Below are positions 1 through 64,000 of a stretch of 64,000 nucleotides of DNA, piece after piece. The position numbers and the translations under genes were made by a program. The notes under the pieces were generated by a model. That model did no database searches and was not told the origin of the DNA. It saw only the letters and a program-made list of their open reading frames with translations. The DNA is taken from positions 21,824,001-21,888,000 of the forward strand of contig NC_047067.1 in NCBI RefSeq assembly GCF_902459465.1. The letters run 5' to 3'. The stretch's first letter is position 1. The number at the start of each line of letters is the position of its first letter. The DNA is from Asterias rubens. Its lineage: Eukaryota.

Positions 1-139
1 ATACTAAACAACTTACATGTCGTTCCTTTTCTTTTCTTGCTCGTTTCGTCACTTTTGGTCACACTTTTTGGAGCATGTTGTTGTCATAGTGCTGTACACA
101 GAATTCTTTCAATCAAAATGAGGCTTCAGTGAAACTGTA

Positions 140-155
140 TAGCGCCCTCTGTCGG
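140..155 (-). promoter_or_regulatory. CTCF-like motif upstream of the zinc-finger gene
   Basis: Minus strand reads CCGACAGAGGGCGCTA, a by-eye match to the CTCF core consensus; no functional data. Confidence 0.35.
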
Positions 156-287
156 TAAGGCATAACACACAACTACAACATCAGCATTTTGGGTGTTGAA
201 TGAAAAGACGATGAACGAAGTAAACCTACAAAATATCACTCAAGAAGTCACCAAAATACATCTTTGTGATTACTCCATAAAGTACAG

Positions 288-2985
288 ATGGCCGAAGACT
301 GCAAGGTAAAATAAAGATGTTAAGGCGTACCCAATACCGATATAGTATTGGTGTAATTTGTAAGATAAATCTTGTACTTTTTAGACACTACATTTTTTTG
401 CACTGCAGTTGCACTTGTTTTAAGAGTTAGTTAACTTATTTTACACAGTCTTCTTATTAATTAGCTAGACGTTTTATAAAATCACATCAAAGAAAATGGT
501 CACTTGGGGATTTGACGAAATTAACTAATACTAGCATAAGGTTTATCACAAATACGGCCTGGTTGGTTATGCAAAATGGTAGAATAGAAAGCAGTCTTGT
601 AATGACGTTTGTGGAAGGGCACTTTCTCTTTAGGAAAAAAGAAAGGTAATGTTTCCATTTCCTTTTCACACAGTGCCTTGATTGATGCATAGTTGCCCAA
701 CTACTGTTCAGCCAAGCCCAACTATAGTTATGCCATTCCTAACTGTAGTTGGGACATCTTAACTGTAGTTGGGCCAAGCCTATAGTTGGTGCAGAACAGA
801 GACCTGGCTGTATAAAAGTTAACATTGAGTTTAATTTCATATTTGTTTCCAGGAAGTTCAGCAGCAAGAAATCATCCGCAGAATGGAGGATGAGTTTGAA
901 GAGCCAAGTCTAGAAACCGAAGCTGTACCTGAATCAGAATCCAATCCGCCGATTTCACCAATCCTACAAACAGCGCCCTCAACGTCTCCACCATCGGAAA
1001 TACCGCCATCGCAACAACTACCGCCAACTCAAATTCTGCCACAACAATCAGCTGAGGTTTCAGTGCCCTTCCCGGCTACATGTGACACCACTGCATCATT
1101 CTCAACTTCTTTTATCAATCAAGGTGTTGATTTAACGGCATTCTCTGGCGGTGAGGTAGTTCCGAATATTTACGACAACCAACAAGCCGTTCATACATGC
1201 AATAAGTGCAACAGCTGCTTCGCCAGTGCCTACGAGCTCACCGTACACTGGCAAGAAGAGCATCGAGACAATTTCAAATGCAAACGGTGCGAACGCACTT
1301 TTGCTAAGAAACACAATTTACTGCGGCACAATTGTGTGAATGCCTGTAACATATGCGGTCAGCAGTTCACCCGACGCTACAACCTGAAGCTTCACATGCA
1401 GATCCACGGCGACGGCTCGAAGCTCCACAAGTGTGAATACTGTGGAAAGAGCTTCACTCGCAGGTACACCCTGCTGACTCACACACGCTCGCACAGCGGT
1501 ATCAAACTGTTCAAATGCAGCATCTGCGGGAAGGCCTTCACGAGACAGCACACTTTGAACTTACACATGAAGCGCCATGTCACTAAGTCAAGCTTTTACT
1601 GCAGAAGGTGCTATGCCGTGTTCACCGATGCCGTCAGCTTGCAGTTACATCGTGAAACTGAACACGCTAAAACCCCAAAGCAGCCAGAATCACTTATTAC
1701 CACAGCAACATCCCAATCCATCCAGCCAACCTCAAATGTTGTGTTTCCGAATTCAAATCCAGGTTACTTGTACGGAACAGCGAACGTCGGACCCAGTTCG
1801 TATCACAATCACATGGATTCGTTTTATCAACCGACCCATCAGGATATGCATAACCCTTTCCAAAATACATACCATGATAACAGAGGGTCCGCAAACAATC
1901 CCACCCAAAAAGACGGAGACTTTGGAGAAAAGAATTTGTTACATCAAGAATCGGGGCATGCGGCATCATTAGAAAAGCGTAAATGGTTCGAGGATGAAAG
2001 AGTTGGTGCATCTGCCAGGGGCGCCTCTAGCAGACAAGAAACAACGTTCATGACTCAACCTGAGAATGAGGTAGTGACTGTGATCGACAGTGGGGATGAG
2101 GTGATGAACGAAAACTCACTGTACCCTGACAAGTCCAACAAAGAGAGGGAACAAGTTGATCAGGAACCATCAGAGCGTGACCTCTTCATAGCGGGGGACA
2201 AGGAATCAGATGATGTGGATACGATAGAGACACAGGAACTCGAGGCAGAGTCTCGTAGATCATTATTCCCAATCAATACCAGCAAACATCACAGACGGAC
2301 AGCACGTCCTGTCAACCGACCAATGCGTAGGTCCTGGCAACACGGCGACAAACTCGTTAAAGAAACATCAGAAATAAGAATCAATGTATTAGACCCGAGT
2401 GCAATGGAGGAGATGAACCCTCTCCTTACACCGCCGAGAAGTAGTGACACATCAACATCCAGACCCACCCATAATTCTTCCGAGTCCGGTAGTCCAAGTA
2501 CGGCTTCGTTATTAGAGAGTCCGTCTTACTTAACCCGGCCCTTTCCCGCCATTTTGAAAATTGCACCCAGTAGTCCGCCGTCTGCGGAGAAAACGTGCCT
2601 ACCGACTCAAATCGCTCCTCAAGTTTCTTGCAACGATGTGGATCACGAGATATCTGTCCATGTGCCTCCGCCCCACAGCCGCGTCGACAGCTATTCCTCG
2701 CATCCCGCTGGCAATAACGCTAACTCGGACAGCAGCACATCGTCATCACTCCTGGCTACTCAAAGGAAGGTCAAACACGAAGACAGGTCACAAAGCGATA
2801 GCGCAAAGTGGCACTGTACTCACTGTGGAATAACTTTCGAGGAGAGTTTGATGTACGTCGTGCACATGGGGTGTCATGGGCAGTTAGACCCGTATCAGTG
2901 CAGCATGTGCGGCATGCTGTGCCAAGACCGAATGGCGTTCACATTGCATATAATCGGTGGAAAACATATCAAAACACAAACCTAG
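288..2985 (+). CDS. Ikaros/Hunchback-family C2H2 zinc-finger protein (2 coding exons, ~716 aa)
   Basis: Exon 288-305 (MAEDCK, donor GTAAA at 306) splices in phase 0 to acceptor TTTCCAG|853, in frame with the 883-2985 ORF. There are six N-terminal fingers (one C2HC) with a Kruppel-like linker (HSGIKLFKC). A C-terminal finger pair (WHCTHCGITFEESLMYVVHMGCHG...DPYQCSMCGMLCQDRMAFTLHIIGGKH) closely resembles the Ikaros/Hunchback dimerisation domain. Confidence 0.85.
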
Positions 2986-4789
2986 TATACAAAGTGATTA
3001 ACTTCCGAAACAGCCTTTGGTGCTACTTCCTTTTCAAAACATTTCATTCTTGTTCATTTTGGCTAGCACACCAAATCCACAAATACATGATAGTAAAGTC
3101 AATCTGTGCATTGCACTATCTGGAATTATTAGCACTGTTTTTGTTGTTGATATTAATGGTACAGAAGTGTCTCAGCATCAGCCAGTTCTGATTCTTAAAA
3201 CAGCCATTTTTATGATTTATTACGTTACTTAACTGTGACTACTTTATTTTACATGCCTAATAATATCATGCCTCTGCCGGTATAATTTTACAGTGCTTAG
3301 ACACGCATCAATATATTGGTTCAACCAAAATAATGTTCTTTATTATGTATAACTCACACATAGATCCTTGCCATTCGATTGGTGGAATACATGCCATGAC
3401 TGGCCTCATTGGCTAGTTCAGTATTCTTTTTAATAGGAAATAGGAACTAGTGAAATGCTTGCCTTAATGCCAGTTCCACTGGGCCCACTGGATAGTCACT
3501 GAAAAAGTCCAGTGAAAATACTGGTGGACTAGTAAAATGCCAATCCTACTGGCCAAAAGGCTAGTAGTTACTGAAAAACTTAAGGGCAAATCCTGAATTT
3601 ACCTTTACTTTGACCGACCTTTTTAGTTGAGAAGAAGTAGGTCAGATCTCAAAGCCATTAGTGGCTGCTTTTGGGCATTTTGGAACAAGCCATTTCCGGC
3701 TGCTTTGTTCTCTAAAGGGTTAATAATTCCATACTTCTGAAATTAAACCCAGCGAAAAGATCAGGCATTTTATCAATTAATAGCTTCAATGTAGTGTAAA
3801 TAATAATTAATGCAAGCAGTTGTCTATTTTGAACTATTTATAAATATATTAAACAGAAGAGCATGTTGCATGAAAGTAAACATTAGAGGATGGGGTAAAA
3901 GGGAAATTTTGTCCACTTAATAATGATTGGCCAAATTATTAAGAAATATACAATACAATTAAGTCACCTGTTAAGTTTCAGCTGTTAGCAGTGTCTATTA
4001 ATTGTAAAAAATAAAACAGCAAAACAAAATGTCAAAATATTTTGGTATAGAATTTGAAATTCATCAATGTTTAGCGAGGTGACAGTGGGTACCGACTGCA
4101 TTTCTGGCTGCAGCATTTACAATCAATGAATATTCAAATTTATTTACATACTTTAATTGATTTCTAATCAACTGGGGCACTTCAGATGAAATCATTTTGC
4201 AGGATACTTACCATAACCATCTTTAAAACAATGAGGTTTTGGGATAGAAAGCTAATTGATTTTAGTTTATTTTACTTTCTTTTCTTTTTATTTTATTCAT
4301 TTGGAAAACAAATATTTTCTTAAATTTTATTTAATTATTATTATAATAACTGTATTATAATATTTGTGGGTATTTTTTATTTTATTTTTTGGTGGTGGGG
4401 GGGGGGGGGGGGGTTACCTATAACCCTACCTTTAAAATCATGTCTTATGCATTCAATGTTTGTGTGGGTCAATCTCTATTTCCCTTTCCCAATAACATTA
4501 TTTATTGTTAAATAAACACAAAGTTGTAATATTATTATTATCTTTTGAAATGAAATGCCTGTAGATTGAGATGGGTTATGGTACACTTAACAAAATAAAC
4601 AAACAAAACCCAAACTTGAAAAGTGGCTCTGTCTCTAACTGTGTTTATGTTTAGAATGATTGTTTTCATTTTACCACAGAGAAGCATTACATGCTCCTGA
4701 ACAAGTTATTTTTATTTTGCTATATTAAATCATTTCATTTCATTTCACACAGCTGGTCGTAAAGCCAAGTCTCTAAAAAGCTAACTTAA

Positions 4790-4900
4790 TCACTGTACTA
4801 GCCAAGAACCCAATGGAGAGAGAGTTTTTCCAGGGAAACCCATGCAATCAGGGACTAATAACCCAAACCACATAGTGCCTTGGCATTTTGGGGCGGGGTC
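4790..4900 (-). mobile_element. Fragment of the V-domain-like tRNA SINE (same family as 23812-24011)
   Basis: Shares TAATCACTNTACTAGCCAAGAACC and ACCCAANCCACATAGTGCC with the 23812 copy. Confidence 0.6.
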
Positions 4901-5503
4901 CCAGAGATGGGTCCCATGTGTTATATTCAAAGGGAACTTTGCCTAAAACAAGGGGGCTGGGGGCTGATAAGGTTCCCCTAGCAAAGTTCCAAGTGTTTGC
5001 TGGTAGCAAACTAATGTTTCAACCGTCATTGGCCTTTGCGGCATTTTGTGAAATGCAAACCCTCTCCAGAAAGGGGTGTGTCAAAGTTTCGTTTCATAGC
5101 TGTGAAACATTTTATAGACAAGCTACTAAATGAAATTATTTACAATCCTCATAAAATGTGTTGTTTTATCAAGGGTTGTCCTCTCACAATCATTATACAC
5201 TCTTAAAAGTACATTCAAGAAAGTTTAAACATAAATATTTATACTTTTCTTTGCAGACCCCCCCCCCCCCCCCCCCCCGTGTCATGAATGTTTGTTTTGG
5301 TTTTGTGGTGGACAAATTTTGGACGCGTGGTGGCGCTATTTAAAAATCTGGTTCCCAGACTCATTGGACCAAAAAGAGACTAGTATTTATATTGGGAAGC
5401 AGACGAATTCGCACATGCATCATAGCCTCTCATTCGTGCGTGTTGTCTGTCATTTACGAACGTAATTCTTTACTTTTTAGACCACCGACTAAAAGATATT
5501 GCG

Positions 5504-8500
5504 ATGGCCCGTCTGTTGTGGAGTTCCGAAAATGCAGTTTGTATAAGTGACTCATCTTTTGTGGTTGTCTGCAATGGGTAAGTAGGATTCCCATTGTCAT
5601 TGATCATATTCATATTGAAGTTTTTAAACCAAGTTAGTTTCGATACGATGGGTTGGGGGGGGGGGGGGGGGGCCACAATGGCAGGGGAAGTTTTATTTTG
5701 TCATTCGTTATTGTCTTGTCTGGGGTAATGTAATCACACTTCTGCTGCTGTTTGATCATTTCCAGGGTAAGATTCATTAGGTTACTTAATTTATTATTTT
5801 CGTAATTTATATTTTTTTAATTTTTTTATTTTTATGTTGAATGTTTGGGGGGGGGGATCAAGAGGGACTGTGTACTTTCTCCATGGTATATCCTTCTGCT
5901 AATGCCCAAACTATGCTATACATGTTTTTCTGTCAATCTTCGACTCGGGAGTAAAAACATGATGTTCATATTCAGCACCTTTCTCCATTATTGTCATATT
6001 TTTATTCCATACTTTGAATATCTGATTGATGGCATTCTTTAATTTATCTGATGTAGATCATCTTCCAACCCTGTATACAAGGAGACGCGCAGGAAACCAG
6101 AGGCAGTGCAGCAATCGGACACAAACAAAGCATCATCAACGGAAGAACAGAAACCTCCAAAAGTACCCAGGGGTGACCAAGGCCAAACTGACAGGTAAAT
6201 TTACGACCATCCATCTTCTACAACCGTAGGGAGGATGGAGGGTTACGATCATCACAACTAGCTAACTTTTTAATATGTAGCACTAAAAAGAACAACATAC
6301 GACTTTGAAATAATTAACTGCTTTTGTTATAATACTAAGTTTTGAAAATTGTATGAATGGTTTGTTGTAACACTCAGTCATATAAATGTTGGTCACTCAG
6401 TCATAACATCTATAATATCAAAATTATTCCCATTGCAGCGACCCAAGCCACTTTCCGACAGGCAGGATTCTAGCAAGTCGTTTTTCACCGAATGGCAAGT
6501 ATTTTGCACTTTGTGATGACTTCAAGACATTGTCTCTCTACTCCGTAGATGGTTGGAATCTTCTCAGCACTAGGTTTGTATTCAAAGCTCTACTTAAAAC
6601 TGTAAACTATTTCTCTCAAAACATTGTCTTTAAATCAGGCCGTTTTTCTCCTAGTATTCCCAACTCAAGATTGTGGTAATTTCACTAAGAGACCATGGCC
6701 AAATTTCGTAGAGTTGCTTAAGCACAAAAAGGAGCTAAGCACATTAAAAGTATCCTTACTGGAATAAGGTTACCAGCCAAGCTCGCATGTCACATGAACA
6801 ATTTGTAACTGGTACCCTGCTCATTTCTGCCTCTAAAGCAGACAGTTGTTAAGCAATACTTTCTTCTTTACTGGACTGTTTGAAATAGTATGATGGTGTA
6901 CGCATGTGCCTAGATTCGAATGGTGGCGCAAAAGGTTTTAAGCAATTGGTCATTAAGCCATTTCTTTTGAAGATAAAATGCACAAAAAAAGTCTAAATTT
7001 TTCTATTGTTTTTACAGGATGACACCGAAGCGCTGCATGTCCCTTGCGTTCAGTAACTCAGAGAATGAGTTGTATGTGGCAGACAAATTTGGTGACGTCT
7101 ACTGCTTCTCGGTATTGGAACCCGAACAAGAAGGATGTTTAAAACTTGGTCATCTCTCAATGCTTCTAGATATGGTAAGTTACTTCAGTTTTTTTTTTTT
7201 TTAGTTTAACAATTTTAACACAATTTTTAGGAGAATTAGGAGAAAAGTACATGTTCCTATCTGCCTTTGTCGTGTCAAACCTCAACTCTGCACACTATGA
7301 GCAAAACACTAAAAGCAGTTTTAGAATTTCAACTTTGAGAGGGCAAGGACACTTTCATTTTGCATTAGGAAACTTTTGAAGGGACACCAAGGCCAACACA
7401 TGGGCAACAGGGGCCAGTGACTCTGTGGCCTCCAAGTAATTACAGGCCTGCTTAAGTAATTTCTAAACGACAAAGATTTGACTTCCAAGTGAGGTGTTCG
7501 TAAACAGCGTTTGCATAAAACCTCTTTGGAGCAATGGTGGCTCTGAGATGAACCCGTGGCTTATGTAAACGGTGTCTCTGCAAAACTTGTTTGTAGTCCT
7601 AGCATGCAATGTTTTAAATCCTACTTAAAGATTTTGACTTATTCCTGACCTTTGATCTACAGGAAGTGTCTAAAGACGATAAGTTTATCTTGACGTCAGA
7701 TCGAGATGAGAAGATCAGAGTTAGTTGTCTCCCTAATGCCTACAACATCCACGCATTCTGTCTCGGCCATACAGAGTAAGAATCCCGCAATTATTTACCA
7801 AGATCAAGCCAAAGTTTCTGAAATTCAATAACCACTCACAGCATAGATTCTTCCAGGCCTTGAAAAGGGGAAAGCCAATGTCATTTTTGCAAAAGGGTCC
7901 TTCCATCAGAAAATCTTACAGTCCAGAGTCCATGGAAACTGAAGGGGCGCCATGGCCAAGACTTGGGCAACAGAGACCAGGGCCCCTGGGCCTGTTCTAT
8001 GCTGATTGGTTTATTGAATAAATATCACAAAATGCCCTTATCTTATTGCACTACAGACCAGGGCAACATACACAAAGTATATCATTTTACAGCTGACTAA
8101 GTATTGAAAGCATAAAGTGCACTTAGCTCTAGTAAGAAACATAATAACAAAATTGTGTCATCAAAATGGTCTTTCTTTTCTTGGTTTAGATTTGTTAGTA
8201 GAATCGCCATCATGCCTGGCTTTGACAATGTTTTGGTTTCGGGTGGTGGGGTAAGTACATTTTATTTTTGAAAACTTCCTTTTTTTGGAGGATACTTTGT
8301 GTTATTATAGTTATTTATTAATTTGTTCAAGTACCTGTGTAGGCAAATGATGCACAAAAAAACAACAGTAGTCTGAAATGTGGCAAGACCATTTTAGTGG
8401 CACATTTCTGTATGCCATCAACATCCACCCAGTTTTGAATTTCTTTATTAGCCAGAGGTTTATGACCAAACTCAACTGGGCCAATTAAAGCCGTTAAGGT

Positions 8501-10364
8501 TTAACACAGTAAAGTCGAGCTTAGCAGACACGGTTTACCAGCCAAAATACCATGTGAAGTGTACTGTTTGTGACTGGTTCCCCACTAACTTTTGCTCAGC
8601 ATAACAAAATTGCTAATCACAGTTTAATAAAACTGCCTTGGTATGTCTGCTCTCTCAACGATATTCAGGATTCCACACTCAGATTTTGGGATTATGTTCA
8701 AGGAAGACAGCTCCATTGTGAGCCTCTTCAGTCACCTGATGTGTCACATGATGACGAGAGTCAGCCCCAGATCATCACTGGTATTGCTTGCTGCGAGAAA
8801 CATGGACTGGTTGCAGTAACGTTGCTAGGGTAGGTAAAGACTTCAGTACTTGTCAGAAATGCAGTACCCAACAAGAGATATAGAAACAAATGGATAGGTC
8901 AACCAGTACAGGGGACTAGTCATCATTGGTTTATACCAATTCCGTTTTAATTCAACTTCCCTTCCTTGCCAAGAAGAGGAAAAACAATGGAGCAAGTGGT
9001 GGTCGTGGCAGAACGGTCTAGTTCACCGGACCCAAGCTCTGGTGTTTTAAGCAGCAGAGTGTGAGTTTGAACCCTGGTCATGACTCTAGTGCCCTAGAAC
9101 AAGGCACTTAACAATAATTGCTTTGTAAAAAGATAGGAAGATGGTGCATTCTGCTCTACAAGCCTGACTCCTAGTGGTTGATACCCGTGCCTAAATCCTT
9201 ACAGACTGTGAAGGGGGTAACCCTGTTTCATGCCCCAGGAGTAGGTGGTGACGTACCCCTCGTGGCAGTTGATTTGGTTGATGGCCCAAATCAATTAAGT
9301 GTAGGCCTCACCTTGGTGGGGGCATTCGTGGCCTCGTGATGTTAGATGATTTTTCATGTATAACATAAATATTCTAAAAAGGTTTTTAAAAATGTACATT
9401 TCTTCCTCTCTCTCTGAACAGCTCCCCTGGTATTTTAATGTTTCATATCGAACGGAGTGGAGGAAGCGTCAGTGTCAAACGGCTCTCCACCATAAACGTA
9501 GAGGCTGTTTGTTGGTCGGTGTGTTTTGATGTCTTAGATAGACTATGGGTTATCAGACAGCTCGAGACAGAGACAGTCATCACTTACGCCATTCAGGAAT
9601 CTTCAGAAGGAGCTACGGTAAGTTCAATACTTGTAATTTCTCTGCCCTTATTAGCTTTTCAAGTTGTGTGAACCAAATTGTCTTGGCGTGCCCTGCATGC
9701 TGGGATGTGCATTTTTGTGTCGTCCTTGCAAAAAAGAAAATGCTGTAATTGTTTATAGTTCGCTTAAAATTTGCTTAAAAAGTTTAAGGGAAACCCTGAT
9801 TTGTCTACTCATTTTTTCTTGATTTTAGTTACAACGATTCGCTACTTCAGAGAAGGTCTCATCGTATCTGAATAGTGACTGGAGCTTCTTTAAAAGTAAG
9901 TTATTCTTATATTTACTGTTTTAAAAATCGCAGTGAGGCAGGGGGGGCGGAGGATGTGGGAGGTTAGTTTTTTTGCAGGAGTTTTGATAAATCTTAAAGC
10001 CAAGACATTTCTCAAACAAATGATAAATGATAAATTCAAAACTTGTTTTAACATTTTGCATGCGGTGAATTGGGTGGTGGCAATTCTGGTGTTGTGTTGA
10101 GTATTTGAAATTCGTACCGAAAGTTTTGCCTTTCTATTTTCTAATCGATTGTTTCTCTGTGAAGGTGCTCTTGACACGCCAAGTCCGTACGCAAACCTCT
10201 ACAAGAGGAGTTTTGACAACACCAAGGCGTATATGGAACGGAAACAGCAAAGAATTCAAGAACAACAGGAGAAGAAGAGCTCAAAGAGTAAGACTCCGAG
10301 ATCACCACTGGAGAAAAGAGCGAAATTAGACATGGACACTAAAACAGCAGAAAGTGGAAGTTGA
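5504..10364 (+). CDS. WDR4: tRNA (guanine-N7)-methyltransferase non-catalytic subunit, WD-repeat protein (433 aa)
   Basis: Exons 5504-5577, 6057-6194, 6439-6573, 7018-7174, 7663-7775, 8190-8250, 8669-8829, 9422-9617, 9829-9895, 10165-10364; all GT-AG, phases consistent, 1302 nt. Motifs [75 protein letters not shown] match WDR4/Trm82. The first two exons are less certain. Confidence 0.93.
9000..9340 (+). mobile_element. tRNA-Leu-derived SINE, 3' body type 2
   Basis: A-box-like GTGGCAGAACGG, anticodon-arm CAAGCTCTGG, B-box-like GTTTGAACC and core CAAGGCACTTAAC. The body GACTGTGAAGGGGGTAACC...CCCCAGGAGTAGG is shared with 35545-35815 (-), 60490-60625 and 61236-61575. Confidence 0.8.
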
Positions 10365-11263
10365 TGATATGATTGAACAACAAAATAGACATTTTTATCT
10401 GCTACTTTATAAAAAAACACCTTGCACTGACTCCAACTGCGGCTACTATCGGCAAATGATCTGCCATTTGAGGAGTCTTGGCTCAAGACCTTCCTGTTAT
10501 TAATATCTTCGCCACAAGAGACTGCTATAATGGGAGTCCTCATCTTCCGCCACAAGAGGGCGCACTCTCATCAGAGTCTGCTTTCATAGGGGAGTCCGCT
10601 TCTGTACCAGGTCGCTCGAGATGCTAGCAGTTTATGTTGATACCGCCCTCTATTGGCGACTCTATCAGCAAGGGAAATTAACAGCAAGAATATAGCTTTC
10701 AAGAAAGTAAACAGCAGAAGCATTTCGAAGCGAGACTACCATTAATTGAGGAGTTGAGCTTCAAATAGAGAAACAATGACATCCGGATTAAAGTTCTGGT
10801 GCTCTATAACAACTGAGCTAACTAGCTCTATATTGGAGGGCCCCCTATTTAGGTGTTCGGGCAACAGCCCGAACAACTCATTGATTTTGTTCGGTTTTTT
10901 TTTTTTTTTTTTGGTTTTTCTTATTCTTCTCGCTGTCGATTGTCCGCAAGAAAAAGCATAGATGCGAAGCTTGCATTAAGTTGAAACTTTGCACACAGGT
11001 AGACAATAACCAGTAGATGATGCAAAAGTTTTATTGACGATGACGTCATCAGTTGACGAGATACACTAATTCAAAGTTTATTATTTCAAAAAATCATAAC
11101 TTTTGATCTACATGAGGGATTTTTACAATCAATAAATCATCGGAAAGGGCATTAACAACTCCGTAAACGCCTCACAGACATAACCACATTTTGATGTCTT
11201 CCGGCTCAAAAGAGAGGTTGAAAATTTCAAAATTCACGTCTAAAGAACAACGTAAATCCCCCG

Positions 11264-11870
11264 GTTAGTTAGTCTCCAGTCGTCATTATGCATAAGTTCC
11301 TATGCTTATGCCCTCAACCACAAAAGCTATTTTGACAATCTACATCATATGAAAGGGCTTTACGTACATAGTCTGTTTTCAAGGCGTTTTCAACAAACAT
11401 TCCTGTTAGTTAGTCTCTTCTCCAGTCGTCATTATGCATAAGTTCCTATGCCCTCAACCACAAAAGCTATTTTGACAATCTACATCATATGAAAGGGCTT
11501 TACGTACGTAGTCTGTTTTCAAGGCGTTTTCAACAAACATTTCCTTTCCGGTTAGTTAGTCTCTTCTCCAGTTCTCCACAAAAGCTATTTTGACAATCTA
11601 CATCATATGAAAGGGCTTTACGTACGTATGTAGTGCCTTTAGAATGCTTTGAATGCTTTGAAAAAGGCGTTAACTAATGGCTTTTAGGCTGAAATGTACA
11701 CATTAATGCTTGTGTATAGTCGCGTTCAAGGCGTTTTCATAAATACATTTCCCTCTTTTAATAAGTTAGTCTCTTCCACAGTCGTCAATATTAAATAAGT
11801 TCATATTTCCTCAACCACAAAAGCTATTTTGTCAATCTTTACATCATACGAAAGAGCTTTACGTACTTCA
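11264..11870. repeat. Internal tandem repeats (~141-146 bp units, four degenerate copies) of the Helentron-like element
   Basis: GTTAGTTAGTCTC...CCACAAAAGCTATTTTGACAATCTACATCATATGAAAGGGCTTTACGTAC units start at 11264, 11405, 11551 and ~11765. Confidence 0.9.
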
Positions 11871-12379
11871 TAAAAATGGAGATGTTGGTGACCTTCTCTT
11901 GACCTTTTGACTTGTCTTAAGCAAGGCTATGAAATGAACAATTTGCTAGGTGCGCCCAGTAAGCACAAAATCGACCGTTAAGCAGCTCTATGAAGTTGGG
12001 CCCTGCTCTAGCAGCGGTAAGAGATCTGCTCCAGCAGTGCAAACCTTGTAGAATCAAATCCCACCAATTTTATAAAACACATTGTGTTAGGATTAAAGGG
12101 GTTAAGTTTTTATTTAAAAAAAAATAGATATGTACACCGAACAAGTGTTTGTAAATATACAACCACTACATGTAAAGTTTTTCTTTATACATCTTTTTCG
12201 AAAGAGCCATATACCTGGAGATACTCGTGTAGTGGTTAAGAAATGTCAGTTTTAGATGTTGTAGACAACCATTATAGAGGGAAACCCCAAACAATCACGT
12301 AGGGTCTGAACAATCAATCCACACGATTCAAGCCTTCGTCCCTAGATTTTAACTGGGGTGCACTAAAAGTTCACATGCT

Positions 12380-12757
12380 AAAATTTTCACCTAGTTTGTA
12401 TTTGTGAATTATTCGTGTTTGGAGCATTATCAAGGGTTCCAACAGCCGGTGTGGGCGTTTTTTATTGTCATTTATGAGCTAGCAACTATTAGTGCAACTT
12501 TTGACATTACAAATAATATTAGCTCCCCGTTTAACTGTTTACATCTGTTTTCATAAATACACAAGTCATCAATAAAAACTTAATAAGTTTTTTTTAATGA
12601 CTTGTATATTTATGAAAACAGATGTAAACAGTTAAGTGGGGAGCTAATAGTTGCTAGCTCATAAATTACAATAAAAAAACGTCCACACCGGCTGTTGGAA
12701 CCTTAACAATGCTCCAAACATGAGTAATTTATAAATACAAACTAAGGTGAACATTTT
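12380..12757. mobile_element. Foldback/palindromic MITE (~375 bp) nested in the Helentron-like element
   Basis: Arms of ~170-200 bp are reverse complements (e.g. CCAACAGCCGGTGTGG / CCACACCGGCTGTTGG; AACTGTTTACATCTGTTTTCATAAAT / ATTTATGAAAACAGATGTAAACAGTT) around a 3-nt centre at 12582-12584. The left arm has a ~30 bp insertion. Confidence 0.85.
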
Positions 12758-14439
12758 AATAATATTATCTGCGCAATTATATCAATCTGAAAAGTACAAA
12801 TCAGTACTTGCAGTAAGTGGAATAATTATGTCAAACAGCAGTGCAAGATGAAATTCGAATTAACTCCAGTTTGTAGAACGGAGACCTAATTATAATTTTC
12901 ATTAATTTTTTTTAGCATGAATACATTAAATGTCAGGTCAGGCGTTTAGTAAAAACAAATTCCTACGATATTGGCCAAGAGCTAAGCTATTTCTTTATTC
13001 CTTACGTTTCCTGACATTTTGTTCAAAGATCATTTCGACAAGCGTAATTACACCGACCGAATTCAAAGGTTAAGGAGTCTCGAAACGGCCTGAATTGTGC
13101 ACCACTGCATGAAAACGGCTTTGATCTGTACCCATCATTTTTCATCTTTTGGCATCGGCTCGGAAATGCGCCCAACGTTTCCCATACTTTTTGGAAGCGT
13201 CTGGGATAAGCACGGACTGTACCACTTCTCAATGCTTACTTTATTGTACAATGCCTGGAAAATTGCTAGAATCATATGAAAGGGCCTCACGTATTCCACA
13301 AAAATGGGTATGTTGGTGACCTTCTCTTGACTTTTTGACCTTTTTAAACTGGAAGAGCCTGTAAAATGCTTTGAAAAGGCAGTATTTAAAGGCTTTTAGG
13401 TTGAAATGTACACTTTTTGATGCTTTTTCCATAAAATTATTACACATCGAGAAAACTGTTTGGTTTTGATTTCTTTGCAATTTGACGAGCTATCAACAAC
13501 ACCTTTTTTCATTGATTCAAACAGTGACCCAACAATAGCCGAACACCTAGTGTTTGTTTCTACAAACACTATATCTAGTTTGTCAATATCTTTGTTTGGA
13601 TGGCCTTAACCGATATAAAAGGAACTAAGCAATTAATTAATCCTTGATTAAATTCCTCCAAGTTGATCAATGATTAACCTTTTTCTCCAAAAAATTGTGA
13701 TTATATGTCTTCTGCGCTTCCAATCTAAATCCTAACAATGGACTATTATTGTTTTGAGGTTGAATCAATAAAGATATAATGTGAACTTATGTATTTATGT
13801 AGTGCCAGCTTATTATCTTTATGTAATTTTTAAAATGGTAAATTTCCTAAACAGATTTTTAAAGTGATTTAACACCACTGGTTTAAAGGGGGGGGGGGGG
13901 GGCGGGGGCCATATCCCCACATGAGACTGATGGAGAAAAAACCTCTGCATAAACGGATGGTTCTAAATATTTAATAGGGGGTTTGTGTTATTCCCTGGTT
14001 GCCCCCGCCCCCCCTCCCCCCTCCCCACACTTCAAAATGGAAATGTGTGATATAAATTATAACCACGGTGAAGCAACAAGTATTTTGTGGTTGATAGATA
14101 AGATAAAGTCAGGGTAAAGTTCATTTCCTTTCTTCTGCTTGATTTCCTTTGGTTCTAGCGCGGTTTATTTATAGAAATCGTGCCATGCACTACCTCTGCA
14201 CGTCAGCCATAAAAAACTATGAAGTGATGTGTTCACCCCTACTATTATAATTGATCATCCCAAAACCGCTGTATGCAAATTATGCGGTTATTATGTAGTT
14301 AATCCATATAAATCCTTGTTTATTGTCTGGATTTAGACCATCCCTTCTCAAACTTATTTGTATGTTTGTAAAGAAACGAAAAGCGAGCAAATCTCCTTAT
14401 AATTTAATCAAATCTTCACGTAATTGAGAGAGTTCCCCC

Positions 14440-14560
14440 CTTGACTGATGACATCATCCGAGCAAAGGAGGTCCCCGCCGGCCGGCGGTACGTACGCGCT
14501 GTCCAGCCGGCCGATAGACATCACCTGATTTAAGTGTGTATGGAGCGCAGAGTGGGAAGA
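14440..14560 (+). promoter_or_regulatory. GC-rich candidate upstream promoter of the desaturase gene
   Basis: CpG-rich island in AT-rich DNA; 14-bp palindrome CCGCCGGCCGGCGG (14475-14488), ATCACCTGAT (14520-14529) and TGATGACATCA (14446-14456). Confidence 0.3.
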
Positions 14561-14749
14561 AAATAAACTACAAAAATAAATTGACTGTATTCTTTTTCAA
14601 TGTCAATCGTATCGGCTGAAGTTATTTTGTGTTCCTTCGTGGAGCTATTTCTTAATTTCGATCCAAAGGTTCAAATGTGGAGGAAGTTCAACTTTTTTTA
14701 ATCAAAGAGAAGATGGAACCGACACTAGTGGTTACTCAAAACAATTTGC

Positions 14750-15044
14750 ATTTACTTGGTATGAGCAATATAGAGCTGTTGATAGTATAATACATTATGA
14801 GAAAGGGCTCCGTCTGAAGTAACATAGTTTTTGAGAAAGAAGTATTTTTTTATTAAAATAATTGAATTGAGTTTGAGGCATCTGAAAGCACACAACTTTT
14901 GCGACAAGTGTGTTTTTTCCTCCATTATTCGCTCACAACTTCGACAACCAATTGAGTTAAAATTTTCACAGGAGTTTCTTGTTTTATGCATACACCAAGT
15001 GAGAAGACTGGTCTTTGACAATTACCAAAGTTGTCCAGTGCCTA
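14750..15044. mobile_element. TTAA-type (Kolobok-like) MITE, family A, lacking its left end
   Basis: Right end ACACCAAGTGAGAAGACTGGTCTTTGACAATTACCAA..GTCCAGTG is shared with 24465-24640 and the complete copy at 59775-60094. Confidence 0.75.
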
Positions 15045-15172
15045 TGTCTTTGCTCTGTGGTTCAATACAAAATCACCCCTTGTCACACTATTCACAGAAG
15101 TTCAGATTGGGACACACACCCGCAAAAAAACCCAAACATTTCCACAATGTTTGGAGTCAATTACTTTGTGTA

Positions 15173-15524
15173 GGGTTTCATGGCTGAGTGGTTAAGAGCA
15201 TCGAATTCAAGTTCTGGTGCTAAGTCACCATAGTGTGGGTTTGAATCCCCGTCGTGTCACTTGTGTCCTTGAGCAAGATACTTTACTATGATTGCTTCTC
15301 CTTCACCCAGGGGTATAAATGGTTACCTGCGAGGGTAGTTGATATTGTAAATGAAAAAGCCTTTGGAGCACTATAAAACGGTAGCCCATGCGGTTTATTC
15401 TCCCCAGGGAGCTGAGAAAGATTAAAGAGATGTTATTGGCCCAATGACCAGGGGACTTTTGTAAAGCGCATTGATACAGTTATTGTGATATGCGCTATAT
15501 AAGAATTTGTTATTATTATTATTA
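15173..15524 (+). mobile_element. tRNA-Leu-derived SINE, 3' body type 1, with (TTA)n tail
   Basis: TGGCTGAGTGGTTAAGAGC A box, GGGTTTGAATCCC B box, core GTCCTTGAGCAAGATACTT...CACCCAGGGGTATAAATG, tail GCGCTATATAAG..(TTA)n; homologous to 62721-63080. Confidence 0.85.
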
Positions 15525-15566
15525 CATTTTGACTTCCAAAATGGCAGACGGATGTGCAAGAAGTCA

Positions 15567-15642
15567 AGTTCCCTGAAGACACGAGCAGTGTATACTGCTT
15601 GAAACGTCAAGAGCCCACCAGCTCTTTTCAGAGCCAACACTC
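15567..15642 (+). ncRNA. Degenerate minimal type I hammerhead ribozyme motif (Penelope-like fragment)
   Basis: CTGAAGA (15573-15579), stem II GAGCAG-TGTATA-CTGCTT, GAAA-CG-TC (15601-15608); downstream CAGCTCTTTTCAGAGCCAACACTC is shared with the 63089-63216 element. Stem I pairing is poor. Confidence 0.55.
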
Positions 15643-16151
15643 CTCCTCAAAGAGATTTACACATGGTTGTACCATTTTCTCTATGGCTGTACCCGCAAGT
15701 TTATACTTCTAATAATATCGGTGTTTTTCTTGTAAGAACTTATTTCGATTTCATTTGACCACAATTCGCCCGCCATAGAGAGGGGGCATGCGTCAAACGC
15801 ATGCACGTTTGTTAGGGAATCAGACAGATCGAGAAACACACAGATAGTAAGCAACGACGATCCCACTGACTGTGAGACAACTATTATATAAACATAGAAA
15901 ATAAACTGGTCAGCCCATGGTGGTCAACCTTGAGTCCTGGTCAAGCCTCACAACACACTACGTAAGTTTTATTGGTTGCATAACTGCAACATTTTGTAAT
16001 AAGTGCTAAATTTGCTACCGTTTCACCGCTTTCTGGCACACCTTGCTAAACTATTTGCGAAGGAGGTAAAGAAGAGAAAGAGTTTATGTCGTTCCCACTT
16101 TACTTTTTGAAATAATTTTAACCGTCAACAGGAGTACAGGAGCAGCGGACA

Positions 16152-19100
16152 ATGGGGAAAGGGGGCAACCGTTCAGAGCTCCAGCAGACCGGGGAGGAAG
16201 TCCCGTCTGACCTGGAGACAATCTCGTGGGATGAAGTGAGCAAACACAACGGCCTGCTGACGGAGGATCGTAGTAAATGGCTGGTGATCGACGGACAAGT
16301 TTACGACATCACATCCTGGTCAATGAAACACCCCGGTGGTCGGAGACTTTTGTCCCACTACGCTGGACAAGATGCCTCGGTAAAAACAAAAACTACTTCA
16401 CTTTCTTAGAAGTTGTTTGGTACACCTGAACTAGGCCTATAACTAAGTTGTGTGAGAGTTTTATTTTTAATTTGAATTTAAAATTAGTTTTGTACTAGTA
16501 CGACAGAGAATGTCAAAATTTCGAAAAAAAGAGTACAGCGCCCCAGTTAATGGGTCTAATGCAATCATTTCAAAAGTGACAGCAGGCTTTAATTACCCTA
16601 GACTAGGCCTCAGGCCTATTCATTCACATCAGGATCAGCAGATGTTGTTTGGTAAACACTGTGATTGGGAAAATACAAAACCAATAGTCATCAAATTCTT
16701 TCAATTCTTTTACTTTTTACTTTTATAAAAGTTTATTTAACATGGGGAAAGATTTGGAAAAGTTTCAAAATTGTGCAACCAATTTTTCATTTGTTATATA
16801 TTGAAATAGGCCTATATATTTACCTAAATGAGATCACTTTTTGTAAAATGAGTGAACAAGTGGTGACAGGGTGTGGAAAGTTCTCCAAGACCAAAGAATT
16901 TTGATTTTTGCCACAATTTTTCACAATTTTTTTACTTGAGTTAATCAGATACTCATTTAGAAGAATTGGAGAGTAGTGGGGCACCAGCCCCGTAAAGACA
17001 TCATTATTTTTTTATCATTGGATGAAGAGAAATCCAGTTTATTTTATTCACAAATTAAATGCTTGTCAAGAAGTTTAGTCACTTACATGCATTGGTAGTT
17101 TTTATAACAACTCACTGGGCCTACGGCTGTAAGAATCTCATCCGAAGGACAAAGCAATAATGGTTTAAAAGTGTCTTGCTTTAAGGATGCAAGTGCAACG
17201 ACCGGGACTCAAACCCACACTCTGCGGATCAGAAACACCAGAGCTTGATTCAGGTGCTCTTAACCGACAAGCCATGACATGACACTAACACAAAATTACT
17301 GGTTTGCGAAATGAGAGAACATTGCGCCTTTATGTATGGGCTGATGGTGGTGTGACGTGACCCTTGCTCTATGGTGACGCATATAAGAGTCTGCCTAGTG
17401 CACAACTCTGTGGTGTTTACCAACCGACTGGTTAATATTTCTATATTTATACATCAATACACTGACATGAAAAGAAAAGAAGCGCTTCAAATAACCCAAA
17501 TTATTTTTAATTTGGTGACAAATAAGGTCAGATGAGGCAATGTTTATTATGAGCATGGACATACTCTTTTGCTTTAAAGTAAACTCCATACGTGACCCAT
17601 ATTAAACAAGCGCTGTTTGAGCTCCTATGTAATAAGTCTCACAAGGTAAACAATATGCAAACAAAACTTATTCTAAAGTTTGTCACCCTTGAAAGTTTGG
17701 ACAAACTTTATGATACGATATTTGTTTTATGCTAACTTCGTGTTATGGTTCTTTTTTTCTTCTTCTACATAGCAGGGGACCAGTCACAACCAAGCACTGC
17801 ATAACTGGTCTCTTGAGGTGAACCAGTTTGCAAACAAACTTTTCCTAAAGTTTGTCACCCTTTTGAAACTTGGGCAAACTTTTTGATACCATTTTCAAAG
17901 CCAGGGTACTCCCAAAGCATTTTTCCAAACTGTCATTCTGGACCAAAATTTGGTGTTTTGCTGAAGCAAGCTGAATTGAAAAAGGGTCTATGGAAAGTTT
18001 TGTACTTAATTTTATCTTGGTTTTAAAAGTCCTACTGTGCAATCTGGAGCATTCTTTATGTTTTTTACTTGTTTTTTGTAGAATTAGTTTCAAAAAGGGG
18101 GAAAAAAAAAATGTTGTTGAATCGCCCAAATGGTCAAGTTCTTTAAACTGTTAATAATGGACTATAATTTGATTTTTGTCCTTCAAATTTCTAGGAGCCG
18201 TTTACTGCATTTCATCCAGACAGCCAGAAGGTCAAGAAGTACCTCAAAGCCCTGACTGTGGTCGGAAAGGTGGAGCAGAGAGAAGCGAGAAAGGACATTG
18301 AATCCGATTTCAGCAAACTCAGAACAACCGCTCAGCAAATGGTAAATGTTCAACCCAGGATCCAATGTCCGAGCCGAAAATTATGCTTAGCAAAGTTTTC
18401 TGCTAAGCAGAAACTAGCATGGTTAGGTCACGTATATATTCATTAGATGGTATTTTGGCGCGTAACCTATTTTTTGTACTACAGCTTTATGTAAGTGACC
18501 ACTGTGACAGGTGAATCAAGTGTGAAATTCAAGGTCAGAAATTCGTACAAAACAATTCTTTAAAGGTGCTCCAACTCTTGTGAAACATTTGTTGTGAAAT
18601 TTTGAATCAAAACTTGCATCTATACTTTGTATAAAGTATGAACTGGGCTGTATAGTTCGATTTATCTTTATGAGTAAATATGATCATGCAATCATGAACT
18701 TGATCATATAATCTCATTTGATAAGATGCGGCTACTCTATAAAGGGAAAAACAACAAATTTAATAAAACAAAAATTATTTTAGATTAATTTTTTTGAATT
18801 GGTTTCAATCAGTATGAAAAAAAAACATCTACACTTGTTTCCCACTTGGAGAGATTCATCTATAATTTAAATCTAAATTCTGTGTCCAGAAAACTCAGCC
18901 ATTGATGATATAGTTACTTCAGGGATTAGAACTTTTTTTGAGGGGGGGGGGGGTCAAACATTGCCATGATACCATGAAAACAAACCAAGAACATACCCAA
19001 CACAGCTCTCCACTGTTGGCTAAAACATGTGAACCGTTCTTTTAATCAAATTTTCCCCTGGATACTTGCAGATTGAATTACTCATGGCAGTGCATTTTGG

Positions 19101-22100
19101 TGGTAAAATCAAGTTATCAATTTTGGTTAAATCAAATTAAATTTATTGGTCGGAAATCTGAAAAAAAGGTCTCGGCAGTGTAGCATAACAAGACAATTTT
19201 TTTCCAATCTCAGTTTGAGGCTAGGGGGGAGAGGTAAGAGTTAAGAGTCGGGGGGGGGGGCAGGCCAGGTTTAAACGCCACAGAATCTTGGTGTCCGTGG
19301 TAAAAATTAGAAAAATTTAAAGGAAGCTGAGGTCTCAAATTCAATTCAAGTATGTTAGTGAAAAATTACTTCTTTCTCTAAAACTTCCCTGAACTAATTT
19401 TTTATTTTACAATTTGCAGGAGCTCTTCAAGCCAAAGCTCACCTTTTACTGGATCATGGCCATTCACATTATTTTGATGGATTTATTTGCGTATCTCAAC
19501 ATGCTATACTTTGGAGTAGGCTGGATTACCTTCGCTGTTGCAGCTATACTTGCATCTACAGCTCAGGTAAGGGTTTTTTTTTCTCTCAAAAATTCTGTTT
19601 TTGCTCTCAGAAAAATCAACAAATTATTAAACAGCCTATCAAAACCTATAGACCAATCCGAAGAAACAAAATGAAGAGCGCTCTCTATTGAACAAAAATT
19701 AACAACTGTCCCAGTGTCTTTTTGTGCATAATCTAGGCACTGAAAACACCACAGCAAATGGCGGGAGGTGTATACCATGCGAATATCGGTCCACCAATGT
19801 ATAATCTATATATAGAAAATATTATATTGTTATGATATTTTCCTGAGGGTCAAATATCATGCCTGTCAGCAGTAGACCAAAATGCTGCAGAAAATGTATC
19901 AATTGCTACCTTAAAAAAAAATAATAATATGCTACTCAATATTGGCATGCAGTATGCGCTGCACAAAATAAGCTCAGTCTAAATTGTTCACGGTGCTATA
20001 CACAATTTGCTGGACGATATCGCTCCCTGCCTGTTAACATGACACATGAATAGTCGTCATTGAATACTGAGACACATGAATTACCCATTGCCTAGTGCAG
20101 GCTGTTGGGACGTCTTGAACGATCCGATAAGATGGCAGTGTCTTAGATCTTATACCCCGAGGCAATGACTCTGATATTCCTTCGTCCTTCCCAAGATGGA
20201 TAGGTTGAGAGGTGATGTTGCTGTGGTGTTGCATCCCTATCCTCAATTCTATCATCCCCCGAATTACGGATTCTCTCTTAATAATTAACATATTTGATTC
20301 TGAACGAGATTGACATGGTATGCCGTCCATTTTATTATTATTTGGTTTTATACACAATAACATATTTTAATTGAAGCTACCTGCCTGCATTATTTGTTAT
20401 GTTTTATCGGTCCTAGCTCTATGGTTTTATATACTGAATGGTTGCCCATACTTCTTTATATAAATTTGCGTTAGGGATAAAGACTATTGTGTTATACAAT
20501 ACAGCGATGTTTGTTCAACACTAGTGTATAGTACTAAGTACTTTCCCCAAGTCCTGCGGCCTGTGGGAAAATTGTTTTTAATTGTTTGAACTGCCTCTAG
20601 CTCCCGGGCTAGCTCAGTGGTCTAGTGGTAAGACATCTGCCCTAGAAAGGCTAAAAAAGGCCCGCTGGTTAAGAGAATATTTTAATTGTAGCTATCCGCA
20701 TTATCTTAACATTTTTGTGTGGACTTTTTGCCCATACTCTTTCATTGAATGCTTGAAATGCATCGGGTATTATGCCTGTGTTTGTTAGTGTTGTTGGGTG
20801 GAATTTTTTATTTTATTTTTTTTGGGGGGGGGGGGGGTGGGTACAGTGTACGTAGTGCTTGCTGCTTAACACGCATCAATGTATATGGGTCAATCGCAAA
20901 TGTACTCTCAGTCACAACATTAAATATTGATTTGAAACTTGTTGTAAATAATTTAAGAATACACCTCCAGAATGTCAGTTATGTAATATACTGTATGTTA
21001 AAGGGGAAGAAAAGACACAGGATGGTTTTTCTCCCAAGATGTTCTGTAAATGAAGTAGTTTGTTATTGTAAGTTATTGATTTTGTACAACAAGACGTGTG
21101 TAGTCCAACAAAAGATAACAACACCCCAACCTCAGACCGCTTACTACCACCCTAGACCCATGTCCTCACCAAGTTATACAACCAATCCCAGGAAAAGTGA
21201 AGCCCCAAATCTACACCAAGCACACACACCTTTTCAGACAACCAAGGTCGTTTCTTAATCAAGTGGAAATCTGTATAGATTGTAGATAAGTCTACATAGG
21301 TCATCCTCTAACACAGTGATCATTGCTATTGACTCTCATATGGTGTAGTTTCATGTGGAAATATTCGTCGCACTGCCTGGTTGTTTAAACCAGGGAGGTA
21401 GGATTACCTCCATGTATAAACACACTAGGGCACTGCTGACATTTATGTATATTTTATCCATCACTCAACGGGTCATACAGCCAACTACTGCTTGAACTAG
21501 ACGCATGCATGTTGCTGAATGTCACATTGAGATATTGACTTTTTCTCCCCTTTTCTTGCCAGGATGCAATAATTTAATAGACTCACTCCGCTGCCTACAT
21601 ACGACTGTAGAGATAAATATAGCACCTTGCAAAGTATTCAATTTGACATTTTCATGTGCTCTGAACCGACAAGTTCAAGTTTCGAAATAACCCCTGGCAA
21701 CCACAGCAATTGCCGGGGTGCCCTGTGCTTTTGCTGTGGTGCCCTTTGCAGAGTTCCATTATAAATTAAAATTTTCCCGGTAGAAAAACGAAATTCAAGG
21801 CCTGAGTTGGACATTTTTGATGTGCCCTAAACTGACGAGAAGTCATGAAGCCTTTGGCTTCAAATTGTTGTGAAAACAGTTTGCTGTGGCAGACATCTTT
21901 ATTTCCACCCCATCTCTTAATGTTAGTGTTTGGCAATTTTAAAGTTTACGCAACCTATAATCACAGATTTTAATCAGGGTTGGTCATTATGATAATTTCA
22001 ATATAATGTAATCAGCTTTTTTGTTTACTTGACGGCTTTCCCCAGTCATAAAATGAAAGACATTATCTCTATACAAGTCCTGTATTTTGTTACTTCACGA

Positions 22101-25100
22101 CTGATCAAACAATTCGTATCCGTTATCTAAGTAAGGGTAACTGAGCAAAAGTTGAGTGCTGTTGGATCATTGTTAACTTAGTCTGAACCTTGGTTGAACA
22201 AACTTTGTGGTCAGATTAAATGACCCGATTGTTTTTATAACTGTTACATAAATAACTGTTACATAAATGTACAGCAAATTTGCCTGGGTCATGGTCAATT
22301 AAAAAACCACAAGGTACAATGTATTTCTCCTCACTCCATCCAAGAAATTTTATTCTGTTGAGAAAGGTTGAATTCAGCAAGTGCTATTCACACGACAGCA
22401 ATTTAACTGGGGTCCCTTGCTTAATTTTAGCATCGTTGTAACAAGATTTTGCAAGAAATCTTAAACAGTAGAAACCAAAATTTGTGTCCTTTCACACAAG
22501 GTACATTTTGTAAAATTTTAATACCATGCTTTAATATAGCAAGGGACCCTTGCTAATTTTCTCTCATGTGAAAGGGGCTTAACACTGTTGAATTTTGTTT
22601 TCATACAAGTGTGGAAACAATTTCAATTTGGGTTGCAGTAAAACAAAATGACTAGAGCAGGAGTTGAACCTGCAACTTCTAGAATGTGTTGGAGCTCTAT
22701 TTGTTCTGCTCCAGTCAAATTGTCTTTGTTTCAACAGTGTTTAAAATTTAAGTTGAAGGGGGTGTAGTAGGCTCTAGAGAAAACACAGACTGGCCAGCAG
22801 ATCTAGGATTGAACTCTTATCATGCTCTATTCAAATGATGGGTCAATAGGTCCAGCACTTGTTTGGTCTAAATTATTTTTGTCTACTCTAGATATGTCTA
22901 GACTTGGAAGGGTTGTAAAAATGCTTCAGTAACAATTTATGTCCTTGATAGGCAATGATAGACTGCCCCTTTAACTGTTAGCTACATTTCTTGAGATCTT
23001 GATCAGGATAAGCTTTCCTTAAATTATGCAGCTAAACATCTTGAGCTTTTATGGATCTACTTTCCCTTTAAGCGTTGGCTTAATTTCTTACATCTTGATG
23101 ATCAACTTGTCCTTTAATTGTCAGTGTCAACTTACTAAACATCTTGAGTTCTTTTGGATCAACCTTCCCTTTAACTATCAGTTCAAAATATATTTAGGAT
23201 CAACTTTGCTTTTGATTATCAGCTGAACTTCTTCACATCTTCAGTATCAACTTTCCCTTTAACTGTCAGCTTAATTTCTTGAGATCTTGTGGGTGAACTT
23301 TGCCTCTAACTCACAGCTACATTTCTTGAGTTCGTAAATCTAACAAATATTATTTTCTTTGATTATTTTTTCCACAGGTTCAAGCTGGCTGGCTACAGCA
23401 TGACTTGGGCCATTTGTCTGTATCCAAAAGTCGTAAAGTCAACCGAGCTCTGCACGCAATGACAATGGGATGCTTAAAGGTACGCTCATCTACAGTTCCC
23501 GAGTTTCGAATTCATCTCAAAGGGGTGTGGAACTAATTATTTGAGGTGGTCGTCTTTCAAAATTACAATCGCATAGACCAATCAAAGATAAATCCATGAT
23601 GTATTCTTCTAATGTCATCCAAGTTGAGAGAGAAGTCAAATGAGAAGCGGGCTTTGTTGCAATTTGGGGAAACCTTCAACAAAATCCAAACACTTGTTAG
23701 TCCTGGCAGTATGTTGAGTTCACTGTTCACTCAACCGCCTTGTACAAATCAAAAGCGAGCAGTTCTTTAATTTATGCTAAATTGTGAAGCCAATGATCTC
23801 GGAAAAGCGTCATTAATCACTTTACTAGCCAAGAACCGAATGAAGACAGGGAAGGAATTTTAGATGTGGGAGGAAAATCCCAGAGAGTAATTCCATGGAA
23901 AACCCACACATTCAAGTAGGGACTGAAAACCCAATCCACATAGTGCCCCAGGCATAATTCGAACCAGGGTTCCAGAGGTGAAAGGCGAGTCAAGTTACCA
24001 CTTCGCTAACCTTACCACTCAAGAGTAATTCACAAATATCCTTTAAAATTTTGTTGGAAATTTGGAACGTGTTTATGTAAGGTGTTTCTGAAAGAAATGG
24101 CGTTGCTTTGAGGTCACAATTTTTTTCTCTCCAATATATGCCCGAGGTCATTGAGTAGGAACCTATATCATCTCCGCTTCTAGTCTAGTGATTGTCTGGA
24201 CTCGTTCTGCTTTTTGCCTTTGGATAAACATTCAAGGTTTTTTCCCCTGGCTGGATTGTTGTTTTTCAGGGTTGGTTTTTTCACTGTATTCATATCTGGC
24301 CAGGGACATCTGTTATGTGGGTTGATGGCCTGTCTTTATTACATGAAGGCCACATCAGTAAGGTTGTAGTGACCATTGCATAAGATTACAGGTCACTAGT
24401 TATGAAATGGTTCTGCAAATTTAATTTAGAACAGTAGCCCCAAGATTCTTGCAGGCATGAGAAATTTTAATGTCTGAAATCAGACACTTCGTGTGTCAAG
24501 GGTGTTTTTTCTTTCATTATTATCTCGCAACTTCGATGACCGATTGAGCTCACATTTTTACAGGATTTTATGCATATGTTGAGATACACCAAGTGAGAAG
24601 ACTGGTCTTCGACAATTACCAATAGTGTCCACTTTCTTTAATCCACTGGTACAAAGGGAAAACATATTTCGTATTATTTTATTGTATCATGTAGTGAGGA
24701 ATATCCCTTGTGTAGCATAGCTTTCAGTGTGCACAAAGTCAGTTCAGTCCGCAACAAAATTTGCTGTGCAGAAGTTAAAGTGCCGGACGAAATCGTTCCC
24801 TGTCATGACAATAGATATTTTTAAATCTTTGAATTTTGAATTTGATTTTACGGACTGCAGTAGTATGAGTTAAGCTCTGAATAATCACTGGACTATCAAT
24901 GGATTGGTGCCAATGATTTCAAATTGTTACTTTTAACTTCCTGTGTGGAGAAATTACATCAAGGAAGTGGAGGACAGAGCCAGGAATTTTAAGTCTGGCA
25001 GTGACAGAATTTGATTAGTGAAGGAAACAAACAGTTATGCAAGGGTCGGAAATTTACCCAAGGCTAGTTAAGCTTTGGTCTAGTAAGCTTTCTACTGGAG

Positions 25101-28100
25101 AACAAGTCAGGCTGCCTTGTGTTTTACAACTTTATGATGTTGACTACATTATGCTCTGTTGACTACATTATGCTCTGCTTGGCATGTGTTGAAAACAAAG
25201 ATTGCAAAGACGAAGGAAGCAGTGTCACTTGTTGCACCATCATGTTAACTTTTGGTACACATTTTGTTGTGTTTTGGGGGTTTTTTCTCATGATTTTGGT
25301 CCTGTAAAAAAATGTTCCGGTCCAGTAAAGATTCTGAGCAACCAGCCCCGTGGTCTTCTTCTTGTTTTTTTGTGTGTGTTTTTTGGGTCAAAATTTGAGC
25401 ACTGATGTGTGGAAACGCTTTTTACAATAAAAAGACTTCCTGATTTGTGGAAGTGAGTTGAATTAAAACCCTAACCCTGAAACCACTGGACTCTGACCGT
25501 TGCCCTGGCTCAGATTGTGAAGTTTTAACAGTGTTTCCTCGGGGAGTGCAATTAAAGGTCACGCCTGGGGATATACTGTTTATGTGGCACATAACCACAG
25601 ACTTCATTCTTTCATTTTACGCTGACATTTTTCGAGGGTACAAAATTCAAAGGTTACTTGAAGTCTCGGGCAATCTAGGTATTTCAGGCATTTAGGCAAA
25701 CAGAAGGCTTGCTGATTACCGTAGAAAATGATTTGTTGATCTGACTTGAAGTATCTTTAGGGAAGGTGATGCAATTCTCTGTATTTTCCAGCATAACGTG
25801 AAGGCATGCAACTTAACAACTGATCAGCTGATTTTTTTTATTTTTTTTTCTTCTGACACTAGTATACACATTTTGACTGGCAATGAGGTAACTAGTGTAA
25901 GTCTATTCCCCCGGGGGACTTTAAGTGACCAGAAGAGGGACCTATTTCCTAAGGCTGGAGGCCAAGGGTAACCAGCTACTTCGAGTCAGGGCAAGAAGGC
26001 AATTGCCTTCATGGCTTCCATGAAGTATCATGCCTGTATACAATTTATAGTATAAAATACTTCATTAAATTATTATAAAAAATACTCTATATTATCAAAG
26101 TGGAGAGGCTGTATTTTATAACTTTTCAAATATTTGCTTGCAATTTTCTTTAAGGGTGCTTCTGGAAACTGGTGGAACCATATGCACTACCAGCATCACG
26201 CTAAGCCAAATGTGGTAAGTAGAATCCATCTGTTCAAGCAGGAAGCAAAAAAGAAAATCAACTCTGACAGGTCAAATGCATTCAACTTTCTCTCTCTCCG
26301 GGAGGAACAATGGGAGGGGCTTCGATCTGGAAGAACATCTAAATTTCAGCCTAAGAGACCAAACAGCTGTCACCACTAGAAGTCACAACCCGCTCACCCT
26401 TGGATCCCCATCCTAAAGAACTAACGCCTTATATCAGTCTTACTTCCCCAACACTGCAAAAGACTGGAATTCACTCCCCTCCCCTACTCAACAACCAGTA
26501 TCACTAGATAGCCCCACTAAGTTTCAGCGTACACCCATAGGAGTTCCTCCCTCCTGACCTGCAGCCGATTTCAAGAAACGCCGATTTCAAGCCCGGTTCA
26601 TACTTCCTGCGAATGCGAATGCGATACGAATGTTGACGTCACAAATTCGCAACGAATAATTCGCAGCAGTTCAACTTTGCTCAAATCACTTGCGAATATC
26701 GCTGCAAAGGGAGGGTGGTGACGTCAAATTTATGTCAAATTCGCTTCGCATTCGCAGGAAGTATGAACAGGGCTTTAATCCTATCTAGAGTTAGGACGAG
26801 TAACTTTAGGATTAAACTTAAGGTCTGCATGCTACAGTGCGGGGTTGGGACTCGTCCTAAGTCCTAATCTTAAGTCAGGAAGAGTTTGGTGAAATCGACA
26901 ACTGACCTCATTGAGTGTTGTTCCTAGTGAGGAGCTGCTCAATTATTCCATCAAGATCAAGACACTAGGTGGCAGCATATCAGACTCATAAGCGCTAAGT
27001 TCAGAATGTCTTAAATTAACACTGTACGGGGAAGACTGAACTACAAGACATTTTTTTCTTAAGGTGCTTTGCCTCGGGCGTGCTCTTCCTTACCCAACAT
27101 TTATTTCATACTTCTACTTGCAAAAGAATGTATTATAGGACAAAAATCAATTTGTGCTGCACTCTGCTTGCCAACCCACTTCGCCTATGGTCATAAATGC
27201 ACCATTATTATTTTCATTAATATTACTTTGCACCATTATTATTATCATTAATATTACTTTTTTTTAAAGCTATGTACAGCAGAAGAAGTGTTAGCTATAA
27301 TCTTCCCTCTCTCTCTCTCTCTCTCTCTCTTTTCCCGCCTTTTTTAGATGAAAAAAGATCCTGATGTGAGACTAGAAGCCCTCTTTGTTGTGGGCGAGAA
27401 CATGCCAAAGAAAATCGCAGAGGAAGGGAAATCTGTCATGCCTTACAATCACCAACACAAGTATTTCTTTATCAGTAAGTTGAACCAGCACTCCTCAATA
27501 TATGCTTGGTTTTCAAACTTATCGAAGGCTGACACATTCTCGATTTTCACCCTGTTATTTAAAACAAACCAAACAGAGCAGTGTTTTAAGAGAGTTTTTA
27601 AAATCAAACCAGTCTTCTTTGGTACATGGTTTGCTGAACGCCTATTTTGATCCAAATGTAGCACAAACCAATGGGCAGTCTAAATCTAGTCTGGCATCCT
27701 GTGTGGTGCATATGACCCAACATTTTTGACCCAACAAAAGTCATCTAATCGCAAAGTGTCACTACTCTCCATTGTATTGCCGTTTCAGTTTAAAGGCAAC
27801 AAAAATTGTAAACATTCCGGATTGTGACTTTAAAAAAAGTTTGAAAGTTTGGCAAAAGATGGCATTATTTGCTATTTTGTTCATTGACTATGAAATGTCG
27901 GTTTCCATGTTGTTGAAGTAACATGTGATAGTTAAGTTTAATTTACAATCTTTTTATACGAAGAAGAATGTAATTAACCTTGTTTGTACAATTTGTATAA
28001 ATGTGTTTCTTTTTTTCTTTTTTCCTACTTGCAGTTGGCCCACCACTTCTTTTCCCGGTCTACTTCCAATTTATGACTTTTTATTTTTGTATCACACGCA

Positions 28101-31100
28101 GGGAATGGATGGTGAGTTGTTGTACAATAATGCCTCATGTTTGATTCTTCTCATCTTTGATGAGAAACGCAAAGACAAAGAGTCAAATCTATAGATAAGT
28201 TTGAAAGCCGGACCAGACCTGCATCTGTTGTTTAGTGAATCACTGCAAAGCTATAATAATTAATTAAATCCCTCACGAGTGCAGTTTTAGACAATATGTT
28301 TAAGATCTGAGTGAAACTCTTACAAGTATGAATTCATCAGCATTCTTCCTTAGCAGTGGTCCGTCGGCCAAATGCCAGTTAAAACAGCTGAGGTCCTGAC
28401 ACAGTACACTCAAAGTGTTTAAGCTGGCTAGTTCAGCGTTGAAAAGTATCCCTGTTTCATTTGAAATAGGGACCAGTGATAAATTGAGATGGTTACCTTG
28501 GTCAAGTGGTTAGACTAACGGACTTGCAATCTCGAGGTTGTGGGTTCTAATTCTACCAAGCTAACAAACAAGTATTGACCTCTAGTTACTGAATCACAAT
28601 TTCTTGATTTATTGACGTTAAGTTAAGTCAATGGTTGGATGAGAGAAATTGGCTGTTGCCAGCAAAAAAAATTAAAATAAAATTGAAAAATGACAAGCCA
28701 ACTGGGGTCGGTTTCACAAAGACATATGACTAGTCCTAACATAGGACTAGTCCTAGGAAATATTAAGAACTTAAGGCCAGACGAGTAACTCGTTCTTACT
28801 CGAGATAAAACTAGTCTTAACTTTGGATGAAACCCACCCTAGGTCCTGCTGGCAACCGAGTAAAATTTGTTTAAAGGCAAACCCTTTTTCATGTTTCTAT
28901 TTTGTGTTTCTTCTAGGATCTGTTTTTGATGATGACCTTCTATGTGCGTTTCTTCATATGGTATATTCCCCTGCTAGGAATCTTCAAGGCAGTTCTACTC
29001 TTTGAAGTCATGAGGTAAGACCTGCACAAGACCTAAGTAGAAATGTTAGAACTTTCTCTCAGTTTAGTTTGTCTACCTGGTGAAGAAACGCAGTTGTTTT
29101 TTTCACCGGATTGAAAAGAAATCTTGCTCTCCGGTCTACTGAGTATTCTGTTGATTGTTTTCTTATAAAACGGTCTAGATTGTGGGATGGAGAGTAACAC
29201 GCACCAGGCATAGAGTTCCAATGAGATGCAGTATGTGGAATAAAGCTGTTGAAATGGCTTTTTGTTCTACATCTTGGCTAAGGAAGAAGAAGCAGAATGC
29301 ATGGTTTCACGCTCACAATTTGGTTGTTTTTACTTGTGTCAAACAGTGGCTTAAAACTGATCGCCAATATAAAACCAATGTGATATTTCCGTCCTAGCGC
29401 CAACGTTGGCCCAATGTTGGAAACAAACATAATGCCAACGCCGATATTAGCCAAAAGCTGTCACAATATCAACACCAACGTTGCACCCACAAAAACAGCA
29501 TTGGCCCAATGTATGACTGTTTCCTAGGGATACAGTGATGTAGGACAAGAAAGTTAGGTGTTCCTATCTTAGGGATAAATACTTTAATTTTATCATTTTA
29601 AATTTTTATTATTTTTTTTAACTTAACGTAGGGTTTGTGAGAGCATATGGTTTACGTGGGTGGCTCAGTCCAACCATATACCCATGAACATCGAGGAAGA
29701 TACTGGGAAACCATGGTTACAACTTCAGGTAAGATAATTAGCATAATTATTCATTCATTAGCATAGTGATTCATTCATTAGCATAGATATTCATTCATAT
29801 ATACCGGGAAGAGTTTGTGATTGGTCGAAACATGATCAGGTGGTAGTAGTTTCATTGGTGTTAATTGAAAGTGCAGTGAAGAGAATCAGTTGTTTACACA
29901 ATGAGGCCTGAGCCCGATTTCAAAAAGCTGCTTAGCAGAAAATACGGCAAGAAAATTTCTTTTATATTAGCGAAAGCTGCGGTCAGCATCTAACCAAAAG
30001 TTATTGTTGCTATTAATTTTAAGAGTGACATCCAAGCATATACCTTCCATTAAAACAGCGATGGATTAATGTTTTGAATTGTTGTTTATGATTTTTGTTG
30101 TCTTTGTTTGTATTTACAGTTGAGTGCGACATGCAATATCGTTCAGTCTGCCTTCAATGATTGGTTTACAGGTCATCTGAATTTCCAGATCGAACACCAG
30201 TGAGTAAACAATTGAGCGTCCTTACCTCAAATAAACACCGATTGAACACTATAAAATTTCATTTCATTACACATCTTTAGCCTTTTCACAAAGGTAAATG
30301 TAGCCAAGGGGAGTCCCTGGGAATTTGTTGTACCCCATGGTAGCCCCGGCGCTGTTTCACCCTGGCCCTTGCTTCGATGCCCCCTGGAAATGTTCAAGTA
30401 GGAATTGAACTGTCCGAAATAGCGATGCCATTTACTGAGGGCAAACCGCCTTGCCTCTTACAAGAACGATGCATGCCACAAACATTAACGTGACTGTCTC
30501 TTTGTTTGCCTCCCCAGCCTGTTCCCCACGATGCCAAGACACAATCTACACCGCATCGCTCCGATGGCCAGGTCCCTCTGCAAGAAACACGGCGTCGACT
30601 ACCAACTCAAGACACTTGGCTCGGCACTCATAGACATTGTAACGTAAGTCCAAATAGAACATGGTCAGGGCCCAAAGTTGTGCTCCTGCTTATTTCAAGC
30701 AAAGAATCGGCAGCAGGGAATTCTGCGCCAACATCAAGCATATTTCACAGGAATTTTAGCTTACAAGTGCACGTGCCAACTCAATGTTACTAGGCATTCT
30801 CCGCTTACACAGCTAGCGCAGATATTGTAAGCGCAGAATTTGGTGGTACGCAGAGCCATGAAGGTGGGCCCGGATGACAGCATTGTTTTATTTCAGAGTT
30901 GTCTGTAAATGCTGCGCAGGCAGTTGCACTAGACTCAAGAAACTGAAACGCCTTAACCTAAAAACTTTATTCTCCAATTTTGTTAATGGTCCGAAGCACA
31001 ATTCAGAACTGAAGAAACTTAATAGAATGAGATTTGTGATCGTACGGTTTTCATGAGAAATTTCAATTTTTTTCTACTTTGTCTCCTATAGGTCACTGGA

Positions 31101-31155
31101 GAAATCTGGCAAGATCTGGTTTGACGCCTACTACAGCCTCAGACACGACCTTTGA
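16152..31155 (+). CDS. FADS: Cytochrome b5-fused front-end fatty acyl desaturase, FADS1/FADS2 family (450 aa)
   Basis: Exons 16152-16379, 18195-18341, 19420-19566, 23378-23479, 26155-26214, 27348-27474, 28035-28111, 28917-29014, 29632-29728, 30120-30199, 30518-30643, 31092-31155; GT-AG, 1353 nt. Heme motif HPGG, His boxes HDLGH, HYQHH, QIEHH. AATAAA occurs ~50 nt after the stop. Confidence 0.96.
17100..17282 (-). mobile_element. tRNA-Leu-derived SINE, body type 3 (partial)
   Basis: Plus strand reads ACCGGGACTCAAACCCACACTCTGCGGATCAGAAACACCAGAGCTTGA...GCTCTTAACCG, the reverse complement of the head at 38744. Confidence 0.8.
22965..23335. repeat. Degenerate ~45-bp minisatellite in desaturase intron 3
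   Basis: About 8 copies of a TTCCCTTTAACTGTCAGCT..TTTCTTGAGATCTTG..GGATCAACT-like unit, ending ~40 nt before the exon 4 acceptor. Confidence 0.7.
23812..24011 (-). mobile_element. tRNA(Glu-like)-derived SINE with V-domain-like core
   Basis: Minus strand: GGTTAGCGAAGTGGTAA..CCTTTCACCTCTGGAACCCTGGTTCGAAT followed by GTGGGTTTTCCATGG...GGATTTTCCTCCCACA, resembling the V-SINE central domain. Confidence 0.7.
24465..24640. mobile_element. TTAA-type MITE family A, right-end fragment
   Basis: CTTCGTGTGTCAAGGGTGTTTTTTCTTTCAT...GAGATACACCAAGTGAGAAGACTGGTC..AATTACCAATAGTGTCCA matches 59990-60094. Confidence 0.75.
26300..26500 (+). mobile_element. CR1-group LINE ORF2 3' fragment (decayed)
   Basis: Translates as ...[35 protein letters not shown], the typical TRxH...SY/FFP.T..DWNSLP C-terminus of CR1/L2-group ORF2, with an in-frame stop. 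Confidence 0.65.
26560..26900. mobile_element. MITE family E copy interrupted by a second MITE (26589-26775)
   Basis: Outer ends GCAGCCGATTTCA / GGTGAAATCGAC. Inner TIRs AAGCCCGGTTCATACTTCCTGCGAATGCGAA / TTCGCATTCGCAGGAAGTATGAACAGGGCTT. Confidence 0.8.
28704..28848. mobile_element. MITE family E relative
   Basis: GGGTCGGTTTCACAAAG...GACGAGTAACTCG...GATGAAACCCACCC; homologous to 46322-46463. Confidence 0.7.
30668..30871. mobile_element. Harbinger-like MITE family F, inverted relative to the 33380 copy
   Basis: GGGCCC ends; internal CAGCAGGGAATTCTG and GTTACTAGGCATTCT are reverse complements of 33465-33555. Confidence 0.7.
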
Positions 31156-33379
31156 GGACAAAGGTCACAGAGTTTAAGGTCACAGATCACGAGGGAAATA
31201 TCATGTAATAAATGAAACGTGTGTGGACGCTTATTATGATTGTTCATTATTACAAAAACAGCAGCCGATAAATTTCAAATAAACAAAGGTTATAAAAGTG
31301 ATTGGAGTTTGGTTTTCACAGATGTAAGATAGGGGGACCTTTTTTATGAGGATGTCTGCCATTTTGTTTTTCTTCCATTCAAATCGAAAACCAAAGAGAG
31401 GTTTGATGGGGACAAATGTGTAGCCTTGGTTTGGTGCACTGGTATTTATTTCAGGTATTGGTTGTAGTCAAAAGCAGAACAGTTCTTTTTCAGAACTTAG
31501 AAACATCCCAAGTTCCGAAAAAAATACTCTGTCACAGTAGAATAAACCCTCAAAAGTCACACATGTGAAAGAGGTTGCCTAAGTTCACATAGAACTTCTT
31601 TTCTTACATTTGCTTAGCACTATGAATTTTTTGCTTAGCAGTAAACGAGTGACCAACCAAGTTTGTGATGTTTACTGCTTTGCTTAAAGTTGTCTAAAAT
31701 AGTTGGTTAATGAAGGTGCATTTGATGCAAAGTTTTCCCGAGCGTGGATATTTAAAGATGTTTTCTCGATCACAACAAAATTTTAGTTTAAAAGAATTTT
31801 GTACTTGTCTGTTTTAATATATTTTGGAAGAGTACCTAAATTAAAATTAAAATTTAGATTTTATTTTTGGGTAACTAGTTGACTAAATGAATTTGTTTTC
31901 TAACTTGGTTTGGTGAACTTTGACCTTCCTGAGGCTGATTTGAATTGAAGTGAACTTAATAAAGGGAAGAAAGTTCTGTGAACTTTTAATGGTGTTATTT
32001 GCAATAAATCTTAAAATTCCCTACAAATTTGCTACTTGTGTGTTGATCAACATCCACAAACGACTGAAAATAGTGTCTAAACACAAACTGTCGTAACTCC
32101 TATTATATACGGCTCTAAAAGGGTGAAATTTTATACGTTTTTGTTAATGTTGATAACGTTCGGCCCGTGAATCAGATTAGTAAAGGGCGCCTCTCATCGG
32201 CTCGCTGAGCGTGATGTAAACATCTTACTATTTTTACACTATGTTACAGTGGTGGTGCAGAATGATCTGTGCAAATTGACTGGCATGCTTATCCGAAAAG
32301 CTTTCGTTTATTGTTTATTACCCAATTGTCCTAATTGTTGTTCACGTCCGCTCTGACTACTAATTTGCATGAAATGTTTTCTTTTGTCTTATGTAGCAAT
32401 GGCTACAAATTGGTTATTTATGTTAAACATATTTCCAAATCATTATTTTACCTTATATAAAATCTTGAAAATCAAGATAAACTCAAAAATAATTTCCTTT
32501 TTTTTTTTTTTTTTTTTCAAATTAAAAATTGCATAAGTTAATCCCTGTTTTACCTTAGAACTAAAACCCTTAATGTATTAAGTGATGAGTTAACCAATTA
32601 AATCAACGGTCTTGTATGTGTGTGTTGTACTGTGCTCGTTTGCGCTTGTTTAGTTTCCCCCTCGCCCCTGTGATGCTCCGCCCAACCTAACCCATAATCC
32701 TGCCCACAATGACATGTCATTATTCCACTCTAATCCCAACCCTTGGATGCAGAGGGTCTGGAAATTCCTTGGAAGTTCAAAAGTTTTATTCAAATATTGT
32801 TTTTTTTTTTCAACTCCCAACTATCAAATATCTCAAAAGCAGCAGCCTAAACAGTTTTTCCAATCATTTGAAGCAAGTAAGATCACACCTTACTAAAGTT
32901 CCATCGAAATAAATACATTAAAAATCAAACGGAGTATGCACAGGGAAGTGCTTATAATAAATTGAAAATAACAACTCTTATTCAATATATTAAATATTGA
33001 TTTGGCAAAGCAATTAATAGATATCTGTTCCTCGTATATGTGATTTTCTAAAGTATTCTTAAGTTTATGAAATAAATTAAAGTAGTATAGTATATGAGTA
33101 TTACATGCAGTTATTAATACTATGACGTCACACACAAACCAGCCAGTATTAGTAGTAACCTTTTTATACAAAAATCACAATAATCTTGGTCATTGTTTAC
33201 CATGGTTACAGTTAAAATAACAAAGAGATTTTACTAAGGTTTCAAGTATTACATAGGCAGTGTGAAGTAGAAGGACATTCTAGTATTAGTTTGTCATTAA
33301 ATAGCCTGGAAACGTCTCTTACAGCCTATACATAGTGGGTCAGGCTTTGTACTCTGTTCCGACTTTTTTCAAAGGACCA

Positions 33380-33604
33380 GGGCCCAATTTCATGGCTCTG
33401 CTTACCGCCGAATTCTGTGCTTATGATCATGATTACCCGCGCTAACCTTGTAAGCATAGAATGCCTAGTAACGTGGAGTACACATGCGCAGAAGCCAAAA
33501 TTCGCCGCTAACCCGTGAAATACGCTTGCCGTAAGCACAGAATTCCCTGCTTCCGTAAGCGCCGATTCTGTGCTTACGGTAAGCAGAGCCATGAAATTGG
33601 GCCC
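33380..33604. mobile_element. Harbinger-like MITE family F
   Basis: Perfect 28-bp TIRs GGGCCCAATTTCATGGCTCTGCTTACCG / CGGTAAGCAGAGCCATGAAATTGGGCCC. Confidence 0.85.
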
Positions 33605-33616
33605 CGATATCATGCC

Positions 33617-33780
33617 TGCAGCCGATTTCACGAAATGCTAGGATTAATCCTATTTTGAGTTAGGACGAGTTTTAGGATGGGTTCTAATGAGTCGTACGCC
33701 TTTGGATATGGAACATAACTCATCCTAAGTCCTAAGATAAATCCTTAGTTAGGAAGAGTTTGGTGAAATCGACGGCTGCA
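33617..33780. mobile_element. MITE family E
   Basis: TGCAGCCGATTTCACGAAA...TTTGGTGAAATCGACGGCTGCA ends; internal TTAGGACGAG and CTAAGTCCTAAG; homologous to 54611-54782. Confidence 0.8.
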
Positions 33781-35544
33781 TTAATAACTTTAATACTTCT
33801 TTTCTATATGTTCTTTGGGAATTATTGGGACTGACATTTTGTAAATAAGATTACTAATTTCTATCCTATGAGGAAGTATTTACTAAATCCAAAGAAAATT
33901 GGCTCTTCCATTTCTATGACTACCCGGTGTCTTTAACTGGTTACATAGGGTTGTCTGATGGGTGGTGGAATATAATTATATCAGTCGGCATTTCAACCCA
34001 GAGGTATTAATTTCTAAATTGGAGAAAAAATTACATAAGTTTGGACATAGTCCGTCGAGTTTGTTGTTTTACAATGTAACGCTACATCTAACAAATGCCA
34101 TTTTTTTTTTACTTTTGCATTGAGCTGTGTCAAGCTTTCTAATTTGTCTACCCAGCCAAGTGGTTTACCAAGGTATTTGATATGTCGACGTCACTCTACT
34201 TACATGTAGAGTCGCTACGTTAAGATATTTAGTATATATGCAATACGCTTAGTTATCGCTCAAAACTGATGTGTCATTCATTGTGAAAAATTTCCGATTG
34301 TAAAGATGTCCGAAGTGGGAACTATCGGTAATGCTTATCTGCTAGACATGAATATGTAGATTATTTGGCTAATAAATATAAACAAGATGCACTGTTGTGC
34401 AGGATGATTGAATATTATTCCTGGTATTTAGATCACAAATCAGAAAGTTGGAATGTGTAAAAAATCATTTGCATGATTTATAATCATTTGCATGATGTAA
34501 TATGATTGATTTGAAAATGTACATTGATGAAAACTTTCTCGTGATTTGGGGACTGGATGATATCAATTTTGTTTTGTATTAAATATTGTATTAACAAATT
34601 GTAAATTGTATTAATAAATTGTCGAAGTAGCGTAGGACATTTTCTGTAAAAAAAAGATCACTAAGAAATTTAACAGGCCGGCAATAGTTGAAATCAACAT
34701 TGGTTGATCATATTTATTTGAACTATCATTCAAAAAAGTTAGTTGATTTTTGTCCCCAAGTGCAACTCAAGTTCCAGAGCGTGCATCAAATGCACATTCA
34801 TTTGAATAAAAAGGCGGTAACTTTTGTAAGATTTGCCAATGATTTACGCTGGATCTAAAAGGCTTGAAAATTGAAATGATAAATCTTTTAGAATCACAAA
34901 AAATTAATAATTCACTTTTGTACTTAGCCGTGTTGAAATGGCCAACTGTAATTGGATCACACAATCTTTTTTCATGCACAATTGTGCTCAGATAAAAAAT
35001 GATTTTCTAAAAAACCACCCTCCCTCAAATACAACATGCACAGCTGCAGTGCTCCTTAAACATCTAAATTGTTATGGTTATAAATTGTTGGAGTAACCAG
35101 ATAAGGTATACCCTTATGCCCTGTAACTGGGCACTGTATTTCTGACAGTTAAGCAGAGGTGCAAGGGTTTCCCATTCTTCTTGAAAAAGGGTAAACAAAC
35201 TGTGATGTCATCAGAGCTAAGGTCTGTTCCGAAATGGCCTCAGTGGCATTGATGAAGCTAGTTGTGCACAATTTGGGAGACTATTTTTGTTTTACGATTT
35301 TGAACCATTCTTTCTCTTTTAAGAGCAGCTAATGTTGATCATGATGCTATGGACAAACCTGTGTAGATTGAGCAGAAATAAAGTTGCACTGCTGATTGTG
35401 AATCTGTGGGTCTAAACTTGAGTTTATTCTGTGTCAAAAAAGTTATTATTATTAATGATATTTTTTCTTCAATTAATTGTTTTAATGAGAGTCGTCTAAC
35501 ATCACAAGGTCACAGACGGCCACTTGGGGTGTGAACCCAAATCA

Positions 35545-35815
35545 ACTGTCGCCAGGGCAGTTACAACGTACTCCAGGGGCTGAAACAGGATTACCCCCTT
35601 CAAAGTCAGTCAGGGTGTAGGCATGTCTATCATCCAGCTATCAGCCTGGCTGGTAGAGCAGAATGCACCACCTCCTTGACTTTTTACAAAGCAATTATGG
35701 TCGAGCGTTTTGCTCCGGCACAAGTGTCATGACAAGGATTCGAACCCACACTCTGCTACGGACAACCAGAGCTAACTGCTTGGGTTCAATGACCTAGACC
35801 GCTCGGCCACGACCC
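35545..35815 (-). mobile_element. tRNA-Leu-derived SINE, body type 2
   Basis: Plus strand GGATTCGAACCCACACTCTGC...CCGCTCGGCCACGAC is the reverse complement of the head; the body matches the reverse complement of 9140-9260. Confidence 0.75.
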
Positions 35816-35874
35816 GCCATATTGCACAATAATTAGGATTTATATAAGGTTTTGTCCGAAAAATGTGACCAAAT

Positions 35875-36449
35875 ATGACAATCAAGTACATAGATGTCGA
35901 CAGCTTTTCAATTCTGTACAAGACCTATAAGGCCACATGCGGAATATTTTGTTCAAGTCTGGAACCCTGGATTACAGGACAAACATGTTTTAGAAAAGGT
36001 ACAGAGGAGAGCTACCAAGTTGGTGCCACAGTTGAAAAGCCTCCCCTACACAGAAAGACTTCAAGCCTTGAACTTATACACACTAGAACAAAGACGACTG
36101 AGAGGTGACCTTATTGAAACCTTTAAGCTGCTCAAGGGACTGGAGAAAGTCGACTGCAAGAAATTCTTTAATACAGCTAGAAACACCAGTACAAGGGGCC
36201 ACTCTCTTAAATTGTACAAGCCGACTCTCAACAAAAACATTGGGTGCAGAAGGAACTTCTTTTCACAGCGAATCATTAACGATTGGAACAGTCTCCCACA
36301 CAAAGTAGTAAATGCCAAGACAGTGTCAACTTTCAAGAAAGAGCTCGATGCCTATTGGAAGGAATCAATTATAGGATATGGGGTCACAAAGGCATTAAGC
36401 CTAAACCATTTCTCCCATCAATCGTAAGTTTTGTAAGTAAAGTAAGTAA
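35875..36449 (+). mobile_element. 5'-truncated CR1 LINE (ORF2 C-terminus, one frameshift, (GTAA)n tail)
   Basis: LYKTY/RPHAEY..QVWNP...LEKVQRRATKLVP.LKSLPYTERL..LNLYTLEQRRLRGDLIETFK...TRGHSLKLYK...FFSQRIINDWNSLP is the classic CR1 ORF2 end. A 1-nt frameshift lies near 35927, and the tail is GTAAGTAAAGTAAGTAA. Confidence 0.92.
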
Positions 36450-37995
36450 ATCAAAGTGTTTCACTGATCAAGAATAATATGATTTGTTTTGTCTCACATC
36501 AAAGTATGTAAGAACAACACAGGAGCGTCCCTACTAAGGACAGCGCGTCGTATCGATACCTCTCGTCACTAACCCTCCAAAGGGAAGCATTAAAAAACAA
36601 TGCTGATTGGCTGACCGAAAGTAACTGATTTGCATGCGCGCTTGTGTGTCGCTTGTAGGACGATCATTATGCGCATGTCAAAATGCAAGTACTTTTACGC
36701 CAATTCCATTTCAAATGACTCGTATTTTGTACATCTTCACCCTAAACTGCTTACAAGTAGACGTGTTAGAACCCAGTTACACTTATGGCTAAGAGAAGGG
36801 GTTGGCCCCCGTGTTTCCGGCAGTGGCTGCCAAGGGCACCGCAGCACCTTGTAAACCCGTAAGGTGCTACATAAAAGGGTCTCATAATTCATTTGACAAA
36901 AAGTTCTGAAATAAAGATCAAAGTTTCAAGATGCTTGAAATGATGACATTTCAACCTTTTAGTCACCCCCAGAGTAATAGATTTCTATAAGCTTCTAAGA
37001 ACAGTATCTTCAGTGCAAGAGAAGTAGATCAAAGAGCAGGATTTCCTCATAAAATATCAAAAGTAACAGCTTTGTTTTCACCAAGCAAACATAAACAAAA
37101 GCTCATACAAGACAAACTGTTTTATATAATCAAAGTTTAATTTATTTTCTTTTTGTGTATTCACAGTTGTACAATTACATCAATAATAATAATAATAATA
37201 GAAGGCTGCTACAAAAACATTCATGTTCGCTTTCATACCAGCTCACAATTCTTACACATTGGGAATAATATTCTAGTTTCCCCAACAAAAAAATCGGTTG
37301 GAGTTTTGTTTATTTTGCTCTCAACAGACACATACATTAACAGTGGATTACCAAATATATGGTTTACCACCCTTTGCCTTCACAAAAAGCGTAACAGGGT
37401 CGTCTTTAGTGACCTTTGACACCATGATTGTTCTCCTATATAGACAATCAAATGTATTGTGATATAGATTTCAAATAACACAAGAGCTTTGAAAAAAAAC
37501 ACAGACTAAGTTAGGGCCTGCTTTTATGATGTGTCCGGGGCTGGTTTGACATTGAGTTAAGATTGACCTTAACTGCCAAGCAAAGTGTGACGTCACAATA
37601 CAAATCACTATGGTGATATCGACAACTCAACTTAAGATGAATCTTAGTGCTTAGAGAAATGGAGCCCTAATTGCTGGCATGGGGAGGGGGGGGGGCAGAT
37701 GTCACAAATATTACTTTTAAATAAGGATATTTCACCTCGAAAACAGATATGAAACAATAAAGTGAAAGTAGTGTGAGAAACAGAGTGAGGTAATATATTT
37801 CACTACTGAAGATGTTCAACAAGACATTTTGGTACTTGGAGAAAAAATTAAGACGGCCATCTATCACAAATAGACACATGAGATGTTATTTTGGTTGGTA
37901 ATCTTTCTCCCTGTGATACTGCATGGAGTTGAGGTGCAAGAAGCGCTAAGCTAAGTTAGTTTACTGATAACAGTAGAACTTGCTTATTGTGCATT

Positions 37996-38337
37996 TGAGG
38001 TTTTGGTCCCTCATAGGCCATGTCGAATTAGACGAGTAACTCGTCCTAACTTGGGATTGGTTCAATGCGTCCTTATGTCTATGGATACAGAACTTAGCTC
38101 ATCCCAAATCCTAAGTTAGGAAGAACTTGGTGAAATCAACGGCAGGTTCACCTAGCCCTATATAGGACCATGAGGTTTTGGTCCTTCATAGGCCATGTCG
38201 AATTAGACGAGTAACTCGTCCTAACTTGGGATTGGTTCAATGCGTCCTAACATCTATGGATACAGAACTTAACTCATCCCAAGTCCTAAGGTTAATCCTA
38301 AGTTAGGAAGAATTGGTGAAATCAACGACAGGTTCAC
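37996..38337. repeat. Tandem duplication (175-bp period) containing a truncated family E MITE
   Basis: TGAGGTTTTGGTCC.TCATAGGCCATGTCGAATTAGACGAGTAACTCG... starts at 37996 and 38171. Confidence 0.9.
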
Positions 38338-38743
38338 TCTACACTGTGCTATAAAAACGTCTATCAGTAACGAGCGACCATGCCAAGTGCGCTGCTACCA
38401 AATAGTCGACTAGCATAGTCCAACTATCGACCCCTTGACAGAGTTCAGACAACGATAGTTATTGCACGAAATTGGCCCTACGCAGTTGAGAACGGAGCAA
38501 TAAATCCAAAGAATGTTTCACATAAATTACATCAAAACAGGAGGTGTGTTGGAGTCCTACTGCGCTTTACAATAAAAAATATATGCATGTATAAATATTG
38601 CAACATGGATCAATAATCACTTTTAGCCACAGACGTTTCGAAGAGATGGACAATAAAGGCAATACTCAAAGCATTGCTGTACAAACCAATGTGAATTTCA
38701 ACTACTCTTACTGTCGGGTTAGATTGTGTTGTTAGACCAATGT

Positions 38744-39140
38744 GGGAGTGTCGTGGCCGAGCGGTTAAGAGCACCGAATTCAAACTCTGGTGTTTCTGAT
38801 CAGCAGAGTGTGGGTTTGAATCCCCAGCCGTGACACTCGTGTCCTTAAGCGAGACACATAACCATTGCTTCGTCCTTCGGATGGGACGTAAAGCCGTTGG
38901 TCCCATGTGTTGTGTAAACACATATAGAAGAACCCAGTGCACTTATCTAAAAGAGAAGGGGTTCGCCGCGGTGTTCCTGGCTGGATTGGCAGCATATTGC
39001 GCCACAGCACCTTGTAAACCATTACATGGTGCTCAAGGATTAGGTCTTATATCTCAAAATTCACCCCACTCCTTGCAGTAATAATACCTGGCGCCTCGTA
39101 TCCTTTGGCAAAAGGCGCGTTATAAATACGGTTATTATTA
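38744..39140 (+). mobile_element. tRNA-Leu-derived SINE, body type 3, full length
   Basis: GTCGTGGCCGAGCGGTTAAGAGC / GGGTTTGAATCCC, core GTGTCCTTAAGCGAGACAC, body CTTCGGATGGGACGTAAAGCC...GAGAAGGGGTTCGCC, tail GGCGCGTTATAAATACGG(TTA)n. Confidence 0.85.
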
Positions 39141-40013
39141 TGTTGCGGGTATGCAGTAGGCGACATCAACACATATTACATAAAGGCAATTGAGTTGTAA
39201 AAGTTAAATATTTGACTAAGAGTGTCTTTTTGTGAATTCATGACAAATATCGCAAATGACATATCCACAAATTATGTCCTCTGTCAAATTAAAAGCAGCA
39301 ATAATTTCAGAGCTACAAAAAGTTGGAAAATGTCAACATCAAAATATGCGAGTTTTGAAGAATCAACATCAAAAGTCGGTGCTCGATGTTGACAAAATCG
39401 AACAAAGAAATTCACTTAAATTGAGCAAATTTAGGGCCTTTATATGGACCAAAATTATTAATTGCACTTTTAAGCGGAGCTAAAAACACAGATTTACAGT
39501 AAATTTTGTTACAGAATTACTTGTTATTATTATCATTATTATTTGCTTCACGCTTGATTGTTTAAGAAAATAATTGTCTTTTGCACTTTTCTGTTTTTTC
39601 TTCTGAATTTGTACACTGTTTCTCCGAGGTTTTTGGAAAAGGTTTTCGGAACCGTAATCGCCCAATGACAGTTATCAACTTGGGCAACTTTAATTTAGAG
39701 CCTTCCAAATTTGGAAACTTCCAAATCCATTTTGAGCAGGTATTGTTCCCAGAGGCTAGGTTAGAGACGCCCAAACCCGAATCTCCGGATAGACACTAAT
39801 TATTTTGTCTATCAAGAAGTGTTCAGTGTGCTGGAAGTAGTTTCTCAAAGTGGAAACATTTTAAGCTTCACAAGGCTGAACATTCTTTCAGGAGTACACT
39901 ACGCTCCAAAAGGAGAAGTGAAAATCCCAGTCTGGAGGCGCCCGATCCCAAAGGAAACATCGCCCGATCTCGGGAAAGCACTAAAGTGATATCCCATTCA
40001 GAATAATCAGAGT

Positions 40014-40648
40014 ATATAGGATTTGAGGCATTGCATGGTGAGGTATCAATGTATATTTGGTTTGCGGTAACACCATGTGTGTACCTACTTGCCAGGTAGA
40101 GTTGTTCTTAGGGAACTGTCTTGCTTTATTCTACTGCCGTGGAGTAGATAATCGGAGGTTTGGGAGACTTCCTCCTCTAACAACCCCCAACCCACTGACA
40201 CGCCTCACTACACCCGAGAGGTTTCTCACACAATGGCCAACCCTAACAATAGCCCTGAGCCCGCCAACCACACAACCAATCAGAGCATTGATTGACCTGC
40301 AGTGGATCCACTGAACCCCTATAAATAAGCCCACTCTTCTCTTACCTCTTCAGTCTCCTGACGATGACTAGAGCAAGCTAGTTGAATCGTTGAGACCAAT
40401 TTCAGAACTGACTCCGCGGCAGTACAGTTAATTACGATCCTATAAGCTAAAGTAGTAGTCCAGTCTAATTTCTATACCATCCGCCCTGGTAATAGTTAAT
40501 AAGCAGGACAGTTCTTTTCAGAACTGAGAAGTCTCCCAAACCTCCGATTATCTACTCCACGACAGTAGAATAAAGCAAGACAGTTCCCTAAGAACAACTC
40601 TACCTGGCAAGTAGATACACACATGGTGTTACCGCAAACCAAATATAC
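40014..40648 (+). mobile_element. Penelope-like retroelement remnant: pseudo-LTR with an inverted copy of its 3' end
   Basis: 122-bp inverted repeats (40050-40171 / 40528-40649, 2 mismatches) flank a segment with CCAAT (40276), TATAAATA (40320) and a hammerhead motif (40353-40396). A 12-bp direct repeat AATAATCAGAGT lies at 40002-40013 and 40649-40660. Confidence 0.7.
40353..40396 (+). ncRNA. Minimal type I hammerhead ribozyme motif, core mutated (GAAA>GAAT)
   Basis: GTCTC-CTGACGA-T-GACTAG-AGCAAG-CTAGTT-GAAT-CG-TT-GAGAC: perfect 5-bp stem I, 6-bp stem II, palindromic minimal helix III. Confidence 0.65.
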
Positions 40649-40740
40649 AATAATCAGAGTGTCCAACAGAAAGTATAAAGTTTCTAAGATTGCCCCCAAA
40701 TCAAGCAGGAGATACAGCTAGCAATGCCTGGTACTTCAAT

Positions 40741-40932
40741 GAGGGCAATAGACCGATCCATTAAGCTCCGCCCCATTGCGTATTGACCAATCACAACGCA
40801 ACGTAGGTCCGACATGCATGCGCGTATCTTGGCGCGTGCGGCAGAGTTGTGCAGAAAGGCATTGGAGAGCCCCACGTGTTTTTGCTCACACGTGCGTCGT
40901 GGGCGGAGCATACTGGATCGGTCTATTGCCTC
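40741..40932. mobile_element. MITE (superfamily unassigned)
   Basis: Perfect 16-bp IR GCAATAGACCGATCCA / TGGATCGGTCTATTGC plus inner GCTCCGCCC / GGGCGGAGC; possible AAT target duplication. Confidence 0.8.
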
Positions 40933-41040
40933 AATGCCCCTAGTCATTGCCTTGCTGCCCTTTAAAATGTTCCAATTTAGTATTTTCCTCCACGAAGGAA
41001 AAATTGCCTCTTCCTTATAAGAACAAAATCAGGGCTGGAT

Positions 41041-41160
41041 AGTACCCCGAACAAAGATATTGACACAATAGGGAGTCCGCCAACATAGGGCTATATATAG
41101 CTCAGTTGGTGGAACGCCTGCACGTTAATCTGGAGGTCGTTGGTTCAAACCCCGCTGTAG
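41041..41160 (+). mobile_element. tRNA-containing dispersed repeat (family D)
   Basis: Leader GAACAAAGATATTGAC..AATAGGGAG.CCGCCAACATAGGGCTA, then TAGCTCAGTTGG A box and GGTTCAAACCC B box. Minus-strand relatives lie at ~10775-10847 + 13579-13600 (split), ~22650-22700 and ~43695-43765. Confidence 0.7.
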
Positions 41161-42176
41161 TTATTTTTTCTTAGATCAACCTCCAATCAGGGCTAGATGC
41201 ATGGTAAATTGCACAGTCCCATTACGGGCATACCAAGTGAACTATTATCACTTCCAAAACTAAGGAAAAATCACTTTGCCTTAAACTAAAATACTGTGAA
41301 AAAATAATCTCTATTTAAAGCGTTCTTCAGATGCAAGACAAGGACAAACGACATTGCGTCATCAGGTCAATGTAGTGTGAAGAAACAATTCAAGACTTTC
41401 CATTTTTCCTTCAGTAAACCACAAAGGTTAGTTTTCATCAGTGGGTAGTCAGGTTCCACTACCAAAACCAAACCTAGGTTTATATAAAAAATACCAATAA
41501 GAAATGTCAAAATCCCCTGTAAAAACTTGCGTTAAAACAAAATTAGCGTATCATTCATGAGTTACCACTGGAGTATGGTCATAAAAATATGAAATAAAAT
41601 AAAAAAGTGTTACTTATCGTCGGTTTGAGCAACAGGGAGGATTTAAAAAGCTGTATCAATTTTTCTTTGGGAAAATGAAACAGTGTTAAAAGTTGAATTG
41701 CGGTATACAATTGGCTCCAACAATTTGGGCAGAATCAGTTATTGCATTTAGACATAAAATTGTCCTGCCAGCCACCCCAGAAAAGACAGTAAGGTAAGTC
41801 TGAACAAGGTAAAATGACCAAGGAAGTTGTGCTTGGTATTAAAAAGACAAATAATAATAAAATAAAAGTGCTCTTTATTTGGTGAAATAGGATCCAAATT
41901 CATAACTATTTTTCTTTTTCTCAAAAACACGACTGCAATTCAGACACACATATTTCTCACGTGGAAAACTGGTTCCAGTACAAATTATGCTCAGTGATTA
42001 AAATTCATAATTGTTTGTTGTCTTGTAAAAAAAAAAAGGGGGGGGGATGGGTGGTGGTGATTTAGCTGTTGCAACTTCTTACCAAACAAAATGACCTGTG
42101 GTTGAAGTGTAAACGATTGCTTATGACCCTAGTGTAGTCTTTATTCCTTTGAATAAGACTCTGCTCCAGTCAAAAC

Positions 42177-42334
42177 CAGGCATGGAATTTCATCTTGGAG
42201 AAAGCAAGGGCATTTTTATTTTGAAAAGGGCACTACCAATAGAAAATCTCAAAGTCTATTGGAAACTTTTACAGGGGCACCAAGGCCAAGACCAGGGGCA
42301 ACAGAGGCCATGGCCGCCGTGAAATTCTAGGCCT
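42177..42334. mobile_element. ~160-bp MITE family G
   Basis: Ends CAGGCATGGAATTTCA / GTGAAATTCTAGGCCT. The core GGGGCACCAAGGCCAAGACCAGGGGCAA also occurs near 7380, 7945, 21700 (inverted), 51725 and 55895. Confidence 0.75.
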
Positions 42335-42856
42335 TCAAACAAGAGAACACCTTGTTTACATTTTGTTCATTTTGTGGAAATCTTGAAGGGGTGTCCCTCT
42401 ATTCCACATTGGAGACAGAGTAACCATTATAATAAATTACAATTCTACATCGGTCGACACATTGCTTTAATAAGTCGTCCTATCTTTCGGTGGCATTGTG
42501 AGAGACATCAAGCAGTTGAAGTGCCACTCAGCATGGTTCTGTTTAAACAAGCTGGCAAGAGAAACCTCCGCTGTATCGACGCTATCCGCCCGTAAGTCTT
42601 CATAGAAGCTTTGTGTATATCCAACTCTTCGACCTTGCATTCTGTTGTCCGGGGGTTCGCCTCCACAAGTACGTTCAAAGCGACGAATGCACAAGCCCCT
42701 GCATCACTCAGATGAGCACGCTGATGCCACTTTGCGAAAATACTTACTGGGATTGCCGTTGTCGTGACACACTGACGGAAACACAAATAATACAAATACT
42801 TGCACTTAAATACCCCTGGTTCGAAGCCAGCCCAGTGACTCTTCAAAGGGCTGGTG

Positions 42857-45800
42857 TCATGAGATGATAGCGGCAGTGAATTTGGGCCCTAAGTGAATGC
42901 CGTCAACGCTGGAGGAACGTTTGAGCTCCTGAAACGTTTGGTCTCGCGCCTTCTCGTCGCATAACCTGGAGATTGCCTGAAAACAGAAAAAAAAATAAAA
43001 AGTTTCATCAAAATGAAAAACATGTATTCTGACTTGCTCCCACAGCACAAGCTCAGCTTTGTAAATATTCAAGACTTATTCAGTTATTTATTTATTTGTA
43101 TGTTCATTTTTTTTATTTTTTTTTTTACGTTTGAAGGAAAAAAAAAGTTTTTCAAAGGTGTCCAGCAATAACAAACCTTCATTAATATAAAAAAGATAAC
43201 TTCATGTATCACAGCTTTATGTCCCATACGATGGACAAAGCAATGACATTTTAATTTCCCCAGTGTGAGATAATAAAGTTATTATCTTATTTTACCTTAT
43301 TGATTAAATGTCTTGCTCCAGGAAACAAGTGCAACAACCGGGACTCGAACCCACCCTCTGCTGATCAGAAACACCACAGCTTGACTATAGTGTGCTTAAC
43401 CGCTCGACCACGAATCACCTGTTTTGACCCAAAAGAAGTTTACTGATCTGGGTAAAACATAAATAAAATATAACATGCTGCGTACCTCTAACGTCTGTGC
43501 TCTTTCCTTGCTAAGTAACTCTGACGGAAATGAGATTTCATAAGCATCGGCCAGGGCACGCAGGTCAAAATAGTACTTAGCATACACGCTGGATGGAACG
43601 TTGATGTTGAACTGCAACATCTCAAGGAACTGCCTCTCCAGTTCATTCCTGTATGAAATCAAAAAATAGTTTGGGGGTTAAACGGAGAAGAATCAACTAG
43701 AGAGGGATTTGATCCAATCACCTCAAGATTAAATTTCTGGTGCTCTACCTACTAAACTATCTAGGCCTATGTAATCATAATAATACATCAAACAATACAA
43801 CCATATCTTGTGCAAGAACTTCACCATAAATAACATGATTGTTTAGGTAAATTAACAAGCATTTTTGTATCATTCTGAATAAAATATTATAGCTATATTA
43901 TTTGGTTTGTGGTATATTTCAGCTACTTTTCATCAGACAGGCACAAAAGTCTGAATTCTTAATAAAAGACTTAAAGTTTTCATCCCTAAAAGGCTAAGCT
44001 ACAATAACAAAACATCTATTTAATTCAATTTACATTTATTTCTAATAACAATACAATAATTCCAATAACATTCATAAACTCTGTCCCAAACACTTCAACT
44101 AACAATAATTCTCTTGAATCACAAGAGTATGAAAAGGACAATCAAAACAGGGGAGTAAACACTGGGGAATGTGGCACTCTAGTGAGCTGTATGAAGCAGT
44201 GATACATTTATATATTTGTTTCTTGAGCAGAAAACAAGTACAATAATGCACATTAGTAACAAAATAAATTGTTAAAAGATACAAGAGTAATTAAAATAGA
44301 AAACAGAGGAAGGGAAGAGAACCAGCCTAGAGGCTAAAGGATTGCCAAAAAAAGTTCATGTCTATAGCTGGTTTTTAAAAAGAGCAATAAATATCATTGC
44401 AATAAAACACACAAATATAGTACGTGGGGAGGGGGAGGGGGACACTGGAAAGAGAACAATCATAAAATACAATATTAAAAGATACACCAAGAGCAATTAA
44501 AATACAGAGGAAGGAAAGAGAACCAGCTCAAGCCCAAAGGAACGCTGGAAAGAAAGTTCTTGTCAACAAGCTCTCATTCCAAGCTGTTTTTAAAAGGAAC
44601 AAAAACATCAATGCAAAACACACAAATATTATACTTCCAAAGGACAATAAAAACTGGGGAGAAAACACTGGAAAGATACCCAGCAAGAGCCCAAGGATTG
44701 CCTGAATGAAACAAAATTCCAAGCTCTCCTTTCAAGGTGGTCTTGAAAAATAGCAAAACATATCATTGCAACAAAACACACAAATATAGTAATTCCAATA
44801 AAAACGGGGGGGGGGGGACACTGGAAAGGGAACCAACTGGAGCTCGAAGAATTGCTGGAAAGAAACAAAGTTCTTTTCTTCAGGCCCTCCTCTCCAGCTG
44901 GTCTTAAAAGGGAGCAACAAATAATTGGCAAAACACACACAAATATCATACTTCAAAAGGACAATAATAATTGAGGAAAACACTGGAAAGAAACCCAGCT
45001 CAAGCCCAAAGGATTGTCAACAAGAAAAAAGATCTTGTCTAGAGGCTCTCCTCTCTAGCTGGTTTTAAAAAAGAACAACAAAACAATTAGTTGAAAACAA
45101 ATTCTATATAACGTTTCTGAATATACATCAAGGATACACACACAAGATAGTTCAAAAGATTGAAAAAAACATTAATGACAAAGTAACTTTAAAATTTGCA
45201 TGATTAAGATCCAGGAAGTACATCAATTAAAACACAGAAAGTTACAAATAAAAGTAGATCAGAAAAAAAAAATATGAAATGAGATTGATTACACACGAAA
45301 AGGCTAAAACAATTGAGCAAAAGGTGATTTCAAATAAAGAATATCAAATATAGCATTCAAACACATAACCCTGTTATAAATCATGACATCATTGGGAAGT
45401 GAAAACCAAAATCTTTGAAAATTAAATGTAGAAACAAGATAGGTTGGCGGTATACACCATATCAAAATCTCTTTTGAGTAGTGTCGGTTCTGAAATGCAT
45501 CGGTGGTTGACAAATTTTCAGAATCAACACTACTCAAAAAGAAAACTTCACATGGTTTTACCGCAAACCTCTCTTAAGGCCCGGTCCCACTGTAGCGATA
45601 ACGATATCGATAACGATAATGACGCAAAGGGAATGCATTCCATTGGTTGAATGAGCGTGTGCATATTCTGCGTGGAGCAATTCGACCAATATAATGCGTT
45701 TTCTTTGCGTTGTGATGGTTAACGTTTTCGTTATCACTGCAGTGGGACCGGGCCTTTAATTTCTCCTCCACCATGCAAAGTTTCAAATCCTACAAGTACT

Positions 45801-48800
45801 TACATATCGTCTACCGTCAAGTCCTTGAGTATTTGACAGTAGTCGACGTTCCACACGGCCTGGTCATCCCAGACCTTAGAGGCAAGGAGTATTGCTCCAA
45901 GAACCATTCGCTTCCAGTTCGCTGGCGTGATGTCTATTTCAGCATATGTTAATAGTCTTTCTAAATAAACCTGCAACGATTGAAAAAATTCATAAATCCT
46001 TCTCATAAATCATGAAACAACTTTTAAACCTGTCTTAAAAACTGTCTCTCCTAAGTCAAGCACCTTAAGAACCTTATTGTTGGATACATGTACATAAGAT
46101 ATTTAAGGCTACATTATTATTACATGAATCAGTTATACTGCTATGATCAGAGTCTAGCAGTATGTGTCAACATAAAAGTATCAAATGGCGTTTGATTTTT
46201 TGAAGTAATAATAATAACAGTAGTGGCTTCTTATACAGTGGTACATTTCCATCACTCAGCGGCGCTTTAACATTCATTTTCCTGCAAGGTATGTAGGGCT
46301 ACATTCAAAATAAGAGACCTTGGGTCGATTTCACAAAGAGTTAGAACTTGTCCTAACTCAAGTCCTAGGAGATGTAAACAAACTAAGGCTAGTCGTAGGT
46401 TGGGACAAGTAACTCGTCCTAACTCGAGATAAGACTAGTCCTAACTCTTTGTGAAATCGACCCCTGCTCTTTTTACATGGCACCGTGTAATGGTTTACAA
46501 GATGCTGCCAATCAAACCAGGAACACCGGGGCGAACCCCTTCTCTTTTTGATAAGTGCACTGGGTTCTTTTACATGCATTACACAACACACAGGACCAAA
46601 AGCTTTACGTCCTATCTGAAGGATGAAGCAATCATGGTTAAGTTTCTTGCTTAAGGACACAAGTGACACGACCGGGACTCGAACACACACTCTGCTGATC
46701 AGAAACACCAGAGCTTGAGTCAAGTGCTCTTATCTGGTTGGTCACTAAAAATAAAAACTTTTCCAAAATTATACCATATTGGAATATAATACTTACTAAG
46801 GTCACAATAGCACACTCTGATGTTAACTGGGCTGCATTGAACAACATACGGATAAATCTGTAGATGTGTTTATGTTCGGGATTCACTTTGAAATAATCGT
46901 CAGGCACAGGATCTTTCTGCAAGGAACAGAACAATTTCAACAAGTAAGTCGTTAAACATTAAACGTAGAGTCATGCAGGTAAAAATTCATTCATTCATTC
47001 ATTCGTTTAGTAATGGTTTATTCTTTAAAAACAATTTTTCATAAAGCTTTCACAAATCTTGCTGAACAGAAACTGGTTACTGGCCAAAGTTCACTGGTGC
47101 CCAACTCATTTTTCCCTTAGCAAAGAATTTTGCTAAGCAGTATATTCTGCTTAACAGCTATTAATGAAATTGGGCCCTGATCCGGATGCATAGTGTATTA
47201 TGAAAATAAATATTTACCGTGAGTTGATGTGATTTCTCGTCAAATATATCCATCTGTCGATCAGATTCCCTGTTCTTTATGTGATAGTAAACAGCTAAAG
47301 CAACGCTGAAAGATAAAAAGAATAAGAAAACGACGATAACTTAATATTTCTACTCTATGGACAACATTAATTCAATATCACGGCAGACTGCAAGGGGATA
47401 AATCACAAGGGAGTGTGGGTTTTTCGTTCTGCGGACATGGATTGTGAATTGTTACTTCAATTTTGGGCTTGTGCATGATGCTTATCATAATTCTACAGTA
47501 TTCTACTTTAAAAATATCTTTCTATCCATATGCATTTTATAACAAACGATTACAAACGCTTTTTATAGACCAACTCGTCTGATCCAAGGCAACGTGTTCC
47601 TTTAACATAGAGGAACTTCAGCTATGGAATTATTGCGATCAGCTACATTATGATCAGCGTCAAACTCATACTTGGTACATTCAAAGACCAACTCGACCGA
47701 TCCAAGGCAACCTGTTCCTTTAAATGTATATATTATATATGTTGTATAATGTTGATAAGTAGAGATTATAATAGTATTGATTTACCAATTAAAATGTGTC
47801 TAGTATCCATTACATGCAGTGGCACTTTACTTCTCGGGCACCAGTACATTACACAAAAAGATCCCCCAGTGAGTGCTAAGTGCGCACATGTTGTGATGCC
47901 CCGCGCCAGCGTCATGCATTCTTTTTTTTCTTAGAAATCAGCCTCAGGAGTAGGTTGCAACGTGCCCCTGGTGACAACAAGCCATGGATAACATTCAAAT
48001 CAACGTATTTGTGATACTGTTTACTATTTATCTGGCAATTTTGCAAAGCAAAAGACATTTACACTAAACAAATGAGCGCAGAGAACTACTATTGACTCAG
48101 AAATGATGTTTTTCAATTAGCATAGAATTATGTATATTTCATCAAACTATATGCCCTTAAATACACTCAAGTAGAACTGTCTACAAAGTACAAACAACTT
48201 TCAACTTACGGGAAGTTGATGCTCAAGTTACATGCTTCAAATAGTTCCTCCTAGTAACTCTAGACGACAGTTTTTTTCTTCTCTTCAGTAACAAGTATTT
48301 TCTCCCGCTGACATTTGATCAAAAGACTTTCTGCCTGGGGTTATTATTGCAAAGATCCAATACCCACCAAGCGCTAGGACAACCCCCCCTATGGACTTGG
48401 GGTACAGTATTCCAGAAATACCCACGTGGCATCCAGGGAAAGCTGTAAGAACTGAAACCACTAGCACTCAACATCAGTTGAAATCTCCCATAAAATTTTA
48501 ACTTAAAGCCATTGGACACTTTCGGTAAACAGTATTGTCCAAGGCCCACACTTCGTGTATCACAACTAAAAAAACAAACCTGTGAAAATTTAGGCTCAAA
48601 TGTTCATCGGAGTCGGGAGAAAATAACGAGAAAACCCACCCTTGTATCCGCAAGTTTCGCCGTGTCATGACATGTGTTTAAAATAAATCTGTAATTCTCG
48701 ATATCGAGAATTGATATTGTTTTAATGTTTTCTCAAAAAGTAAAGTATTTCATGGAATAACATTTCTAGAGAAGTCTTTCACCATTACCTTCTGTAAACC

Positions 48801-51800
48801 CTGTCAGTTATTTGTAAATGTGTGAACTTAAAAAAAAAATAAAAATGTTCCGAAAGTGTCCAATGGCTTCAAAGGCACTGGTAATTGCCATATATTCTTT
48901 TTGATGTACAAATGTATTCCAACGTAAGTATGCTTAGAGTAATAAATCTGTGAAATTTGGGCTCAATTGGTCATCGATGTTGGAATGGAAGAAAATAATG
49001 AAGGAAAAATGTGTGTGGAGTGAGTTGTTTCTCATAATGTTTTGTATTATCAATAGCTCTCCATTGCTCATTACCAAGTAAGTTTTTATGCTAATATATA
49101 TTTTGAGTATTTACCAAAAGTGTCTGCAGTTTCTTCAAGCAATAAAACCGTTAAACAATACCCCCTGGCGCTCTTTTGTATAAATGTGGTATTTGGACCA
49201 GCGACAAATACAGGAAGAACAATATTATCTTCCTCCATGCAGTTGCTATGCCAACCAGGAAAGCCAACCGGAAAAGACTCCACTAAAAAAAATTCCTTAA
49301 TATCTAAAAAATAAATCATTATGCGATCAAATGTCTTCCTTTACAGACATTTCCTGTGTGTTCGAAAGAAAAACAATCACAACACAACTCGGATAAATCC
49401 TTCAATACAAATTCTTCATCACGGTGTAAACACACATTACATGACTTCGCTCAATGCAATTTTCGCATCCCTAAGGATACATCTTTTCTACATTCCTTTG
49501 TTCCTGTACTTAACATCCTGCCATAGGCTTTGTACATAAAATTATCCTCGATTAGAAATCACAGAATTCCCTGCTTCCACCATGTCCACACGGGCTGATT
49601 GTTGCTTATGCTAAGCATAGCCCTTGCCCAGTTTCATAAAGCCTGTGGGCACATACATGTAAACTTGGTAAGCACAACCAAACTCTGCTTAGCAAAATTA
49701 AGTTACCAGCCAGAATACTATACAGTTACCACTGCTGTCACGAGTACCCCACTCATTCATGTTTATCATAGAAATTTGCTAATAAGCAGAAATTTGCTAG
49801 ACAGCTTTATGAAATTGGGTCATGGATGAAATTCACAGAATGTTTTTCCCATCGTTTGTTAACTCGTAAGACCATGGCCCAATGGCCACATCATACACAG
49901 CATGTGTCCTCCATTGGTATTAGGATAAAAACAAACGACATGTACTGATGACATATGTTTTTATCATTCGACTCTACAGGGATTTTAGAACAATTTAATT
50001 ACATTTTATTTATTGTTTTACAGTATAATCAAAATCACATGTGTATAAGGCCTAACACTACAACACTACAACACCGCCAAGACCAAAATTAAAACTTAAC
50101 TAAAATATTGTATCTCAAATGTGTAGTCCCAATTTGTTTCCAGATGTACACACGCTCAAATCTCAGAGTATTTTTTTTCTTCTTTTCTGTTTCGCAAGCA
50201 CGTTGCAAAATAATTGCAAGCAGATTACTTTTGCCACGCCAACAAATTTAGTTTCTCAGTTTGCACATTTGTAAAAATTTGTTCCTAAAATATGATTGTC
50301 CCCTACCTACCGACAGCATCTTTTAAACCCCAGCATCAGCAAACAAAAATATTTGTTGCTAGGCCCAGTGACCTTTCTGAATATCTATTCATTTCTACAC
50401 AGATGAATAATATTTATAAAAATTCTCAGAGTTTTTGACTAGTAGATTCTTTCAAATCAATTGACTCGCCATTTTCAGGAAACCCTCTCTAACATGAAAC
50501 GTGAAATCTCATTTTGTGGATCGGTCTTACTCAATATTTTGATACAAAAGTGTTGTTTTGTCCCACTCAAAGTGCTTTCTTATTATGCACAATGTCAGTG
50601 AAAAGAATTTGTTTTCCATTTTGACAGGAAACGGGATGAAAGTTATGTGTTCTTCCAAAGCATACAGCTGTTTCCTGTTTATAAAGACACAGCATCAGAT
50701 TGGCAAGGATCCACTATAAGCCAAAATCTTTTATAAGGAAAATAAGACTCACCATTTTATGGTTGACTTGAGATTAGGCTGAGTGACGGTGCTATCATCG
50801 ATATATATCGTTGAGCAGGAGCTAGACTTGGTTAGTCCCTTGCTTCTTCTGTGGTTGGCTGCCCTGGCGGTCAGTAGCTGCATCTGGTGCTGTTTTCGTC
50901 TTTCACGGACCACTTCTAGGTAATTGATTATAGGAGAAAAAAATTAACCATTGAAACAGAACGATGTGCAGTTATTCAAAAACTCGATCCACTATACGAA
51001 AGGAGTAATACTGGCCGACTGAAAACTTTTAACTCCTCATATTCAGAGGTTACTTAAGTTAAAGGAACACGTTGCCTTGGATCGGTCGAGTTGGTCTTTG
51101 AAAAAGCGTTTGTAACCGTTTGTTATAAAATGCATATACATGTATGCACTTTCTAGGGCCATGTCCGAAATTGTTTGCTTCGGCAGCGGCCCTGGCTGGA
51201 ATGCCCAAAAGTCATATTTTCCAATGTTGGCGTTGAAGTCATGGCCATAAATGCTTAATTCATACACAGCCCATCAGTGGAAGACTTTAGAATGTTAGGT
51301 GGCAGCAAAAATACCAGATAAGCGTCCATTGTTCTCGTACTTCTGAGCATGCGCACACTTCCATTAACAGCAAGTCTGCTGCCATCTAGTGTCCCAATAG
51401 TCAGCACGTCTGCTGCCATCTAGTGTCCCAATAGTCCCATTGGCCATTGAGTCGTCATTTGTCTAAAAATTGACAATATTTCACAATAATGCTCACCCAA
51501 TGTTTGTGACTTAGACATAAATAGAGTACTTATTCTTGGGTGCAGTGACGGGTCATCTGTATCCTCTGAAAATATACAAAAAAATACTAAGTTAGAATTT
51601 CAACAAAGCACTGATAGTTTACATGAATACAGGTCTCAAATTTTATCTTTGAGATGGCAAGGCCATTCTCATTTATTAAAAGGCACTACAACTGCACAAT
51701 GTTAAAATGTATGGAAACTTATGAAGGGGCACCAGGGCCTAGACCAGGGCAAAAGAGGCAACGTTGTCCATGGCCTCTGTGTGTATAAATCCAGGGCAAG

Positions 51801-54800
51801 ACTTCACAAGGATCCAAGACAGATCTGAACTGTCAATCAATCTTAACTGCTAAGCAGAGGTGATGTCACAATACAAATCTGTAAATATTGACAACTCATC
51901 TTTAGGTGAATCTAAGTGCTTCGTGAAATCAAGCCTGAGCCTGTGAACAGACCAGGTTTTTTAACCCTTAACTTTTTTCAGTGACTAACGACCAGTGAAA
52001 AAAGTTAACGACCAATTGAGGAGCTGGTGATCATTGAAACCAATAAGCTTTTTTAATTGCTTGTTAGCTTTTTTATTGCTCGTTAGTCACTCAGCAAATC
52101 TTGAGCCTAAAAGGTTTCTTTTAACATTTGTATTTGGGGCTTGAGTTTGAAACAATCTGTGGCTCCTATCCGTGCATGCAGTGAATTTCATGTAGTAAAT
52201 AGATTTTCCTGCAAGCAATGACCTAGCTACTAATAGTTATCACACAATAAGTAATTACCTGTTCCATATTTAATAATAAATTTATCTTCACGCATATTTG
52301 ACGCACAACTTAAAATAGCGTAATACGCTGAGTTGATATGGGTGTGATATGGACCATACAGTATGGGTTAAAATCACAATGTTGTTGCCATGGCTTGACC
52401 AAACGGAACCAGCAAATTTGAAGTTTGCTTTCAGACCACTTTAATAGAATTTTGACGGTTCCTCAGCATTTTCTCAGCCGAATCACTGTAAAGAGCGAAC
52501 GCTGACAATACACTACCACTTTATAATTAGATTTCATTATTTTATAGGCTCCACTGTGTATGCTGTGCATAATGTGCAACGAATTGCTTTTCATTCGAGC
52601 TTTAGATGCATTATGATTATTGCGCAAGAAAACGCATGACGAGGCAAGTCAAATTGTACATGTTGTACTACATGATTTAAAACATGGACTAAAATGTCAA
52701 ATCATTTGACCTGGCAATTGCTTTCTGCGTGTACACATGATCATTAACTAAGAGTTACCCACTGAAGGGTATGTACATCTAACTGTACAGTACATGAAAG
52801 CAATAAGTTATTGCCATCACTAACATCATTTTGACAGCTGTTTTTATTCTTAAAGGAGCACGTTGCCTTGGATCGGACGAGTTGGTCTATAAAAAGCGTT
52901 TGAAACCGTTTGTTATGAAATGCATATGGTTAGAAAGATGTTTTAAAAGTAGAATACAATGATCTACACAAGTATCACTCAAAATTGCACGGTTTTTCTT
53001 TTACGTCGCGAACTATCACGGTCGGCCATTTATGGGAGTCAAAATTTTGACTCCCATAAATGGCCGCCGTGTTAGTGAACAAGGTAAAAAGAAAACCACG
53101 CAATTTGGAGGCATATTTGTGTAGATCATTGTATTCTACTTTTACAACATCTTTCTACCCATGTGCATTTTATAACAAACGGTTACAGAACGCTTTTCAA
53201 AGACCAACTCGACCGATCCAAGGCAACGTGTTCCTTTAAGATGAGCTGTAAACTATCCATGAGAAAACACTTCATTTCAGGCATTTGTCAGACACGGATC
53301 TTGTAAATCACACCAAAAAATAGGGATATGTTTATAAACAAATATTTGTACAGTGGTTTTTTTTTTCAGAAAAAGAAATGTGATTTACAATGTGTTTGTC
53401 AAACACAGAACTTGCAAGCACACCAAAAAAGACGAAACTGTATTGGACACAAATGTCATCAAACCCACAGAAAAACAAATTAAAAACATAATAACAATAA
53501 AGACATTTGTATAGCACCTAATGCAAACGCCTCTAAGCGCATAAAGAAAACAATAAAATATACAGTGAGTGAAAGACACAATAAAAGTTTTTAACAGAGA
53601 CTTAAAACAATATAAAGAGAAAATTAGCCGAAAAAATATGCAAGCCTGATACATGTCCAGTATGAATTACATTTCATAATAATGTATTAATGCGTGTGTA
53701 CAGTGGGATTGACAATCTGCACTGATGAACAGTCATGAATATGCATGACTTACTTATTGACAATCTGCATTGAAGAACATTCATGAATATCCATGACTTA
53801 CTTATTGACAATCTGCACTGATAAACAGTCATGAATATGCATGACTTACTTATTGACAATCTGCATTGAAGAACATTCATGAATATCCATGACTTACTTA
53901 TTGACAATCTGCACTGAAGAACATTCATGAATATGCATGACTTACTTATTGACAATCTGCACTGATGAACAGTCATGAATATGTATGACTTACTTTACAA
54001 ACACATTCTTTGTAAATGTTCTGTTAATACCACGCACACAAAAAAGTTAGAGTCCTTACGTTTCGACCTTATGGTGCTTGTTCAAGTAAAATACAGGTTT
54101 ATGTGTTCTACTGTGTAGGATGTTGTTGTTGTTGTTGTTTTGATTCTTGTCTTAAAAACAAAATTCTTGTCCAGTAAAGCATTTTGAGCTACTGAGTCTT
54201 GTCGCCTTCTTGCCCCTGTGGCCCTAGTTGGATTGCCAGCTTCGTGTAAGTCCGTTGTGAGTAGAGTTATACTTGGTTCTCTCTTAAATGCCACACAGGT
54301 TTTTCTTCCCTCCGGAAAAATAAACCACTTTAGATCTTTGCCTGTGCCCTGTGGTCATACGTTATAGAGTGTTTATTGGTCAATGTGGCTGGCTGCCATG
54401 ACTGCAGCTCAAACACGCTGCAGCCACATCCTTCATACATGTATATCATGTTTCTGGATTTATTTGTTTGTCAATCATGATTTGATTTGTTGTCTCAAAT
54501 TTACACAGTGATGAAGAACAGTGAACATGGGGTAGCGACTACTAGCCCATGTGCTCCTCCTACTAGAGAACATAAACATGTAGCGATGAACACATTATGG
54601 ACCAACATTCTGCAGCTGATTTCACGAAACGCTAGGATTAATCCTAACTCGAGTTAGGACGAGTAACCTGTCCTAACTTAGGATGTGTTCAATGCTTCCC
54701 ACACAATTGGATACGGAACTGAACCCATCCTTAGTCTTAAGATTGATCCTAAGTTAGGAAGAGTTTGGTGAAATCGACGGCAGGTTACCTAATGAAAGAC

Positions 54801-56484
54801 CTTTAACATTCAGGATATTAGTTTCACACGTATGTTCACGTATTTACCATGTAGGTCATGCATATATTCATGAAGGAAGTACTACATGTACATGTTCATT
54901 ACAACAACCTTCCTGAACTAGTTTCTTATTCAGTGCTATCAGCAAGTGACCTAGGGGACGTTCAGAGTAATCAAGGTTTGAAAATTTCAAATTTTTTTTT
55001 AAAGTTTGACCCACCCATACACGCACACCAAATATCATTTGTAATTATGACCATGTTTTGACCATGTGGCATATTATCAATGTAACTCCCTCTTTGTCAA
55101 ACACTGTACCATGTGTACATGACTTCGTTCACATATCGTGTACAAGGACATCAACACTAGTATTGTACACGTCGCTTCTACTAATACATGAACTTGGATA
55201 ATGATTTGTTTTTATATATGTGTTGACCCTGTTAAGCTTGGGCGATATCACGATATTATCGAATATCTCGATATTAATTTGGACATGATTTCGATATCGG
55301 ATGGATTTGGTTTTAATCGAAATATCGATATATCGCGATATATCGATCAAATATCGCGAAGTATTTGCTAGCTGAGACATCTTGCACCCCATAGGTTTGG
55401 AGTAAAACCAGAAGAATAGGTCATTAGAACACCTCTCTTATGCCAAGACTGTCACTTCTACAACTTTCACTTGGAGTTTTAAGACTGATGATCGCGATTA
55501 TATCGAATATCGCGATATATTGTCGGCGATATATCGTGAATAAAATAAATCGATATCGCCCAAGCTTAGACCCTGTAGGTCTTTTACATCGTTACAAGAA
55601 TAAGTAGTTGCAGATTGGAAGATTGGGTGGAATAAGTGTTAAAGGAGCAGCGGATGAAACAGATTATCCTGGGGACAAAAATAAGCTGGAAAGAAGGGAA
55701 GTTGGAAAGGATGGGTGGAGTAGAAATGTAAGAAAGGTGTTGCTAATTCAATTATCTCCACGTGGTTTTCTAACAACAAATACATGAGGGGATGTATACA
55801 GGCCTGGAATTTCATCTGTACAAGAGTAAGGCCATTTTCATTTTGCAGAGGGCACACTAGGAAATCTTAAAGTCTATCTGAGAAACTTTTGAAGGGGCAC
55901 CAAGGCCAAAACCAGGGCAATTGAGGCCTGTGTACAACAATGTACTGTACAACAATGTACCTGGAAGATACACACATGTACAGGTAATACATGTACCCGA
56001 GAACAGTTAAAGAATAAATCAAAATGCCAAGATAGTGCCATGCTGTATACATAATTAGGATTAAAACTGCCTCTAGCTACTGGGCAATTTCGGTGGTCTA
56101 GTTGGTATGACACTGCTCTAGAACTGCAAAGGTCGTGGGTTCGAATCCGACCTGAGTATTATGCCTGTGACTTTTTTCTTCTTGGTTGAACAAATATAAA
56201 TATGATTAAAAGTGTTATTGTTCTGCATCTATTATAAATGACAACTAATTGATACAATAATTGGCAAAGTAAAACAAAAACATTCTCCAGCTCTCACCTT
56301 CAACAAACTGTTCCCTGTCGCTGATATGTTGTAGGTTTGGGAAGGATTCATTGACCTCTAGCTTTAGACTGTCTTTCTTAACCGCTTTGTAGCTGGTGTC
56401 GTTGTGCTGCGGTCGCTGGATGTTATTTGTCCGCCTAGTCTTATCTTGTCCGTCACTGGTTTTGCAATCCAGGCAGTTCCCCAT
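42857..56484 (-). CDS. CCNY: Cyclin Y (358 aa)
   Basis: Minus-strand exons 56484-56298, 51565-51497, 50915-50753, 47305-47218, 46916-46797, 45970-45804, 43648-43486, 42976-42857; GT-AG, 1077 nt. N-terminal MGNCLDC lipidation motif, [82 protein letters not shown] and C-terminal AIIS match cyclin Y. Confidence 0.97.
43225..43412 (-). mobile_element. tRNA-Leu-derived SINE (5' part)
   Basis: CCGGGACTCGAACCCACCCTCTGCTGATCAGAAACACC...TTAACCGCTCGACCACGA is the reverse complement of the head. Confidence 0.8.
44285..45080. repeat. Degenerate ~155-220-bp tandem repeat array in a CCNY intron
   Basis: Anchor ACACTGGAAAG at ~44442, 44665, 44818 and 44979; recurring AAAACACACAAATAT and CCAGCTCAAGCCCAAAGGA. 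Confidence 0.8.
45577..45755. mobile_element. PIF/Harbinger-like MITE with TTA target duplication
   Basis: TIRs AGGCCCGGTCCCACTG / CAGTGGGACCGGGCCT flanked by TTA at 45574-45576 and 45756-45758. Confidence 0.85.
46322..46463. mobile_element. MITE family E relative
   Basis: Perfect 23-bp TIRs GGGTCGATTTCACAAAGAGTTAG / CTAACTCTTTGTGAAATCGACCC. Confidence 0.85.
46468..46732 (-). mobile_element. tRNA-Leu-derived SINE, body type 3
   Basis: Reverse complement of ~38770-39030 (CCAGGAACACC..GGCGAACCCCTTCTCTTT, GCACTGGGTTCTT, ACCGGGACTCGAAC). Confidence 0.85.
47490..47723. mobile_element. Two right-end fragments of the TTAA palindromic MITE family B
   Basis: GACCAACTCG.C.GATCCAAGGCAAC.TGTTCCTTTAA ends at 47605 and 47723. 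A left-end fragment lies at 51059-51140 and the full copy at 52850-53239. Confidence 0.8.
48503..48872. mobile_element. TTAA-type (Kolobok-like) MITE, family A relative
   Basis: TIRs AAGCCATTGGACACTTTCGG / CCGAAAGTGTCCAATGGCTT with TTAA/TCAA flanks; a related decayed element follows at ~48873-49140. Confidence 0.85.
51283..51436. mobile_element. Small inverted-repeat element with CTCF-like motifs in its arms; right arm duplicated
   Basis: Left arm GACTTTAGAATGTTAGGTGGCAGCA; right arm TGCTGCCATCTAGTGTCCCAATAGTC at 51377-51402 and again at 51411-51436. Confidence 0.6.
52850..53239. mobile_element. Full-length palindromic TTAA MITE (Kolobok-like, family B)
   Basis: TTAA flanks; the whole 390 bp is a near-perfect palindrome with a perfect centre GGCCATTTATGGGAGTCAAAA|TTTTGACTCCCATAAATGGCC (axis 53044/53045). 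Confidence 0.9.
53708..53995. repeat. 48-bp minisatellite, 6 units, alternating variants
   Basis: ATTGACAATCTGCAYTGAWGAACAKTCATGAATATSCATGACTTACTT-like unit at 53708, 53756, 53804, 53852, 53900 and 53948. Confidence 0.95.
54611..54782. mobile_element. MITE family E
   Basis: TGCAGCTGATTTCACGAAACGCTAGGATTAATCC...TTTGGTGAAATCGACGGCA. Confidence 0.8.
55233..55568. mobile_element. hAT-type MITE with intact 8-bp target-site duplication
   Basis: 17-bp TIRs TAAGCTTGGGCGATATC / GATATCGCCCAAGCTTA; GACCCTGT at 55225-55232 and 55569-55576; subterminal ATATCG repeats. Confidence 0.92.
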
Positions 56485-57336
56485 GGTTTATGAATGCTTG
56501 ACGCAATCCTCAGATGTATCTTGATTGTGTGTGGTTGTATCCTCTGCTAGGTTTGGCATATATCCCACTTGAACTTTGTTCAGTTCTGTAATTAAATTAA
56601 TATTCGTATGAAATGTTAACAAGATCACTATTCAATCCTATCTCACACTCATTTAGGCACTGCAAGAAGCCTGAAAATCTTTCATACAATACTAAACACA
56701 CTGCATCTGTTAAATGTCTAATGTTAAACTGGAGTATCAGAACCAAAAGAAATGATCACAATTCATATGCAACTTCATTTTGAAAGTAAATGAAACTGCA
56801 TTTACAGCAATTTTCAGATGTCTAGTATGGGAATAAAAAACAGGAAGAATAACAGGAAATCAGCTGACCACATCCCAATTTCAAAAAACCTGTAGGCCTA
56901 AGCATAAAAACTTGCTAAGCTTAATTAAACAATCTTGTCTAACAAAATTCCATTAGGTTTCAAATCGCGCCTCTGGTGCTCCCCCCCCCCCCTCACTTTT
57001 TTTTTGCTTAGCAAAGAAACTCACTTAGCAGTATTTTCTATGGTGTAGGATACACCCATTTTTCCGGCTTCTCAATATCATATATCATAATAGTATGTAA
57101 AAGAAAAACAAACAGTAACACAAACTCACACAGGCATTTATAAATTGGAGGCATATATGCATCAAGACGTATGATGCCCAATTCCGAGCTCTCGTGGTTG
57201 GGTTCATCCAAGGTGAAAGGGGGAGGGGCAATGTTTTTTACCCTGTTCCAACCCCAACCTTCCCCCACCCACAATTGTCAATCCTAACCCTACCCCTACC
57301 CCAAACCCTCACCCCCTCCCCCGCGAATCCAGTGAC

Positions 57337-57460
57337 CCGTGGTTGTGGCTTCAGTATTTGAAGCCACACAACCACGGCATAACTTAAGGGTGCATGGTTG
57401 TTGTGGCTTCACCTGTATGCAGCCACACAACCATGCCACTGTAATGTGCATGGTTGTGGC
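57337..57460. repeat. Tandem hairpin repeats
   Basis: Two hairpins (57337-57377, 57392-57436) built from TGGTTGTGGCTTCA / TG(A/C)AGCCACACAACCA, plus a third half-unit at ~57448-57460. Confidence 0.75.
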
Positions 57461-57905
57461 ACGGAATTGGGCTTCATATGTCGGTTGGTATATATATCTC
57501 ATAATTTGAGCTCCTAAGTCCAAATCAATTCGAATGCATGAAAAATCAGAGAGACTGACAGTCTAAAAAGATGGAAACATTTAATAACAAGCAAACACTG
57601 TGGTATTGAAACAAAATGACAAATACAAATGCCAACTGTCCACCCAATATGTCAAATACCACAGCCATCTTTTTATTATTGTTGATGGCCTTATAAAACT
57701 CCAAAAATGATATTGAAATAAACAGCTGATTTCGCCACTTCAATCACACTCTGTCATTCATATGAACACACACAGCTAGCTCAGGACAGAGCTAACCTAA
57801 TCATGTTTGTTGGAATCACAGTTTTGTATTTTCGTCAAACAAACCAATTTACAAACCTTGAATCTCAAATTACAGCAGAGCATCATCAGTACATTCCACA
57901 CTAGC

Positions 57906-58557
57906 ACTCACTGTGTTTCAGGCAATCTGTTTTCACACATTTTGCAGGTAAAAATAGGTGGAAAAGTATGGTAGTTTTGTGTTAAAAAAAAGACAGCACA
58001 CGAACATGCTTCCATTCCAGTCAGTGTATTGGAGTGAATCTGGTTTCGCTTCGCCCCCATACATGATACAATGAGTGCCTTGCATTCGTTTCAGCACGAG
58101 TGAGGCGTGGACCAGACGAATACACTTTTCGAAAGGGGTCATGTCAAGTTGTCGTAAAGTGAATGTGATTGGCTAGATATGACGTCAAAGGTGGTGTATT
58201 TTGACCTCTTTTGCCCCCCCCCCCCCCCCGAATGGTCCGGCGGAAGAAGTAAATAAACAGGTCGATCATCGATGTGTTACAAATCAAATACATTGTTATT
58301 AAAAGTATCATTTGGCTGTTTTAGGATGTGACGAACTTGAACTTTTCTGCTGCTAACTTTTTCTCCGTACTCGTGAGGTTGGAGGGGCGTATTTAGGCGA
58401 GGGCTCACACCGGGGGCAGAGGCTCCATTTCACCCACGGGCTAGGAGGGCAGTTGGGGTCAGCACGGTGACACCGGCAGATTTGTCATACATGTATGTTG
58501 GTTGATCTTCATTCATGGTTAGTTTTTTGGTTGGAACAAAAAGTGAGTGTGGTAAGT
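57906..58557. promoter_or_regulatory. Candidate bidirectional promoter and 5' UTR exons of CCNY (-) and CNP (+)
   Basis: CpG-rich. ATTGG (58168-58172), TGACGTCA (58180-58187) and CGGAAG (~58240) lie between a minus-strand donor (ACTCAC 57906-57911) and a plus-strand donor (GTAAGT 58552). Matching acceptors are at 56585 (-) and 59235 (+). Confidence 0.5.
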
Positions 58558-59246
58558 AAAGCATTTTCATCTCCATTGCTTGGTCACTTTATTTTGGTGT
58601 GCCATTTTTTATTAATAAAATAAGGAAACTTTGACTTGGTCATGTTGGTGGTTCTTTGAAAGTTTGAGTATGTGAATACATGTATGGATGCCAGAATGAT
58701 TTTGATAAAACAATTATTTGGCAAATTTACACTAGCTAGTACTAGTTGCACTTTACTTAAGTTATACTAATCATAGGATATTTCACCAGCAAGATATGAC
58801 CTGGAATGCCAATGACCTTTTCTGTTTATAAATGTTGTTCCATGGGAAATTTTCATTCATTATAATTTTCATTCATTTTGGAAAAAAAAAGTTTGTGTAA
58901 TGACCAATGATGGGGCTTTGTTCTCAAACTTTCTTTTTAGAAAAAAGCAGTGATCAATGAACCAATCTTCTTCGAAAAAAACTAGATCTAAAATTTTGTG
59001 TTTATACCTGTGTATAGTTGCGATAACGTAACCCCTCTTCGCCATCGGGAGGAGGGTTGCGTTATCGCAACTAACCAATGAACAGGTGTAAAGAGTGAAG
59101 AAATGAAATGATGTTCACAACGTTGGGTCGTTAACTATTCTTTGCATTTATACCCTTTTGGTTGGTATTTGGTAATAAGTTTGCATCAGGTAATTCTATT
59201 TTCTCATTTTAACAATAATTACTTCATTTCTCAGTAAGGTACTAGG

Positions 59247-62200
59247 ATGTTGCCAAACCCTTCATCTAAGGTCTTGGTGCTGGGCACCATCACCTTAATG
59301 GTCCTCCTTCAGATGTTCATCTTTATCTCCAACTTGGACTATGAAACCTCAAGCAGAGAAGAAACGACGCTAAGCAAACTAGGCCAGCACTATCCCTTCT
59401 TGGAGAACTCGACCACGATCAACTACATCTCTTCAGAAATACAAGTAAGAGATTGTTGATTTTGCACTTGTAGTGTGTCTGATGGACTCCATGTTTAGGC
59501 TTGGTTGGAGCGTGTGCAAGTTTATCATTTGTAGGGACTAGGGCCTTCTCCTAGAACTATGAGGTTCCTTTCGCTACCATCTCTACGATACAGAGTGTAG
59601 ACAACAGTGGAAACAAATCATAGTTCTAGGAGTATGTTTGGGGCCTATTATTATCTGATTATTTGTATGTGTGGACTGTCGGGCAATGCCCAAACTTATT
59701 TGGGTCGACCTAGAGTTGCTCTTTACACTCTGTTTGGTCCATTGTGACTCTGGAGCTCCTGTCTAAACTGGGTGTTAAAGGCAGTGGACACTATTGGTAA
59801 TTACTCAAAATAATTATTATCTTAAAACCTTACTGGTAACAAGTAATGGGGAGAGGTTGATAGCATAAAACATTGTGAGAAACGACTCCCTCTGAAGTGA
59901 CGTAGTTTTCGAGAAAGAAGTATAATTCCACGAACTTGATTTCAAGACCTCAAGTTTAGAATTCGAGGTCTCGAAATCAAGCATCTGAAAGCACACCACT
60001 TCGTGTGACAAGGGTGTTTTTTCTTTCATAGTTGAGATACACCAAGTGAGAAGACTGGTCTTTGACAATTACCAATAGTGTCCAGTGTCTTTAAATAAAT
60101 CACCAAGAAGACTAGAGATTACCATCCATTTTCCCGTTATACAAAACTTTGTCAACAAAGAGTAAAACAAGAATGTCTGATGAAGTATTGGTCACTCTTG
60201 TTCACAGATGTGTTGCTGTTCTTCTCACCAAATGTGATGTTAGAAATTACTACATTTCTCCCCGTTTGGTTTAAGGTGATGTTTTTTCTAAGAGGCGTAC
60301 CACCTGGCCGAGGAAGGTCTGCTCTTGCTCAAGCCATCGTCGATACCTTCAGTCAGAATTCAGTCTTTTGCTGTTCGAGTCAAACTACCTCAGTAGATGT
60401 GTCTGATCAAAACTGCCTTCAAGAGGTATGTATGGTTTGTCTGTTAATGTTGGTCAACCCTTGGTTCGGGAAATAACAGTTTATATTTTTTACTGTGAAG
60501 GGGTAACTCTGTTTCAACTTTCAGCCCCAGGAGTAGGTGGCAACCTGCCCCCTGGTGGCATTTAGTTTGGGTCGATAGCCCAAATCTGTTACGTGTAGCC
60601 CTCACCTTAAAGTGGCCGTCCATGTTAGGTGATCTCTCACAAAATAACTACAGTTTTGTATTCTTGTGTCATTCTTCCTTTAAAAAAAACACAGGTTGAA
60701 ATAAACTGTAAAAAGCACATCCGGGTTATCGTCGTCGACCACGCGGATAACCCGTCCAAAGACCTGAAGAAATACTTTTCCATGGCGCATCAGTACAACT
60801 ACACAACCGTGGTTGTTCAGCCCAACACTACAGTGAGGGAAGATGGCGGGAACGTTTTACAAGTAAGAGAGAGCAACGAGGTACTACAGACGCCCAAGAT
60901 GCTGTACCCTTTATTCTACGGCTGGTTTCTCGGTTATAATATCTCGTTGGACGTCCAGAGACACAGGAAGACACTTTACGATGAATGTTTGCAACAGTCA
61001 AAGTTTGTGGAGATATTCAACAAGTTCGCTCTTCCAGGTTCCCCACACAATTCATCAGGTAATTTTTATGGGATACTAATTGTCTCTTAAAGGTGGAGAG
61101 GGGGCAGTTTTCTTGTCCTCTTGGCATGTCAATAAGAATAATTATGAATGAATATATAATCCAGCATTATCACACACACAGCTCTTTCAAAAAGGCTCTC
61201 AAAACTTACTTCATAAATTTGGCCTACAATACCATGGTGTGTCAAGTGGTTTAGTTCAATGGACCCAAACTCTGGTGTTGTCAGCAGAAGAGTGTGGGTT
61301 CGAATCCCGGTAATGACGCATCTGGCTGGCCTTAAGCAAGACACTTAACCATATTCGCTTTGTAAAAAGTTGGGAAGGTAGTTCATTCTGCTCTATCAGC
61401 CAGGCTCCTAGTGGATGATACCCATGTCTTATGGACTGTGAAGGGAGTAACCGTGTTTCAGCCACAGGAGTAGGTTGCAACGTGCCATTGGTGGCAGTTG
61501 ATTTTGGTCAATAGCCCAAGTCAGTTAACTTGCCCTTACTTTGAAGTGGCCGTCCGACTGCCCCTTGTGGCGTTAGGCAATATCTCTTTTCTTTTCTTTT
61601 AAACACCACTGCTTAATTCTTCTGCATTATTGACTGTACAGACTAAATGGGTTTGTCATTTTTTTATATATTTTTTTTGGAGCACTATGAGCGCCTTTTT
61701 GAAGGTGAATTTGCATATTAATAATGTTACTATTATCTTGATCCTTTTTAAATGTTATCTTTTACGCCTCAGGTGGCTTGGATTTCGGGCGCTACTTCTC
61801 CCTCACAGGGTTATTGACGGGTCCCACATTACTTCATTGTACATCATTCTTCAGTAACTACGGCAACCGGACTGGTTCCAAGCAATATGCCACCTCTTCA
61901 GCCGTGAAGCAGAACACAGGCGGAGCGTACAACCTATCCATTATAGGGTTCTTGATAACCCCTCAAACATTTGGGGCACGTCTTCGTCTCACAAAAGATG
62001 AACTTGCCCTTTGGGGTGTCGATAATAGTAAAGAGGCTGACAAAACACACACAGAGTCAAATGTCGGCTCAAGGTCGTGGGTCAAGACTAACAAGGTCAT
62101 CACAGCACGTACAAGTGACACGCTCAATGTGGACAAACCGGTTAGTTGCCCCAAGGGTTGGCGACCTCAGGAATTCTCCCCGACCTGCGGTCCTGGAAGT

Positions 62201-62425
62201 CGGGCTCACCTTACTCTTGGCCTGGGAGTGAACATCTCTGCAGTTCAGACAGGCATCGATTTAAATTTGATCATTCAACAAGAACTGCTGGCTCGTGACA
62301 AACCAAAGGACATCCCCACCCTCCAGCTTGCCGGTGGAATCGCCCGTTGCTATGGAGAAGGTAACTGGGCCATATATTTGGAGAAACCGCTTAAAGTTGG
62401 GGCATTATTCAGCGGCTGGAATTAG
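59247..62425 (+). CDS. CNP: 2',3'-cyclic-nucleotide 3'-phosphodiesterase (CNPase) homologue with N-terminal signal anchor (454 aa)
   Basis: Exons 59247-59444, 60276-60425, 60695-61058, 61773-62425; GT-AG, 1365 nt. CNP-like blocks: YPFLEN, FFLRGV..G.GRSALAQAIVD, YPLFYGWFL, 2H motifs LHCT (61835) and GSRAHLT (62207), TPQTFGARLRL, AVQTGIDL, GEGNW. Confidence 0.88.
59775..60094. mobile_element. Complete TTAA-type (Kolobok-like) MITE, family A
   Basis: TTAA-AGGCAGTGGACACTATTGGTAATT ... AATTACCAATAGTGTCCAGTGTCT-TTAA. Confidence 0.88.
61236..61575 (+). mobile_element. tRNA-Leu-derived SINE, body type 2
   Basis: Head GTCAAGTGG..CAAACTCTGG..GGGTTCGAATCCCGG, core AGCAAGACACTTAACC; body as at 9120-9320. 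Confidence 0.82.
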
Positions 62426-62720
62426 ACTTAAATTTAAAGCCTCTCCTTTTCTGTGAAAGTACCAAACAAATTTGTTTAAGCAACCATCTATTCTCTGTTA
62501 AAATAGAGCAATATTGATCACAATGAAACTGTATGCAAATAAAGTTAACACAAAGTTGAGTGAGATATACGACTTCAAAAGGGGGGGGGGGGTAGATGTT
62601 GTGGCATGTAATCGGCACAATGTCCTGAACACCAACTAGTGGAAGTACATGTATCTAAGAAGTAACTATAAATACTAAATAGTAAACTTACGGGTACAAC
62701 CATGTGTAAGATCTCTTTTA

Positions 62721-63080
62721 TGGGGTGTCGTGGCCGAGCGGATAACAGCATCAAACTCAAGCTCTGGTGCTTCTGTTCAGCAGAGTGTGGGTTCGAATCC
62801 CGGTCGTGACACTTGTGTCCCTGAGCAAGACACTTAACTATAATTGCTTCACTCCACCCAGGGGTAAATGGGTACCTGTGAGAGCTGCGATGGTTCTTGT
62901 GATTGATTTAGCCGAGTAGCGCATTTTAATGTTGCACAGGCTGCATACTCCCCACCAGGGAGCCGAGATGGTTTAAGGGGTGATTTAAGGCCCGGTGACC
63001 AGGGGTAACAATGTGAAGCGCCTTGGGACGCCCTCCACATGTGAAAAGCGCTATATAAAAACGGGTTATTATTATTATTA
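62721..63080 (+). mobile_element. tRNA-Leu-derived SINE, body type 1, with (TTA)n tail
   Basis: GTCGTGGCCGAGCGG, ACTCAAGCTCTGG, GGGTTCGAATCCCGG, GTCCCTGAGCAAGACACTTAAC..CACCCAGGGGTAAATGGGTACC, tail GCGCTATATAAAAACGG(TTA)n. Confidence 0.88.
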
Positions 63081-63088
63081 TTTTGTCA

Positions 63089-63216
63089 GAGTGTTGGCTC
63101 TGAAAAGAGCTGCTGTGGTCTTGACGTTTCGAGTAGTTTACTCTGCTCGTCTTCAGGAGAAGGGTATACTGTTTGAAACGTCAAGACCACACCGGCTCTT
63201 TTTAAACCCAACACTC
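63089..63216 (-). ncRNA. Penelope-like inverted-repeat fragment with a hammerhead motif with intact catalytic core
   Basis: Minus strand 63160-63118: TCTC-CTGAAGA-C-GAGCAG-AGTAAA-CTACTC-GAAA-CG-TC-AAGAC. The plus-strand right arm repeats the 3' half (GTATACTGTTTGAAACGTCAAGACCAC...CCAACACTC). Confidence 0.65.
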
Positions 63217-64000
63217 CCTCAAATAAGAGATTTTAAACATAATTGTACCTGCAAGTTTACAATTTAGTCTTTATAGTTCTTATTTTTTCACACTATGCAA
63301 AGCTAAACGCCATTTACATGTATCTAAGTAGATTTTGTCAGACATAGTGTTTTAATCGTCACCAAAGAAATAAACAGTGGGCAAGTCTTCTGAAATCAAT
63401 AACAAAGTTCGAAATGGAACTTTTCACCATTTTTTTTTTTTCATACCCGGATGGACAGTTGTATTTTTAATTAAAAACTTTTTGAATGCATGTTTATATA
63501 TTTAAATACTTAAATATTTATATTAAATATAATGAGGTCGGTGATGACCTTGGCTTGATCGAAATGCTTGTATAATAATCGGGTCATTTAATTTGCATAT
63601 TTGTATTAATTTTTTAATGAGGTTAATGCAGATTTCTACAAAAACTCTGTAGAATAAAAAATACAATTGTAAAGCAATATTTATATTTATTCTTATCTTG
63701 CCATTTAATAGATGACAAATTCCCAATTTTTTAATTACCAAAAATTCAGTTTATAAGTACCTCCAATCTTTGACAAACCTTTTAATTGAATTTTCACACA
63801 CACAAAAATCAAGCAATATGCTAAGCGCCTGTTTAGAGTAGTTTTCTTTTTTAGGTTTTATAACAAATAGATTTTTGATAAGTTACATTTTGATTCAAAT
63901 GATTCCAGCATGTAAAACGCATGGCGTTTACTATATTAATGAAGATTTGAAGATCGAAGCTGATGCAATAAAACTTGCTTTGAAACTTTTTATCAGATCA

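Follow-up and report, generated by a model that had tools for sequence, protein, structure and literature searches.

CNPase is an abundant and structurally well characterised enzyme whose physiological role is still debated. The vertebrate forms, CNP1 and CNP2, combine a P-loop-kinase-like domain with a 2H catalytic domain. CNPase has been linked to a 2',3'-cAMP-to-adenosine pathway that is described as extracellular, and the vertebrate enzyme lies on the cytosolic face of the membrane. Among invertebrate deuterostomes, the lancelet PNK/CPDase of Branchiostoma floridae is an experimentally active cyclic phosphodiesterase; it retains an intact Walker A motif, is also a polynucleotide kinase, and works on RNA ends during tRNA ligation (PMC5434554). 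For mammalian lysosomes, a 2025 review lists no other activity than RNase T2 that hydrolyses 2',3'-cyclic nucleotides, and states that a phosphodiesterase specific for these nucleotides has not been described there (PMC12684396). Here we report a CNPase-like gene in a window comprising the whole of a 64,000-nucleotide stretch of Asterias rubens DNA, whose product is probably a type II membrane protein and a lumen- or surface-facing 2',3'-cyclic phosphodiesterase, its topology, glycosylation and activity all being predicted. We found no paper on the topology of this starfish protein in the full-text literature, and a full-text search, whose noisy rankings may have missed papers on CNPase evolution, returned none on a CNPase-type enzyme that is secreted or comes from an invertebrate.

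Gene structure and transcripts

The gene lies on the forward strand, and RNA contigs from two species give its spliced order as a 5' UTR exon followed by 59235-59444, 60276-60425, 60695-61058 and 61773-62685. A 1896-nt RNA contig (run X1) spans 58291-58550, 59234-59446, 60282-60423, 60693-61054 and 61769-62685, with matching contig pieces in runs X2, X8 and X3, the last from the second species. The exon model of the preliminary description was largely borne out by these contigs, including its exon 1, which is spliced into mRNA in both species (59235-59444); one small correction concerns the last intron, which splits a codon and separates coding exon 3, ending at 61058, from coding exon 4, beginning at 61773. 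All introns are GT-AG. The non-coding 5' UTR exon occupies 58237-58551, with contigs from runs X1, X2, X3 and X8 joining about 58237/58291-58551 to 59234/59235, and its donor GT is at 58552. Direct reading of the remaining 5' UTR, at 59235-59246 of the first coding exon, revealed an in-frame TAA at 59235-59237 that closes the frame upstream, so that the ATG at 59247 is the start for this transcript and a 5' extension of the reading frame is ruled out. The stop codon is at 62423-62425, and the 3' UTR (62426-62685) contains an AATAAA at 62538; RNA contigs reach 62685-62719.

The 454-residue product is identical, letter for letter, to RefSeq XP_033628527.1 (Asterias rubens "CNPase-like isoform X1"), and the gene is therefore already annotated in RefSeq. 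RefSeq also predicts an isoform X2 of 401 residues, which starts at 60237 in intron 1 and is without the hydrophobic segment discussed below. Neither this annotation, nor isoform X2, nor the degenerate Walker A loop was part of the preliminary description. An Rfam scan of 57000-64000 returned no matches. A second, cytosolic starfish paralogue was found neither among the matches listed by word-indexed searches nor among 20 named profile-search matches that included the ten best-scoring, although such a gene may have been missed because the word-indexed search is insensitive, a sea urchin query having failed to recover the starfish proteins themselves, and one of these searches covered at most 8000 candidates.

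Catalytic and kinase-like domains

The protein belongs to the CNPase family of the 2H phosphoesterase superfamily. It matches Pfam PF05881 with 116.3 bits against a gathering cut-off of 25 (E 2e-33), as expected from the preliminary assignment to this family, and PDB CNPase chains match it at E 9e-26. The AlphaFold2 model (pLDDT 84, pTM 0.81) placed the catalytic domain, by Foldseek, at E 4e-18 and target-normalised TM-scores of 0.85-0.90 to mouse, human and rat CNPase and goldfish RICH. Against full-length vertebrate CNPase models only residues 28-454 align (TM 0.71/0.77), indicating that residues 1-27 are an add-on. Coding exon 4 (61773-62425 with the stop) encodes the catalytic domain recognised by Pfam, the PDB chains and Foldseek. 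It also carries sequons N269, N291 and N391, an insert of variable sequence around residues 320-362, and the C-terminal SGWN.

Both H-x-T/S-x motifs, reported intact at the outset, are indeed present in the alignments, as H259-C-T-S (H259-C-T261 at 61835-61843) and H383-L-T-L (H383-L-T385 at 62207-62215, with R381 just before). Residues H259/T261, R381/H383/T385, F264 and V395 match mouse H230/T232, R307/H309/T311, F235 and V321, and in an 85-sequence alignment H259 and T261 are nearly invariant while H383 is the only invariant column. The protein ends SGWN-stop and so has no CaaX isoprenylation box, in agreement with the preliminary description; among the family proteins retrieved, 26 that are complete and no shorter than 250 residues have a C-a-a-X end. 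The closest non-starfish catalytic domain (P0002) lies on a marine metagenome scaffold of 1312 nt, which is too short to show an upstream exon.

The kinase-like domain begins in coding exon 2 (60276-60425, residues 67-116) and is completed in coding exon 3 (60695-61058, residues 117-238, last codon split), which also holds the start of the CNPase domain and sequons N151, N160, N198 and N235. Its P-loop fold is retained, residues 63-189 matching AAA_33 models with TM 0.65-0.71 by row. Its Walker A loop (60291-60317), on the other hand, reads GVPPGRGRS where the family consensus is GLPGSGKS, departing from the GxxxxGK[ST] pattern, and the loops of Acanthaster and Patiria show still more decay; in precomputed Pfam the starfish proteins have no AAA_33 (PF13671) match, while other family members have one. 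Several echinoderm homologues without an anchor also carry a degenerate Walker A, so the motif decayed independently of the step that brought in the anchor and the sequons.

The N-terminal segment, sequons and membrane orientation

Coding exon 1 (59247-59444, residues 1-66) encodes an 8-residue N-terminal tail, a hydrophobic segment, an acidic Ser/Thr-rich linker and sequon N54, an arrangement read from the RNA contigs, the translation and the AlphaFold2 model. The hydrophobic segment, residues 9-27 (59271-59327), is where the preliminary description had located it and is the only membrane-grade segment in the protein, with a mean Kyte-Doolittle value of 2.59 over its 19 residues. Its sum on the Hessa scale is -2.2 kcal/mol, compared to +5.7 for the next best segment. 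AlphaFold2 models a helix at residues 6-30 and a low-confidence linker at 33-38. The segment is kept in all five starfish examined, and its sequence is well conserved across orders. The difference in flanking charge (C-N) is -5 in Asterias rubens, A. amurensis and Patiria, -4 in a third forcipulatid and 0 in Acanthaster; predicted from these charges, an N-in/C-out orientation is favoured in four of the five species, which makes residues 9-27 a putative signal anchor.

Were the segment instead a cleaved signal peptide, the product would be a soluble secreted or lysosomal glycoprotein, with its catalytic domain still lumenal or extracellular. We consider this improbable. The N-terminal position, the positive N-flank and a serine after the hydrophobic run fit such a peptide, as do the nemertean members of the family, which seem to consist of a short signal peptide and a catalytic domain with nothing else. 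However, the hydrophobic core of 19-20 residues is longer than typical signal-peptide cores, the -3/-1 residues (F-I-S, M-M-S) are a poor match to the cleavage rule, and conservation of the segment across orders is unusual for signal peptides.

All eight of the N-x-S/T sequons first described were found, at N54, N151, N160, N198, N235, N269, N291 and N391. Shuffling the protein's own N/S/T-rich composition gave a mean of 4.4 sequons (P about 0.05), an excess that is marginal and weak taken alone; the comparative tests are stronger. Sequons N151, N160, N198 and N235 are kept in five of five starfish and, in the alignment, are absent at those columns from other echinoderms, while each starfish retains seven or eight sequons in total and the remaining sites turn over. 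Asparagines are conserved more often within sequons (5 of 8) than elsewhere in the protein (3 of 19; Fisher P 0.027). Sequon density in the four complete starfish proteins is 1.54-1.76 per 100 residues, compared to means of 0.18 in 26 CaaX members and 0.63 in 13 members with a myristoylation motif, and none of these 39 lipid-anchored relatives reaches 1.54; the four scored starfish proteins form one lineage, so this family comparison counts as one evolutionary event. The cysteine count was also considered as a marker of the lumen and proved uninformative, since most cysteine positions are shared with cytosolic relatives and thus do not discriminate between the two sides.

The sequons and the flanking charges likewise bear on a second alternative, in which the segment replaces the myristoyl or prenyl anchors of relatives and leaves the enzyme in the cytosol, being inserted in reverse (N-out/C-in) or holding the protein on the cytosolic face in some other way. 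To our knowledge all characterised members of the CNPase family are cytosolic, the flanking charges of Acanthaster are neutral, and in the homologues of a hemichordate and amphioxus a cluster of basic residues comes after the N-terminal hydrophobic segment (C-N of +6 and +2, respectively), an order that would keep those enzymes cytosolic. Nevertheless, a cytosol-facing anchor is made unlikely by the charge difference, which is -4 to -5 in every starfish sampled except Acanthaster, by the gain and subsequent retention of four sequons, and by a sequon density above that of all 39 lipid-anchored relatives. It is more doubtful still that the anchor targets mitochondria or another organelle, as the N-terminal mitochondrial targeting extension of vertebrate CNP2 might suggest, or that the anchored form is minor and the anchor-less isoform X2 is the functional product, given that the N-terminus is neither basic nor amphipathic, that the C-flank is acidic, unlike that of outer-membrane signal anchors, that four RNA runs show no more depth over the bin 60152-60348 than the exon by itself would give, and that the X2-specific stretch is found, in part, in only two runs of unspecified type compared to 12 runs for the gene's exons. 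The sequence and comparative evidence is best read as placing the catalytic domain in the lumen or outside the cell.

Origin of the starfish form and comparison with known systems

The hydrophobic anchor is absent from the homologues of two sea urchins, one sea cucumber and one crinoid. The preliminary description had proposed checking for conservation in relatives; this held within starfish, where the anchor is present in five species and four sequons in all of them, but did not extend to the homologues of these other echinoderms. Since the anchor is confined to starfish among the echinoderms sampled, the sea urchin and sea cucumber proteins carry MG motifs, the crinoid protein is anchor-less, and the hemichordate and amphioxus proteins have the opposite charge bias, the anchored form is best read as a derived state, not an ancestral one. 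Of the earlier suggestion of a distinct or ancestral mode, the taxon distribution speaks against the ancestral part and leaves an anchor and a set of four sequons that are derived and, among the echinoderms sampled, peculiar to starfish.

We propose that the protein is a single-pass type II membrane glycoprotein with a cytosolic N-terminus of eight residues, a signal-anchor helix at 9-27 and a flexible stem at about 28-45, and that both of its folded domains lie in the lumen or outside the cell, the P-loop-like domain being kinase-dead and the 2H phosphodiesterase domain of the CNPase type catalytically competent. The most likely reaction would be conversion of 2',3'-cyclic phosphates, on free 2',3'-cNMPs or RNA ends, to 2'-phosphates. 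It would take place at the cell surface or within the secretory or endolysosomal system, where RNases of the T2 type make such substrates; both the Golgi and the cell surface are candidate compartments. In the starfish lineage, such a protein could have arisen from a cytosolic, lipid-anchored ancestor of the PNK/CPDase type by gain of the anchor and gain of the sequons. More tentatively, the enzyme might be one dedicated to this role, a cytosolic RNA-healing-type activity moved into the secretory pathway that turns the 2',3'-cyclic phosphates left by RNA breakdown through RNase T2-type enzymes into 2'-nucleotides. A similar relocation may have occurred independently in nemerteans and some arthropods, whose family members have signal-peptide-like N-termini.

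If the predicted orientation is true, a CNPase family member facing the lumen or the outside would mean that at least one lineage of animals employs 2',3'-cyclic phosphodiesterase chemistry on that side of the membrane. The starfish protein would then provide a ready-made ecto-enzyme for biochemistry, as well as a clean case of relocation of a cytosolic enzyme by gain of an anchor and of sequons, with a kinase module that was already non-functional.

The CNPase-like proteins of the other echinoderms Strongylocentrotus, Diadema, Apostichopus and Anneissia are probable orthologues, 30-35% identical along their whole length, and have in common with the starfish protein the conserved blocks FSPT..GSRAH and CYGEGNW. 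They differ at their N-termini, those of S. purpuratus and Apostichopus beginning with MG...[GS] myristoylation-type motifs and that of the crinoid being without an anchor, and these echinoderm proteins have 2-5 sequons each, all of them away from the four sites that starfish conserve. The lancelet PNK/CPDase has the same domain order; in contrast to that enzyme, with its intact Walker A, the starfish protein lacks the motif, and its predicted location is non-cytosolic. The second step of RNase T2 and the periplasmic bacterial enzyme CpdB are functional analogues in that they hydrolyse 2',3'-cyclic nucleotides outside the cytosol, but their folds and chemistry are unrelated to those of the starfish protein: RNase T2 and CpdB produce 3'-NMP, whereas 2H enzymes of the CNPase type produce 2'-NMP. 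Vertebrate CNPase shares with the starfish protein the two-domain organisation, the H-x-T motifs and the substrate-contact residues. It differs in having a C-terminal CaaX prenylation box in place of SGWN, an intact Walker A (GLPGSGKS) in place of a degenerate loop, and about 0-2 sequons compared to eight, and it has no counterpart of the added N-terminal, predicted transmembrane segment or of the variable insert of ~45 residues between the two catalytic half-domains. The predicted membrane side of the starfish protein is opposite to that of vertebrate CNPase.

Transcripts and gene model

The CNPase-like gene lies on the + strand and comprises four coding exons with one non-coding 5' exon ahead. 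Assembled contigs from four public RNA runs (X1, X2, X8 and X3) were aligned to 57000-62900, where a single 1896-nt contig of run X1 spans 58291-58550, 59234-59446, 60282-60423, 60693-61054 and 61769-62685. With ambiguous junction bases resolved, the RNA contigs place the exons at 58237-58551, 59235-59444, 60276-60425, 60695-61058 and 61773-62685 of the + strand, with GT-AG at every intron of the gene. Matching pieces are present in runs X2 and X8, which bear the same species label, and in run X3, from a second species, in which exon 1 differs at 7 of 208 aligned bases. Exon 1 (59247-59444), on which the preliminary description depended, is thus spliced into transcripts. The second exon opens with a TAA (59235-59237) in frame with the ATG at 59247, and therefore the reading frame has no upstream extension in that transcript. 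The coding sequence of 1365 nt yields a protein of 454 aa that is identical at every residue to RefSeq XP_033628527.1. Since the gene model is already publicly annotated, the new point is its topology.

A RefSeq prediction for A. rubens, isoform X2 (XP_033628529.1, a label separate from that of run X2), is 401 aa long and lacks the membrane segment; it starts at 60237, with its initial 13 residues encoded by the end of intron 1 (60237-60275). In all four runs, depth across the bin 60152-60348 was that expected from exon 2 alone (for run X8, 58.0 observed vs 156.6 x 73/197 = 58.0 expected), and 60120-60275 was contained in only two runs, both of unknown library type, while the gene's exons were contained in 12. 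RNA support for this isoform is therefore slight in the runs examined. Because assembled contigs can document a transcript but not its absence, a minor form of the protein without the anchor may still exist.

Several repeats accompany the gene. Within intron 1, 59775-60095 is a very high-copy repeat whose summed RNA-contig depth runs into millions in 4/4 runs; among its many internal joints is a recurrent 'goes back 320/321' joint, from 60094/60095 to 59775, which points to a ~320 bp unit present as tandem or circular copies. Directly past the 3' UTR, 62725-62812 is a tRNA-Leu(CAA)-like element by ARAGORN, with contig depth of 10^4-10^5 and no Rfam match at the gathering score. A similar stretch carrying GGTTCGAATCCCGG was spotted by eye in intron 3 (~61235-61330), and both elements probably belong to a tRNA-derived SINE family. 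The intron that separates the 5' UTR exon from exon 1 holds an inverted repeat with a GC-rich centre (~59018-59076; GTTGCGATAACG ... CGTTATCGCAAC). Depth over 58970-59363 was several-fold above the gene's own in X1, X8 and X3, and this repeat is therefore probably expressed as well.

Family membership, fold and active site

By sequence, motif and fold the protein belongs to the CNPase family. Pfam CNPase (PF05881) matches the last exon with an E value of 2e-33 (116 bits; cut-off 25), and the solved catalytic domains of mouse, human and rat CNPase match it at E ~1e-25. An AlphaFold2 model built from an 85-sequence family alignment reached a mean pLDDT of 84 and a pTM of 0.81, and its catalytic part gave target-normalised TM-scores of mostly 0.85-0.90 against ~50 CNPase and RICH structures. 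The model contains a helix at 6-30 followed by a linker of low confidence, and a disordered stretch at 330-354, a variable insert separating the two catalytic half-domains. In an ESM Atlas structure search, residues 63-189 matched AAA_33 P-loop kinase models, and residues 28-454 aligned to full-length vertebrate CNPase models over 362 residues (TM 0.71/0.77). The starfish protein therefore keeps the vertebrate two-domain body intact, with residues 1-27 as an addition.

Both 2H motifs of the preliminary description are present, as H259-C-T and H383-L-T. Mouse residues H230/T232, F235, R307/H309/T311 and V321, shown to be important by mutagenesis structures, align with starfish H259/T261, F264, R381/H383/T385 and V395.

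Membrane orientation

The preliminary description held that this enzyme appears topologically inverted, with a type II anchor, eight sequons and no CaaX tail, and each sequence feature behind that reading was recovered. Residues 9-27 (59271-59327; mean Kyte-Doolittle 2.59) are the sole strongly hydrophobic stretch, with a position-independent Hessa biological scale sum of -2.2 kcal/mol vs +5.7 for the next best segment; sequons lie at N54, N151, N160, N198, N235, N269, N291 and N391; and the C-terminus is SGWN.

Orientation was assessed by three indirect tests. In the first, we compared charges in 15-residue flanks, counting the free N-terminus, such that a negative C-minus-N difference predicts N-in/C-out, i.e. 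type II. The difference was -5 in A. rubens, A. amurensis and Patiria, -4 in a third forcipulatid and 0 in Acanthaster. For family proteins that the searches recovered complete and with a length of 250 aa or more, mean sequon density per 100 aa was 0.18 for CaaX-ending proteins (n=26) and 0.63 for those with a myristoylation-type start (n=13), compared to 1.54-1.76 for starfish proteins (n=4), a contrast that counts as one event, the four being a single lineage. None of the 39 lipid-anchor candidates reached 1.54.

Sequons were likewise conserved by position: N151, N160, N198 and N235 occur in 5/5 starfish, whose overall identity from order to order is ~52%. These columns hold no sequon in the sea urchin, sea cucumber and crinoid homologues, and the hemichordate, at N151, is the only non-starfish sharing one. 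Other sites have turned over (N54 and N269 in forcipulatids only, N291 also in Patiria, N391 in Asterias only, and three further sequons restricted to valvatids), yet every species retains 7-8. Asparagines were conserved at 5/8 sequon vs 3/19 other positions (Fisher P 0.027). The weakest of these tests, shuffling of the protein's own residues, gave 4.4 expected sequons vs 8 observed (P ~0.05). Flank charges, family sequon density and positional conservation combined make it probable that the catalytic domain is lumenal or extracellular; an uncleaved anchor is the likely means, and a cleaved signal peptide an improbable one.

Origin and proposed role

The anchor was found in all five starfish (A. 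rubens, A. amurensis, the third forcipulatid, Acanthaster planci and Patiria miniata), including both RefSeq isoforms of each of the last two; it is well conserved, with LMVLLQ invariant. None of the other sampled echinoderm homologues has it, namely those of Strongylocentrotus purpuratus (start MGSVFG), Apostichopus japonicus (MGIFSS), Diadema and the crinoid Anneissia. In the hemichordate Glandiceps and in amphioxus, an N-terminal hydrophobic segment precedes a basic cluster (charge difference +6 and +2, respectively), an arrangement that would keep the enzyme cytosolic. The proposal of an ancestral mode was thus not borne out; absence from other echinoderms and the opposite charge bias in Glandiceps and amphioxus argue that the starfish arrangement is derived. 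In lancelet, the family member heals RNA ends and has been shown by experiment to be active both as a polynucleotide kinase and as a cyclic phosphodiesterase (PMC5434554). The starting point was likely a cytosolic RNA-end enzyme.

The third-forcipulatid orthologue (L002:257-2376; GCA_014845345.1, contig JACSEG010005034.1, 2762 nt, 79% identity) has exons 1-3 already joined and a persisting gap where intron 3 would be; it resembles a cDNA, partly spliced, within a genome-labelled assembly.

Membrane and secretion signals are very diverse in this family, with CaaX in vertebrates, MG-type myristoylation motifs in many invertebrates, and an N-terminal hydrophobic segment ahead of a basic cluster in the hemichordate (P0007) and amphioxus (P0010); in nemertean P0056 and P0094, only the catalytic domain comes after a signal-peptide-like start. 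Such starts occur in the nemerteans Lineus and Tubulanus, a thrips (P0061) and a metagenomic protein (P0113), and Lineus and the metagenomic protein are also high in sequon density, which hints at independent relocations.

Walker A reads GVPPGRGRS in Asterias (family consensus GLPGSGKS) and has decayed further in Acanthaster and Patiria. In precomputed Pfam assignments, starfish proteins carry PF05881 only, while most other relatives carry PF13671 + PF05881. The loop is also degenerate in sea cucumber (P0003), Diadema (P0008) and crinoid (P0019) proteins, and thus in most echinoderm homologues; S. purpuratus retains GPPGSGKS. Kinase-site loss may therefore have preceded relocation or have recurred.

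Taken together, these findings demonstrate transcription of a CNPase-family gene whose protein has its 2H site intact and its Walker A loop dead, carries a membrane-spanning segment at the N-terminus and bears conserved sequons specific to starfish. This protein would be inserted co-translationally as a type II protein, N-glycosylated, and perhaps shed via its stem, and would convert 2',3'-cyclic phosphates to 2'-phosphates in the secretory/endolysosomal lumen or on the cell surface. The compartment may be Golgi, lysosome or surface; the 8-residue N-terminal tail has no recognisable sorting motif. Transferase-type RNases such as RNase T2 yield 2',3'-cyclic ends and free 2',3'-cNMPs, and would be a natural substrate source in that space. 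In mammalian lysosomes, RNase T2 alone is known to open 2',3'-cyclic rings, with no specific phosphodiesterase described (reviewed in PMC12684396). In the full-text literature searched, of incomplete coverage, no CNPase-type enzyme was described as lumenal, secreted or transmembrane, and the helix may already be flagged in automatic databases. In contrast to vertebrate CNPase, the starfish protein has neither a CaaX box nor Walker A, and it differs from the lancelet healing enzyme in lacking Walker A.
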